DNA of 58,106 bases from Humidesulfovibrio sp. (lineage in GTDB: Bacteria > Desulfobacterota > Desulfovibrionia > Desulfovibrionales > Desulfovibrionaceae), in assembly GCF_035560995.1 (NCBI RefSeq), contig NZ_DATMYK010000186.1, positions 1-58,106 on the forward strand, written 5' to 3'. Each line of letters begins with the position of its first letter. The first letter of the stretch is position 1. The position numbers were made by a program, and so were the translations under genes. The notes under the pieces are model-generated. The model ran no database searches and was not told where the DNA came from. It saw nothing but the letters and a program-made list of their open reading frames with translations. Below, piece by piece: positions 1 to 58,106 of the stretch.

Positions 1-534
1 ATCTTGATTTGCACCTAGCTGACTTTTAGAAAAAGCATATGCTTCTGTGTATTTTTTTTGCAAGATTAGCCCAAGTGCAAAATTCGAAATAGCCTTCGGC
101 TCATTCTTTGCGAACCCATATGCCTCTAAAAGCATTTTAGCAGCAACTTCGATTCTTCCTAACAGCAAATTGCATATTCCACGGTTCGCAATTATTCTAA
201 AAATGATTCTCTTTGGTGCACTTTCTGCAATTTTTTCGTAAAGATCATCAAGCATGCCAAGTGCTGATTTTGCTTTTCTACGCTTTATAATCTCACATAT
301 TCTATCGATCTCTTTGTCTAAATGTGCTTCACTTGCTGGACATGCTGTTTCATCACTAGGCATATTGGCAGCACAGTATTGTGCTACGGCCTCACCGACA
401 ATTGCTTTTATTTGCTCTTCACTCGGACCTTGGGTGATACTTATCGGACCGTCGTTGTCTCCGCCAACCGCAACACTACAGCCTGTGGCAGTTACTTCAG
501 TTCTATCGACGATCTTTTTGAACAGGGTTCCCAT
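1..534 (-). CDS. TPR-like helical repeat protein, N-terminal 178 aa only (runs off window), with N-terminal amyloid-like motif
   Basis: Not in ORF track because there is no stop in the window. Manual translation from ATG 534 is open to base 1: MGTLFKKIVDRTEVTATGCSVAVGGDNDGPISITQG...LDKEIDRICEIIKRRKAKSALGMLDDL...RIIANRGICNLLLGRIEVAAKMLLEAYGFAKNEPKAISNFALGLILQKKYTEAYAF. TPR-like helix pairs; ATG lies 2 nt after the upstream TAG. Confidence 0.85.
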   Translation of the reverse strand, partial: MGTLFKKIVDRTEVTATGCSVAVGGDNDGPISITQGPSEEQIKAIVGEAVAQYCAANMPSDETACPASEAHLDKEIDRICEIIKRRKAKSALGMLDDLYEKIAESAPKRIIFRIIANRGICNLLLGRIEVAAKMLLEAYGFAKNEPKAISNFALGLILQKKYTEAYAFSKSQLGANQD

Positions 535-536
535 AT

Positions 537-788
537 CTACCAACGCATGCCGATATATAAGCTTATGAGCGAAGCTAGCCCAGTAACTATCGACCACACA
601 TCGAACAAACCGGAAAACTCACCTCTATTTCCGGATGTCACTATTTTAATATTTCCGCTATTGTTTCCACCAATTGCAACACTACTATTTCTTGCAATTA
701 CTTTTCGTTGGTTGTTGTTCCTCAACAACCTCATCACAAAAATCAACAATGTCACAGCGGAAATCACTCTCCAATAGAACACATCCAT
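537..788 (-). CDS. 83-aa small membrane protein: hydrophobic helix - G/N-rich motif - hydrophobic helix
   Basis: GGGAGAGGGG RBS-like sequence upstream; two hydrophobic segments (about residues 3-22 and 61-81) flank VIARNSSVAIGGNNSGNIKIV; coupled to the downstream gene (TAG-AT-ATG). Confidence 0.8.
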   Translation of the reverse strand: MDVFYWRVISAVTLLIFVMRLLRNNNQRKVIARNSSVAIGGNNSGNIKIVTSGNRGEFSGLFDVWSIVTGLASLISLYIGMRW

Positions 789-977
789 ACTCGCCCCTCT
801 CCCATTCGCATTAACATCTTTTGATGGTAGTCAACTTCTTCCCATTATATAGGACAAAAATCAGACTCTCCAGATATCGATCACTTACTTTCAATTCTCC
901 CCCCTAGGGGGGGGTAGACATTCATCTTCTTTATACCCTTGCCTGTCAATCTTTGCTAGCTATACAGCGGCCGGTCA

Positions 978-1106
978 AGTCCCACAACGTAAACCTTTCG
1001 CTACACATAGCCTGAGCCAGGGAAGCCGCTGTCCGCCGTGTAACATAACCTCGCCACTGACAAAATTGACACGCTTTCGCGTATTGTCTAAGATCTTTCG
1101 TGACAC
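978..1106. promoter_or_regulatory. Putative res site (resolvase binding subsites)
   Basis: Repeated half-site CTTTCGnnACAC at 995-1006 and 1095-1106, plus TGT...ACA-bounded segments, directly upstream of a serine resolvase; base composition switches at its left edge. Confidence 0.35.
1066..1094 (+). promoter_or_regulatory. Sigma70 promoter of resolvase
   Basis: TTGACA (1066-1071), 17-bp spacer, TAAGAT (1089-1094). Confidence 0.75.
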
Positions 1107-1139
1107 CACCGGCGACACCATCACGAGGAGGGCCAGGAC

Positions 1140-1700
1140 ATGGCGAACATCGGGTACGTGCGAGTCAGCACCACGGACCAGAAGACGGACAGGCAGCTTG
1201 AGGGCGTGGCCCTGGACAAGGTCTTCGAGGACAAAGCCAGCGCGGCGGACGCTGCCAGGCCCCAGCTCCTGCTCTGCCTGGACTACGTGCGCGAAGGCGA
1301 CACCTTGCACGTCCACTCCATCGACAGGCTGGCACGCAACCTCCAAGACCTCCTGCGCCTCCTGGGGCAGCTCACGAGCAAGGGCGTGACGGTCCAGTTC
1401 CTCAAGGAGCGGCTGACCTTCTCCGGGCAGGATGATCCCTTCCAACGGCTTCAGCTTCAGATCATCGGGGCCGTGGCCGAGTTCGAGCGGGCGCTCATCA
1501 AGGAACGCCAGCGGGAAGGCATCGCCAAGGCCAAGAGCCAAGGCAAGCACCTGGGCCGGGAGCGGAAGCTCACCCCGGAGGATGAGCGCACCCTCAAAGC
1601 GCGGGCGGAGGCTGGCGAAGAGAAGAAGGCCCTGGCCCAGGAGTTCGGAGTCAGCAGGCAGACCCTGTATCGCATCCTTGGACGTGAAGTGCGTTGTTAG
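1140..1700 (+). CDS. Small serine recombinase (resolvase/invertase family)
   Basis: GYVRVST catalytic Ser motif, SIDRLAR, ERQREGI, C-terminal HTH (GVSRQTLYR); GAGGAG RBS. Confidence 0.97.
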   Translation: MANIGYVRVSTTDQKTDRQLEGVALDKVFEDKASAADAARPQLLLCLDYVREGDTLHVHSIDRLARNLQDLLRLLGQLTSKGVTVQFLKERLTFSGQDDPFQRLQLQIIGAVAEFERALIKERQREGIAKAKSQGKHLGRERKLTPEDERTLKARAEAGEEKKALAQEFGVSRQTLYRILGREVRC

Positions 1701-1734
1701 CCTACTCTCCCAGGGGATCATTCAAGATTTTGTC

Positions 1735-2379
1735 GAATTAGTGGACACTTACTAGGAAACAGGGGCTGGGCTGAAGAACATTTGGCTCGTCGCCAACCGC
1801 AGGAAGGAGAGAGGGTCATTACATCATATATTTTAGCGTGTTGAGCGGCAAGCTTGAATTAACCGACACTACAGGAATACCCACGCCGAATTGAGGAGCC
1901 GTCTCCTCACTGCCGTTGTCGCTCACGTGCGAAGAGAGCAACGCGGTTGCACTTAGGCCATAGGCATTCCGCCCCGGCCTGTTTTTCCATTTTTATTTTT
2001 GTTTTCTGCTGGTTGAGAATTAGGGGACACCTACGGAAAGGGCAGGCGTGTTTTTGCCCGATGTGGCGGCTCAAAGTGGTTAGTGCAATCAGGAAAGGGT
2101 AAGATCTTGGATATGCCGTTCTGCCACATGACGGTATGCGAAATTTTCTCAACCATTTCAGCGAACACGAATTAACGGACACTACAGGAACAACAGGATT
2201 GGCTGCACAGAAAACAAGGCATCATACTGCCTCTTCACGTGCCACTATCAGGATTCTACTCACCGAACACTGCGGGAGAATTCAATGTACATATAACAAC
2301 AACAAAATATCCGCAGATCACCCTACTCTCCCTAGTGTTGCGGCCAGATCGGACCGAATTACCGGCCACCTAGAGGAAG
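1735..2379 (+). repeat. Array of five degenerate 23-bp direct repeats resembling T7-group phage RNAP promoters
   Basis: 1736 AATTAGTGGACACTTAC-TAGGAA; 1857 AATTAACCGACACTACA-GGAATA; 2018 AATTAGGGGACACCTAC-GGAAAG; 2170 AATTAACGGACACTACA-GGAACA; 2357 AATTACCGGCCACCTAG-AGGAAG. Each is preceded by G. Start-to-start spacing 121, 161, 152, 187 bp. Confidence 0.85.
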
Positions 2380-2534
2380 AGACAGGGACAAGATGACACA
2401 TCTCATGAGCAGCTGGTGACGGGTGTCTACGGCATCCCACGAGCAAGCCCAGGCAAGCTGACAAGTCCCCATAATTCCCCAGGCAGGATCACGCGTACCC
2501 CGCTGAACCTCTCCCCACTTCTCCCCTCTTTCAG

Positions 2535-2574
2535 GAGGCCCCTTGGCGACGTGCTGAGGGGCCTCTTTTCATTT
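2535..2574 (+). terminator. Intrinsic terminator
   Basis: GAGGCCCCTTGGC-gacgt-GCTGAGGGGCCTC stem (13 bp, two G-U pairs) followed by TTTTCATTT. Confidence 0.75.
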
Positions 2575-2619
2575 GTGGCCCTGAGTATCTGTATCAAATC
2601 AAACCCTAACGAGGATTCC

Positions 2620-2832
2620 ATGAAACACAGGAAGCACGGCAAAACGCCGTGCGAAATCAAGTCAGTCACCATGTCGGCAGAGGAACAGCGCCAACTCGAC
2701 GCCATCCGTGAGCGGTTCCACGACGGAAGCATCAACCAGATGCCCTCGCGGTCGCTCATGTTGGCGGTGTTGGTGGATTGGGCATTCAAACACGGCTTCG
2801 GGCCGAAAAACACAGAGGTTCATCATGGATAA
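2620..2832 (+). CDS. 70-aa ribbon-helix-helix (CopG-like) DNA-binding protein, putative
   Basis: ATG 2620 with GAGGA RBS; IKSVTM strand, SAEEQRQLDAIRERF helix, SRSLMLAVLVDW helix; overlaps the next start. Confidence 0.6.
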   Translation: MKHRKHGKTPCEIKSVTMSAEEQRQLDAIRERFHDGSINQMPSRSLMLAVLVDWAFKHGFGPKNTEVHHG

Positions 2833-3127
2833 TGCGATTGCGAATGCGTTCAACGACGAGCACACCAGACACGAACAGGCCCTTTCGGCTCTTATGGCCT
2901 TGGAAGAGGCCTGCGCCAGTCCCAGCAAGCGAATCATACTGGAGGGGCTTGGAAACTACCTCTCATCGTGGAAGCAGATGTATATCGGAAGGTTTGAGGA
3001 CATGCAGCGCTTTCAGTACGACCTTAATCGTTATCTCGAAGCCATGGCGAAAGAACTAGGGGCCGATATCAGCAATCTTCCTGAGTGCCCTGGCGTGGAG
3101 CGGGAGTTCCTGAATGACCTTTGCTGA
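2825..3127 (+). CDS. Hypothetical protein (100 aa, helical)
   Basis: ATG 2825 with GAGGT RBS; overlaps both neighbours. Confidence 0.65.
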   Translation: MDNAIANAFNDEHTRHEQALSALMALEEACASPSKRIILEGLGNYLSSWKQMYIGRFEDMQRFQYDLNRYLEAMAKELGADISNLPECPGVEREFLNDLC

Positions 3128-4109
3128 TTCCGCCTTCCGTATCCCCTGCATCGGCGACATCCTCGACCACGAGTTCCCTCCCCGTGGAGACCTCGTGGCG
3201 CCCTGGCTCAAGGAGGGCGAAAGCGCTCTGATCTACGCTGCTCCTGGCGTGGGCAAGTCCATGTTCGCCCTCTCGCTGGCCCTGGCGGTGGCCGGTGGTG
3301 GTAAGTACCTGGATTGGGAGACTCCCAAGCCTTACCGGGTGCTGTTCGTGGACGGCGAGATGCCCATGGACACCATCAAGGAGCGCACGGAGCTGCTACT
3401 CAAAGCCTTGCCCGGCATCGACCAGGAGCTGATCCGACAGAACCTGCACGTCTTTGCCCGGCAGTTCCAAGACGCCTCAGTGACCTTCCCCAACCTCGCG
3501 ACCACCGAAGGACAGGCCGAACTGGAGCGCCAGGCCGTGGGCTATGACCTCGTGATCCTGGACAACCTGTCGACCCTCGCCAATGTGGAGGACGAGAACG
3601 CCTCCAAGGCCTTCCAGCCCATCGTGGGCTTCCTCATGCGCATGAAGCAGCTCGGGCAGGCCTGCATCCTCATCCACCACTCTGGCAAGAAAGCCTCGAC
3701 CTACCGAGGGTCATCCATGCTGGCGACCACCTTCGAGGTGATCCTGGGCCTGGAGAAGCTCACCGGACTGAAGGCTGCCCACGGTACTGCGTTCCAGATC
3801 AAGTGGGACAAGCTCAGGGCCAAGCCCGATGAGCGGATCAAGTCGTGGGAGGTCTGGATGGATGAGGATCGTTGGGAGTTCGAGGCTGCGGCCAGCGAGG
3901 AGGTCGACCTCCTGCTCGAGGCCCTCAGGAGCGGCAAGTACGTGAACCAGAAGGAGCTGGCCGAGGCCCTCAAGTGGGACGAATCCAAGGTGACAAGGAC
4001 CAAGGCAAAGGCCATCGCCACTGGAGCGATCGACACGAAGCAGTGGGGGACCGCCTTTGGCCGAGCCAAGGATGCCCGTACTGAAACCATAAAGGAGGGA
4101 GACTTCTAG
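3114..4109 (+). CDS. RepA-like / AAA_25 (RecA-fold SF4-type) helicase-ATPase with C-terminal HTH
   Basis: Walker A APGVGKS, VLFVDGEM, Walker B LVILDNLS, LIHHSGK, RGSS motif; C-terminal NQKELAEALKWDESKVTR HTH-like segment. Confidence 0.88.
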   Translation: MTFADSAFRIPCIGDILDHEFPPRGDLVAPWLKEGESALIYAAPGVGKSMFALSLALAVAGGGKYLDWETPKPYRVLFVDGEMPMDTIKERTELLLKALPGIDQELIRQNLHVFARQFQDASVTFPNLATTEGQAELERQAVGYDLVILDNLSTLANVEDENASKAFQPIVGFLMRMKQLGQACILIHHSGKKASTYRGSSMLATTFEVILGLEKLTGLKAAHGTAFQIKWDKLRAKPDERIKSWEVWMDEDRWEFEAAASEEVDLLLEALRSGKYVNQKELAEALKWDESKVTRTKAKAIATGAIDTKQWGTAFGRAKDARTETIKEGDF

Positions 4110-4170
4110 CTGCACACAGATCCAGGTGGTAGACCTTTGGTCTCCCCCTGTCTTTTAGGTCCAAGCTGAA

Positions 4171-4211
4171 ATTGCAGATTGTAGCATCCTAGTGTGCCTG
4201 CAATCCACAAT
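4171..4211. repeat. Paired inverted heptamers, possible Rep binding site or origin
   Basis: ATTGCAG-ATTGTAG, 13-bp spacer, CTGCAAT-CCACAAT directly downstream of the helicase gene. Confidence 0.4.
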
Positions 4212-4306
4212 TCGGCAAGCAGGCTCGGCAGGGGCACGCGAGGGCGGTCGGCGAAAGCTGGCCGCCTTCGTGTTTTTAGGAACCAGCAACCGTGAGGAGA
4301 AACGAG

Positions 4307-4507
4307 ATGATGTTGGACTACGCCACTGCGATGGAGACGCTGAGAAGGGAGGGCTACGAGGTCCGCTGGGAGATGGTGGACGGGGAGCTTCTGGAGGTGA
4401 TCCCCATGGATGCGGTCTTCAGGCTCTGCGATCTGACGGGGACGCCCAAGGCCGCGAGACTCAAGGCCGCAATCAAGAAGCAGTTCTGCGGCAAGAAGAA
4501 GCGCTAG
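4307..4507 (+). CDS. Hypothetical protein (66 aa, basic C-terminus)
   Basis: GAGGAG RBS 7 nt before ATG 4307. Confidence 0.6.
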   Translation: MMLDYATAMETLRREGYEVRWEMVDGELLEVIPMDAVFRLCDLTGTPKAARLKAAIKKQFCGKKKR

Positions 4508-4583
4508 GGAGCCGCTCCATGAATGGCTGTGGCTTGTGTACGCCCGATCCTGGGCGATGAACCTGTAACGACGAGAGGAAGTT

Positions 4584-4838
4584 ATGAGCAAGAAGAACAT
4601 GAAGCATGTGGACTTGATGAGCCTTGGCGGTGGCAGTGCTGTGGATCAGGTGAAGCACCTGCTCGACATGATCATGGAAGTGTCCTGCAACACGAATGGC
4701 TGCAAGGCGCAGATGAAGATCATCCGGGCGATGGAAGATGCCCTTCAGGTGATGACAGAAGCGTACATCCCCTGCATCGGCTGCGACTGCCTCCCGGAGG
4801 ATATCCGTCCCTCATTCTGCGGGGTCATCAGGCCGTAG
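4584..4838 (+). CDS. Hypothetical Cys-rich protein (84 aa)
   Basis: GAGAGG RBS; six Cys (CNTNGC, CIGCDC, distal C). Confidence 0.6.
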   Translation: MSKKNMKHVDLMSLGGGSAVDQVKHLLDMIMEVSCNTNGCKAQMKIIRAMEDALQVMTEAYIPCIGCDCLPEDIRPSFCGVIRP

Positions 4839-4938
4839 GTCCGGGCCGCGACTGGCACTGGGAAGGGGCTGGGGGAGCGATCCTCCGGCCCTTTCCCGTC
4901 GGATTCTTCTCACATGGTAGAACAATCTCCTGAAATAG

Positions 4939-4968
4939 TTGACCAATGGGCCGTATCTTGAGTAAGTT
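4939..4968 (+). promoter_or_regulatory. Possible sigma70 promoter of integrase
   Basis: TTGACC, 18-bp spacer, TAAGTT. Confidence 0.35.
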
Positions 4969-5029
4969 TGATGGTCGCATTGCCTGCTTGATTGATGACC
5001 TTCAGCACCCCAAACGGAGAGGTGATTTG

Positions 5030-6163
5030 ATGGAACTCCCCAGAGGAATTAGGCGACGCAACCAGGGCTATTTGGTGGATGTGAGTTACAAAGGACGTCG
5101 TGTCACGGCGACATGCTATACTCTTCAGGAAGCAACGGTTCGACAGCAAGAGATCAGGGCAGAACTGCGTCGGACCGATCGAAAACCAAAGGCCGTTAAG
5201 GAGGTGATAGCCTCTAAATACTGGCTCCTTGGCAAGGCCGTTGAGGTGACCCGCTCGTCGCACTGGGCGGGTATGCGGAGCGAACTGACGGCAGCGTTGA
5301 ATAGCCAGATTCTGCTGGACTACTTCGGGACAAATTGTCCCTTATCCAAGATCAATGCTGTTGCGATAGACCGATTCGTCGCCCACTGCATGGAGCAAGG
5401 CAACTCGGATGCCACCATCAACCGCAAGCTGTCCTGCCTGCGGAAAGTGATGCAGGTGGCTCACGACAGAGGCGGCTGCCCGGTGATTCCCAAAGTCCCA
5501 AAGCGTAAAGAGTATCAGGGGAGGGTCCGGTTCCTCGATGCAGGAGAGGAGGCTGCGCTCGTTGGCTTGCTCCGCAGGTGGAGCCGGGACGAGGAAGCTG
5601 ACGCCGTGGTGGTCCTGATCGACACCGGCATGCGCTATGGCGAGTTCACCAGCATCACCCGGCGCGACATCGACACACAGCAGGGGCTGATTTCGGTGTG
5701 GGTCAACAAAGGCGATCTGCCACGCTCAGTGCCCATGACTGCTCGCGTCAGAGAGGTGGTCGAGAAACGGATCGCTCTGACGACGAACGCCACGGACCGG
5801 CTCTTCCCATACCCCAAAGGATGGCTCCGAAAGGTTTGGGATCGTGCCGCCGACATCCTGGGGCTAGGGGAGGATAAACAATTCGTGCCCCACGCCTTGC
5901 GTCATACCTGCGCATCAAGGCTGGTGCAGAGAGGAGTACCGCTGAAGGTCGTTCAGGAGTGGCTGGGGCATAAGGACATCACAACGACCATGCGCTATGC
6001 CCACCTCTCGCCAAGGAACCTGCTTGAAGCTGTGCATGCCCTTGAGCCTGAGGGATCAAATCAATCCCCCACCATCAAGCCGCAAGGCCTAAAAGCGAAG
6101 GATGGCCAAACTGTCAGCCCCACAAAGCGCCGAGTCCGAGTCAGGCCCGTCAGAAGGGCTTAA
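5030..6163 (+). CDS. int: Tyrosine recombinase / phage integrase
   Basis: ATG 5030 with GAGGTG RBS; catalytic TGMR, NKG, HALRH, LGH, MRYAH; N-terminal arm-binding-like beta domain (GIRRRNQGYLVDVSYKGRRV). Confidence 0.96.
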   Translation: MELPRGIRRRNQGYLVDVSYKGRRVTATCYTLQEATVRQQEIRAELRRTDRKPKAVKEVIASKYWLLGKAVEVTRSSHWAGMRSELTAALNSQILLDYFGTNCPLSKINAVAIDRFVAHCMEQGNSDATINRKLSCLRKVMQVAHDRGGCPVIPKVPKRKEYQGRVRFLDAGEEAALVGLLRRWSRDEEADAVVVLIDTGMRYGEFTSITRRDIDTQQGLISVWVNKGDLPRSVPMTARVREVVEKRIALTTNATDRLFPYPKGWLRKVWDRAADILGLGEDKQFVPHALRHTCASRLVQRGVPLKVVQEWLGHKDITTTMRYAHLSPRNLLEAVHALEPEGSNQSPTIKPQGLKAKDGQTVSPTKRRVRVRPVRRA

Positions 6164-6240
6164 CAGGCCTCCTGACTAGGTTAATAGTCATGCCCAGCGC
6201 CCCGGCCACTTAAACCATCCCCCTACCTCAGAGCCATCCA

Positions 6241-6279
6241 GACGCCGTTTCCCAGCACAGGGAGGCGGCGTTTTCTTTT
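6241..6279 (+). terminator. Intrinsic terminator after integrase
   Basis: GACGCCGTTTCCC-agcaca-GGGAGGCGGCGTT stem followed by TTCTTTT. Confidence 0.7.
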
Positions 6280-6379
6280 GCTCTTACCACGGCCGCCCCA
6301 TCCGATCGATGCGTTCCGCCAGAGGCAGCCACTTGCCTTTCAGGCGCTCCAACCAACCGAAACCAATAGGAGATAATCC

Positions 6380-6586
6380 GTGCAAGACGTTTCAACAAAC
6401 ACGCTCCCGGCCACAGGCTTTTTGCGCCTCCCGGCGGTGCTTAACCTCATTCCCGTCGCTCGCTCGACCTGGTGGGCTGGGGTCAAGTCGGGCCGCTACC
6501 CCAAGCCAGTGAAGCTGGGGCCTCGCATGTCGGCTTGGCGAGCAGAGGATGTCCGGTCCCTCATCGCCAGCTTTGGCCCCCAGTAA
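6380..6586 (+). CDS. alpA: AlpA-family regulator / recombination directionality factor
   Basis: GFLRLPAVL...RSTWWAGVKSGRYPKPVKLGPRMSAWRAEDV signature; GTG start with AGGAG RBS. Confidence 0.9.
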   Translation: MQDVSTNTLPATGFLRLPAVLNLIPVARSTWWAGVKSGRYPKPVKLGPRMSAWRAEDVRSLIASFGPQ

Positions 6587-6596
6587 AGGGGAGCAC

Positions 6597-7010
6597 ATGA
6601 GCAAATCAACTGACCGAATCCCGTTCACAGGGAAGCGCCTCACCCCCCGTGAAGCTATCCGCACCCACTGTCGCGAGTGCAACGGCGGAGGCCCGAAAAC
6701 GTGCCCTGTGCCGTCCTGTCCGCTCTTTCCATTTCGCATGTCGTTGGTGCCTGCTAATGTGGGCACCACTCCACTCCGAGCCATCCGCGCTCGCTGTCTC
6801 GACTGTGCCGGAACATCTGAAGGGGTCCGTGCCTGTCGGGCACGTAAGCCATTCTTGGATATCCCGGCGTGTGCGATCTGGACGCACAGGACAGGAAAGC
6901 GCCAAGTGACACGGGAGTATCGGGAGGCGCGCAGGTCTCAGGCAAATACGCAGCGCAGAGAGCCCGGCTCAAGGGGTACCTTCGCTCCACGGGACAAAGC
7001 CGAGGAGTAG
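6597..7010 (+). CDS. Hypothetical protein with two tandem Cys4 (zinc-finger-like) repeats
   Basis: TPREAIRTHCRECNGG..C....CPLFPFR and TPLRAIRARCLDCAG...C...CAIWTHR; GGGGAG RBS before ATG 6597. Confidence 0.75.
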   Translation: MSKSTDRIPFTGKRLTPREAIRTHCRECNGGGPKTCPVPSCPLFPFRMSLVPANVGTTPLRAIRARCLDCAGTSEGVRACRARKPFLDIPACAIWTHRTGKRQVTREYREARRSQANTQRREPGSRGTFAPRDKAEE

Positions 7011-7346
7011 CCGAGGGCGATCATTCTGCCTCGCTGCTCCGAAGCCTCCAGAAGGCCAAATTTGCACGCTTCACAGGATCGGCATTCACGCAAGGGGGAG
7101 GGGAGACGTCGGGTTGCAGTTATGTCTCCCTTTGTTCTCCTCCCTCCCCCTAGGCGAAGCCAACGCACCGCTACTCCATCCGCTCTTTACCCCTCTGCCC
7201 CGAATCCAGGCAGCCCCCTGACGGCAGACACACTCCCCTCTAGCCAGAGCACTCGCCTTTCTGTAACGTATCGACAACCCGGAGAGATGTGCGCCACGGA
7301 CACCCTGCGGGTCGTAAATCGTTCAGCACGAGGAAGCCCCCATCCC

Positions 7347-9182
7347 ATGAATCAGCCCGCCCTTTCCGCCTTCATCTGGTCCGTTGCCGACCTCCTGCGC
7401 GGTGACTACAAGCAGTCCGAGTATGGCAGGGTCATCCTGCCCTTCACCGTACTCCGCCGTCTGGACTGCGTCCTGGAGAAGACCAAGCCCGCCGTACTTG
7501 CAGAGTACGAAGCCAAGACGGCGGCTGGCGTGAACCCTGGCCCCTACCTGCTCCGCAAATCCGGCCAGCATTTCTTCAACACCTCCCCAATGGACATGGT
7601 CAAGCTCCTGGGCGCGCCGGACGACATCCGCGAGAATCTGACCAAGTACGTGCAGTCCTTCTCGCCCGAGGTGGAGGACATCTTCGAGCGCTTCGACTTC
7701 TTCAGCCAGATTGACCGGCTTGCAAAATGTCACCTCCTCTACCTTGTGGCCGAGCGCTTCGCGCAGATAGACTTGCACCCGACTGAAGTGAGCAACGCTC
7801 AAATGGGCTTGGTGTTCGAAGAACTCATCCGCAAATTTGCGGAAGCATCCAATGAGACCGCTGGGGAGCACTTCACCCCGCGCGAGGTCATCCGCCTCAT
7901 GGTCTCGCTGCTGTTTGTGGAGGACGAAGAGGAATTGACGGGCACCAGCGCGGTGCGCACCATCTACGACCCCACGGCGGGCACGGGCGGTATGCTCTCC
8001 GTTGCCGGGGAGTACCTGGCCGAGCGCAACCCCAAGGCCCGGCTCACCATGCACGGCCAGGAACTCAACGACGAGTCCTACGCCATCTGCAAGGCGGACA
8101 TGCTCATCAAGGGCCAGGACGTTGCCAACATCGTGCCCGGCAACACCCTCTCCGACGACGGCCACCCGCACAAGACCTTCGACTATATGCTCTCCAACCC
8201 GCCCTTTGGCGTGGAGTGGAAGAAGATCGAGCGCGAGGTCCGCAAAGAGCACGAACAGCATGGCTACGACGGGCGCTTCGGGCCGGGCCTGCCGCGCGTC
8301 TCTGACGGCTCTCTTCTCTTTCTCCTGCACCTCTGTAGCAAGATGCGCCACGTGAATCAGGGCGGCTGCCGCTTTGGAATCGTGCTCAATGGCTCGCCGC
8401 TGTTCACTGGCGGCGCGGGCAGCGGAGAGAGCGAAATACGCCGCTATGTTCTGGAAAATGATCTTGTGGAAGCCATCATCGGCCTGCCCACGGACATGTT
8501 CTACAACACCGGCATCTCCACCTACGTTTGGATTCTCTCCAACCGCAAGCCCGTCCAGCGCAAAGGCAAGGTCCAGCTCATCGACGCCAGCAGCTTCTGG
8601 CAGAAGATGCGCAAGAGTCTGGGCAGCAAGCGCAAGGAGCTTTCCGACCAGCATATCGCGGACATTACCCGGCTGTTCCGCGACTTCACCGAGGCCAAGC
8701 TCGCCACCGCGCTAGACGAAGGTGGCAAGGAAGTGGCCCGGCACATCCTCCTGCCCGGAGATGCCGCTCCCGAGGCCCCGGCAGGCGGCAAGGTGAAACT
8801 CGCGCCCCTCTCGCGCATCTTCAAGACCCAGGATTTCGGCTACCGCGCCATCACAGTGGAGCGCCCCCTACGCGACGAGGCGGGCAAGATCGTGCTGGGC
8901 CAGAAGGGCAAGCTTAAGGGCAAGCCGCAGCCAGACAGCAGCCTGCGCGACACCGAAAACGTGCCCCTGGCCGAGGACGTGGCCACGTACTTCAAGCGCG
9001 AGGTACTACCCCATGCGCCGGATGCCTGGATTGACCATGACAAGACCAAAACGGGCTACGAGATTCCCTTCAACCGGCACTTCTACGTGTTCGAGCCGCC
9101 GCGTCCGTTGGCCGAGATCGACGCGGACTTGCTGGTGGTCACGGACCGCATTCTGGCCATGATCGAGGGGCTTCAGGCATGA
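7347..9182 (+). CDS. hsdM: Type I R-M N6-adenine methyltransferase subunit
   Basis: Start [19 protein letters not shown]; [10 protein letters not shown], motif [11 protein letters not shown], motif IV NPPF. Confidence 0.97.
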
Positions 9183-10501
9183 GCTTCCCGCGCTACGAGA
9201 AGTACAAGGACTCCGGGGTGGAGTGGCTGGGCGAGGTGCCGGAGCATTGGGGGCTTCAGCCACTCTGGACGCATTTTCGTCGCATCAAGCGGGTTGGATT
9301 TTCTGAAGAGGAATTACTCTCCGTATATCGCGATTATGGTGTTATCCCAAAATCAAGTCGTGACGACAATTTTAACAACCCCTCTGATGATCTCGGCACA
9401 TACCAGCTTGTCGAGCCAGGGGATCTTGTTCTCAACAAGATGAAGGCGTGGCAAGGGTCTGTAGCCATCTCAGAGTACCGGGGAATAGTGAGTCCCGCGT
9501 ATTTTGTGTATGCGGCCACCCATTCAGCGAATGGGCGCTTCCTGCACTACCTAATGCGCTCCTTGCGCTATATTTCTGGCTACCTGTCGCTGTCTAAGGG
9601 CATACGAGTGAACCAGTGGGACATTGACCCACAGTACCACTCCCGAATGCCGATAGTCTTGCCCTCACTCCCAGAGCAGCAAACCATCGCGGCGTTCCTC
9701 GACCGCGAAACCGCCAAGATCGACGCCCTTGTGGCCGAGCAGCAGCGGCTCATCACTCTGCTGGCGGAAAAGCGCCAGGCCATCATCTCCCACGCCGTCA
9801 CCAAGGGTTTGAACCCCAACGCGCCCATGAAGGACTCGGGCATCGAGTGGCTGGGCGAGGTGCCGGAGCATTGGGAGGTGGTGCCCGTAAAATGGCTCAC
9901 CACTCACATCACTTCTGGGCCACGAGGCTGGTCTGATCTCACTGGTGACGAAGGCGCAGCATTTTTCCAAAGCCAGCACATCGGCTCTGCGATGGATGTC
10001 GCCCTTATTGATCCCAAGCGGCTTATTCCGCCAACCGACACAGATTCTGAACGAGCGAGACTGCAAGCCGATGATGTTGTACTCTGCATAACGGGCGGAA
10101 GAACCGGCGCAGTAGCCCATATTCCAGAACAGCTTGAGGAGGCATACATTAACCAGCATGTATGCCTTCTCCGGCCGCAAGAGGATGTGCTTGGACGTTT
10201 TCTGGCTTACGGGCTTTTCTCAACAGGAGCACAGCGGCAGTTGGCGTGTGCCAGCTACGGCCTAAAGCAAGGGTTGGGCCTTGAGCAAGTGAACTCGACA
10301 TTTCTTGCAGCACCCCCTTCCAAACAAGAACAACGTGACCTAGTCATGTTCCTGGACAAGCAAACCGCCCACCTCGACACCCTCACTCAAGAGGCCAATC
10401 GCGCCGTCGAACTGCTCAAGGAACGCCGCGCTGCGCTCATCTCCGCCGCAGTGACGGGCAAGATTGACGTGAGAGGACTTGCAGACAAGGAGGCCACATG
10501 A
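9179..10501 (+). CDS. hsdS: Type I R-M specificity subunit
   Basis: Two TRDs, each preceded by KDSG(V/I)[10 protein letters not shown]; coiled-coil conserved regions; [13 protein letters not shown] tail; ATGA overlap with hsdM. Confidence 0.96.
9221..9875 (+). repeat. 31-bp perfect direct repeat pair in hsdS (9221-9251, 9845-9875)
   Basis: GAGTGGCTGGGCGAGGTGCCGGAGCATTGGG occurs twice, 624 bp apart (in frame). Confidence 0.9.
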
Positions 10502-11403
10502 GCGACATCAAACTGTTCCGCACTGGGCCGCAAGGCGTGGCAGAACTCAAAGGTCAGTCCCTGGCCCTGGAACGGTCGCTTCAGGCGCTCATGGAAAAGA
10601 ACCTGGAGACACTGCTCGGCGTGCGGTTCCTGGCCTCGGAGTACTCCACCGGAGCCAAGCACAAGGGGCGCATCGACACCCTCGGCATCGACGAGAACCG
10701 CTGCCCGGTCATCATCGAATACAAGCGCACCACAAACGAGAATGTCATCAGCCAGGGCCTGTTCTACCTGGACTGGCTCATGGACCATCAGGCCGAATTC
10801 AAGCTGCTCGTGCTCGACAAGTTGGGCAAGAAAGAAGCGGACGGCATTGAATGGTCTGGCCCGCGCCTGTTGTGCATCGCCGGGGACTTCACCCGCTATG
10901 ATGAGCACGCCGTGCGGCAGATGAACCGCAACATCGAGCTGATCCGCTACCGCCATTTCCCGGATGGCTTCCTCATTCTGGAGCGGGTAAATTCGGTAAG
11001 CGCCGAGACCATCCCAGTGGGACCGAAAGAAATCACCGCGAAGCACTACAAGAGCGTTTCAGAGCACCTTGCCCAGGCCCCTGAGGCGCTGAAGGAACTC
11101 TATCATGCCTTAGAGGATACCCTCCAAGGCCTGGGCGACGATGTCGAGAAGAAGGTCGTCAAGTGCTACATCGCGTTCAAACGCATCAAGAACTTCGCCT
11201 GTGTGGAAGTCCGCGTGAAAGAGCAGCGTCTGCTCGTCTACGTAAAATGCCCGGCGACGCCGGAGAATCTTATTGAAGGATTCACCCGTGACCTGAGCAA
11301 TATCGGTCACTTTGGCACGGGAGACTTCGAGATCACTATCCGCAACCGAGACGACCTGTCGCGGGCGCAGCGGTTCTTTGAGTTGAGCTACCAGGAGAAT
11401 TAG
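10498..11403 (+). CDS. NucS/EndoMS-like PD-(D/E)xK nuclease fused to DUF5655-like domain
   Basis: GRIDTLGIDENRCPVIIEYKR and Q...Y motif; C-terminal YIAFKRIKNFACV...GHFGTGDFEI; ATGA overlap with hsdS. Confidence 0.8.
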   Translation: MSDIKLFRTGPQGVAELKGQSLALERSLQALMEKNLETLLGVRFLASEYSTGAKHKGRIDTLGIDENRCPVIIEYKRTTNENVISQGLFYLDWLMDHQAEFKLLVLDKLGKKEADGIEWSGPRLLCIAGDFTRYDEHAVRQMNRNIELIRYRHFPDGFLILERVNSVSAETIPVGPKEITAKHYKSVSEHLAQAPEALKELYHALEDTLQGLGDDVEKKVVKCYIAFKRIKNFACVEVRVKEQRLLVYVKCPATPENLIEGFTRDLSNIGHFGTGDFEITIRNRDDLSRAQRFFELSYQEN

Positions 11404-11442
11404 GACTAGCTGATTATCTGGCGGAATTTGGGGGGATGAAGC

Positions 11443-11931
11443 ATGGCAAACGTCAATCCAGATCGGATCATGCAAGAGTTTGCAGCCAGAACTCGGAAGA
11501 ATATTCTCCACATAAAAACGGGGAAAGAACGCTTCAGGCATGATGTATTCGAGGTCACTGAGGTGTTCAATTCATTATTAAGCTTGATCGTGCTTCCTGA
11601 AGCCCTTAAACTTGATCCCCCACTTAATACAGCCCTTGAAAGACTTTCAAGAGATCGTTGGCCGGAAGCAATCATCAACCTTTCTCCTCCTTTCCCCAGC
11701 TTGGGCGTCTTTCTCTATTGCATGAGGCACTCGATAGCCCATGGAGATTTCGCCTTTCGACCTGGGAGGGACGGGGAGATTGCGTCTGTCGAATTCGGCG
11801 GTTCATGTCGGCTACCACGGAATCCTACTGAATGGCTGCTGGAACTCACTGTCGACGATCTATTCATGTTTGTGTTTGCACTATGCGACATGTGGGTAAA
11901 TTTCTGCGAAAACACAACGTTTAAGCGATAG
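11443..11931 (+). CDS. HEPN-domain protein (pEK499_p136-like), putative RNase toxin
   Basis: Rx4H motif RHSIAH; upstream EVTEVFNSLLSLIVLPE helix; more AT-rich than neighbouring hsd genes. Confidence 0.75.
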   Translation: MANVNPDRIMQEFAARTRKNILHIKTGKERFRHDVFEVTEVFNSLLSLIVLPEALKLDPPLNTALERLSRDRWPEAIINLSPPFPSLGVFLYCMRHSIAHGDFAFRPGRDGEIASVEFGGSCRLPRNPTEWLLELTVDDLFMFVFALCDMWVNFCENTTFKR

Positions 11932-11960
11932 TCCACTCGTTTGCTGGCGCAAGGATAATA

Positions 11961-14900
11961 ATGAGCACCCTCCACAAAGAAATCCACCTCGAAGCGGAAA
12001 TCTGCGACCACTTAGCAGTGCACGGCTGGCTGTACGCCGAGGACGACGCCAAGGCCTACGACCGAGGGCTCGCCCTGTTTCCAACGGATGTGATCTCCTG
12101 GGTGCAGGAGACACAGCCCAAGGCCTGGGAGGCGCTGGTCAAGAATCATGGCGCAAGCGCCGGGGCGGCCCTTTCACAGCGTATCCGGCAGGTGTTGGAC
12201 CAGAGGGGCACCCTGGAGGTGCTACGCCACGGAGTGGACATGGTCGGGCTTAAGCAGACCCTCCCCCTGGCGCAGTTCCGGCCTGCCCTGGCCATGAACC
12301 CAGATGCACTGGCCCGCTACGCTGCGAACCGCCTGCGCGTGGTGCGGCAGGTGCGTTACTCTCTGCAAAATGAAAACGCCTTCGACCTTGTGCTCTTTCT
12401 GAACGGCATCCCCGTGGCTACGGCGGAACTCAAGAGTGACTTCACGCAGTCCGTGCAGGACGCGGTGGACCAGTACCGCTTTGACCGCGACCCACAGCCC
12501 AAGGGCAAGCCTGCCGAGCCGTTGCTCGCCTTCCCCAGCGGTGCGCTCGTGCATTTCGCAGTGAGCAACAGCGAAGTGCGCATGACAACGAGGCTCAAAG
12601 GGGTCAAGACCCGCTTCCTGCCCTTCAACAAGGGACGGGACGGTGGCGCGGGCAACCCGCCCAACCCCAAAGGACACACCACGGCCTACCTCTGGGAAGA
12701 GGTCTGGGAACGTGAAAGCTGGCTGGAGATTCTTGGCCGCTACCTCGTGACCGAGCGTGACAGCAAGAAGCAGATCAAGGCGCTCATATTCCCCCGCTAC
12801 CACCAGCTTGACGCCACGCGGAAGCTCCAGGCAGCGATCTTGAAGGAGTCACTGGGGCAAGACGTCAGCGGCAAGTACCTCATCCAGCATTCGGCAGGCT
12901 CTGGAAAAACCTACTCCATCGCCTGGACGGCCCATTTCCTGGCCGATCTGCACGACGCCTCAGACAAAAAGCTCTTCGACACCGTGCTCGTCGTGTCTGA
13001 CCGAACCGTGCTCGATGAGCAGTTGCAGGAAGCCATCTTCAGCTTCGAGCGCACTACGGGCGTGGTGGCCGCCATCACCAACGAAACCAGCAGCAAGAGC
13101 AAAGCCCTGGCGGATGCGCTCTCCGGCAATAAAAAGATAGTCATCTGCACCATCCAGACATTCCCCTTTGCCCTGGAAACCGTGCAGAAGCTGGCCGCGA
13201 CCCAAGGCAAGCGTTTCGCCGTCATCGCCGACGAGGCCCATTCCTCCCAAACCGGTGATGCCGCAGCAAAGCTTAAGGCCGTGCTCAACGCGGACGAACT
13301 GGCGGAGCTTGAGGACGGCGGCGAGGTCTCCACCGAAGATGTCTTGGCCGCTGAGATGGCCGCGCGGGCAGCCAAAAAAGGCATCACCTACGTGGCCTTC
13401 ACGGCAACGCCCAAGCACAAGACACTGGAACTTTTCGGCCAGCGCCCGCACCCCGATCAACCGGTTGGGCCGGGCAATCTACCTGAGCCGTTCCATGTCT
13501 ACTCCATGCGCCAGGCCATCGAAGAAGGCTTCATCCTCGACGTGCTCAGAAACTACACGCCGTTCAAGACCGCCTTCCGGCTGGCCTACAAGGGTGAGGA
13601 GTATGACGAGACGCAGGTCGAGCGCAGCGAGGCCCTCAAAGGCATTCTGCGCTGGGTGCAGCTGCACCCCTACAACATAAGCCAGAAGGTCCAGATGGTG
13701 GTGGAGCACTTCCTGAAAACCGTACAGCCTCTTCTGGGGGGCCGTGGCAAAGCTATGGCCGTGGTCAGCAGCCGCCTGGAAGCCGTGCGCTGGAAGATCG
13801 CCATGGACTCCTACATCAAGAGCCAGGGCTACAAGCTCGGCACGCTTGTAGCCTTCTCTGGTGAAGTGAATGACAAGGACTCCGGGCCGGAGCCGTTCTC
13901 CGAACACAGCAAAACGCTCAATCCAATGCTGAAGGGCAGAGACATCCGCAAAGCCTTCGCCACGGACGAATTTTCCATCATGGTCGCGGCCAATAAATTC
14001 CAAACCGGCTTTGACCAACCCCTGCTGTGCGGCATGTACGTGGACAAGCGCCTTGCCAACATCCAGGCCGTTCAGACGCTTTCCCGCCTCAACCGCGCCT
14101 ATCCCGGCAAGGACAATGTCTACGTGCTGGACTTCCGCAATGAACCCGCCGAGGTGCTGGCCGCTTTCAAAACCTACCACACCACAGCGGAGCTTGAGGA
14201 TGTCACCGACCCGAACTTGGTCCTCAACCTTCGGGCCAAGCTCGATGCTTCCGGCCATTATGACACCCCGGAAGTGGAGAGAGTGGTCACCGTTGAACTC
14301 AACCCGAAGGCCAAGCAGGGCGATCTGACAGCCGCAATCACCCCCGTGGCCGACCGTTTGCTGAAGCGCTTCAAGGCCGCAAAGGAGGCCCTGACGGCGG
14401 CCCAGGCCGTAAAAGATGACACTGCCGCAGGCGAAGCCCGCGACACCATGAATGCGCTCACCCTCTTCAAGCGCGACCTCATGAGCTACCTGCGCATGTA
14501 TGCGTTTCTCTCGCAAATTTTCGATTACGGCGACACGGACGTGGAGAAGAAGGCCATCTTTTATAAACGGCTACTGCCCTTGCTGGAATTTGGACGCGAG
14601 CGAGATGGCATCGACCTGAGCAAGGTGGTGCTGACCCACCACAACCTCAAGTCTCATGGGAAAGTCGCTCTTCCGCTGAACGATGGGGAGGCTCCCAAAA
14701 TCAAGCCTATGACCGAATCGGGTGACGGTTCCGTTCAAGAAAAAGAGAAGGCGCTGCTCGCGGAGATCATCGCCAAGGTCAACGACCTCTTTGAAGGCGA
14801 ACTCACGGACGATGACCAGCTTATTTATGTGAACAACGTGCTCAAGGGCAAACTCCTAGAATCCGAGATGCTCGAACAGCAGGCCAAGAGCAACACCAAG

Positions 14901-15095
14901 GAGCAGTTCGCGAACTCCCCCGACTTGGCCAAGGAAATTATGAATGCCATCATGGACGCGCTGGCGGCGCACACAAACATGAGCACCCAGGCGATTAATT
15001 CGGAACGAGTGAGAGCGGGGCTAAAGGACGTGCTTCTTGGGCCTGGCCAGCTGTATGAGTCCTTGCGAGGAAAGAGCGGAGAGGCAAGCACCTGA
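11961..15095 (+). CDS. hsdR: Type I restriction endonuclease subunit R
   Basis: DLVLFLNGIPVATAELK nuclease motif, HSAGSGKT, DEAH, FTATP, TGFD, QTLSRLNR. Confidence 0.97.
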   Translation: MSTLHKEIHLEAEICDHLAVHGWLYAEDDAKAYDRGLALFPTDVISWVQETQPKAWEALVKNHGASAGAALSQRIRQVLDQRGTLEVLRHGVDMVGLKQTLPLAQFRPALAMNPDALARYAANRLRVVRQVRYSLQNENAFDLVLFLNGIPVATAELKSDFTQSVQDAVDQYRFDRDPQPKGKPAEPLLAFPSGALVHFAVSNSEVRMTTRLKGVKTRFLPFNKGRDGGAGNPPNPKGHTTAYLWEEVWERESWLEILGRYLVTERDSKKQIKALIFPRYHQLDATRKLQAAILKESLGQDVSGKYLIQHSAGSGKTYSIAWTAHFLADLHDASDKKLFDTVLVVSDRTVLDEQLQEAIFSFERTTGVVAAITNETSSKSKALADALSGNKKIVICTIQTFPFALETVQKLAATQGKRFAVIADEAHSSQTGDAAAKLKAVLNADELAELEDGGEVSTEDVLAAEMAARAAKKGITYVAFTATPKHKTLELFGQRPHPDQPVGPGNLPEPFHVYSMRQAIEEGFILDVLRNYTPFKTAFRLAYKGEEYDETQVERSEALKGILRWVQLHPYNISQKVQMVVEHFLKTVQPLLGGRGKAMAVVSSRLEAVRWKIAMDSYIKSQGYKLGTLVAFSGEVNDKDSGPEPFSEHSKTLNPMLKGRDIRKAFATDEFSIMVAANKFQTGFDQPLLCGMYVDKRLANIQAVQTLSRLNRAYPGKDNVYVLDFRNEPAEVLAAFKTYHTTAELEDVTDPNLVLNLRAKLDASGHYDTPEVERVVTVELNPKAKQGDLTAAITPVADRLLKRFKAAKEALTAAQAVKDDTAAGEARDTMNALTLFKRDLMSYLRMYAFLSQIFDYGDTDVEKKAIFYKRLLPLLEFGRERDGIDLSKVVLTHHNLKSHGKVALPLNDGEAPKIKPMTESGDGSVQEKEKALLAEIIAKVNDLFEGELTDDDQLIYVNNVLKGKLLESEMLEQQAKSNTKEQFANSPDLAKEIMNAIMDALAAHTNMSTQAINSERVRAGLKDVLLGPGQLYESLRGKSGEAST

Positions 15096-15207
15096 CCTGA
15101 GTGCGACGTACTCCAGGACGAAGGCTATTTCATCTTTCCGTGGCGATCCACAAACGGGAATGTGCTTCCTGGTCGTCCACCTTCGTCCAGCGACAGCCAG
15201 GAAATTG

Positions 15208-15229
15208 TTGGTATCACTTTTGGTATCAC
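15208..15229 (+). repeat. Integrase arm-type site-like direct repeat
   Basis: TTGGTATCAC at 15208-15217 and 15220-15229, about 50 bp inside the att core. Confidence 0.65.
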
Positions 15230-15281
15230 ATCATTTTCCATATCGGCGTTAATCTTTGCAGCTCTTGCGATATCTCGCGCT

Positions 15282-15305
15282 ATTCGACTGACACCCTCTC
15301 CGCCA
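15282..15305 (+). other. Probable attR: duplicated 3' end of a tRNA (Ser-like)
   Basis: ATTCGACTGACACCCTCTCCGCCA matches a typical tRNA-Ser 3' end GTTCGAATCCCACCCTCTCCGCCA at 20/24, ending in discriminator G plus CCA. Confidence 0.75.
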
Positions 15306-16182
15306 CTTGGTAATCCAGCCGAATCCAAATAAGTAAAAAAGGTAAATAAAATTGCTACAACAAGCCCAGAATAGCGTCCAGGGCTGATTTCTTGCGTCCA
15401 TTGACAACATCATGTTCGTTGAATGGCATTAGGCAGCAGTGAGCGGGGTGCCGTTTCAAGCCCAATGACAGCACCGATATAACTGTCGCCCCCGCCGTTA
15501 CAACGCGCCTCGCCGAGCGGAGCAGTACACCCGCTAGCGAAGACTCGTTTCCGCTGTGATCCCAATTCAGGCACCGAATCCACCGCACCTGAGGCACCAA
15601 AACGCTCACCGCCCTTGAGGGACTCCTGAAGGCTTCACTCCGGACCGCCTCGGGGTGAACGTGTCGGGCTCCAGCTGCACGGTAAATGAGGTTGGCGCGT
15701 CTGCCCAAAGCTGATCCTGAAGACCTTGGAGCGCGACACCGGAGGTAGCTCTGGCTTACCCTAGAAGGGGGGCGTCAGCAGGCTCGCCACACCGAGACAG
15801 ACCCCCGTCTTCATCAACCGCTTGAAAAGCCATCCTCCTTACTCCACCGCGCCGATTCAGCTCACCCCGCCCCCCCTTGCGCCAGCCGCCGCATTGAGAG
15901 CCAAGGTACGGTGAAAATCGCGCATCTCGACTTGCTGAAGAGCGGGGAAATATTCCGCTACGCATTGCAAGCGGGAGCTCGATGCACGCCGGACCATACT
16001 CAGCGCCCTGGCAGCAATACCAGAAGGTATAACAGCCTCATCATGGCGGCGCCAAACGCCCGGGCCATGTGTTCCGACCGTCATACTGGGCGACAACGAC
16101 GAGAGTTGCGACAGCAGCTCAGTTTAATATTGACATCTCTACAAGAAGCAATATCACACTCCCAGCGTACGGAGTTGGCTTC

Positions 16183-16557
16183 ATGCAGCACACCATCCTT
16201 ATCCTCGATGACGAGGCGAGAATCTGTGAAACCCTGGTGGACTACCTTGTCGACTGTGGGCACATTGTCTTTGCCTACCAGGATGTAACAGCCGCCATGG
16301 ATGCTTTGGGCGCGCACAACTTCACCACAGCCATCGTCGACATCCGTCTGCCCGACACGGGCGGGTACGCCTTCATCGAGCGGGCCAGCCACATCAGGCC
16401 TGAACTGCGGTACATCATCCATACAGGTTCCCTCGACTTCGCAAACGGCGGCCTGAGACACGGCGAGGACGACCGGATCGAGGCCGTGCTCATCAAGCCC
16501 TTGAATCGGCTGCAAGATTTTTCGGACATTCTGGAACGCATGGGGCGGGCGAGATGA
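16183..16557 (+). CDS. Single-domain response regulator
   Basis: ILILDDE, IVDIRLP (phospho-Asp), HTG, KP; start at ATG 16183. Confidence 0.88.
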   Translation: MQHTILILDDEARICETLVDYLVDCGHIVFAYQDVTAAMDALGAHNFTTAIVDIRLPDTGGYAFIERASHIRPELRYIIHTGSLDFANGGLRHGEDDRIEAVLIKPLNRLQDFSDILERMGRAR

Positions 16558-17942
16558 ACGTCCTGAACCCGGCCAGCGTCCTTGTCATCGAGGATGAGCC
16601 AATGCTGAGGCTCACCCTGGGAGACCACCTGCGCGACAGGGGCTTCGAGGTGTTCGAGGCCGCCGACGGCGAGGCAGGTCTCGCCCTCTTCCGCACGCAC
16701 TCCCCCTGCCTTGTCACCCTGGACTTGCGCATGGCCCCCATGGACGGACATGCGGTCCTGGCGGCAATCCGCCAGGAAGACCGCGACGTCCCAGTCATCA
16801 TCGTCTCCGGACAAGGGCAGATGGATGACGTCATCCTGGCCCTGCGTGCCGGAGCGTTCGACTACCTTCAGAAGCCCATTTATGACATGGCCATCCTGGA
16901 CCACGCCGTTGACCGCGCTCTGGAACGCCGCGCGCTCAGGCTCGGCAACGCAAGCCTTTCCCGCTCCTTCCTGGCCGATGGCCCGCAGCGGCCCGAGGAT
17001 TTCGCGCAACTCATCACCACCAGCACGCGCATGCGTGACATCTTCCGCTATTGCGAGGCCGTGGCCCAAAGCCCAGAGCCCGTGCTCATCACCGGCGAGA
17101 CGGGTGTGGGCAAGGAACTGCTGGCCCGGGCCCTGCACACTTCCAGCCGACGCACCGGCCCTTTCGTGGCGGTGAACGTCGCCGGGCTGGATGACCAGGC
17201 CTTTTCGGACACGCTTTTCGGTCATGTGCGCGGCGCCTTCACCGGGGCGGACCGCGCCCGCGAAGGTCTCATGGAACAGGCGGCCGGGGGCACGCTCTTT
17301 CTGGACGAGGTGGGCGACCTGGGGCAGCAAGCTCAGGTGCGCCTGCTGCGCGTGCTGCAGGAACGCGAATACCACCCCCTTGGCAGCGACGTCCTGAGAC
17401 CTCTGCGGGCGAGAATCCTCGCCGCCACCAACAGACGTATTGATGAACTGCGCGGTGACCATGGCTTCCGCAGCGATTTTTTCTACCGGCTGGCCACCCA
17501 TGCAGTGACCCTGCCCCCCCTGCGGGAACGCCCCGAGGACATCCCCTTACTCATGCAGCATTTTCTGATCGAGGCCTGCACCCCTCTGGGACGGCCCGTG
17601 CCGGACTGTCCGCCTGCCCTGCTTGCCCGGCTCAAGGCCTATTCCTTTCCGGGCAACGTGCGCGAGCTGAAGGCCATGGCCCACGACACCCTTGGTCGCT
17701 GCCCTGCCGGCCAACTGGGACCGGAGGCCTTCCGCGCACTGGCGGAAATTTCTGAGACGGAGGCGGTTGGCCCCGTGCCGCAGAATCCCTTCACCGACCT
17801 GCCGGTCTTGCCCAGCCTTCGCGCCGCGGCCTCCGCCCTGGTCGCGGAGGCCATGCACCGCGCCGGAGGCGTGCAAAAGGCAGCCGCTGCCCTCCTGGGC
17901 ATCAGCCCCCAGGCCTTGAACGAACGCTTGAAACGGCGCTAA
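16554..17942 (+). CDS. Sigma54-dependent response regulator (NtrC family)
   Basis: REC domain, GETGVGKE, GAFTGA, LFLDE, FPGNVREL, C-terminal Fis-type HTH. Confidence 0.96.
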   Translation: MNVLNPASVLVIEDEPMLRLTLGDHLRDRGFEVFEAADGEAGLALFRTHSPCLVTLDLRMAPMDGHAVLAAIRQEDRDVPVIIVSGQGQMDDVILALRAGAFDYLQKPIYDMAILDHAVDRALERRALRLGNASLSRSFLADGPQRPEDFAQLITTSTRMRDIFRYCEAVAQSPEPVLITGETGVGKELLARALHTSSRRTGPFVAVNVAGLDDQAFSDTLFGHVRGAFTGADRAREGLMEQAAGGTLFLDEVGDLGQQAQVRLLRVLQEREYHPLGSDVLRPLRARILAATNRRIDELRGDHGFRSDFFYRLATHAVTLPPLRERPEDIPLLMQHFLIEACTPLGRPVPDCPPALLARLKAYSFPGNVRELKAMAHDTLGRCPAGQLGPEAFRALAEISETEAVGPVPQNPFTDLPVLPSLRAAASALVAEAMHRAGGVQKAAAALLGISPQALNERLKRR

Positions 17943-17950
17943 GACCACAA

Positions 17951-18053
17951 TCAAGTTTTCCTGATCCCTTCAGGATTCCCTGATACCAGCATAACCGCCC
18001 GCCCCCACAGGGCAATCCCACCACACGCAGCGCATCAGCTCAAGATTTCCTGA
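17951..18053 (+). promoter_or_regulatory. Three upstream activator sites (TCA-N8-TGA)
   Basis: TCAAGTTTTCCTGA (17951), TCAGGATTCCCTGA (17970), TCAAGATTTCCTGA (18040). Confidence 0.7.
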
Positions 18054-18130
18054 GCGCCTTCAAACTACGCAGAATGCGCATTCGCGCATAACACGCCGGA
18101 ACAACTAAGTTTCAAACAAAAATTTCGTAC

Positions 18131-18146
18131 TGGCACGACTCTTGAG
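18131..18146 (+). promoter_or_regulatory. Sigma54 -24/-12 promoter (GA variant at -12)
   Basis: TGGCACG-ACTC-TTGA, downstream of the activator sites and upstream of the GAGGAGG RBS. Confidence 0.65.
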
Positions 18147-18183
18147 TAGTCCCGGACATTACCCCTGCAGAGGAGGTTCCCGG

Positions 18184-19227
18184 ATGGCAAGAATTCTGTG
18201 CATCGACGACGAGCCCATCATACGCATGTCCACCAGGGACTACCTGATGGACATGGGGCACGAGGTGTTCGAGGCCGCCAGCGGGGCCGAAGGAATTGCC
18301 CTGTTCCGCCGCCAGCGGCCGGACATCGTCTTCTCCGATCTGCGGATGCCCGGCGGCGACGGCTTCCTTGTTGTGGCCCATATGGCCGAAGAAGCCCCCG
18401 AGACGCCGGTCGTCATAATCTCCGGCACGGGCAGCCTGGACGAAGCCGTAAAGACCCTGCGCCTGGGCGCCTGGGATTATCTCACAAAGCCTCTGCACGA
18501 CATGGACCTGCTGGGGCAGACCGTGCAGAGGATGCTCACCAAGGCGAGCGAGCGCAGGGATGCAAACCAGTACCTGCTGTCTCTGGAGAGCAGGACCTAC
18601 ACGTTGGAGCGCGAGCTGCACGACTGGATCAACGGCCACCAGGACACCGTGCTGCGCCTGGAAGCGGCGCTCAAGACGAGCATCAGCTCCCTCAACCTCG
18701 CCCTGCGCGAAAAGGACCCCTACACGGCCGGGCACAACGAACGCGTCGCCAGCATCGCCGTGGACATAGGGAACGCCATGGGCCTTGGAGACAAGGCGCA
18801 GGACACGCTCATGCTGGCCGGCCGCCTGCACGACATCGGCAAAATCGGCGTTCCCCAGAACATCCTGAACAAGCGCAGTTTCCTGAATCCTGACGAGATC
18901 GTGCAGATCCGCAGCCATGTCACCGGCGGCTACCGCATTCTGGGCGAGATTCCCTTCGAAGGCCCGGTCGCCGAGGCGGTGCTCCAGCACCATGAACGTT
19001 ACGACGGCACCGGCTATCCCGATGGCCTTGCCGGCGAGTCCATCCTTCTGGAGGCGCGGATCCTGGCCGTGGCGGACGTCTACGAGGCCCTGTGCTCGGA
19101 CCGCCCGTACCGGGCCGGGCTCGGCCAGAACGATGCCGCCGACTACATTTTCAAAAACGCGGGCAAGCACTTTTGCCCGCAGTGCGTGGACGCCTTCAAG
19201 CTGGTCATTTCGAGGTCAAAAGCATGA
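18184..19227 (+). CDS. Response regulator with HD-GYP phosphodiesterase domain
   Basis: REC (CIDDE, SDLRMP), HDIGK, HHERYDGTGYP; GAGGAGG RBS before ATG 18184. Confidence 0.95.
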   Translation: MARILCIDDEPIIRMSTRDYLMDMGHEVFEAASGAEGIALFRRQRPDIVFSDLRMPGGDGFLVVAHMAEEAPETPVVIISGTGSLDEAVKTLRLGAWDYLTKPLHDMDLLGQTVQRMLTKASERRDANQYLLSLESRTYTLERELHDWINGHQDTVLRLEAALKTSISSLNLALREKDPYTAGHNERVASIAVDIGNAMGLGDKAQDTLMLAGRLHDIGKIGVPQNILNKRSFLNPDEIVQIRSHVTGGYRILGEIPFEGPVAEAVLQHHERYDGTGYPDGLAGESILLEARILAVADVYEALCSDRPYRAGLGQNDAADYIFKNAGKHFCPQCVDAFKLVISRSKA

Positions 19228-19463
19228 GGGAAGAAAACATGAAGTGCGCCAAGGCGGGCAGTCCGCTCCGCTCTGGCCAACGCTGCCAGCCGAAAGCGGA
19301 CAAAGCACCGGGGAATGCCCCCAGCGGGGATGTGCCCCGCGCGGTGGCCAGGGAGAACGGCAGCGGGGCGGGCGTTGGCTTCCGCACATATCTCGACGCC
19401 AGCATCCCAGCCCTGCAACTGATAGTCGACCAGGGCCTGCTGGCCCGGGAGGAGGCGGCATGA
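19224..19463 (+). CDS. Small hypothetical protein (79 aa)
   Basis: ATGA overlaps with both the upstream HD-GYP stop and the downstream cheW start. Confidence 0.55.
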   Translation: MREENMKCAKAGSPLRSGQRCQPKADKAPGNAPSGDVPRAVARENGSGAGVGFRTYLDASIPALQLIVDQGLLAREEAA

Positions 19464-19966
19464 ACGAAGCGGTCACAGTTGGCACCACGGACTCCCTGCT
19501 CCAACTCGTCACCTTCAAGGTGGCCGAGGAGGAATTCGGAGTGGACATCCTCTCCGTGCAAGAGATCATCCGCCACACGGGCATAACCAAGGTGCCCAGC
19601 GCACCGGCCTTTGTGGAGGGCATCCTGAACCTGCGCGGCAAGGTCATTCCCATCATCGACATGCGCAAGCGTTTCGGCCTCGCTTCCAAGGAGCCCGACT
19701 CCCACACGCGCATCGTGGTCTTCGCCCTGGAAAGCGGCGTCATCGGCTGCCTGGTGGATTCCGTATCCGAGGTGCTGCGCCTGCCTTCTTCCATGGTGGA
19801 CGCCGCGCCCGCCGTGGTTTCCGGCATGGACTCCAAGTACATCCGTGGAGTGGGCCGCCTGGGAGGCGAGCGCGACGGCCGCCTGCTCATCCTGCTCGAC
19901 TCCGACCAGGTGCTCACCATGGAAGAACTGGAAAACCTGCACGGGCAGGCGGCAAGCGTCCAATAG
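19460..19966 (+). CDS. cheW: Chemotaxis coupling protein CheW
   Basis: LQLVTF...FGVDILSVQEII...GILNLRGKVIPIID; GGAGG RBS. Confidence 0.95.
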   Translation: MNEAVTVGTTDSLLQLVTFKVAEEEFGVDILSVQEIIRHTGITKVPSAPAFVEGILNLRGKVIPIIDMRKRFGLASKEPDSHTRIVVFALESGVIGCLVDSVSEVLRLPSSMVDAAPAVVSGMDSKYIRGVGRLGGERDGRLLILLDSDQVLTMEELENLHGQAASVQ

Positions 19967-20035
19967 CGCAAAACCAGCCGCGCCGGGCATCGTCGGCGCT
20001 CCCACACCGCATAATCCCAGCCAGAGGAGGCCCAC

Positions 20036-21805
20036 ATGAACGCCCTGCGCAACCTGAAACTCCGCACCAAGCTGCTCGCCAGCTTTCTCACCGTCGCCCT
20101 GCTCACCCTTGCGGTGGGGACATACGGCAGCATCAAACTGCACCAGATCGACGACAACGACACCATGCTCTACGAACAGAACACCGTGCCCATAGGCCTG
20201 ATCGGCGAAGTCGGCACCAATTTCCAGCGCGTGCGCGCCAACGCCATGGAAGCCGTGCACACGAAAGACAAGGCGGCTTACGAGGCGTGCCTGGAACGCA
20301 TCAAGAAATTCCGGGCGGCCATCAACGTCAACTTGGACAAGTTCGAGAAGTTCATGACGCTTGAAACAGAGAAGGCAATCTTCGCCCAAACCCTGGAAGC
20401 CAGGAAGAAGTACGCCGAATCTCTCGACAAGGTCTTGCGTCTGGCCGAGGAAGGCAAAAAAGAGGAGGCGGCGGAACTGCTCTCCAAGGAAGCCCGGCTT
20501 GCCGCGCGCGACTATCAGGACGGCATCGACAAACTCATGAACGAGAACGTCGCCCAGGCCAAGCGCACCTCGGACGGCAACACCGCCACCGCCAACGCGG
20601 CCACGACCATGATGCTCGTCGTCATGGCCCTGTCCTTCATCGCCTCCATCGGCCTGGGCCTTCTGCTCACCGCCAACGTTTCCGCCCAGCTCGGCGAGGA
20701 TCCCGGCTACCTGGGCGAGGTGGCGGGCAAAATCGCCGGCGGCGACCTGGACGTGGCCTTCCGCGCCCAGAAGCGGCAGGGCGGCGTCTACGCCGTCATG
20801 CAGGACATGGTGAAGACCATGAAGGGCAAGATCGCCGAAGCCGAACAGAAGACCGCCGAGGCCGCCGAACAGGCCAGGCTGGCGCAGATCGCCACGGACG
20901 AGGCCAACGAGGCCAAGGCCAAGGCCGAGCGCGCCAAGGCCGAAGGCATGATCGCCGCCGCCCAGCAGCTGGAGAAGATCGTCGAAATCGTCAGCTCCGC
21001 CAGCGAGGAACTCTCCGCGCAGATCGAACAATCCAGCCGCGGCACCGAGATCCAGTCACAGCGCGTGGCCGAAACAGCCACCGCCATGGAAGAAATGAAC
21101 GCCACGGTCATCGAGGTGGCCAAGAACGCCTCCCAGGCCGCCGAGTCCTCCGGCAACGCCAGGAGCAAGGCCGCCGAGGGCGCCAAGGTGGTGGAGAAGG
21201 CCGTGGAGAGCATCACCGCCGTGCAGCAGAAGTCCGTGATCCTCAAGGAGGACATGGCCGTGCTGGGCAAGCAGGCCGAGGGCATCGGCCAGATCATGAA
21301 CGTCATTTCCGACATTGCCGACCAGACCAACCTGCTGGCGCTGAACGCGGCCATCGAGGCCGCCCGCGCGGGCGACGCCGGCCGGGGCTTTGCCGTGGTG
21401 GCCGACGAGGTGCGCAAGCTGGCGGAAAAGACCATGGCCGCAACCAAGGAAGTGGGCGAGGCCATCGGCGGCATCCAGCAGGGCGCGCGCAAGAACCTGG
21501 AAAACGTGGAGCACTCCGTGGGCACCATCGAGCAGGCCACCAGTCTGGCCAACCAGTCCGGCGCGGCACTGGAGGAGATCGTGACGCTGGTGGAGGTGTC
21601 CACCGACCAGGTGCGCTCCATCGCCGCCGCCAGCGAGCAGCAGTCCGCCGCCAGCGAGGAGATCAACCGCAGCATCGAGGACATCAATCGCATCTCCGGC
21701 GAAACCGCCAGCGCCATGAACCAGTCGGCGCAGGCCGTGGGTGAGCTTGCCAGCCAGGCGCAAACCTTGCGCGCGCTCATCGAAAAGATGAAGAGCGGCG
21801 CCTAG
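20036..21805 (+). CDS. Methyl-accepting chemotaxis protein (four-helix-bundle sensor)
   Basis: Two TM segments; [38 protein letters not shown] hairpin. Confidence 0.97.
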
Positions 21806-21829
21806 GACTGGCGCGGAGATGCGGCTTCA

Positions 21830-21863
21830 GCCCCCGCCGGATCTTGGTCTGGCGGGGGTTTTG
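21830..21863 (+). terminator. Terminator between convergent genes
   Basis: CCCCCGCCGGA-tcttgg-TCTGGCGGGGG followed by TTTT. Confidence 0.7.
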
Positions 21864-21867
21864 CGTT

Positions 21868-24800
21868 TCAGGCCCGCGTGCTGGCGGCAGGGCGTTCCAG
21901 GGGCAGGCGGATGCTGAAGCACGTGCCCTGCCCCGGGGCGCTCGTTACGCTCATGCGGCCCCGGTGGGTGCTGGTGACGATGAAGTAGGACACGGACAGC
22001 CCCAGCCCCGTGCCCTCGCCAACCGCCTTCGTGGTGTAGAATGGTTCGAAGACGCGGTTGAGCTGGTCCGCCGGGATGCCGGGGCCGTTGTCCCCCACTT
22101 CAAGCAGCGCCTCGCGCCCTGCCTTGGCCGTGCGCACGGTGATGACCGGATGCAAGACGCCTGCGCCGGCCATGGCCTGGGCCGCGTTGCGCAGAAGGTT
22201 CAGAAGCACCTGCTCGATTTCGGACGGAACACAGGGAATAAGGGGCAGCTCATCCGAGAGCTCAAGACGCACGTCAATCTGCCGGAAGTCGTACTTCTTC
22301 TTGAGGTCGTAGTCCTTCTCCGCCAGGGACAAGGCTTGGCGCACCAATGCGGACACGTCCTGATCCATGATGCCTGAGTCGCTGCGGCGGCTGAAGTTCA
22401 GCATGTGCCGCACGATGGCCGCTGCGCGTTGGCCGGCCTCGGCGATGCCCTCCAGGTAGCGGGCGATATTGCGCCGGTGCATGAATTCCTGGACCGTTTC
22501 CAGCTCCAGACCAAGCGCCTGGGCCTCTTTCTGGTTGGCTGGCAGCGCGGGGTCAAAACGGCGCTGCACCCCCTGCACCGACTGGGATATGATCCCCAGC
22601 GGGTTGTTGATCTCGTGCGCCATGCCGGCAGCCAATCCGCCAAGGGACATCATCTTCTCCGTCTGCACCATGGCCTGCTGCACCAGCTTTGTCTCCGTGA
22701 TGTCGCGCACCATGTTCAGGGAACAGTGCTCACCATTGATCTCTATGCCTTGGCATGAATTCAGGGCGTTGCGCAGACTGCCGTCCTTGCGGCGCATCAT
22801 GAACTCGTAGTCCGTCACCGATCCATACAGGCGCAACTGTCTTAAAAAGTCCGCCCGGCTTTCGAGGTCGTCCCACAGGCCCAGACTGTCGCCGTTACAT
22901 CCGACCACCTCGGCCCGCGAGTATCCGGTGAGCGGTTCAAAGGCGTCGTTCACGTCCAGAATGGTGCTGTCGCTCAGGCGGGCTATGGAGATGCTGTAGG
23001 GCGCCAAGTTGAAGATTCTGGAGAATTTCTCTTCGGAAAGACGCAGATTGTCCTCGGCCGCCTTGCGCTCGGAAATATCGCGCGTAAAAGCCAGAAGATA
23101 CAGGACATCGTCCAGGCGCATCGGCGCAAGCGCGGTCTCAACCTGTGTAATGCCGCCGTCGCCCTTACGGCACAGCCATTCGAAACGGGGCGACTCCCCG
23201 GCCTCGGCCTGGGCAAGCATGCGCAGCATCATCGCCGTGGTGTCTTCTCCGTTGGCCTGCACGGACGGGGAGAAATCCGCGGGAGTCCGGCCGATCAGCT
23301 CTTCCCGCGTGCAGCCGAGGAGTGCGGGCGCGCTTGGGTTGCAGTCCACGATGGTCGGTCCGTCCATCACCAGGATGGTGTCCTGGGCGGATTCGAAGAG
23401 CGTGCGGTACATCTTCTCCCTGGCGGCCAGGGCCAGCTCCGCCTGCTTGCGGGCGCTGATGTTCTGGATGATGCCCAGCATCTGCACCGGCCGGCCGTCG
23501 TCGCCGGATTCGAAGATGCCGCTGTCATGCACGTAGACATAGTGGCCGTCTTTGTGCCGCAGGCGATATTCCATGTCGAATTTCTCGCCGCTTTCGCAAA
23601 CCACGGCCAGCCAAGGCAAAACCTCCGACGCGTCGTCCGGGTGCAGCAGCCCTTCCCAAATCTGTATCGGGCCGTCCAACTCGTGCCGTTCGAAGCCGAG
23701 CACATCGCGCACGGCCCCTATCCACTCCATGCTGCCGGCCCGAAGGTCGTAGTCGTAGAAGATGTGCTGCGCCGCCGCGTTCACGATCTCGAAGCGCTGC
23801 GTCCAGAAGCGGAGCTCCCGTTCGTGCTCCTCGCGCCTGCTCAGATCCTCCAGCATGCCGTGCACGCTGGCGGGCCGCCCCTCGGCGTCGAACGCCAGCG
23901 AGGAGCTGAGAACGGCGGGCAGCGTGCTGCCGTCCTTGCGGCGGAGCAGCAATTCCCTGCGCACCCCGTTGGGAGAGGCCAGCAGCTCGGCCAGCACCTT
24001 GCCGCGCATGCCCTCTTCCGCATACAGAGAGTGCGGATCTGCGCCGAGGAGCTCGTCGCGGCTGTCGTAGCCGAGCATGCGCAGCAGCTCCGGGTTGACC
24101 TCCTCAATGTGTCCGCCGAACGTGGAAAGAAAGATGCCGAGCGGGGCGTTGTTGAAGATCGCGCTGAGCCGTTCCTCGCTTTCCATCAAGGCGTGCGAGG
24201 CTTCCTTCTGCGCGGTGATGTCCACGGTCATGCTGAGCAGGCTTGACTCGCCGGCGTAGGTGATGGGAACCGAGGAATAGAGCAGCTGTCTGGTGCTGCC
24301 GTCGGATCGCCGGGCAACCGCCTCCTGCCCGTGCAGGCCGCCTTGGGCAACAATGCGCAGCCGCAGGGCGCGGGCTTCCTCATTGGAAAGCACCGTAAGG
24401 GTGCTGGCGTCAAACCGGCCCAATTCCTCGCGGGTGATGCCCATGCCGCTGAGGAAGGCGCTGTTGGCCTCCAGGCACACGCCATCGGAAACGCGTTGGA
24501 CAACCATGGAGTACGGGGCGTTGTCGAAAATCGACCGAAACATGGCCTCGCTTTCCATGATGCGGACGCGCGCCTGTTCAAGCTCGGTGACGTCGAGCAG
24601 GATCCCCGCCAGTCCGCCTTCGCCGCCTTCGGTTTCCGGCAGGGGGCTGACGAGCAGCTGGAACGTGCCGCCAGAAAAGGGGACGTAGGCCTGGACTGTC
24701 TGGCCGCGCATGCTCTGGTCGAAGTACTCCCGCAGATCCGTGCGGTCGGGATACGCGTCGGTGAACTTCATGCCCACGCTGCCGCCCGGCGGGCGCTTGA

Positions 24801-25131
24801 CCAGATTCAGGCCCTGCCCTTCGGAAAGCAGCACCGTTTTGTCACGGTCGAGGATGAAAAAGATGGTGTTGGTGTGTCCCAGAATGGTGCGCAGCCCGGC
24901 ATCGCGCTTGAGCAGGGTCCGCTGCAGCCCTAGGCAGTGTTCCAGTTCTTCCGCTTTCGCCGCCAGCTGCCGCTGATGACGCTTTCTCTGCACAAGCAGG
25001 GTGACGAGCGCGGCCACGGCGATGCAACTGCTCACAAGGGTGAGGCCAAGCAAAAAGGCTGGCCCGGAAAGCCAGCCAGTGCCCAAGGACGCCATGTCCC
25101 AGAAGGTGTCGCTCAGGGGATGCGAGGCCAT
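21868..25131 (-). CDS. Multi-PAS sensor histidine kinase
   Basis: N-terminal TM, about six PAS/PAC repeats, AHEINNPL H-box, N/G1/F/G2 boxes. Confidence 0.95.
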   Translation of the reverse strand: MASHPLSDTFWDMASLGTGWLSGPAFLLGLTLVSSCIAVAALVTLLVQRKRHQRQLAAKAEELEHCLGLQRTLLKRDAGLRTILGHTNTIFFILDRDKTVLLSEGQGLNLVKRPPGGSVGMKFTDAYPDRTDLREYFDQSMRGQTVQAYVPFSGGTFQLLVSPLPETEGGEGGLAGILLDVTELEQARVRIMESEAMFRSIFDNAPYSMVVQRVSDGVCLEANSAFLSGMGITREELGRFDASTLTVLSNEEARALRLRIVAQGGLHGQEAVARRSDGSTRQLLYSSVPITYAGESSLLSMTVDITAQKEASHALMESEERLSAIFNNAPLGIFLSTFGGHIEEVNPELLRMLGYDSRDELLGADPHSLYAEEGMRGKVLAELLASPNGVRRELLLRRKDGSTLPAVLSSSLAFDAEGRPASVHGMLEDLSRREEHERELRFWTQRFEIVNAAAQHIFYDYDLRAGSMEWIGAVRDVLGFERHELDGPIQIWEGLLHPDDASEVLPWLAVVCESGEKFDMEYRLRHKDGHYVYVHDSGIFESGDDGRPVQMLGIIQNISARKQAELALAAREKMYRTLFESAQDTILVMDGPTIVDCNPSAPALLGCTREELIGRTPADFSPSVQANGEDTTAMMLRMLAQAEAGESPRFEWLCRKGDGGITQVETALAPMRLDDVLYLLAFTRDISERKAAEDNLRLSEEKFSRIFNLAPYSISIARLSDSTILDVNDAFEPLTGYSRAEVVGCNGDSLGLWDDLESRADFLRQLRLYGSVTDYEFMMRRKDGSLRNALNSCQGIEINGEHCSLNMVRDITETKLVQQAMVQTEKMMSLGGLAAGMAHEINNPLGIISQSVQGVQRRFDPALPANQKEAQALGLELETVQEFMHRRNIARYLEGIAEAGQRAAAIVRHMLNFSRRSDSGIMDQDVSALVRQALSLAEKDYDLKKKYDFRQIDVRLELSDELPLIPCVPSEIEQVLLNLLRNAAQAMAGAGVLHPVITVRTAKAGREALLEVGDNGPGIPADQLNRVFEPFYTTKAVGEGTGLGLSVSYFIVTSTHRGRMSVTSAPGQGTCFSIRLPLERPAASTRA

Positions 25132-25593
25132 TGGGCTACCCTTCCCTGCAATACATCCGTGTTGAGAACCGCCCGCGCGTTGGCATGACGTTCAAAAGCC
25201 GCCACAACAGCGAGCTGCCCATCGCCCCAGCCCACGCAATTGGCGCGGCCGCCCGCTCAACGCGTGCGCCCCTGTCCCGCCGGGTGGGCTTGCCGCACCG
25301 TAGCACAACACGTCCTGACAACTCAAACAACAAACGCACAGTGAAAGCAGGGCGGGCACAGCAGCAGCACTCTTGTCCCGTAGCTGCGCACAGCGATGCG
25401 CAAGGATTGCGCCAGCAGCATCCGGCACCAGAACATGCCCGTTTTGCAATTCATGACGAGGCTCCGCAGTGCCGCGACATCACCTTCACCACCACGCCAA
25501 GCGAGACGTGTTCCTCTGCACAACGCGGCACCTGGAGCGCGGCTACGCGGCCTTCCTGGCCAGCAGGCCGAAGCCCTGGTCCAGAATCCGTAA

Positions 25594-26679
25594 TCAGCCT
25601 TCTTCCTGCGCCCGGGTCCCAAGGCCGCGGGCCAGCGCCAGCAGGGCCTCCGCGTCCTCAAGACCCTCGATGAACCGCTGCGGAATGCCGGACAGGCCGG
25701 TCTGCGCGCCCACCAGAGCCCCGGCCAGCATGGCCCGCGCCATGTTCTGCCCGCCTCCGTTGATGGCGTGGAGCACGGCGGACTCGAAATCGTCCCTGAA
25801 CCTGGCGGCCAGGTAATAGGCCGCGGGCAGCTGGTGGTAGATGGCGCAGGGCATGCCGTACACCAGCGAAACCTTCCAGGCGGGCTCGATGCGGATGTCC
25901 GGGTCGGCCGCGGCCTGGGCCATGTAGGACGGCGAAAGCAGGGCGTCCGGCGAGGAGAAGCGCCCGGCGCGCGGCGGGTCCGGGTCGCCGGGCTGCGGCG
26001 GCTGCAGGTTGTCGCGCGTCACGGCGTGGAAGGGCAGCTCGCCCGTGTGCACCTGGTTCATGAGCTTGGCCGAGAGGTTGCGGTCCAGCGCAAAGCCCCG
26101 CACAAGCATGCCGAGCACCGCGCCATAGGCCACGGTGAGGGAGACCACCAGGTCGTCCGCCTGGGTCAGGACGGTGTTGGACGCCACTGCGGCTGCCAGC
26201 CGGCTGGGCTGGCGCGCATAGCGCACGGCAATGGCCAGGGTGCGTTCGATGGCCTCGGTGGTGTCCGCGTTGCCGCCGGTCCGCCCCCAGGGCAGGCCCT
26301 GCTGCACACGGCGGCGCCAGGCCTCGCGGATGGACTGGCTGGTGTACAGCCCCGGCCCGCTCACCGGGGTGCCGTCCAGCTGCGGAAACAGCTCCGTGTC
26401 CATGCGCCTGCAGAAGTCCGCCTCGTCATACCCGCCGCGCTCCACCAGCGATTCGAGCGTCAGCCGCAGGATGTGCCCGGCCTGGGACAGCTGCCCGGCC
26501 TTGAGCCCGTCGTGGTAGCGGCCCGGCTTGGGGTCGGTGTAGCCGTCGATCCACTCGCCGTAGTCGCGGCGCAGCTCCCGCAGGCTGTAGTACCAGTGCG
26601 GGCCAACGCCCAGGGCGTCGCCCACGAAGGCCCCCATGATCGCCCCTGCCGCGCGGTCCTGAACATCCGTCTTGGCCAT
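25594..26679 (-). CDS. ADP-ribosylglycohydrolase family protein
   Basis: GAIMGAFVGDALG N-terminus and AINGGGQNMARAMLAGALVGAQTG C-terminus; AGGAGG RBS before ATG 26679. Confidence 0.88.
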   Translation of the reverse strand: MAKTDVQDRAAGAIMGAFVGDALGVGPHWYYSLRELRRDYGEWIDGYTDPKPGRYHDGLKAGQLSQAGHILRLTLESLVERGGYDEADFCRRMDTELFPQLDGTPVSGPGLYTSQSIREAWRRRVQQGLPWGRTGGNADTTEAIERTLAIAVRYARQPSRLAAAVASNTVLTQADDLVVSLTVAYGAVLGMLVRGFALDRNLSAKLMNQVHTGELPFHAVTRDNLQPPQPGDPDPPRAGRFSSPDALLSPSYMAQAAADPDIRIEPAWKVSLVYGMPCAIYHQLPAAYYLAARFRDDFESAVLHAINGGGQNMARAMLAGALVGAQTGLSGIPQRFIEGLEDAEALLALARGLGTRAQEEG

Positions 26680-26911
26680 GTGCGCCTCCTGTGCCTTTCC
26701 GTTCGATGCACGACGCCGGGAACCGGCCGTCAACCTCCGCATAGCACGGCTGGCACGAAAAGCGCCAGGACCGTTGTGCGGGCAGGCCCCGCCAAGGATG
26801 GCGATTGCCAATCCCAACCGGCTCGTATACTGGGATGAATGGGCGGGCCTTCATCCATCGGCAAGGCCGGCCCACTCCTGAAACGCGCCGATGGAACTGC
26901 GAGAAGACGCA

Positions 26912-28045
26912 ATGACCGCTCCCCTTTCCTCCCCCCAGGGCCAGCCGAAGCACCCGGACCACCTGCGCGGCGTCAACCTCGGCGGCTGGCTGGTGCTTGA
27001 AAAATGGATGACCCCCAGCCTCTTCGAGGGCCTGGAGGCCACGGACGAGACCACCTGGTGCGCGGAGCTGGGGGACAAGGCCCCGGAGCGCCTGCGCGCG
27101 CACTGGAACAGCTTCATCACGCGGGAGGACTTCGCCTGGCTGGCCGGGGTGGACGTCAACGCCGTGCGCATCCCCGTGGGGCACTGGATCTTCGGCCCGC
27201 CGTACCCGCACCACGAAAAATACGGCGCGCACCCGCACCCCTTCGTCACGGGCGGCATCGACGTGCTGGACCGCGCCTTCAAGTGGGCTGCGGAGTTCGG
27301 CCTGCGCGTCATCGTGGATCTGCACGCCGCGCCCGGCTGCCAGAACGGCTTCGACAACGGCGGCATCATGGGCGTTGTGGAGTGGCACACCAAGGAGGAA
27401 TACCTGGCGCACTCCGTGGACGTGCTGGGCAGGCTGGCCGAGCGCTACCGCGCCGAACCCGCCCTCTACGGCATCGAACTTCTGAACGAACCCCGCTGGG
27501 ACGTGCCCACGGACCTGCTGAAGGGCTTCTACCTGCGCGCCGAGGCGGCCGTGCGCGCCCACTGCCCCGCGGACCGGGTGGCTGTGGTGTTCCACGACGG
27601 CTTCCGCACCCACCGGGAATACCTGGGCTTCCTGCAAGCTCCGCAGCACGAGAACGTCATCTACGACATCCATCGCTACCAGTGCTTCAGCCGCGAGGAC
27701 CTGGACATGGACATCCACGGCCACCTGCGCAAGGCCGGGGTCGAATGGGGCCAGGAGCTGCGCGACATCCGCGAGGAGCTCACGCTGCCGACGATCGTGG
27801 GCGAGTGGAGCCTGGGGCTGAACCTTGAGGTGGTGTCGCTGTGGGCCGAGGGGCCGTATGACTATGCGCTGACCGGCATGGGCGACTTCCAGCGCGACCT
27901 GTCCTACCGGGCCTACGCGGCCGCGCAGCTCTTGGCCTTTGAGCAGTGCCGGGGCTGGTTCTTCTGGAGCTACCGCACGGAAACCACGCCGGAGTGGTGC
28001 TTCCGCCAGTGCGTGGAGCGCGGCTGGCTGCCGGCCAAGTTCTAG
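26912..28045 (+). CDS. Glycoside hydrolase family 5 (exo-1,3-beta-glucanase-like)
   Basis: RGVNLGGWLVLEKWMTPSLF, NAVRIPVG, DLHAAPGCQNGFDN, catalytic NEP and GEW; no signal peptide. Confidence 0.92.
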   Translation: MTAPLSSPQGQPKHPDHLRGVNLGGWLVLEKWMTPSLFEGLEATDETTWCAELGDKAPERLRAHWNSFITREDFAWLAGVDVNAVRIPVGHWIFGPPYPHHEKYGAHPHPFVTGGIDVLDRAFKWAAEFGLRVIVDLHAAPGCQNGFDNGGIMGVVEWHTKEEYLAHSVDVLGRLAERYRAEPALYGIELLNEPRWDVPTDLLKGFYLRAEAAVRAHCPADRVAVVFHDGFRTHREYLGFLQAPQHENVIYDIHRYQCFSREDLDMDIHGHLRKAGVEWGQELRDIREELTLPTIVGEWSLGLNLEVVSLWAEGPYDYALTGMGDFQRDLSYRAYAAAQLLAFEQCRGWFFWSYRTETTPEWCFRQCVERGWLPAKF

Positions 28046-28126
28046 GACGGAGTATTTGGGCCGGGCGGGGAGCCGGGCTCTTTCAAGCGCAGGCGCCGGG
28101 CAAAGGGCCGGAACGCGCGGCTAGGC

Positions 28127-29944
28127 CTAGCCGCCGTTCTGGCCGTTTCCGTTCTGGCCGTTTCCGTTCTGGCCGTTGCCATTCTGGCCGCGGCGCATGC
28201 CGAAGAGCACCTTGGTCTCGGTGGAACGGTTGAGCGTCACGGTGCGGCCGTGCAGCACGCTCAGGTCCGGGTGGAAGCTGATGTTCAGCACCGTGGAGCC
28301 GGGCAGCTGCTGGAAGAGCGTGTCCAGAATCTGCCGCTCGCCTTCGGGATCAAAGGCGTCCGTGGCTTCTTCCAGGAAGATCCACGGCGGCTGGTGCAGC
28401 AGCACGCGCACGAAGCCCAGTTGCTGCTGCACGCGCTGCGGCAGCACCTGCTCCCAGTTGTCGTACTCGTCCAGCCGCGCGGTGAGCCGCGAAAGGCCCA
28501 CGCTCTCCATGGCGCGGATGATGATGTCGTCGCCGCAGGCGCCCTGCATGCGCGGGTAGCAGATGACCTCGCGCAGGGTGCCCTCCGGCAGGAAGGGCCG
28601 CTGGGCCACGAAGAACATCTCCTCCACTCCCGGCAGGCGCACGCAGCCGCTGCCCCAGGGCCACAGGCCCCCAAGCACCTTGAACAGGCTGCCCGTCACG
28701 CCGGGGTCACCATTGATGAGCACCCGTTCGCCCCGTTCGATGCGCAGGCTCAAGCCCTCGATGAGCACCCGGCCCGAGGGCTCGGCGATGCACAGGTCCT
28801 CCGCTGCCAGGCCGTCGCCCGGCACGCGCTCCAGGGCGATGTGCGGTCCGGACTGGGCCTGGGCGTAGCCGTCCATCTCCTGCATGTCCTCGTGCAGCGA
28901 GAGCACGCGCTCGGCCGAGGCCCGGCAGCGCGCTATCTCGCCGATGTTGTCCACCGGCCAGGAAAGAGAGGACGTGAGCTGCTGGAAGGCCTGCGCGGCC
29001 TGCATCAGCGCGCCCAGGGTCATGGCCCCGCTGATGTACTGGGGCGCGGCCACCAGGATGGGCAGGATGGGCAGCAGCGAGCCGTAGGCCGTGCCGAAGG
29101 ACACGAGCCCCAGGTAGGCCAGAGACTGCCGGTTCCAGTCGCGCATGACCTGCCGGAAGCGTGTGCCGGAGCCCGCCCGCTCAAGGGGTTCGCCGCGCAT
29201 GAGGGCGATGGCCTCGCTGTGCTCGCGCACGCGGGAAAGGCCGAAGCGGAAGGTGGCCTCCGCCGTTTGCAGGGCGTTGGTGGTGCGCACCAGCGGGCGG
29301 CCCACCACCCAGCCGAAGGAACTGCCCAGGGCGGCGTACAGAAAGGCCAGGGGCACCATGTAGCCGGGCACGTGCACGCTGGTGCCGGGCACGTCTATGC
29401 CGCCGGAAACGTCCCAGAGGATGTTCACGAACATGCCGAGCGTCAGCAGGCTGAAGGTCAGAGAATGCGCCAGGCCGATGGCGCTTTCCGTGGCGATACG
29501 GATGTCCTCGGCGATGCGCTGGTCCGGGTTGTCGTGCTCGCCGGGGGTGAAGCCCAGGCGGTAGTGCCGGGCCTCGTCCAGCCAGCGGCTTGTCAGCCGC
29601 TCGGTGAGCCAGGCGCGCCAGTCTATCTGCAGCCAGCGCTTGACCATGAGGTGCGCGGCGGTGACGGTCAGGGAAAGGGAGAGGATGATCCCGAACACGC
29701 CCACCTGCACCAGCACCTTGCGCACGGAGTGCAGTTCCAGGGCGTCGTACAGGCCGCGCTGCCAGTAGTTGCCCCACACGGAAAGCCCCACCTGGCACAT
29801 GGTCAAAAGCAGCAGCAGCAGGATGGCCCCGCGCACCTTGGCCTTGCGCTCGCAGTGCCAGTAGGGGCCGGCCAGGCGCTTCACCTGGCGCAAGAAGCTC
29901 TCGCGCTTGGGGGCCGGTGAGGAGGAGCCGGGGATATCGGTCAT
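28127..29944 (-). CDS. Fused permease/ATPase ABC transporter (YddA / ABCD-like)
   Basis: DNPDQRIAED, EATFRFGL..VRE.SEAIAL; Walker A and signature motifs degenerate (GDPGVTGS; LPQRVQQ); start MTDIPG. Confidence 0.88.
   Translation of the reverse strand: MTDIPGSSSPAPKRESFLRQVKRLAGPYWHCERKAKVRGAILLLLLLTMCQVGLSVWGNYWQRGLYDALELHSVRKVLVQVGVFGIILSLSLTVTAAHLMVKRWLQIDWRAWLTERLTSRWLDEARHYRLGFTPGEHDNPDQRIAEDIRIATESAIGLAHSLTFSLLTLGMFVNILWDVSGGIDVPGTSVHVPGYMVPLAFLYAALGSSFGWVVGRPLVRTTNALQTAEATFRFGLSRVREHSEAIALMRGEPLERAGSGTRFRQVMRDWNRQSLAYLGLVSFGTAYGSLLPILPILVAAPQYISGAMTLGALMQAAQAFQQLTSSLSWPVDNIGEIARCRASAERVLSLHEDMQEMDGYAQAQSGPHIALERVPGDGLAAEDLCIAEPSGRVLIEGLSLRIERGERVLINGDPGVTGSLFKVLGGLWPWGSGCVRLPGVEEMFFVAQRPFLPEGTLREVICYPRMQGACGDDIIIRAMESVGLSRLTARLDEYDNWEQVLPQRVQQQLGFVRVLLHQPPWIFLEEATDAFDPEGERQILDTLFQQLPGSTVLNISFHPDLSVLHGRTVTLNRSTETKVLFGMRRGQNGNGQNGNGQNGNGQNGG
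28134..28190. repeat. 15-bp tandem repeat encoding (GQNGN)n C-terminal tail
   Basis: About four copies of CCGTTCTGGCCGTT(T/G). Confidence 0.9.
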
Positions 29945-30012
29945 GACGTGCGGATTCAACCTGTGATGAGGTTCACTGCCACGCTGGCATGGGCTTCTGC
30001 CACGCAAGCGTT

Positions 30013-30028
30013 CGCAACTTGCGCGCCA
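30013..30028 (-). promoter_or_regulatory. Sigma54 promoter for the ABC transporter
   Basis: TGGCGCG-CAAG-TTGC on the minus strand, about 70 bp upstream of ATG 29944. Confidence 0.6.
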
Positions 30029-30095
30029 ACATAGCAGAAAAAGCTTTCCCTCCACAAGGGCGGTCTATGGGCCCGCCCGCCCGCGCGGGGAGGCT

Positions 30096-32288
<2,193 letters not shown>

Positions 32289-32335
32289 GTGGGCGTTTCC
32301 TTTGCTGTGAAAGGGTTGGAAGTCCGGGACGAGCC

Positions 32336-33280
32336 CTAGCCCTGCGGGCGGAAGAACTGGCCGAGGTTCGCGGGCGGGTTGGCGTTTTTGCGCAGACGCG
32401 AGAAACTCTGCCCAAGGCTGAGCACCAGCAGGGTGAGCAGATACGGCAGGGCGCGCAGCAACCACACCGGGGCCCAGTCCGAACCGCCGGTCTGCATGCT
32501 GAACTGCGCGGCCATGAGCGCCCCGAACAGGAGCCCGCCGCACAAAGCGCGCAGGGGCCGCCACAGGGCGAAGATGACCATGGCGATGGCGATCCAGCCC
32601 TGGCCCGCGCTCATGCCCTCCTTCCAGCCCGGGGTGTAGGAAAGGGACAGAAAGGCCCCGCCCAGACCGCAGAGCGCCCCGCCGAAGCAGGTGCAGCAGT
32701 AGCGCACCAGGGCCACGGGCACGCCGCAGGCATAGGCGGCGGAGGCGTTCTCGCCGCAGGCGCGGACCAGCAGGCCCGCGCGCGTGCGCCCAAGCCCCCA
32801 CCACAGCAGCGGCGCCAGCAGGAGCGCCAGATAGGTGAGCAGCGGCTGATTGAACAGGGCCGGGCCCAGCACGGGCAGCTCCGCCAGGCCGGGAATGGGC
32901 TGGGAGCCCAGCACCAGGCCCGGCGCGCCCAGCAGGTCGCGCCCCAGCACGCCGGCGAGGCCAGCGCCCAAAAGCGAAAGCGCCAGCCCGGAAAGCACCT
33001 GGCTGGCCCCCAGGCTGATGGCGAAAAAGCCGTGGAGCAGCGCGGCGGCGGCTCCGGCCAGGGCGGCCGCCCCCAGGGCCGTCGCAGGGTCGCCCGTGGC
33101 CGCCCCGGCGGCGAAGCCAGCCAGCGCGCCCAGAAGCAGCATGCCCTCCAGGCCCAGGTTCAGCACCCCGGAACGCTCGGCCACGATCTCGCCCAGGCTG
33201 GCCAAGAGCACCGCGGTGGAGGACTTCACCGCGATCTGCCCCAGCAGGGCCAGGTTCTCCAGGTCCAGGCTAGGCAGCAT
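32336..33280 (-). CDS. Nucleoside/sugar ABC transporter permease
   Basis: ERSGVLNLGLEG motif, multiple TM segments. Confidence 0.92.
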   Translation of the reverse strand: MLPSLDLENLALLGQIAVKSSTAVLLASLGEIVAERSGVLNLGLEGMLLLGALAGFAAGAATGDPATALGAAALAGAAAALLHGFFAISLGASQVLSGLALSLLGAGLAGVLGRDLLGAPGLVLGSQPIPGLAELPVLGPALFNQPLLTYLALLLAPLLWWGLGRTRAGLLVRACGENASAAYACGVPVALVRYCCTCFGGALCGLGGAFLSLSYTPGWKEGMSAGQGWIAIAMVIFALWRPLRALCGGLLFGALMAAQFSMQTGGSDWAPVWLLRALPYLLTLLVLSLGQSFSRLRKNANPPANLGQFFRPQG

Positions 33281-34430
33281 GGCCGCCCTCCCCTGGCTTT
33301 TCGCGAGCTGTCACGTCGTGCTCCGGCCCTGTGGGGTCCACCGGCGCGCGCTTCAGGCGCAAGCGCCTGCCCGCCAGGAACTCGCCCAGCAGCGCGCCGA
33401 AGAGCAGTGCGGCCTCCAGGGCCAGAATGGTGCTGCCGGGAAGGCGCAGCTCGGTCTGCAACTGGTCCGCGCCCACAAGCAGCCCGCCCAAAAGCAGCGC
33501 CGCCAGGGGAACCGCCAGCACGTTCAGCCGGGCCAGAAAGGCCACGATGATGCCCGCGAAGCCCAGGCCCGTGGACAGCCCGTCCTGCAGGCGATGCTGC
33601 ACGCCAAGGAGCTCGCCCGCTCCGGCCAGCCCGGCCAGCGCGCCGGAAAGGCACATGGCCGCGACCGTGATGCGCCCGGCGCGGAAGCCCGCATAGGCCG
33701 CGGCTTTGGGGCTCTCGCCCAGGACGCGCGCGCGGAAGCCCCAGCGCGTGCGGCCAAGCAGCCACCACAGGCCCACGGCCAGCACCAGGGCCAAGGGCAG
33801 GCCCCAGTGCACGCGCGTGCCCCATTGCTCCGGCAGGTGCGGCAGCGCGGGCAGCCAGACGGCCTCGGGCAGCTCCGCCGTGCCGGGGAAGCCCATGCCC
33901 TCCGGGTCGCGCCAGGGGCCGAAATACAGGTGCTCCATGAACAGCACGGCCACATAGTTGAGCAGCAGCGTGGACAGGATCTCGCTCACGCCCAGGCGCG
34001 CCTTGAGCAGGGCCGGAGCCAGGGCCCAGGCCGCTCCTCCGGCCATTCCGGCGGCCAGGGCCAGCGGCAGGGCGAACTGCACGGGCCACCACGCGGGCGC
34101 GAACAACGCGGCCCAGCAGGCGCAAACGGCCCCGCTTACGAACTGCCCTTCGGCTCCGATGTTCCACAGGTTCAGGCGGCAGCACAGGGCCACGGCCAGC
34201 CCGGTCAGGGTCAGGGGCGCGGCCTTGAGCAGAATCTCGCTGACGCTGTACGGGCTGCCCAGAGCGCCCTGAGCCATGGCCATCCAGGCCTCGGCAGGCG
34301 CCACCCCGGCCAGGGCAAAGGCCAGGGAGCCGAAGATGCCCGCCGCCGCAAAGGCGCACAGCACGGAAAAGGCCGCGCGCCCGGCCCCGGAGGCGTGCCG
34401 GGGTTCGAAAATCACACGCAGGCCCGTCAT
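33270..34430 (-). CDS. Nucleoside/sugar ABC transporter permease
   Basis: WNIGAEGQ motif, multiple TM segments. Confidence 0.92.
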   Translation of the reverse strand: MTGLRVIFEPRHASGAGRAAFSVLCAFAAAGIFGSLAFALAGVAPAEAWMAMAQGALGSPYSVSEILLKAAPLTLTGLAVALCCRLNLWNIGAEGQFVSGAVCACWAALFAPAWWPVQFALPLALAAGMAGGAAWALAPALLKARLGVSEILSTLLLNYVAVLFMEHLYFGPWRDPEGMGFPGTAELPEAVWLPALPHLPEQWGTRVHWGLPLALVLAVGLWWLLGRTRWGFRARVLGESPKAAAYAGFRAGRITVAAMCLSGALAGLAGAGELLGVQHRLQDGLSTGLGFAGIIVAFLARLNVLAVPLAALLLGGLLVGADQLQTELRLPGSTILALEAALLFGALLGEFLAGRRLRLKRAPVDPTGPEHDVTAREKPGEGGHAA

Positions 34431-36013
34431 GCCCGGCCTCCGGCATCGGCGGCAGCCACGCCGTCCGACTCAGTTCCGAGCCCGGCCATGAGCCTCCCGA
34501 TGCGCCCGAAGGCGTCGGGTTCAGCCGGGTCCACAAAGCCCGCCACACGGCCCCGGTACAGCACGGCCACGCGGTCCGCCAGGGCCAGGGCCTCGGCCGG
34601 GTCGCCGGTGATGAGCAGCACGGCGGCGGGCGTTTCCCCCGCTGCGGCCCTCAGGATGGCCGCGTGCACGTCGGCCACGGCCAGAACGTCCAGGCCCTGC
34701 GTGGGCTGTTCCACAATGAGCAGGGGCGCGGCCTTGGAAAGCTCCCGCGCCAGGATGAACTTCTGCAGGTTGCCGCCGGAAAGCTCCCGCGCCAGGGCGG
34801 TGACGCCGGAGGCTGCGACGTTCATGGCCTGCATGGCCCGCAGCGCGGAGGCCCGGCCCGCGCCGCGCGCGAACACCGCGCCCCGGCTGCCCGTGGTGGA
34901 AAGCAGCATGTTCTCGGCCAGGGTCAGGCCCGGCACGGTGGCCATGCCGTGGCGGTCCTCCGGCACGTAGGCCACAAGTTCCCGTCCCTGGCGCGGCCCG
35001 ATGGCGCGGCCAAGCACGGTGAGTTCGCCGCCCGCCGGGCGCTCCACCCCGCCCAGCACCGCGGCCAAGGCCTCCTGCCCGTTGCCCGCCACGCCCACGA
35101 TGGCCAGGATCTCGCCCCGCGCCACCTCGAAGCTCACGTCCGTGAAGGCTGGCTGCTGGCCCGCGCCGGTGAGCCCGCGCACCACGAGCACGGGTTCTCC
35201 TCTCTGGCGCAGAGCGCGCCCGGCCCCGCCTTGCGACGGGGCGGGCACCACGCGTCCCACCATGAGCCGCGAAAGTTCGGCCATGTCCCAGCCGTCGGTC
35301 CGGGCGGGGTCGCGGGGGATGTTGCGGGCGATCATGCGGCCCCGGCGCAAAACGGACACCTCGTCCGCCGCGCCCGCGATCTCCGAAAGCTTGTGGGTGA
35401 TGAGCACAACGGCCCGGCCCTGGTCGGCCAGGGCGCGCAGGCTGGCGTACAGCGCGCCGATCTCCGCCGGGGCCAGCACGCTGGTGGGCTCGTCCAAAAT
35501 CAGGATGCGCGCGTCGCGGGCGAGGAGCTTCAGAATTTCCAACCGCTGGCGTTCGCCCATGCTCATGTCGGCCACGCGCCTGCGCGAATCCAGGGCCAGG
35601 CCGTGGCGCTCGGCCAGCTCCTCCGCGCGCCGCGCGGACACGGAGCCGCCATCCGCCAAGGCCAGATTCTCCGCCCCGGTCAGGGCCTCCACCAGGGAAA
35701 AACGCTGGTGCACCATGCCGATGCCCGCGCGCATGGCCGCGGCCGGGCTGCCAAGCTCAAGCGGCCGGCCGGAGAGCGCGAGGCTGCCCGCATCAGGCCG
35801 CAGCCAGCCGGAGAGCAGGGACATGAGGGTGCTCTTGCCCGCGCCGTTCTCGCCCAGCAGGGCGTGCACGCGCCCGGCGAAAAGGTCCAGGTCAACGCCG
35901 TCGTTGGCCAGCACGAAGCCCCCGTCGCCCGAAGGCGCGGCAAAGCGTTTGCTGAGCTCCCGGCAGGAAAGCAGGGGCGGTGCGGAGGTCTCGCGCTCAG
36001 GTGCGGCGGTCAC
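34427..36013 (-). CDS. Nucleoside/sugar ABC transporter ATP-binding protein (two NBDs)
   Basis: GENGAGKST, LILDEPT, GVAGNGQ, LSGGNLQK; GTG start with GAGGA RBS. Confidence 0.92.
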   Translation of the reverse strand: MTAAPERETSAPPLLSCRELSKRFAAPSGDGGFVLANDGVDLDLFAGRVHALLGENGAGKSTLMSLLSGWLRPDAGSLALSGRPLELGSPAAAMRAGIGMVHQRFSLVEALTGAENLALADGGSVSARRAEELAERHGLALDSRRRVADMSMGERQRLEILKLLARDARILILDEPTSVLAPAEIGALYASLRALADQGRAVVLITHKLSEIAGAADEVSVLRRGRMIARNIPRDPARTDGWDMAELSRLMVGRVVPAPSQGGAGRALRQRGEPVLVVRGLTGAGQQPAFTDVSFEVARGEILAIVGVAGNGQEALAAVLGGVERPAGGELTVLGRAIGPRQGRELVAYVPEDRHGMATVPGLTLAENMLLSTTGSRGAVFARGAGRASALRAMQAMNVAASGVTALARELSGGNLQKFILARELSKAAPLLIVEQPTQGLDVLAVADVHAAILRAAAGETPAAVLLITGDPAEALALADRVAVLYRGRVAGFVDPAEPDAFGRIGRLMAGLGTESDGVAAADAGGRA

Positions 36014-36084
36014 GTTGGCATCCTCAAAACAGCGGGGGACCAGGTCGCCCCGGTCCCCCTTTACGGTTGTTCGGAACAGCGGGG

Positions 36085-37206
36085 CTACTCCGGCAGCTTG
36101 CCGGAAACGCCCTTGACGAACCAGCGCATGGACAGAAGTTCCTTGTCCGTGGCCTTCTCGCCCTTTCTGACGCGCTCGGCCCCGGCCTGGTCCACGATGG
36201 GCCCGGCGAAGCTCATGTCCTCGCCCTTGGCCATGCGGGCCTTGAGGGCCAGGACCTTGTCGGCCACGGCCTTGGGCACGGCCTTGCCGAAGGGCGCCAG
36301 GCCCACGCTCCCGGCCTCGAAGCCGGTGAACATCTGGTCGTTCCTCCAGGTTCCGGCCAGCACCTTCTTCACCACGTCCACGTACACCGCGCCCCACTCG
36401 AAGGTGGTGGAGGTGAGCACGCAGGCCGCGCCGTATTTTGCGGCGCTGACGCCGTAGCCCACGGCGGGCACGCCCTTGGCGCAGGCGGCCTTGGAGGAAT
36501 CGGAGGTGTCGGCCATCTGGCGGATCAGGTCGTGCTTCTTGGCGGCCAGCACCTCGGCCAGGGTGGTCTCGTTCACGGCGTCGCGCCAGGCCTTGAGCCA
36601 GACGATGGTGTTCAGCTTGTCCGCGTCGTACTTGGCCTTGCTCTCGTCCAGCCCGCGCTTCAGTCCCAGGGTGAAGGCGTTGATGCCGCGCACCACCTCC
36701 GGAATGGGCTGGGTGGCCACGGTGCCCACGTTCTTATAGCCCATAAGCCCGGCCGCGTAGCCCGCCAGATACTCGCCCTGCTCAATGCGCACCATGTAGG
36801 TGCCCATGTTGGGCCGGGTCTTGAAGCCCGCGCAGTGCATGAACTTCACGTTGGGGAACTCTCCGGCCACCTTGTACATGGGCTCCATGTGGGTGAAGGT
36901 GGTGCCGAAGATCAGGTCGTAGCCCTGGCGCGCGTAGTTGCGGATGATGCGCTCGGCATCGGCCGGGGACAGGGCGTTCTCGGTGTAGGAGACCTCCACC
37001 TGGTCGCCCAGCTGTTTCTTCAGGTGCTCGATGCCCTCGTGGTGGGAGGTGGTCCAGCCCTGGTCGTTGATGGTCTCGAGCAGGACGAAGGCCACGCGCA
37101 GCTTCTTGCCCCCGGCCGGGGCGGCCTGAGCCACACCGGCGGCGAGCAGGAGACAGGCCAGGGCGGCCAGCGGCAACAGGAAGGCGAACGATTTATTCAA
37201 GCGCAT
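36085..37206 (-). CDS. BMP-family ABC substrate-binding protein
   Basis: Signal peptide, DQGWTTSH, PIPEVVRGINAFTLG; GGAGGAG RBS. Confidence 0.92.
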   Translation of the reverse strand: MRLNKSFAFLLPLAALACLLLAAGVAQAAPAGGKKLRVAFVLLETINDQGWTTSHHEGIEHLKKQLGDQVEVSYTENALSPADAERIIRNYARQGYDLIFGTTFTHMEPMYKVAGEFPNVKFMHCAGFKTRPNMGTYMVRIEQGEYLAGYAAGLMGYKNVGTVATQPIPEVVRGINAFTLGLKRGLDESKAKYDADKLNTIVWLKAWRDAVNETTLAEVLAAKKHDLIRQMADTSDSSKAACAKGVPAVGYGVSAAKYGAACVLTSTTFEWGAVYVDVVKKVLAGTWRNDQMFTGFEAGSVGLAPFGKAVPKAVADKVLALKARMAKGEDMSFAGPIVDQAGAERVRKGEKATDKELLSMRWFVKGVSGKLPE

Positions 37207-37559
37207 GGGGCTCCTCCATCGTATTCGAGCATCACGCTCGAGCGGCACATTGGGCATGGTTCTTGGCATCGGCCTGACAGCGGGCGCGCCGCCTGCGGCC
37301 GCCGCTTTCCACGGCGAATTGTCATAACGCACCTGGCTCGGCGGAGACAAGCCCTTCTTCGGCCCCCTCCCCGCCCCGGTTCCAAGGGGCTGGCGTGAAG
37401 CCGCGGAGCCAAAGCAGTGCTACGTAGAGTTTTTATGCATATGCCGCAGGCAGGGTCTTGCGCCGTGTTCCTTCGTTGCGCTACAGTGCCATACAAAGGG
37501 TGCCCGTGGGCCCGTCCTGCCGGACAGCGCGGCACGACGCCGGCCCGAAGGAGTGTGCG

Positions 37560-38456
37560 ATGCCCGCGACTGTCAAACGTGCCCGGACCGCCTTGGTCCT
37601 GTGCCTGGCCTTGGCCCTGTGCGGCAGCGCGGCCTTCGCCTCCCCGCGCGACCTGGCCGAAGTGAAGTCCAGCGGGGTGCTGCGCCATCTGGGCATCGCC
37701 TACGCAAACTTCATCACCGGCCAGGGCGACGGCCTGGATGTGGACCTCATGCGGCTGTTCGCCCGGCACCTGGGCGTGCATTATGTGTATGTGCCCACGG
37801 ACTGGGACACCCTGTTCCCGGACCTCACGGGCCGGAAGCACCGCACCAAGGGCGCGGACGTGGAGCTGCTGGGCGAGGCCCCGGTCAAGGGCGACGTCAT
37901 CGCCAGCGGGCTTACCGTGCTGCCCTGGCGGCAGAAGCTGGTGGACTTCTCCCGGCCCACCTTCCCCACCCAGGTGTGGCTGGTGGTCAAGGCCGAATCC
38001 AAAGTAACGCCCATCGCCCCCAGCGGCGACATAAAGAAGGACATCGACCTGACGCGGGGCAAGCTGCGCGGGCTTTCGCTGCTGTGCAAAAGCGGCACCT
38101 GCCTCGACCCGGCCCTGTTCAACCTGGAACCCACGGGCGCGAAACCCCGGCTCTTCCCCGGCAGCCTGAACGACCTGGCTCCGGCGCTGATACTCAAGGG
38201 CGAGACCGACGCCACCCTGCTGGACGTGCCCGACGCCCTGGTGGCCCTGCAGAAGTACCCTGGCAAAATCAAGATCATCGGCCCCATGAGCGACACCCAG
38301 GACATGGCCGTGGCCTTCGCCAAGCAGTCGCCCCGCCTGCGCGAGGAATTCGACCGCTTCTTCGCCGCGCTGCAGCAAAGCGGCGAATACGACCGCATGA
38401 TCAAACGCTACTACCCCTTTGTGACCACGTATTTCCCGAAGTACTTCAGCAAGTAG
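37560..38456 (+). CDS. Periplasmic substrate-binding protein (family 3)
   Basis: Signal peptide, GLDVDL, GDVIASGLTVLPWRQKLVDFS; AAGGAG RBS. Confidence 0.9.
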   Translation: MPATVKRARTALVLCLALALCGSAAFASPRDLAEVKSSGVLRHLGIAYANFITGQGDGLDVDLMRLFARHLGVHYVYVPTDWDTLFPDLTGRKHRTKGADVELLGEAPVKGDVIASGLTVLPWRQKLVDFSRPTFPTQVWLVVKAESKVTPIAPSGDIKKDIDLTRGKLRGLSLLCKSGTCLDPALFNLEPTGAKPRLFPGSLNDLAPALILKGETDATLLDVPDALVALQKYPGKIKIIGPMSDTQDMAVAFAKQSPRLREEFDRFFAALQQSGEYDRMIKRYYPFVTTYFPKYFSK

Positions 38457-38492
38457 CACGGCGCCAGACGCCGGAGCCGGGGGGAAGCGCAT

Positions 38493-41189
<2,697 letters not shown>

Positions 41190-41207
41190 CCCGGAACAAG
41201 GCGCAAA

Positions 41208-42422
41208 ATGACCAAGCCGCAGATACTTTTCGTGGACGACGAACAGCACGTGCTGGACAGCCTGCGCCTGCTGCTGCGCCCGCAGCGTGCGCAATGGGAC
41301 ATGACCTTCGTGCTTGGCGGGCAGGCAGCCCTGACCCTGCTGGAAAAGCGGGGCTTCGACGTGGTGGTGACGGACATGCGCATGCCCGGCGTGGACGGGG
41401 CCCAGCTGCTGGCCAAAGTTGCGGAGGACTGGCCGGAAGCCGTGCGCATGGTGCTTTCCGGCTATTCCGAGCAGGCCAGCGTGATGCGCACCGTGCGCCT
41501 GGCGCACCAGTACCTGAGCAAGCCCTGCCCGCAGGAGGAACTCAAAGACGCCATCGCCAAGGCCCTCAGTCTGCGGGGGCTCATCGGCAGCGCCAGCCTC
41601 AAGCGGCTCATCTGCCGCCTCGATGCCCTGCCGAGCATGCCGCCCCTGTACCGGCAGCTCATGGGCGAGCTGAACAGCGACAACGGCTCCCTCAAACGCG
41701 TGGGCGACATCGTCAGCCAGGACACAGGCATGAGCTCAAGCCTCCTGCGCCTGGTCAACTCCTCCTTCTTCGGCCTGGCCGCCCACGTCTCCAGCGTGCA
41801 CCACGCGGTGAAGCTCCTCGGCATGGAGACCATCCGCGTGCTGGTGCTCTCCATCGAGCTCTTTTCCAGCCCGGCCAGCCTTCCACTGCCGCAGCCCCTG
41901 CGCGAGAGCCTGGGCGCCCACAGCCTGCGCACGGCCTGCTTCTGCCGGGCCATGGCCGAGGCAGAGCGCGCCGACGCGGCCACCCGCGACGACTGCTTCA
42001 TCGCCGGGCTGCTGCACGACCTGGGCAAACTGGTGCTGGGCAGCGTTCTGGGGCAGGAGTACGCGGCCGTGCTGGCCGAGGCGCAGCGCCAGGACCGCCC
42101 GGTCCACCTCGCGGAGCGCGAGGCCTTCGGCGCCACCCACGCGGAAGCCGGAGCCTACCTGCTCAGCCTCTGGGGCTTCAAGGATTCCATCACCGAGGCC
42201 GTGTGCCTGCACCACGAGCCGGAGAGCCTGGCCTGCGACAGTGTTTCGGTCCGCTCGGCCGTGGCCGTGGCCAACCACTTCGACCATGGCCTGCCCCAGA
42301 CGGAGCTGTGCCGCGACGGCTGCGGCGAAATGCAGACGAACCTGACCAGGGAGGAATACGCCTCCCGGCTGCGCGAGTGGCGCAGCCACTGTGAAATCGC
42401 CCGCGACAAGGAGGGCCGATGA
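41208..42422 (+). CDS. Response regulator with HDOD domain
   Basis: REC domain; LPSMP, LLRLVNSSFFG, GLLHDLGKL, THAEAGAYLL..W. Confidence 0.93.
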   Translation: MTKPQILFVDDEQHVLDSLRLLLRPQRAQWDMTFVLGGQAALTLLEKRGFDVVVTDMRMPGVDGAQLLAKVAEDWPEAVRMVLSGYSEQASVMRTVRLAHQYLSKPCPQEELKDAIAKALSLRGLIGSASLKRLICRLDALPSMPPLYRQLMGELNSDNGSLKRVGDIVSQDTGMSSSLLRLVNSSFFGLAAHVSSVHHAVKLLGMETIRVLVLSIELFSSPASLPLPQPLRESLGAHSLRTACFCRAMAEAERADAATRDDCFIAGLLHDLGKLVLGSVLGQEYAAVLAEAQRQDRPVHLAEREAFGATHAEAGAYLLSLWGFKDSITEAVCLHHEPESLACDSVSVRSAVAVANHFDHGLPQTELCRDGCGEMQTNLTREEYASRLREWRSHCEIARDKEGR

Positions 42423-43597
42423 CCAAGAAGATTCTGTTTGTGGATGACGAGGCCGCGCTTTTGGACAGCTTCCGCGTGATGCTGCGCAGACATTTCGACG
42501 TGTACACGGCCCTGGGCCCTGTGCAGGGCCTCAAGGCCATCCAGAGCACGGACAGCTACGCCGTGGTGGTCTCCGACCTCAAGATGCCCAGCATGGACGG
42601 CATCACCTTCCTGGGCCGCGTGCGCGAACTCTCGCCGGACACGGTGCGCATCATGCTCACCGGCTTCGCCGACGTGGAGGTGGCCATGAGCGCGGTAAAC
42701 GAGGGCCAGGTGTTCCGCTTCCTCACCAAGCCCTGCAGCCAGGAGACCATGAGCAAGGCCCTGGAGGCCGGGCTGGAGCAGCACCGCTTGGTTCTGGCCG
42801 AGCGTGAACTGCTGCGCGGCACCCTGCGCGGCAGCATCCAGGTCCTCACCGAGGCCCTCAGCCTGGCCAACCCGGAAGCATACGGCCGGGCCAACCGCAT
42901 CAAGCTCCTCACCCGCAGGCTGGCCAAGGCGGCGGATATTCCCGTCACCTGGGAGCTGGACCTTGCGGCCATGCTCTCGCACATCGGCTGCATGGCCCTG
43001 CCGCGCACCGTGCTGGAGAAGATCGCCAGCGGCCAGGACCTGACGCCGGAGGAACGCGCCCTGTACGACAGCCATCCCACGGTGGGCGCGGGGCTTCTGG
43101 AGCACATTCCCCGCCTGGAGCGCGTGGCCGAAATCATCGGCCGCCAGCACGAGCGCCACGACGACTGCGCCTGCCCGGGCAAGCACCGCGCGGCGCGCAT
43201 GCTCAAGCTGGCCACGGACTACGACCTTTTGGAGAGCCGGGGCATGGCTCCGGCGGACATTCTGAACAGCATGGCCGCCGACGCCAGCTGCTACGATCCG
43301 GTGCTGTTCCAGGCCCTGGCGCAGTCGGTGGGCCAGGAGTCGGACTACGCCCTGCGCCGGGTGATGCTCGACGAACTGGCCGAGGGCATGGTGCTGGAGG
43401 AAGGCATCGTGTCCGAGCAGGGGCTGCTGCTTTTGGCCAAGGGCACGGAGATCACCGCCCCGGCCATCCAGCGCATGCGCCAGTCGGCCCTGTCCTTCCA
43501 TGTGGTGGAGCCGGTGACCGTACGCGTGCCCCTGCCCAACGCGCCAAATGCGGCGGGCGCGGCGGGCGCGGCCCCTGCGGCGAAAACGGCCCCCTAG
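42419..43597 (+). CDS. Response regulator with degenerate HD-GYP-like domain
   Basis: REC domain; SHIG in place of HDIG and no GYP motif. Confidence 0.88.
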   Translation: MTKKILFVDDEAALLDSFRVMLRRHFDVYTALGPVQGLKAIQSTDSYAVVVSDLKMPSMDGITFLGRVRELSPDTVRIMLTGFADVEVAMSAVNEGQVFRFLTKPCSQETMSKALEAGLEQHRLVLAERELLRGTLRGSIQVLTEALSLANPEAYGRANRIKLLTRRLAKAADIPVTWELDLAAMLSHIGCMALPRTVLEKIASGQDLTPEERALYDSHPTVGAGLLEHIPRLERVAEIIGRQHERHDDCACPGKHRAARMLKLATDYDLLESRGMAPADILNSMAADASCYDPVLFQALAQSVGQESDYALRRVMLDELAEGMVLEEGIVSEQGLLLLAKGTEITAPAIQRMRQSALSFHVVEPVTVRVPLPNAPNAAGAAGAAPAAKTAP

Positions 43598-44706
43598 CCC
43601 AGGCCCTTGCGGAAGAACCAGCCCGCCAGGGCCAGGGTCACGACGGCGATGGCCAGAAGCGGCCAGATGGTGTCGAGCACCGTCAAAAGCGGCATGCCCT
43701 TGAGCATGATGCCGCGCACGGCCACCAGAAAGTGCCGCAGGGGATTGGCCAGGGACAGGATCTGCAACAGCTTCGGCATGGTCTCGATGGGCGTGGCGAA
43801 GCCGGACAGGAGCGTGGCGGGCATCATGAAGGTGAAGGTGCCCAGAATGGCCTGCTGCTGCGTGTTGCACAGGGACGAGATGAACAGGCCGAAGCCCACC
43901 ACGGAGAACAGATAGAGCACCATGGTCAGGGCCAGCACCCACAGCGAGCCCACGCAGGGAATGCCGAAGGCCAGGATGGCCACGGTGACGATGAGCACGC
44001 TCTCCACCACGCCAAGGATCATGGCCGGAAGCGTCTTGCCCGCCAATATCTCCCCCGGCGAAAGGGGCGAGACCAGCAGCTGGTCGAAGGTGCCCAGCTC
44101 CCGCTCCCGCGCCACGGAAAGCGCGGTGACGATGAGCGCCACCACCATGGTCAGCATGCCGATGAGATTCGGCACCGTGAACCACAGATAGTCCAGGTTC
44201 GGGTTGAACCAGTTGCGCGCCACCAGGGTGGCCGGGGGCGGGTCCATGCCGTAGTGCGCCACCAGGTCGCGGTTGTACTGCTCAACTATCCGCTGGGCAT
44301 AGCCCTGCACGATCTGCGCGGCGTTGCTGCGGCGGCCGTCGAGCAACAGCTGCGCGCTGGCCGGGCGGCCCGCGGCCACATTGCGGGAGAAGCTCTCGTC
44401 GATGACCAGCACGGCCATGGCCTTCTCGTCCTCCAGCACCGGGGCCACGTCCTCCTGCCCACGCAGGGGAAACACCCGGGTGAACGAGGGCGAGCCCCGG
44501 AAGCGCTGGGCCAGCTCCACCGCCGCCTTGCCGCCGTCCTTGTCCAGCAGGGCCAGCTCGATGTTCTTGACCTCCAGCGTGGCCGCGAAGGCAAAGATGG
44601 TCAGCTGCAACAGCGGCGGCAGGATGAGCACCGTGCGGCTCTTGCGGTCGCGCAGCACGGCCAGCAGTTCCTTGATGACAAGGGCCTTCACCCGTGCGCC
44701 GTTCAT
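43594..44706 (-). CDS. ybhR: ABC-2 efflux permease (YbhR-like)
   Basis: WFNPNLDY, ARERELGTFDQLLVSP. Confidence 0.88.
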   Translation of the reverse strand: MNGARVKALVIKELLAVLRDRKSRTVLILPPLLQLTIFAFAATLEVKNIELALLDKDGGKAAVELAQRFRGSPSFTRVFPLRGQEDVAPVLEDEKAMAVLVIDESFSRNVAAGRPASAQLLLDGRRSNAAQIVQGYAQRIVEQYNRDLVAHYGMDPPPATLVARNWFNPNLDYLWFTVPNLIGMLTMVVALIVTALSVARERELGTFDQLLVSPLSPGEILAGKTLPAMILGVVESVLIVTVAILAFGIPCVGSLWVLALTMVLYLFSVVGFGLFISSLCNTQQQAILGTFTFMMPATLLSGFATPIETMPKLLQILSLANPLRHFLVAVRGIMLKGMPLLTVLDTIWPLLAIAVVTLALAGWFFRKGLG

Positions 44707-45830
44707 GCCACCTTCCTCGCCGCGTTCTTGAGGGTAAGGCCCAGCAGCACGGCCGCGATGACCGCCATGCCCGCCATGTTCGGCAGAAGCAGCGCCCAGG
44801 CGTCGCCCGCCAGGAACAAAGTCTTGAGGCAGGACACGTAATAGCGCGCGGCGATGGCGCGGGACAGAATCTGGATGGGCCAGGGCATGCCCGAGGGCTC
44901 GAACACGTAGCCGGACAGGAAATACGCGGGCAAAAAGGCCGCCAGGATGGAGGCCTGGGAGGCCACGAACTGGTTGCGGGCTATGGACGAGATGAACAGT
45001 CCGAGGCCCAGGGCCGAGAGCAGGAACACAGCGGACACGGCCACCAAGGCCAGGATGCTGCCCCGGAAGGGCACGCCGAAGAGCAGGAGGGTGATGCCCA
45101 GGCAGATGAACATGGCCGCCATACCCAGCAGAAAATACGGCACCAGCTTGCCGAGCAGCATCTCAAAGGGGCTGACGGGCGTGGCCAGCATGGCCTCCAT
45201 GGTGCCGCGCTCCCATTCGCGGGCCACCACCAGCGCGGTCAAAAGCGCGCCGATGAGCGTGAGGTTGATGGCCATGCCGCCGGGCAGCAGGCTGTTCAGG
45301 CTCACCAGCTCCTGATTGAACCAGGTGCGGGGGATGAGCGTTACGGGCTGCTGGAACTCCGCGCCCTTGCCTTCGGCGCGCACGGCCATCCAGGAAAGCC
45401 ACACGCCCTGCGCGTAGTTTTGCAGGAACTGCGCGGTGTTGGGCTCGGAGCCGTCGGCAATGACCTGGAAGGGCACGCTCTCGCTGGCGCGGGCCAGGTC
45501 GCGGCTGAAGGTCTGCGGAATGACCACGATGCCGCGCACGCGGCCCGAGGTCATGGCGTCGGCGAACTCGCGCCGGTCGTGGCCCACGCGGACCTCGAAA
45601 TACTTGGTGGCCATGAACGAGGCCGCCAGGTCCTGGGCCTCCGGGGAGCCGTCCTCCAGCACCAGGCCGATGCGCACGTGGTCGATGTCCAGGTTGGTGG
45701 AGTAGCCCGAAAGAAGCGTCAGGAAAATCGGCAAGATGAAGCCGATGAGGATGGAGGACGGATCGCGCACGATCTGCAGGCCCTCCTTGACCATGATGGC
45801 CACAAGCCGCCGCGCCGCCGGGGAACTCAT
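44703..45830 (-). CDS. ybhS: ABC-2 efflux permease (YbhS-like)
   Basis: KEGLQIVRDPSSILI, AREWERGTMEAMLATP. Confidence 0.88.
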   Translation of the reverse strand: MSSPAARRLVAIMVKEGLQIVRDPSSILIGFILPIFLTLLSGYSTNLDIDHVRIGLVLEDGSPEAQDLAASFMATKYFEVRVGHDRREFADAMTSGRVRGIVVIPQTFSRDLARASESVPFQVIADGSEPNTAQFLQNYAQGVWLSWMAVRAEGKGAEFQQPVTLIPRTWFNQELVSLNSLLPGGMAINLTLIGALLTALVVAREWERGTMEAMLATPVSPFEMLLGKLVPYFLLGMAAMFICLGITLLLFGVPFRGSILALVAVSAVFLLSALGLGLFISSIARNQFVASQASILAAFLPAYFLSGYVFEPSGMPWPIQILSRAIAARYYVSCLKTLFLAGDAWALLLPNMAGMAVIAAVLLGLTLKNAARKVA

Positions 45831-47770
45831 GCCGCCCTCCCCTTTTCCGCCGCGCCCGAAATCGCCGCGCCCGAAATCGCCGCATTGGCCGCTGCAGTGG
45901 CCTCGTCGTCCTTCTCCACCAGGGTCACGAAGGCGTCCTCCAGGGTCGGATCGGCAAGCGCGTCCGTGCGCACCCCGTCCTTCAGGTCGTCGGGCGAGCC
46001 GAGGGCGATGACGCGCCCCCGGTACACAAGGGCGATGCGGTCGCAGTACTCGGCCTCGTCCATGAAGTGCGTGGTCACCATCACCGTCACGCCGCGCTCC
46101 ACCATGCCGTTGATGTGCGTCCAGAACTCGCGCCGGGTGATGGGGTCCACGCCGCTGGTGGGCTCGTCGAGGAAGAGCACGGCGGGCTCGTGCATCACCG
46201 CGCAGGCCAGGGCCAGCCGCTGCTTGAAGCCCAGCGGCAGCTCGTCGGCCGAGGCGGACAGGTGCGGCGAAAGCCCGAAGGTCTCGATCATGCCCTCCAC
46301 GGCGTTCTTGCGCACGGCCCCTTCCAGCCCGTACACGCCGGAGAAGAAATCCAGGTTCTGCCGCACGGAAAGGGTGCCGTAGAGGGAGAACTTCTGCGCC
46401 ATGTAGCCGATGCGCTCGCGCGCGGCGCCACGGCTCTTGCCCAGCACCAGCCCGTCCACCAGGGCCTGCCCGGCCGTGGGCTTCAGCAGCCCGCACATCA
46501 TCTTGAAGGTGGTGGACTTGCCCGCGCCGTTCGGGCCCAGCAGGCCGAAGATCTCGCCCTGGCGGATGGCGAAGGTGATGTCCTGCGCGGCGGTGAAGTC
46601 GCCGAAGCGCTTGGTCAGGCCCCGCGCCTCCACCACGCTGCCCGCGTTGGCCGGCTTGTTCCGCATGCGCGCTGCCAGGGGGGACACGCCTCCCGGCCCG
46701 CCGCCCAGGATGTCCAGAAAGGCGTCTTCGAAGCGCGGCGGCACGGTGACGAGTTCGGCCTGCTCCCCGGCGCGCATGGCGGCAAGGTCCGGCTGGGCCG
46801 CGCCCGGGCCCAGCACCAGGCGCACGTAGCGGCCCTGGATCACGCCGTCGATGATTCCCGGCAGGCCCAGGGCCCGGCGCAGCACGCCGCGCCGCCCCCG
46901 GCCCTCGTGCTCGGCGCCCGCACCGGCTGCCGCGTTCACTGCCCCCGGCGCCGCGCCGTCCGCCGTGCCCGAAGCCCCATCAAAGCTCAGCCCGCGCACC
47001 TGCACCACGCGCCCGGCCACGCGGCCCGTCAGCTCCGCAGGCTTGCCGGAGAACAGCAGCCGCCCGCCGGACAGCAGCAGCACCTCGTCGCAGCCCTCGG
47101 CCTCGTCCAGGTACGAGGTGCTCCAGACCACGCCGATGCCGTCGTCGGCCAGTTCGCGCACCATGCGCCACAGCTCGCGCCGGGAAATGGGGTCCACGCC
47201 CACGCTGGGCTCGTCGAGGAGCAGCAGCTCCGGCCGCTTGATCATAGCGCAGGCCAGGCCCAGTTTCTGTTTCATGCCGCCGGAAAGCCGCCCGGCCAGC
47301 CGCTTGGTGAAGGGGGCCAGGCCGGTGAAGCCCAGCAGGCGGTCAAAGGTCGCCGCGCGCTCCGCCCCGGGCAGGCCGCGCACCTCGGCGTACAGGCGCA
47401 GGTTCTCGGCCACGGAGAGGTCCTCGTACAGGCCGAACTTCTGGGGCATGTAGCCGATGCGCTCGTGCAGCTCCCGCGCCTGCGCGGCCGGGTCGAGGCC
47501 CAGCACCGAGAGTGCGCCCTGCGTGGCGTCGAGCAGCCCGGCCATGAGACGGATGAAGGTGGTCTTGCCCGCGCCGTCCGGCCCCACAAGACCGGTGATG
47601 CAGCCCGGCCGCACGCTGGCGCTGACGCCGTCCAGGGCTGGCGGGGCGTCCTTGCTTGCCCCGGCGTAGCGCATGACGAGGTCCTGGGCCTTGATGAGGG
47701 CCCGGACTTCCGCCCAAGCAGTCAGGCCCGCCGAAGCGGCCTGCCCGGCGCTGCCGGAAGCGGCGTTCAT
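45827..47770 (-). CDS. ybhF: ABC efflux ATP-binding protein, two NBDs (YbhF-like)
   Basis: GPDGAGKTT, LSGGMKQK, GPNGAGKST, LPLGFKQR. Confidence 0.9.
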   Translation of the reverse strand: MNAASGSAGQAASAGLTAWAEVRALIKAQDLVMRYAGASKDAPPALDGVSASVRPGCITGLVGPDGAGKTTFIRLMAGLLDATQGALSVLGLDPAAQARELHERIGYMPQKFGLYEDLSVAENLRLYAEVRGLPGAERAATFDRLLGFTGLAPFTKRLAGRLSGGMKQKLGLACAMIKRPELLLLDEPSVGVDPISRRELWRMVRELADDGIGVVWSTSYLDEAEGCDEVLLLSGGRLLFSGKPAELTGRVAGRVVQVRGLSFDGASGTADGAAPGAVNAAAGAGAEHEGRGRRGVLRRALGLPGIIDGVIQGRYVRLVLGPGAAQPDLAAMRAGEQAELVTVPPRFEDAFLDILGGGPGGVSPLAARMRNKPANAGSVVEARGLTKRFGDFTAAQDITFAIRQGEIFGLLGPNGAGKSTTFKMMCGLLKPTAGQALVDGLVLGKSRGAARERIGYMAQKFSLYGTLSVRQNLDFFSGVYGLEGAVRKNAVEGMIETFGLSPHLSASADELPLGFKQRLALACAVMHEPAVLFLDEPTSGVDPITRREFWTHINGMVERGVTVMVTTHFMDEAEYCDRIALVYRGRVIALGSPDDLKDGVRTDALADPTLEDAFVTLVEKDDEATAAANAAISGAAISGAAEKGRAA

Positions 47771-48873
47771 TGGGCGCTGCCCTTTGCCGCTGCCGCATTG
47801 GCCGCTGCGTTGGCTGTGGCATTGCCCGCCGCATTGCTTACAGTAGTGTCGGGAGCGCTTGCCGCCGCAGGGGCCGGGGCCTTGGCCGCACCGGCTGGCG
47901 CGGCCTTCACCGTCACGGGCATACCCTGGCGGATGCACTCGTCCGGGTCGTCCACCACGATGCGCAGGCGGTACACCAAGTCCGTGCGCAGGGCCTCGGT
48001 CTCCACGTTCTTGGGCGTGAACTCCGCCACCGGGGAAATGAAGCCGATGGTGCCGGAATAGGGCTTGTCCGGGCGGCTGTCGGTGTAGATCCTGACCGGC
48101 ATGCCGAGATGAATCTTGCCCAGCGCGGGCTCCGGCACGTAGGCTCGCACCCACACGGGCTTGTTGAGCGAGACCACGAGCACCACGGCCCCGGCCGAGG
48201 CCATGGCGCCGGGCTCACGCACGCGGGACAGCACGCGGCCGTCGCTGGGGGCGATGATCTCCGTGTCCGCCAGATCGGTCATGGCCGCGGCCATGCTGGC
48301 CTCTGCGGCGCGCAGGGTTGCCTCGGCCCCGGCCACTTCCTCGCTGCGGAAGCCGGAGGCCTGGAGTTGCAGGCCCTTGCGGGCGCTCTGCAACTGGGCC
48401 AGCAGGGAATCGCGGCTGGCCACGGCGTCGTCGCGCTCCTGGGCGGAGATGGCTCCGCTCTTCAACAGCTCCTCGCGTCTGCGGGCCACGCGCGCGGCGT
48501 TCTCCACCTGGGCCTCCATCTGCGCCACCATGGCCCGGGCCTGGGCCACTTCCTCCGAGCGGTAGCCCGCGTGGAACTTGGCCATGTTGGCGGCGGCCAC
48601 GTCGCGGTCGCCCGCGGCCTTGGCCAGGGCGTCGCGGTAGCGCTGGGCGTCCAGCACGGCCAGCACGTCGCCCGCCTTCACCGCGTCGCCCTCGTCCACG
48701 CGCACCTCGGCCAGGCGCCCCGGCACCCGGAACGAAAGCTCCACCTCGCGGATGTCCACGTTGCCGTAAAGCTTCAGCTCCCGGTCCCCGCCGCCGCGCA
48801 GGCGCAGCACGCCCAAGACGATGCCGACGGCCGCCAGCACCGCCAGCCCGATCACAATTCGCTTTCTGTTCAT
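47767..48873 (-). CDS. ybhG: HlyD-family adaptor (YbhG-like)
   Basis: LYGNVDIREV, AEFTPKNVETEALRTDLVYRLRI. Confidence 0.9.
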   Translation of the reverse strand: MNRKRIVIGLAVLAAVGIVLGVLRLRGGGDRELKLYGNVDIREVELSFRVPGRLAEVRVDEGDAVKAGDVLAVLDAQRYRDALAKAAGDRDVAAANMAKFHAGYRSEEVAQARAMVAQMEAQVENAARVARRREELLKSGAISAQERDDAVASRDSLLAQLQSARKGLQLQASGFRSEEVAGAEATLRAAEASMAAAMTDLADTEIIAPSDGRVLSRVREPGAMASAGAVVLVVSLNKPVWVRAYVPEPALGKIHLGMPVRIYTDSRPDKPYSGTIGFISPVAEFTPKNVETEALRTDLVYRLRIVVDDPDECIRQGMPVTVKAAPAGAAKAPAPAAASAPDTTVSNAAGNATANAAANAAAAKGSAQ

Positions 48874-49562
48874 CTGCCGCCCTCCGCCTGGCCCGTTTCA
48901 GGCGCGCAGCCCGCCACGATGGCCTCAACCTGCTCTATGCACAGCCTGGTGATGCACTCCAAATGCTCATCGGTCAGTCTGTCGCCGCCCACTACCCGCA
49001 AAATTCCGCTCATGCCCACCCGGAAAATCACCAGCTGGCCCATTACCGACAGGGCGCGCAGCCGCAGTTCCAAAGAATCCTGGCGGTTCAGCAGCCTGCC
49101 CAGAAGGGTGGTCCACACCCCGTGCACCTTGGCGAAAAAGCCGTCGTGAAACAGGGTGAAGGCCGCCGTGGGCGCTATCTGCTCCTGCATCATGATCTGG
49201 CTGAAGGAACGCGATTCCGGGCTGCCGAGCATCACCGAGACCAGGGTGCGCACCAGGAAGCGCATGGACTCCAGCAGTTCCTCCCGCGTGGAGGAGGGAT
49301 TGCCGCAGGTGGCCACGACGCAGAGCATGCCCGGCCCGATCTCCGTGAGCTTGGCTTCTATGCCCTGCTCCATGACGGCCCTGTACAGGCCTTCCTTGCC
49401 GCCGAAGTGGTACAGGATGCCGGACAGGTTCACCCCGGCCTCCTGGGCCAGGGCGCGGGTGCTGGTGGCGTCGAAACCATGCAGGCCGAAGAGCTTCGTC
49501 CCGGCCTCGATGAGCTTCTTGCGCGTTTCTTTGTCCGCGTTCTTGGGTGGTTGACGCTTCAT
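48870..49562 (-). CDS. cecR: TetR-family regulator (CecR/YbiH-like)
   Basis: GFDATSTRALAQEAGVNLSGILYHFGGKEGLY; heads a ybhGFSR-like operon; GGAGGA RBS. Confidence 0.85.
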   Translation of the reverse strand: MKRQPPKNADKETRKKLIEAGTKLFGLHGFDATSTRALAQEAGVNLSGILYHFGGKEGLYRAVMEQGIEAKLTEIGPGMLCVVATCGNPSSTREELLESMRFLVRTLVSVMLGSPESRSFSQIMMQEQIAPTAAFTLFHDGFFAKVHGVWTTLLGRLLNRQDSLELRLRALSVMGQLVIFRVGMSGILRVVGGDRLTDEHLECITRLCIEQVEAIVAGCAPETGQAEGGR

Positions 49563-49599
49563 TAGTCCTCCATTGGCGCGCGCGCCGTCCCCAGACTGC

Positions 49600-49621
49600 A
49601 ATTCATTCGTTCGAATGAATT
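49600..49621. promoter_or_regulatory. Palindromic operator, probably for the TetR regulator
   Basis: Perfect AATTCATTCG-tt-CGAATGAATT; minus-strand TTGACG -35 at 49640-49645. Confidence 0.75.
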
Positions 49622-49761
49622 AATACGCAGACACAGGAACGTCAAGCCCCGGCAAGGAGATTCGTTGCCGTACGCGCGGGCAGAAAAATGTGCACCGAAA
49701 CCAGGGGTGGCCGCTGCGGCCCAAGCTGCTTCGAGCAGGCCGGAAGAACCGGACAGAATGC

Positions 49762-51165
49762 TCAGGAAGGCTTGGCCGGAGTCTCCGCCCCTGCCTTGCG
49801 GCCGGAGACCAGTTCCTCCATGCCTTCCATCATGGTCTCGATGTCGCCGATGAAGTAGGTCTGAAAGATCTGGCGCAGGGTCTCGTGCAGTTCGTCGTCC
49901 CCGCAGCCCGCCACGGAGTCGTACAGCCCGCGCGCGATGCGCCGGAAGACGTCGAACACCGCCGGATCGAAGTGGGTGCCGCGCTCCAGCTCCAGCAGGC
50001 GCATGGCCTCCTCAAAGGCGTAGGGCTCCTTGTAGGGCCTGCGCGAGGTCAGGGCGTCGAACACGTCGGCCAAGGCGAACACGCGCGCCCCAAGGGGGAT
50101 GTCCGTCCCGGCGAGGCCGTGATCATAGCCGTTGCCGTCGTAGCGCTCGTGGTGGCCGCTGATGACCGGAAGCGCGTCGGACAGCCAACTGGCCTGGGCC
50201 ACGATGTCGCGGCCGTGCTGCACGTGGGTCTGCATCACGCGGTATTCGCCGTCGGTGAGTCCGCCGGGCTTCAGCAGCACCGCGTCGCGGATGCCGATCT
50301 TGCCCACGTCGTGCAGCATGCCGCCCTTGACCAGGGAACGGATGGCCGCGCCAGGCAGTTCCAGGGCCTCGGCCAGCCGCACGGTGTAGATGGTGACGCG
50401 GTAGTTGTGGCGGTCGGTGTCGCTGTCGCGCTTGGCGATGGCGCTGCCCAGCACGCGCAGGGTCTCCAGGTTGGCCTCCTGCAAATGCACGGAAAGCCGC
50501 GTGACGCGCCGCAGAAGCCGGATGATGACGGGATAGAGCAGAAGCGAGGTGGCCAGCACCACCAGAACCACCAGGCCCACGGTGCCGAGCATGCTCTTGC
50601 GGATGTTGTCCTGCACCAGCTGGGACACGGCGTACACGCTCTCGCCGTAGGCGGCCACCTGGCCCCGGCTGTTGACCAGGGAAACGGCCAGGTGCACGTG
50701 GGGCTTGCCGCCGATGAGCACCAGGGACCGGCTTTGCACGGCCTGCCCCGGACGGAAGACATAGCCGTGCGCGCTCAGGTACTGGGCCACCTGGGCGGCC
50801 AGGGCGTAACTGGTGGCGGAGCGCTGGGCCACCACCTTGGAGTCCGCGTCCAGAATGCGCGCAGACGCGGTGAAGCCGAGCGACGGCCGGCGCAAGCCGC
50901 CGCTGAGCGAGTCCAGCGCGGCCTGCACCGCCTTGGCGTCCAGCCTTCCCGGCGCGTCCAGCTGCGGCAGGATGAGCTCGCGGAAGTCCTCCGCCCCGCT
51001 CATGGAGCTTTCAAGGATGGCCTCGTCGTAGTTCGCGTAGAGCTGAACATACGTCGCCCCGGCGAACAGCGCGCAGATCAACGCCGTCATGCCCAGAAGC
51101 CTCCAGACGAGCAGGCGGTGCAGCGAGGCCACAAGCCTCTTGCGCGAGGGTTGAACAACGGTCAT
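49762..51165 (-). CDS. Membrane-bound HD-GYP domain protein
   Basis: Two TM segments, HDVGK, HHERYDGNGYD, RRPYK; AAGGAG RBS before ATG 51165. Confidence 0.9.
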   Translation of the reverse strand: MTVVQPSRKRLVASLHRLLVWRLLGMTALICALFAGATYVQLYANYDEAILESSMSGAEDFRELILPQLDAPGRLDAKAVQAALDSLSGGLRRPSLGFTASARILDADSKVVAQRSATSYALAAQVAQYLSAHGYVFRPGQAVQSRSLVLIGGKPHVHLAVSLVNSRGQVAAYGESVYAVSQLVQDNIRKSMLGTVGLVVLVVLATSLLLYPVIIRLLRRVTRLSVHLQEANLETLRVLGSAIAKRDSDTDRHNYRVTIYTVRLAEALELPGAAIRSLVKGGMLHDVGKIGIRDAVLLKPGGLTDGEYRVMQTHVQHGRDIVAQASWLSDALPVISGHHERYDGNGYDHGLAGTDIPLGARVFALADVFDALTSRRPYKEPYAFEEAMRLLELERGTHFDPAVFDVFRRIARGLYDSVAGCGDDELHETLRQIFQTYFIGDIETMMEGMEELVSGRKAGAETPAKPS

Positions 51166-51202
51166 GCCGCGAATCTCCTTCTTCCCCGGGGCGGCTGCGC
51201 CC

Positions 51203-54200
51203 TTATTGAACGTGGGGCCCTTCTTCGCCCGTGCCGTCGGCATTCGCCGGAGCGGCCCCCTTCTTGCCGAGGCGCTCCGTGAAGCCCTGGATGGAGCTGT
51301 ACAGCACCGGGATGAGCAGCACGCCGATGGCCGCGGCGCAGAGCATGCCGCCGAACACCGCCGTGCCCATGGTGTTGCGCGCGGCCGCGCCCGCCCCGCT
51401 GGCCAGGGCCAGGGGCACAACGCCCAGGATGAAGGCGAAGCTGGTCATGAGGATGGGCCGGAAGCGCGCCAGGGCACCTTCCACCGCGGCCTCGGCCGTG
51501 GGCAGCCCGGCCTCCCGGCGCATCTTGGCGAACTCCACGATGAGGATGGCGTTCTTGGCCGCCAGGCCGATGAGCACCACCAGGCCGATCTGGGCATACA
51601 CGTTGTTGTCGAAGCCCCGCAGCATCTGGGCCGCCATGGCCCCGAACACGCTGGTGGGAATGGACAGGATGACGGCGAAGGGGATGGTCCAGGACTCGTA
51701 CTGCGCGGCCAGCACCAGGAAGACCATCAAGAGGCCCATGCCGAAGGCCACCATGGCCTGGGAGCCCGCCTGCTTTTCCTGGAAGGCGATGCCCGTCCAC
51801 TCCATGCCGTAGCCCTGGGGCAGGGTCTTCCGCACGCTCTGCTCCACCGCCGCCATGAGCTCGCCCGTGCTGTGTCCCGGCGCCGCGCCGGAGGTGAACT
51901 CCACCGAGCGGTACAGATTGTAGCGGCGGATGTACTCCGGTCCCTTGATGTGCGTGCCCGTGCCCAGGGTGTTCAGGGGCACCATGGCCCCGGCGGAGTT
52001 GCGCACGAAGTAGCGCGCGATGTCCTCCTCCGTGGCGCGGTATTGCGGATCGGCCTGGAGCATGACCTTGTAGGTGCGGCCATACTTGTTGAAGTCGTTC
52101 ACATACTTTCCGCCGAGCATGATCTGCAGGGTGCTGAACACGTCGTTCAGCACAACGCCCTGGCTCTTCACCTTTTCGCGGTCCACATCGAAGAAGTACT
52201 GCGGCACGCCCACGCTGAAATCCGTGAACAGGCCGGCCACGGCCTTGTTCTCGCCCGTGGCCTTCCACAAGAGGCCCATGTTCTTGCCCAGCTCGGCTAT
52301 GGACTTGCTGGAGCGGTCCTGCATTTCGAACTGATAGCCGCCGGTGCTGCCCATGCCGGGCACCGTGGGCGGCGGAATGCAGATGATGCGGCCCTCGGGC
52401 ATCTGGGCGAAGGCGGCCTGGGCCCGGCGGATGGCCGCGGCCAAGGAAAGCTCCCTGGTCTGGCGCTCGTCCCAGGGCTTCAGCACCACGAACACGCAGG
52501 AGGTGTACGAGCTGTACCCGCCGGTGAGGATATTCAGGCCGCCCAGCACGATGGTGTCGGACACGGCCGGGTCCTTCAGCAGCACGTCCTCCATCTTCTT
52601 CACCAGGGCGTTGTTGCGGGTGAGGGAAGACGCCTCGGGCAGGTTCACGGAAACGATGTAATAGCCCATGTCCTCACTGGGCACGAAGCCCGTGGGCAGC
52701 ACCTTGAGCACGCCGCCGGTGCCGATGACCAGGCCGACCAGTCCCAGGAGCACAATGGCCGACATGCGGATGCCCTTCTTGACCAGCGCCCCGTAACCGC
52801 GCGTGAAGGCCTCGAAGCCGCGGTTGAAGGCCGCAAAGAAGCGCGCCAGCAGGCCGGTCTTTTCCGTGGCGGGCCGCAGCAGAATGGAGCACAGGGCCGG
52901 GCTCAGGGTCAGGGCGTTCAAGGCGGAAATGCCCACCGAAACCGCCACGGTGACGGCGAACTGCTGGTACAGGCGGCCCGTGGTGCCGCTCATGAAGGCC
53001 GAGGGCAGAAACACGCTCATGAGCACGAGGGAAATGGCCACGATGGGCCCGGCCACCTCGGCCATGGCGCGCTTGGTGGCCTCAAGCGGCGGCAGCTTGT
53101 CGTGGTCGATCTTGTGCTGCACGGCCTCCACCACCACGATGGCGTCGTCCACCACGATGCCGATGGCCAGCACCATGGCGAAGAGCGTGATGGTGTTGAT
53201 GGAGAAGCCGAGCAGGGGAAAGGCCGCGAAGGTGCCGATGAGCGCCACGGGCACGGTGATCATGGGGATGAGCGTGGCGCGCCAGTCCTGCAAAAAGATG
53301 AACACCACGATGAGCACCAGGATGACGGCCTCGAACAGCGTGTGCAGCACGCTTTCGATGGAGGCGCGCACGAAGCGCGTGGTGTCGAAGGGAATCTTGT
53401 ACTCCATGCCCTCGGGAAAGGCCTTGGAGCGGTCGGCCATGACGGCGCGCACCTTGTTGGCCAGGTCGATGGCGTTGGCCCCGGGCAGCTGGTAGATGCA
53501 GATGGTGGAGGTGGGCTGGGCGTTCAGCCTCGTGTAGCCCCGGTAGCTCTCGCTGCCCAGCTCCACGCGGCCCACGTCCCGCAGGCGCACGATGTTGCCG
53601 CCCTGGCCCGCGCGCAGGATGATGTTCCCGAACTCCGCGGGGTCGGCCAGGCGTCCCTTCACCTGCACGGTGATCTGGAAGGGCACGTTGTCCGGCGCGG
53701 GCTGCTGGCCCAGTTGGCCGCCGGGGGCCTGCACGTTCTGCTCGGTCAGGGCGTTGGCCACGTCCACGGCCGTAAGCCCGGTCTGGGAAAGCTTGTTCGG
53801 ATCAAGCCACACGCGCATGCCGTAGGTCAGGTTGGCGGCCAGCGTCACGTTGCCCACGCCGGGAATGCGGCTGATGGCGTCGACGATGTTGATGCGCGCG
53901 TAGTTCTCCAAAAACAGCGAGTCGTACATGCCCTTGGGCGAGGTCAGGTTCACCACCAGCACCATGTCGGGCGACTGCTTCATCACCGACACGCCCGCGC
54001 GGGTGACGTCGGCGGGCAGGGTGGCCTCGGCCAGCTGCACGCGGTTCTGCACGTCCACCGTGGCCAGCTCCAGGTCGCGGTCGGCCGCGAACGAGATGTT
54101 CAGCACCATGCGGCCGTCGTTGCTGCTGACGGAGTTCATGTACAGCATGTCCTGGGCGCCGTTCACCTGCTGCTCGATGGGCGCGGCCACGGTCTCCTCC

Positions 54201-54373
54201 ACCACCTGGGCGCTGGCGCCGTTGTAGCTGGCCACCACCTGCACGGTGGAGGGGGAGATGCGGCTGGGGAACTGCGAAACCGGCAGCACCGCTATGCACA
54301 GCGCGCCCACGATGGTGATGATGATGGAGATGACGGCGGAGAAGATGGGACGCTGGATGAAGAAATTGACCAT
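51203..54373 (-). CDS. RND efflux permease (HAE1 family)
   Basis: [40 protein letters not shown]. Confidence 0.96.
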
Positions 54374-54476
54374 GCCTGGGCTCCCTTGCGTCGGCGCGTG
54401 CGCGCGGTGAATGCGGGAGGAACGACGACCGGGGGCTTGGGGCGCTGCCCTCCCCCGGCCGGAATGCTCTGGCGCT

Positions 54477-55685
54477 CTAGGGCTTGGCTGGCGCTGCGGC
54501 GGGCGCGGGTGCAGGCGCGGGCGCCACGGGCGTTCCCGTGCGCACCTTCTGCCAGCCGTCCACGATGACCGCATCGCCCGCGCTCAGGCCCTTCTGCACG
54601 ATGTAGCCGCCGGCCGTGCGCGCGCCCAGGGTCACCGGGCGGCTCTCGGCCTTGCCGTCCTTGTCCACCACGAACACGAACTTCGCGCCCTGCACGTCGC
54701 TCACGGCCTGCTCCGGCACCACGGTGGCGTTGTCCACGGCGCCGAACTCCACGCGCACCTTGGCGAACAGGCCGGGCTTGATGACGCCGTCAGGGTTGGG
54801 GAACACCGCGCGCACGGGCAGGGTGCCGGTGGAGGGGTCCACGGCGCGGTCGGCCATGTCGATGCGGCCCGGCTGGGGATACACGGTCTCGTCGGCCAGG
54901 ATGACGTTGCAGATGAGGGGCTTCAGGCTCTCGCCCCTGGCCTTGGCCTCCACATATTCCCTGGCCACGGCCAGGTAGTCGCGCTCGCTGATGTTGAAGG
55001 TCACGGTGAAGGTGTCCGTGGCGGAGATGGTGGCCAGCAGGCTGTTCTGGCCGGGGCCCACCAGGTCGCCCACCTTGAAGTTGCTTTTGCCGATGCGCCC
55101 GGCCTGGGGGGCCAGCACCTTGGTGTAGCCCAGATTGGTGCGGGCCTCGCTGGCCGTGGCCGAGGCCGAGGCCACGCTGGCGGCCAGCTGGCGCTCGTTG
55201 GTCACCTTGGCGTCGTATTCCTGCTGGCTCACCGCGCCCTGCTTCACCAGGGCCTCGAAGCGCATGCGCTCCTTCTTGGCGTACTCCAGCTGGGCCTTGC
55301 CCTGGGCCACGTCGGCGCTGGTGCGCGCCAGGGTGTTTTCCTGCTCCACCGGGTCGATGACAAAGAGCAGATCCCCGGCCTTGACCAGGGAGCCTTCCCT
55401 GAAGTTGATTTTCTTGAGGAAGCCGTTGATGCGCGCGCGTAGTTCCACGGTGGACTCGGAATCCGTGCGGCCGGTGAACTCTCCGGAAAGCGGCACGGTT
55501 TTGGCCTGGAGCACCACGGTGGAGACCGCCACTGGTTTGGAATCCTGCCCGGCCTTGTCGTCGCCTTTGCCGCAGCCGACAAGCCCAATGGCGAATCCGG
55601 CGGCCAACGAAACGGCCAGCAGAAGTTGGAGCGCAGGCGTCAATACCGGGGAAAACAAGAAGGCGGAGCTGAGGCGCTTCGTCAT
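54477..55685 (-). CDS. RND periplasmic adaptor (MFP) lipoprotein
   Basis: LVGC lipobox, [18 protein letters not shown]; GGAGGA RBS. Confidence 0.94.
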
Positions 55686-56050
55686 GCTATTCCTCCAGAA
55701 TGTGCCGCAAGCCCCCGGGCAGGGCCGAGCCAGCGGCCTGATGTGTTTGCGCATTTTGCATATGCCACGGCGGGCGTGTGCGGGCAAGGGATATAGAGCC
55801 GCCTGGACCGGCTTGCCCCGAAAATTGTTCGGCGCCCCCGCCCGCCAAAGGCCGGCCAAGCGGGACTCTGTCCCGACAATGGGAAAAAATCCTGCCACAA
55901 CTCCGCTTTTCACCTTCGGCAAATAGAGCATTCACCTATTTCCCCTGCCACCCCAGGAGGATATCAAACTCGCGGACAGGAGTCTTTCCCGGCGGCCACA
56001 GGCCGTGCAAGGCAGCGCCCCGGGGCGAATTTCTGAACTGTGGAGGGGGT

Positions 56051-56245
56051 ATGCCAAGCAACTCGGAATACGCGCGGCGGCAGTTTCGAGCCCAGGCGGA
56101 CGAGCAGGCGGAGAAGGAACAGCTGCGGCAGGAAGTCGGCGCGTTGCGCAGGAAGGTAAAGGCCCTTGAGGACAAGGTCGCCCGCCTTACCCATGAGATT
56201 TCCCGGCGCAAGGTCGTGGTGGAGAACCCGCGCGGCTTCTCCTAG
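56051..56245 (+). CDS. Small coiled-coil hypothetical protein (64 aa)
   Basis: GGAGGGGG RBS; heptad pattern LRQEVGALRRKVKALEDKVARL. Confidence 0.65.
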   Translation: MPSNSEYARRQFRAQADEQAEKEQLRQEVGALRRKVKALEDKVARLTHEISRRKVVVENPRGFS

Positions 56246-56328
56246 GCGTCAGGCCGGGCGAGGCCGCGGCAGGCCGCGCCCAAGGGCGGGCGGAAGATAT
56301 TTCGGCTAACATTTGATCGGGAGGGAAC

Positions 56329-57969
56329 ATGTCTCAGTGGTCCAAAAGCAATGACGTCCTGAACACCATGAACCGGGGCAACCCGTGCGAATCCGGCCTG
56401 TGCACCCTGTGCCGGGCCGACTGCTCCGGCAAGTGCGAAACCTGGTCCTCCAGCCTCAAGGGCAGAAGCCTGCTCTACCCGCGCGATTTCGGCGCCGTCA
56501 CCGCCGGCAGCGCCAACACCTGCCACGTGGGCGTCAGCTACAATTCCCTGCGCATCCAGGGCTACAACTACGGGGCCGAGGGCCTGGCCAAAGGCGTGTC
56601 CTCCTCGCCGGACAACTGCCTGTTCACCAAGGTGGACCTGGAGACGAGCTTCGGCAACGCCGACCCCGTGAAGTGCCGCCTGCCGCTGATGACCGGGGCG
56701 CTCGGCTCCACCTTCATCGCCGCCAAGTACTGGGACTCCTTCGCCATCGGCGGGTCGCTCGTGGGCATTCCCGTTGTGGTGGGCGAAAACGTCGTCGGCG
56801 TGGACCGCGAGAGCAAGCTCACGGCCAAAAAAATCACCAAGGCCCCGGAGCTGGACCGCCGCGTGGAGACCTACCTGCGCTACAACGACGGCTACGGCGC
56901 CATCATCGTGCAGATGAACGTGGAGGACACGCGCAACGGCGTGGCCGAGTACGTCATCGACAAGTACGGCGACAAGGTCTGCCTGGAGCTCAAGTGGGGC
57001 CAGGGCGCCAAGAACATCGGCGGCGAAATCGAGGTCACCAGCCTGGATTACGCGCTGTTTCTGAAAAAGCGCGGCTACCTGGTGGACCCGGACCCGGAGG
57101 ACAAGAAGGTCCAGGAGGCCTTCAAGAGCGGAGCCATCCACGGCTTCGCCCGGCACAGCCGCCTGGGCTATACCGACCTCTCCACCGAGGCCCAGGTGCG
57201 CGAGAGCTTCATGGACTCCGTGGCCTACCTGCGCAAGCTGGGCTTCAAGCGCATCTCCCTCAAGACCGGCTCCTACGGCATGGAGGCGCTGGCCATGAGC
57301 ATCAAGTACGCCAGCGACGCCGGGCTCGACCTCCTGACCATCGACGGCTCCGGCGGCGGCACGGGCATGAGCCCCTGGAACATGATGGAGACCTGGGGCG
57401 TGCCGAGCATCCTGCTGCACGCCAAGGCGCGCGAGTACGCGGCGCTGCTGGCCGCGCGCGGCACCAAGGTGGTGGACATGTCCTTCGCCGGCGGCTTCGC
57501 CCGGGAGGACCACGTGTTCAAGGCCATGGCCCTGGGCGCGCCCTTCGTGAAGCTCATCTGCATGGGCCGCGCCATCATGATCCCCGGCTTCCTGGGCGCG
57601 AACATCGAAGGGGCCCTGCACCCGGAGCGCCGCGCAAAGGTCTTCGGCAACTGGGACAAGCTGCCCAAGACCGTCAGCGACCTGGGCGACTCGCCGGAGC
57701 AGATCTTCGCCTGCTACGAGGACGTGAAGAAGAAGGTCGGGGCCAAGGAGATGAAGAACATCCCCTACGGAGCCATCGCCTTCTGCACCCTGGCCGACAA
57801 GCTCTCCGCGGGCCTGCAGCAGCTCCTGGCCGGTGCGCGGCGCTTCAAGCTGGCCGAGCTCTGCCGCAACGACATCGCCGCCGCCAACCGCGAAACCGCA
57901 CGCGAGACGGGCATCGGCTTCATCACCGACGTGCAGGACGAAACCGCCAAAAGGATCCTGGAAGCCTAG
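56329..57969 (+). CDS. FMN-binding glutamate synthase family protein
   Basis: N-terminal Cys cluster CESGLCTLCRADCSGKC, ELKWGQGAK, TIDGSGGGTGMSP. Confidence 0.92.
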   Translation: MSQWSKSNDVLNTMNRGNPCESGLCTLCRADCSGKCETWSSSLKGRSLLYPRDFGAVTAGSANTCHVGVSYNSLRIQGYNYGAEGLAKGVSSSPDNCLFTKVDLETSFGNADPVKCRLPLMTGALGSTFIAAKYWDSFAIGGSLVGIPVVVGENVVGVDRESKLTAKKITKAPELDRRVETYLRYNDGYGAIIVQMNVEDTRNGVAEYVIDKYGDKVCLELKWGQGAKNIGGEIEVTSLDYALFLKKRGYLVDPDPEDKKVQEAFKSGAIHGFARHSRLGYTDLSTEAQVRESFMDSVAYLRKLGFKRISLKTGSYGMEALAMSIKYASDAGLDLLTIDGSGGGTGMSPWNMMETWGVPSILLHAKAREYAALLAARGTKVVDMSFAGGFAREDHVFKAMALGAPFVKLICMGRAIMIPGFLGANIEGALHPERRAKVFGNWDKLPKTVSDLGDSPEQIFACYEDVKKKVGAKEMKNIPYGAIAFCTLADKLSAGLQQLLAGARRFKLAELCRNDIAAANRETARETGIGFITDVQDETAKRILEA

Positions 57970-58106
57970 TCCCAGCTGGGCCGGACCGGGCTGGCCCCTT
58001 CCCCGCCGCAAGGCCGGGAGGGGGCCGGCCCCTGTTCCGGTTTCGACCGGTCCGCGAGTCCGGTCAGGCGGACTTGGCTCGGCCAGGCGGGCGTGCTACC
58101 CTGGTG

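Follow-up and report, generated by a model that had tools for sequence, protein, structure and literature searches.

Predicted helix-motif-helix membrane proteins that share a BASS6-like motif with TPR-GreAB-C-PIN-type receptors: a recurrent candidate amyloid-signaling defense pair

What might a very small protein with two hydrophobic helices and a TPR-like protein encoded directly behind it do with a 21-residue motif that both carry? The question is raised by the left edge of the window, by which we mean the whole stretch of DNA analyzed (bases 1-58,106 of contig G000:C186). On its minus strand, an 83-aa open reading frame (788-537) is followed, after a 2-nt gap behind its TAG, by a frame that begins at ATG 534 and continues for 178 codons up to the contig end. 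Because the window opens the contig, this second gene runs off it. We refer to the two products as the effector and the receptor, after the roles proposed for them below. The features of the pair and of the genes next to it are as follows.

537..788, minus strand: effector gene, 83 aa, with a hydrophobic helix, an amyloid-like motif and a second hydrophobic helix (open reading frame; AF2 model; layout recurring in L067, L075 and the frameshifted L066)
726..782, minus strand: N-terminal hydrophobic helix (aa 3-21), a predicted membrane anchor (Kyte-Doolittle; sequence unlike that of relatives)
639..701, minus strand: BASS6-like motif of the effector (aa 30-50), within a loop rich in K and R (pairwise match to the receptor motif)
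549..608, minus strand: C-terminal hydrophobic helix (aa 61-80), a candidate pore or packing helix (conservation above shuffles; small-residue stripe)
1..534, minus strand: opening 178 codons of a gene for a TPR-GreAB-C-PIN-type receptor, broken off at the contig edge (45% identity to P0002)
433..495, minus strand: BASS6-like motif of the receptor (aa 14-34), within an N-terminus modeled at low confidence and probably disordered (motif match; pLDDT <50)
10..336, minus strand: first TPR-like helices of the receptor, aa 67-175 (AF2 pLDDT about 91-98; alignment A1)
844..872, minus strand: sigma70-like promoter site, TGGAGA-17-TATAAT, upstream of the pair (consensus match only)
794..803, minus strand: purine-rich, ribosome-binding-site-like stretch ahead of the effector ATG (sequence)
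1140-1700: resolvase
3114-4109: AAA_25 gene
4946-6163: tyrosine integrase
10498-11403: DUF5655 gene, inserted in type I R-M
11443-11931: HEPN pEK499_p136 gene, inserted in type I R-M

The pair lies at the edge of an island that contains the resolvase, the AAA_25 gene, the integrase and a type I R-M system, whose hsdM/hsdS/hsdR genes carry the DUF5655 and HEPN pEK499_p136 genes as insertions; this mobile defense island spans window positions 1140-15095. The GC content of the pair is 41%, compared with 66% for the genome, and no tRNA gene was found in the window. The promoter consensus was matched at 2 sites, where shuffled sequence gave 0.5 on average. A contig of run X1 is identical to window positions 157-1164, with no differing letters and no gaps; it may not be independent of our sequence, since run X1 is possibly the source sample.

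Both copies of the motif lie where a preliminary description of this DNA had located them. In the effector, VIARNSSVAIGGNNSGNIKIV occupies aa 30-50 (nt 639-701), and in the receptor, VTATGCSVAVGGDNDGPISIT occupies aa 14-34 (nt 433-495). Aligned without gaps, the two are identical at 11/21 residues (52%) and 38/63 nucleotides, with a BLOSUM62 score of 51, and the codons differ at 7 of the 11 identical residues; our recomputed identity and codon counts equal those first reported. When both proteins were shuffled, 11 identities arose in 1 of 3,000 trials and a best-window score of 52 in none of 3,000, and shuffling within the motifs gave 11 identities in 0 of 200,000. Among the 6,117,256 six-frame 21-mers of the whole genome, scores of at least 40 were obtained only for the effector motif itself (100) and the receptor motif (51). 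The shuffles and the genome-wide scan rule out a chance match, and the similarity between the two motifs is far beyond chance.

The downstream protein had also been said to start with the motif. The motif does lie near its N-terminus, but at aa 14-34 rather than at the very start, given that translation most likely initiates at ATG 534, 2 nt after the effector TAG. In relatives, effector and receptor are separated by gaps of 2, 8 and 11 nt. An alternative start at GTG 597 was rejected, as the receptors of relatives begin just past the effector stop.

The identity of the receptor was approached through longer homologs. In a search among longer proteins, P0002 (1,324 aa, bearing PF20698) was the sole match out of 895 candidates, with 45% identity to the receptor fragment over aa 69-175 (107 aa; E 2.9e-15 in 5.8 billion). 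A search with P0002 returned 41 proteins, and the N-terminal TPR region of the receptor matches 40 of them at 27-47% identity; the 41st, P0041, is an N-truncated fragment too short to cover this region. No Pfam or NCBIfam family passes on the receptor fragment. By its sequence, the window receptor is a relative of the TPR-GreAB-C-PIN (TGP) proteins, the Agp family, and the resemblance proposed in the preliminary description thus holds. In an AF2 model based on 11 aligned rows, aa 67-175 form TPR-like helices (pLDDT about 91-98 between aa 71 and aa 170), while the pLDDT of aa 1-31 falls below 50; the N-terminus that carries the motif is probably disordered.

The C-terminus of the receptor had been placed outside the window, and this was borne out: the gene ends with the contig, and searches of the assembly, which is 93.65% complete, with PF20698, P0002 and two closer full-length relatives as queries did not recover the rest of it. 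The window copy may be truncated. Because GreA/B-C and PIN domains are absent from the contig and assembly, we attribute them to the receptor from its relatives. The receptors of loci L067 and L075, which are full length (1,160 and 1,167 aa), are 40-41% identical to the window receptor and 32% identical to each other. Both score above the PF20698 cut-off (84 bits and 63 bits, respectively); neither has a PF01272 (GreA/GreB-C) hit of its own, and they align to the PF01272 hit of P0009 at 26/72 and 23/72 positions. PIN-type acidic residues are kept in both, so the receptor could itself be a killer, a point that bears on one of the alternatives discussed below.

Genome searches with the receptor returned few informative relatives. 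The fragment had no match in 60 relatives of the source genome, and profile A1, run on 400 genomes of the phylum, gave weak generic TPR matches only, in 63 of them (E 5e-7 or worse). PF20698 had 11 matches in 401 genomes of the phylum, with no motif pair by inspection at the six loci opened, and 8 matches in 251 genomes of a Planctomycete family, where none of the six opened had N-terminal membrane helices.

A search with the TPR alignment yielded 44 loci (43 metagenome and one viral, several near-duplicates included). The receptor carries a fused N-terminus with an REase-like motif in 33 of these; another 5 are missing their 5' end, and the remaining 6 show neither. The fused part, found in most homologs, amounts to about 200 residues ahead of the TPR region. 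Its REase label follows the architectures of Kaur et al. and our own regular expression; Pfam gave no nuclease match on P0002. All six loci with neither a fusion nor a 5' cut have a small gene just upstream. Together with the 33 fused loci, this suggests that a separate small gene occupies the slot of an otherwise fused toxic domain.

At L066, L067 and L075, the upstream gene encodes a motif with a hydrophobic helix on either side, and this motif recurs at the start of the receptor. Inspection of homologous loci for motif pairs, a check suggested in the preliminary description, thus revealed a motif-bearing TGP receptor behind a helix-motif-helix gene at three other loci. The pair is real and recurrent, with four loci in all, whose receptors are about 32-44% identical. 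An automatic test for sharing between the receptor N-terminus and the upstream DNA scored L067 at 54, L075 at 64 and L066 at 38; the other 36 testable loci scored 14-35. L066 and L067 are close relatives, and the L066 copy is decayed. Its small gene is frameshifted in a G run and its receptor ends in a resolvase-like piece (L066:4652-5720); this locus lies behind Fic and type III restriction genes. In a phylogeny of the TPR stretch, computed on 46 rows after removal of near-duplicate loci, the window grouped weakly with L066/L067 (94/68) and L075 fell in a polytomy, among long branches.

Genes that we take by eye to be Bell-like lie upstream of same-clade TGP receptors at L094 (~1120-1560), L103 (~330-790) and L108 (~950-1440). 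Their tail is longer, C-terminal and beta-rich, centered around LD[IVF]DAGG[NH]V, and by eye it matches NVTV[AN]AG[GR][ND] at the receptor start; it possibly represents another motif family. These three loci scored low in the sharing test (19-35). At L154 (G977:C5), a TGP gene with no fused N-terminal domain stands directly behind a separate 522-aa gene that we labeled PNPase-like by eye.

Signs of co-varying motifs, which the preliminary description had proposed to look for, were seen on one side of the pair. The window effector motif scores 51 with its own receptor and 35-40 with other receptors, and that of L075 scores 72 with its own and 57-61 with others. The L067 effector motif scores 60 with its own receptor and 39-53 with others, with 62 for the receptor of its close relative L066. 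From the receptor side, however, the L075 effector gives slightly better scores (59 and 61) for the window and L067 motifs than their own effectors do (51 and 60). Since the receptor-side preference fails for two of the three pairs, the covariation is only suggestive.

We next consider the effector. The intact effectors of the window, L067 and L075 are 83, 86 and 103 aa long, and the relatives are 24-37% identical to that of the window. A single-sequence AF2 model of the window protein has helices at residues 2-34 and 55-82 with coil between them (mean pLDDT 68, pTM 0.37). The initial view of the effector as a non-Bell protein with an internal motif stands: there are two helices only, and in each of the three intact proteins the motif is followed by another 33-44 residues, among them a hydrophobic helix. 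The N-helix of the window effector is only moderately hydrophobic by calculation (Kyte-Doolittle 19-mer 1.78, GES 0.83, two Arg within), and the N-terminal part is not above shuffles when compared with L067 and L075 (571 and 1516 of 3,000). The part after the motif is kept beyond composition (0, 1 and 0 of 3,000 shuffles for the three pairs compared), and the C-terminal helix has the conserved pattern W-[NS]-I-x-x-G-[IL]-A-[ST], with the small residues S66, G70, S73 and S76 (+1, +5, +8, +11) on one face. Across 80 codons, the L066 and L067 effectors differ by 21 synonymous and 18 non-synonymous changes; in the C-helix stretch, the corresponding numbers are 10 and 3. Under the positive-inside rule, basic loops face the cytoplasm. 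The loops of the three intact effectors hold 6, 7 and 4 K+R, against 0-1 at the termini, so the motif loop is predicted to be cytoplasmic, in the compartment that holds the receptor; the L075 loop is charge-neutral, with 4 K+R and 4 D+E.

Searches with the effector alone brought up no clear relatives. It had no domain match in Pfam, NCBIfam (at cut-off) or PADLOC families, among which no known toxic domain was matched. In copies of the databases that may lack 9H9V, there was no sequence match in the PDB at E 10 and, using the low-confidence model, no Foldseek fold match at E 0.001. A word-index search returned only the effector itself. Profile A2 gave 2 matches in 401 genomes of one phylum, both chemotaxis-receptor-like and false, 0 in 401 genomes of a second phylum and in 5 further genomes, nothing in viral contigs and nothing real in plasmids. 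Near-identical cluster members number 6 for the L075 effector and 2 for that of L067. In the ESM Atlas, the window and L067 effectors alike had their best feature score, 0.89, to an 89-aa, 69-member unnamed cluster, whose relationship to the effector we regard as a lead only.

To which family does the motif belong? BASS training sets are provided in supplement 1 of PMC8086366, in which class C09 is BASS6 according to the accompanying README. The motifs of the window, L066, L067 and L075 resemble by eye the C09 members listed there, such as VTASGERSVAVGGHNSG and QVAADHGAVAVGGDL. Placed against BASS11 with D-N in register, a comparison limited to scattered Bab residues given in the text (I87-G88-S89-V90, Q92, D99, N100), the present motifs lack the I-G-S-V-x-Q half. 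Judged by eye, they resemble BASS6 and probably do not belong to BASS11. At all four loci the motif is found in adjacent effector and receptor genes, N-terminal in the receptor.

Bab/Agp of E. coli ECOR25 (Ibarlosa et al., bioRxiv 10.1101/2024.11.07.622273) provides a point of comparison. According to the preprint text covered here, T5 infection leads Agp to convert the BASS11 motif, with the membrane retracting and Bab relocating to the cell periphery; defense is lost when either motif receives proline substitutions or when GreA/B-C is mutated. The same text reports that HET-S together with an R0-Agp chimera can stand in for Bab in E. coli against T5. As in Bab/Agp, a small gene lies directly upstream of a TPR-GreA/B-C-PIN-type receptor (here with the 2-nt gap), a motif of ~20 aa is present on both proteins and sits at the receptor N-terminus, the setting is a defense island, and the effector is predicted to target the membrane. 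Bab, however, consists of a soluble Babybell domain of five helices, with a MEPIS helix at its N-terminus and a BASS11 motif at its C-terminus, whereas in the present effector the BASS6-like motif lies internally, between two hydrophobic helices of which the C-terminal one is conserved. We considered and rejected an assignment to Bab/Agp proper, as the Bell domain is missing and the motif is internal.

The pair also resembles the BASS6 Bell/NLR pairs that Dyrka et al. describe in their preprint text (bioRxiv 10.1101/2020.01.06.895854), by eye in its motif pattern V-x-A-x(3-4)-S-V-A-[IV]-G-G-[DN] and also in its collinear, tightly spaced genes. Its within-pair identity, 52%, falls inside the 43-56% given there for cross-seeding pairs. 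It differs in having a TGP receptor instead of an NB-ARC/NACHT NLR, and an effector that is not a Bell, hydrolase, TIR2, CHAT or cyclase protein and whose motif is internal. With the TGP systems of Kaur et al. 2021 (PMC8195603; PF20698), in the parts covered, it shares the receptor family, the variable N-terminal effector slot being here filled in trans. These authors distinguish 13 effector types (REase, HNH, PNPase, TIR, SIR2, peptidases, HetE-N and others), and their supplement lists many HetE-N1 to TGP pairs and one fused TM+TM+TPR+GreAB-C+PIN protein, CAD79080.1, known to us by its listed architecture only. A separate two-helix membrane protein with a motif in common with the receptor is unlike the types in these parts of the paper.

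No amyloid-linked membrane-hairpin effector was found in the text passages covered here from the BASS, Bab/Agp and TGP literature, including the review PMC12881547. In the text covered, the word "transmembrane" occurs once in bioRxiv 10.1101/2024.11.07.622273 (in the methods) and not at all in bioRxiv 10.1101/2020.01.06.895854, PMC9815663 and PMC12261475. Within that literature, the helix-motif-helix effector is undescribed, and the pair would be a variant of amyloid-signaling defense pairs that combines a BASS6-like motif with a TGP receptor.

Our reading of the pair starts from its gene order and coupling, the common motif, the receptor family, the recurrence at three other loci and the conserved C-terminal helix. 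We think it probable that this is a Bab/Agp-like abortive-infection pair, in which the killing is done not by a Bell domain but by a membrane hairpin that has the amyloid motif inside it. By analogy with Bab/Agp, the TPR-GreAB-C-PIN-type receptor would sense phage via its GreA/B-C domain, its N-terminal motif would fold into amyloid and seed the matching motif in the effector loop, and the outcome would be abortive infection, with the infected cell killed. The remaining steps are suggested by features of the effector. Both helices would cross the inner membrane, leaving the basic loop in the cytoplasm; loop motifs stacking at about 4.7 A spacing would force neighboring hairpins together, and the small-residue face of the C-terminal helix would line a pore or distort the bilayer. 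Whereas Bab is switched when a buried helix is released, this effector would already be a resident of the membrane, and crowding would act as its switch.

A stronger claim is that these proteins form a new class of amyloid-gated killer: integral membrane hairpins of 83-103 aa whose cytoplasmic loop is the amyloid motif, with TGP templating zipping resident hairpins into a pore through the W-[NS]-I-x-x-G-[IL]-A-[ST] helix, and with no soluble folded domain. On this our judgment is evenly balanced. The novelty would lie in the type of effector, not in the mechanism, since the receptor class and the amyloid link are already the published Bab/Agp principle.

The roles could also be distributed differently, although we think this unlikely. 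The small membrane protein might be a sensor, tether or brake, holding the TGP protein at the membrane via the motif or seeding it upon membrane disturbance, with the PIN RNase doing the killing. This would fit the lack of a match to known toxic domains in the small protein and the PIN-type acidic residues of the L067 and L075 receptors. It accords poorly with the position of the small gene in the slot of a nuclease-like domain (fused in 33/44 loci), where it alternates with the presumably Bell-like genes, and with a C-helix that is kept beyond the needs of a plain anchor. The preprint text on Agp bears on both sides: a PIN mutant lost resistance, albeit with a destabilized protein, but Agp alone gave no defense against T5, and the flow in Bab/Agp runs from receptor to small protein (bioRxiv 10.1101/2024.11.07.622273).

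We give little credence to a second alternative, that the amyloid switch is the same but the effector is a soluble, minimal analog of Bell; its two helices would be mutually shielded in the cytoplasm and would enter the membrane only once the motif had converted. The C-helix is indeed partly amphipathic (hydrophobic moment 0.96 in the window and 1.32 in L075), and Bab and HET-S, according to the preprint text, act through release of a buried helix (bioRxiv 10.1101/2024.11.07.622273). Nevertheless, the low-confidence model suggests only two helices and no sheathing bundle, both helices of the L067 effector are strongly hydrophobic (KD 2.2 and 2.7), and nothing matched Bell-type sequences or structures. 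That the motif is an ordinary, non-amyloid beta-strand contact, or a duplicated leftover without signaling function, is very improbable: some motif carriers do lack a nearby partner (L040, L051, L046, L061), but the motif is kept on both genes at four loci despite the divergence of their receptors, with synonymous divergence, and it resembles a described BASS family.

In the literature text covered here, amyloid-controlled effectors take the form of soluble domains that carry the motif at one end (HeLo/Bell, TIR, CHAT, hydrolase, PNP, cyclase). If the membrane-hairpin reading is true, amyloid stacking alone can gate a membrane lesion, and TGP sensors exchange effector class as well as motif family. 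The hairpin would also be smaller than any other death effector under amyloid control, and the first whose switch acts from inside the membrane. L067 and L075 are complete pairs, usable for direct testing of this reading, and since Agp accepts a foreign motif and effector, as in the HET-S/R0-Agp chimera, the window effector can be assayed despite its incomplete receptor.

A scan of 185,579 genomes for the motif pattern returned 43 loci, mostly chance matches in transporters, enzymes and non-coding frames, with a few true-looking BASS6-type cases; in viral contigs, the pattern had 2 matches, both beside a stop codon. Verrucomicrobial proteins of ~260 aa (L040:2443-3228, L051:4096-4887, L024, L047 and L049) have an internal BASS6-like motif between an N-terminus that is HNH-like by eye and a helical C-terminal domain, and no motif-sharing neighbor of theirs was found. 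An internal BASS6-like motif, with no partner within 700 bases, is also present at L061:2418-3037, L046:4105-4950 and L038:3912-4760, a set made up of a TIR-like protein, a protein with one N-terminal membrane helix and an uncharacterized protein. The scan further turned up a Saccharothrix pair with a NACHT-like receptor (L042), and a Bell-like protein at L045 has a C-terminal motif. Finally, a Streptomyces pair (L054:1-952, minus strand) likewise links a membrane-type effector to a receptor by a BASS6-like motif, located near the start of an NB-ARC-like gene downstream of the effector. Unlike in the window pair, both hydrophobic helices of this effector are N-terminal, two motif repeats are C-terminal, and the receptor is NB-ARC-like.

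What the first reader, a model, noticed from the sequence alone, without database searches (positions are those of the whole stretch)
1735..2379. Five tandem T7-group-like phage RNA polymerase promoters with different specificity bases
Seen: five co-oriented sites in an apparently non-coding 650 bp align without gaps as G-AATTA-NNNG(A/C)-CAC-(T/C)NNN followed by a purine-rich GGAA start. Established: T3 (AATTAACCCTCACTAAA-GGGA), K11 (AATTAGGGCACACTATA-GGGA) and SP6 (ATTTAGGTGACACTATA-GAA) promoters have this geometry. The 1857 copy matches T3 at 14/17 over -17..-1 and the 2018 copy matches K11 at 12/17. Much of the variation lies at -12..-8 (GTGGA, ACCGA, GGGGA, ACGGA, CCGGC), the region read by the RNAP specificity loop. 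Clusters of tandem T7-like promoters have been reported in enterobacterial 'T7 islands'; I know of none from this lineage. No RNAP gene lies in the window. Inference: a panel of promoters tuned to several Autographiviridae polymerases that turns the element on at infection, or titrates the phage RNAP.
Basis: partly seen in the sequence, partly recalled or inferred. Interest (0 to 1): 0.9.

Follow-up and report, generated by a model that had tools for sequence, protein, structure and literature searches.

The report
Multi-phage promoter panel in mobile island
A mobile DNA island in a bacterium related to Desulfovibrio carries five start signals shaped like those of T7-type viruses, each with a different recognition code, which likely lets several different infecting viruses switch on the island's own likely copying genes.

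Summary
The five sites are real. A profile trained only on phage sites, with the variable bases masked, ranks them first to fifth in the whole genome. The same motif lies directly behind the RNA polymerase gene of Desulfovibrio phage ProddE and related prophages. Its -11 and -8 bases track the polymerase specificity-loop residues. The array is more varied than any single phage and spans at least three -11 classes. Five distinct readers are not shown, and no phage of this lineage with these exact codes was found. Related islands repeat the layout (sites, hairpin terminator, small gene, helicase) with different code sets. Some carry terminase small subunit, internal virion or antirepressor genes; one matches a prophage of its own genome at 25 of 25 bases. 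Best reading: the helper-sensing control region of a satellite-type island. This copy has no packaging gene, and nothing is shown experimentally. The class is known (T7 islands, 2006; not readable here). This scan already noted such islands elsewhere, including a varied panel in an Arcobacter-type genome.

The parts
1066..1094 (+). sigma-70-like promoter in front of the resolvase gene (consensus match only)
   Evidence: 2 found, 1.4 expected in shuffles, so weak
1140..1700 (+). serine resolvase with helix-turn-helix domain, directly upstream of the array
   Evidence: PF00239 E 4e-38; PF02796
1736..1758 (+). site 1, -17..+6, code GTGGA (-11 T); geometric +1 at 1753. The same code occurs four times around the RNA polymerase gene of a Martelella prophage (L239), whose loop reads Val at the T7-748 position (my reading of the printed loop)
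1857..1879 (+). site 2, code ACCGA (-11 C); predicted +1 at 1874. The same code lies behind the polymerase gene of L287, and one base off in L185 and L223 (Glu748, Lys758)
2018..2040 (+). site 3, code GGGGA (-11 G); predicted +1 at 2035. Equal to a natural SP6 promoter over -17..-5; 18 bases identical to a site in island L026
2170..2192 (+). site 4, code ACGGA (-11 C); predicted +1 at 2187. 21 of 22 bases identical to site 2; no phage counterpart found
2357..2379 (+). site 5, code CCGGC (-11 C, -8 C); geometric +1 at 2374. 3' end most like the ProddE type; no phage counterpart found
2533..2575 (+). hairpin with T tract (terminator-like) between the array and the first gene; the layout recurs in related islands
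2620..2832 (+). 70-aa conserved protein with two predicted helices; possibly a small DNA-binding protein (ribbon-helix-helix resemblance not confirmed)
   Evidence: fold search empty
2825..3127 (+). 100-aa unknown protein, replaced by other small genes in close relatives
3114..4109 (+). AAA_25 (RepA/DnaB-like) ATPase, likely helicase
4307..4507 (+). 66-aa unknown protein, conserved in L017
4584..4838 (+). 84-aa unknown protein, conserved in L017
5030..6163 (+). tyrosine integrase of the kind carried by temperate T7-like phages (best named hit ProddE, 36%; 50% to three viral contigs that encode a T7-type polymerase)
6380..6586 (+). AlpA-type regulator or excisionase
7347..15095 (+). cargo of the surrounding island: type I restriction-modification genes, a PDC-S18 candidate defence gene and a HEPN gene
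15292..15305 (+). 14-base copy of the 3' end of a tRNA-Ser gene; likely right attachment site of the outer island. The full tRNA and a P4-type integrase lie on contig C168 (adjacency not shown)

Best explanation
The five sites are likely promoters for the single-subunit RNA polymerases of T7-like phages, and together they likely form the helper-sensing control region of a satellite-type island. Proposed working: the host has no such polymerase (none found), so the sites are silent. The hairpin at 2533-2567 would stop host RNA polymerase reading in from the resolvase gene (inferred). When a T7-like phage infects or a prophage is induced, its polymerase would fire at whichever site fits its specificity loop, partly read through the hairpin and express the small genes, helicase and possibly the integrase, so that the element excises and replicates (all inferred). 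Several codes widen the range of usable helpers (inferred from co-variation). Shown: the sites, their phage counterparts, the code-to-loop co-variation, the recurring layout. Not shown: transcription, read-through, excision, replication, packaging.
For: (1) In ProddE the motif is the longest exact repeat of the genome (25 bases, two copies): one 82 bases behind the polymerase gene, one near the right end. T7, T3 and K11 have annotated promoters 11-26 bases behind that gene. (2) Of 154 polymerase loci tested (of 160 fetched), 31 have a site within 400 bases behind the gene on the sense strand, 4 on the antisense strand and 3 one kb further on. (3) Among 30 of those 31 rows, a basic residue at T7-748 goes with -11 G in 14 of 16, an acidic one with -11 C in 10 of 10, and Tyr758 with -8 G in 7 of 8 (kin not removed). 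PMC11880802 reports the same positions and pairings (passages and one section read). (4) Mean pairwise difference at -12..-8 is 0-0.98 within seven phages with three or more sites and 2.3 in this array, which holds three different -11 bases. (5) In the 2.5 kb upstream of the helicase gene of 14 islands (this one included) there are 25 sense sites and 0 antisense; downstream there is 1; 5 of the 13 others have two or more. (6) 7 of 25 distinct island codes equal one of 26 phage codes (null mean 1.7; 3 of 10000 shuffles). A site in L093 equals the promoter of a prophage in the same genome at 25 of 25 bases. (7) Sister elements carry a terminase small subunit (L026, L316-L318), internal virion genes (L093, L317, L318), antirepressors and T7-type exonuclease or polymerase pieces. 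(8) A hairpin with T tract follows the last site in 10 of 12 regions, stronger than all 8 shuffles each (two only narrowly).
Against: No phage of this lineage with any of the five codes was found: three viral scans gave 7, 0 and 1 hits and a metagenome scan 13, none beside T7-like structural or polymerase genes on the matching strand in the flanks read. None of the five codes is in the unbiased phage set. No polymerase gene was found in 21 genomes of the same genus. This element has no terminase, capsid or internal virion gene and none of the TAAAG-type repeats seen at the ProddE right end and in L093, so how it would be packaged is open. The strong hairpin could end all transcripts before the first gene. 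No attachment-type repeat flanks the module itself. 4 of 13 related islands show no site and two more only a weak one. Three arrays (L017, L026, L138) have a single -11 class. K11 and SP6 each tolerate variation at two positions, so sites 2, 4 and 5 may share one reader. The phage training sites were first spotted with a profile from this array, so the ranking is partly circular.
Confidence: 0.62

Rival explanations
1. The sites are phage promoters but serve mainly as a helper-primed replication start: short transcripts that end at the hairpin would prime the helper's replisome, as at the T7-group primary origin, rather than express genes.
For: T3's annotated primary origin lies right behind its first promoter. 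The spacers hold no genes and a strong hairpin closes the array. Compatible with the best explanation.
Against: No long AT-rich tract: 60-base windows over 1700-2620 reach at most 62% A+T. The island encodes its own helicase-like gene downstream, and in other islands genes such as terminase small subunit follow the sites.
Confidence: 0.14
2. The panel is an anti-phage device: it would detect many T7-like polymerases and drive an inhibitor or abortive protein among the small unknown genes, or soak up polymerase.
For: The surrounding island carries restriction-modification, PDC-S18 and HEPN genes. Four small proteins are unassigned. Satellites often interfere with their helpers (own knowledge).
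Against: None of the four module proteins scanned (2825, 3114, 4307, 4584) has a convincing defence hit in PADLOC. The defence cargo is 5 kb or more downstream and differs between islands. Five chromosomal sites are few for titration (inference).
Confidence: 0.1
3. The sites are leftovers of repeated capture of phage DNA at a recombination hot spot and no longer do anything in this copy.
For: Sister islands hold fragments of T7-type DNA polymerase and exonuclease genes. The array slot is not shared with relatives, which match up to 1678 and from 2572. No helper was found.
Against: The fixed positions are intact in all five sites while the spacers are unrelated to each other and to known phages. 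Orientation, position and the following hairpin are kept across genera. In L018 and L093 whole units were duplicated and then differ at the code bases.
Confidence: 0.11
4. The repeats are binding or recombination sites for the island's resolvase, small DNA-binding protein or helicase.
For: They lie between the resolvase gene and the gene for a small protein that may bind DNA.
Against: The motif is asymmetric and sits in phage genomes that lack these genes. Five loci with this resolvase but no helicase module (L021-L025) show no array. Arrays occur without a resolvase upstream (L093, L132, L133, L138).
Confidence: 0.03

Closest known systems
T7 islands of enterobacteria (Chen and Schneider 2006, Nucleic Acids Res 34:1133, PMC1380254; not held, seen only as a citation and one sentence in PMC2189734; details recalled)
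   Same: Tandem T7-like promoters in a chromosomal island with no polymerase gene, pointing at a few non-structural genes, with a tyrosine integrase nearby; proposed to be satellites.
   Different: Other lineage; five sites rather than the recalled two or three; at least three -11 classes; resolvase upstream and the T7-type integrase downstream; nested in a larger tRNA-Ser island. Whether the 2006 paper noted mixed specificities, and whether any gene is homologous, I could not check.
Promoters of Autographiviridae RNA polymerases (T7, T3, K11, SP6; ProddE-type prophages)
   Same: AT-rich block, five code bases, CAC, then a purine-rich start; position behind the polymerase gene in the phages; -11 and -8 follow loop residues 748 and 758 (PMC11880802).
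   Different: Here five different codes stand in one row with no polymerase gene. -4..-1 follows the ProddE-like pattern rather than TATA. No site of this lineage has been tested for activity as far as my searches show.
Phage satellites such as PICIs and P4 (own knowledge)
   Same: tRNA-linked integrase, helicase or primase module, antirepressor and terminase small subunit in sister elements.
   Different: The likely trigger is the helper's RNA polymerase acting on DNA sites, not derepression or a late activator. This copy has no packaging gene.

Membership tests
T7-group phage RNA polymerase promoter | AT-rich -17..-13 block, -7 C within CAC, purine-rich start in T7 spacing | tested here: met
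   sites 1 and 5 have no G at the geometric +1
T7-group phage RNA polymerase promoter | Same motif repeated in related phage genomes, including directly behind the polymerase gene | tested here: met
T7-group phage RNA polymerase promoter | -12..-8 bases co-vary with specificity-loop residues | tested here: met
   PMC11880802
T7-group phage RNA polymerase promoter | A cognate polymerase with the same code in a phage of this host | tested here: inconclusive
   none found; three codes exist in phages of other hosts; collections are incomplete
T7-group phage RNA polymerase promoter | Rifampicin-resistant initiation at +1 | not testable with these tools
   needs transcription assays
T7 island (Chen and Schneider 2006; features recalled) | Two or more tandem T7-like promoters within about 150-620 bases | tested here: met
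   five in 645 bases
T7 island (Chen and Schneider 2006; features recalled) | No RNA polymerase or structural genes in the island | tested here: met
   the left part of the island lies beyond the contig end
T7 island (Chen and Schneider 2006; features recalled) | Tyrosine integrase upstream of the promoters | tested here: inconclusive
   a serine resolvase is upstream and a tyrosine integrase downstream; a P4-type integrase on C168 may be the upstream one
T7 island (Chen and Schneider 2006; features recalled) | 17-24 base direct repeats at both ends, 4-13 kb length | tested here: inconclusive
   no repeat flanks the module; a 14-base tRNA-Ser repeat bounds a larger outer island
T7 island (Chen and Schneider 2006; features recalled) | Gene homology to the enterobacterial islands | not tested
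   paper not held; no enterobacterial island fetched
Phage satellite | Genes that redirect helper packaging or particles | tested here: not met
   none in this copy; present in sister elements L026, L093, L316-L318
Phage satellite | Helper-dependent excision, replication and transfer | not testable with these tools
   needs infection experiments

The most novel reading that the evidence does not exclude
Sulfate-reducing bacteria harbour a family of satellites of temperate T7-like phages whose helper range is set by a swappable promoter cassette. New codes are added by capture or by duplication followed by change at the code bases, so each array is an adjustable list of helpers the element can use. 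Some members also supply their own terminase small subunit and DNA-ejection proteins.
Probability: 0.3. Interest if true: 0.85.

Novelty: new variant of a known kind. Interest (0 to 1): 0.62.

Why it matters
T7 islands were proposed as satellites in 2006 (recalled); my four paper searches on the topic listed no functional test, though most subscription papers are not searched. This family makes the idea directly testable: one genome holds both a T7-like prophage and an island with an identical 25-base site, and ProddE is an isolated phage whose code appears in two islands. If true, sensing of several helpers is written in DNA sites alone, and satellites extend to Autographiviridae in anaerobes. 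The natural code and loop pairs also add candidates for orthogonal polymerase-promoter sets.

Tried and rejected
Search for a cognate helper: exact-pattern scans of viral contigs (7, 0 and 1 hits) and metagenomes (13 hits). The hits whose genes I listed lay in unrelated genes or contexts (7 of 7, 7 of 13, 1 of 1); the other six metagenome hits were judged only by having no match to ProddE or island proteins. A 401-genome pattern search gave 13 genomes with hits against 6 hits of the control pattern; only G338 and G070 proved useful. Spacer origin: no phage match better than E = 2 and none to the fetched prophages. Structured RNA: the five leaders fold no better than shuffles (z from -1.1 to +0.3); Rfam has nothing at cut-off. 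Packaging-end repeats are absent. One six-of-seven match to a class II terminator word (recalled motif) at 2587 was not pursued. No attachment repeat around the module. The helicase has no relative in the plasmid collection at E 1e-20. The 70-aa protein gave a low-confidence model and no fold match; the 100-aa protein gave no usable Atlas hit. Sequencing runs: no RNA holder listed. One paper search on 'ProddE' returned only unrelated words; one on terminator read-through returned nothing, so that step rests on my own knowledge. Rows dropped: one chance T3 row (899-916) before the diversity count; L276, with no loop residues, before the count.

Full report
Observation. The five sites are present at the stated places, on the + strand, with the stated variable bases. 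A profile built from them scores them 28-36 and nothing else in the 3.08-Mb assembly above 17. The bare frame GAATTA-N5-CAC occurs six times in the genome, five of them here; 2000 shuffles of the region never gave more than two of a looser form. Two contigs of one public run cover 1479-2685 without a difference; that run may be the source sample.

Setting. The array lies between a serine resolvase gene and a row of + strand genes: two small unknowns, an AAA_25 helicase-like gene, two more small unknowns, a tyrosine integrase and an AlpA-type gene, followed by type I restriction and other defence-type cargo. The integrase's best named hit is Desulfovibrio phage ProddE, followed by other T7-like phages with integrases; it is 50% identical to integrases of three viral contigs that encode a T7-type polymerase. 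A tRNA-Ser 3' fragment at 15292-15305 marks the likely right end of a larger mosaic island whose other end may be on contig C168. The host's lineage is inferred from these hits and from a named relative of the 70-aa protein. No T7-type polymerase, capsid or terminase gene was found in the assembly.

Are they phage promoters? ProddE holds two identical copies of the same frame, its longest exact repeat, one behind the polymerase gene and one near the right end. T7, T3 and K11 have an annotated promoter behind the polymerase gene. T7-type polymerase genes were found in 16 of 401 genomes of the family and 0 of 21 of the genus. Several of these prophages carry the frame with their own code, seven times in one case; two (L050, L060) showed none. 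A profile from phage sites alone, with -12..-8 masked, puts the five sites first in the genome (19.0-22.9 against 14.5; 17.2-21.1 against 16.4 with another training set). The training sites were first spotted with the window's profile, so the repeat analysis is the independent part. In a wider set, 31 of 154 tested polymerase loci have a site within 400 bases behind the gene, against 4 antisense and 3 further downstream.

Do the codes mean different polymerases? Aligned to T7, a basic residue at 748 goes with -11 G in 14 of 16 rows and an acidic one with -11 C in 10 of 10; Tyr758 goes with -8 G in 7 of 8 (related phages were not collapsed). ProddE and the L046 prophage have 90% identical polymerases that differ at 758, and their sites differ only at -8. 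PMC11880802 names 748, 756 and 758 as the determinants and gives 748D with C and 748N or K with G (passages and one section read). Within one phage the code varies by 0-0.98 bases per pair; in this array by 2.3. Three of the five codes exist in phages with different loops, though of other hosts: GTGGA in L239, ACCGA in L287, GGGGA in SP6. So at least three classes are supported. Sites 2, 4 and 5 share -11 C and could have one reader. No cognate helper was found.

The family. Thirteen other genomes of 400 carry the helicase gene. In the 2.5 kb upstream, 9 of the 13 have sense sites (20 in all, two of them weak singles), none antisense, and five have two or more. The code sets differ between islands, even between close relatives (L017, L018). 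Metagenome contigs match this island up to 1678 and again from 2572 but not across the array, except one contig that shares only site 4, so the array behaves as an exchangeable slot. A hairpin with T tract follows the last site in 10 of 12 regions (two regions come from one island and two islands share a hairpin). Across 16 elements, 7 of 25 distinct codes equal one of 26 phage codes, against 1.7 expected. L093 has four sites, one identical over 25 bases to the promoter of a prophage in the same genome and one with the ProddE code, followed by homologues of two internal virion genes. L026 has an antirepressor, three sites and a terminase small subunit. As a forward test, that terminase gene was sought in 301 genomes: 4 matched, and 3 of the 4 had a sense site upstream (one weak; the fourth is near a contig end).

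Mechanism. The best fit is a helper-sensing control region of a satellite-type element: silent without a phage polymerase, insulated by the hairpin, switched on by any helper whose loop fits one of the codes. That phage polymerases read through some hairpin terminators is my own knowledge; a search for it returned nothing. This copy lacks packaging genes, so it may rely on another route, have lost them, or keep them beyond the contig end. A primed origin, a defence trigger and a relic remain open; protein-binding repeats are unlikely.

Novelty. The class is in print as T7 islands (citation and one sentence seen in PMC2189734; the paper itself was not held). This scan has noted such islands in other genomes, including two-specificity pairs and a varied panel; these notes are unchecked and I count them as leads only. 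What this study adds is the lineage, the loop-to-code link showing that the codes are real classes, and sister elements with helper-type genes and a co-resident matching prophage. I rate it a new variant of a known kind, interest 0.62.

Noticed in passing
L093:7042-15940 (G338:C7): Island with a long tyrosine integrase, four phage-type sites in 82-83-base duplicated units, a tract with TAAAG-type repeats like the ProddE right end, a hairpin, and its own homologues of two internal virion (ejection) proteins at 27% identity to ProddE; the same genome holds a T7-like prophage with an identical site.
   Followed up: partly
L026:3571-11354 (G033:C223): tRNA-Ser, integrase, resolvase, antirepressor, three sites with different codes, then a T7-type terminase small subunit: the most satellite-like member seen.
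   Followed up: partly
L316, L317, L318: Elements with terminase small subunit and phage-type sites upstream; L317 and L318 also have a homologue of internal virion protein B. No polymerase match was listed for these genomes.
   Followed up: partly
L132:10450-11600 and L133:10580-12700: Arrays of six sites each with up to five codes, some equal to the T3 code; L133-L135 also hold pieces of T7-type exonuclease and DNA polymerase genes.
   Followed up: partly
L017:7720-11477: Closest relative of this module: three sites of one code, with hsp20, groES and groEL genes inserted between the resolvase and the array.
   Followed up: no
window 15305-15700: Sequence 66% like the DNA that follows tRNA-Ser on contig C168, including what looks like a decayed start of a P4-type integrase: probably the remnant of a second island in tandem.
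   Followed up: partly
window 10498-11931: PDC-S18 candidate defence gene (E 3e-142) and a HEPN gene inserted between the type I specificity and restriction genes.
   Followed up: no
window 1-788 (- strand): Low-GC stretch with an 83-aa possibly membrane-bound gene and the start of a longer unknown gene cut by the contig end; no PADLOC match.
   Followed up: partly
window 897-918, 1701-1715 and 2322-2336, 3141-3155 and 4767-4781: A short G/C palindrome, a twice-occurring pyrimidine-rich word near both ends of the array, and an exact 15-base repeat inside two genes; unexplained, possibly chance.
   Followed up: no
L065-L067, behind the polymerase gene: These phages themselves carry two or three tandem copies of their promoter there, a possible source of tandem arrays.
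   Followed up: no
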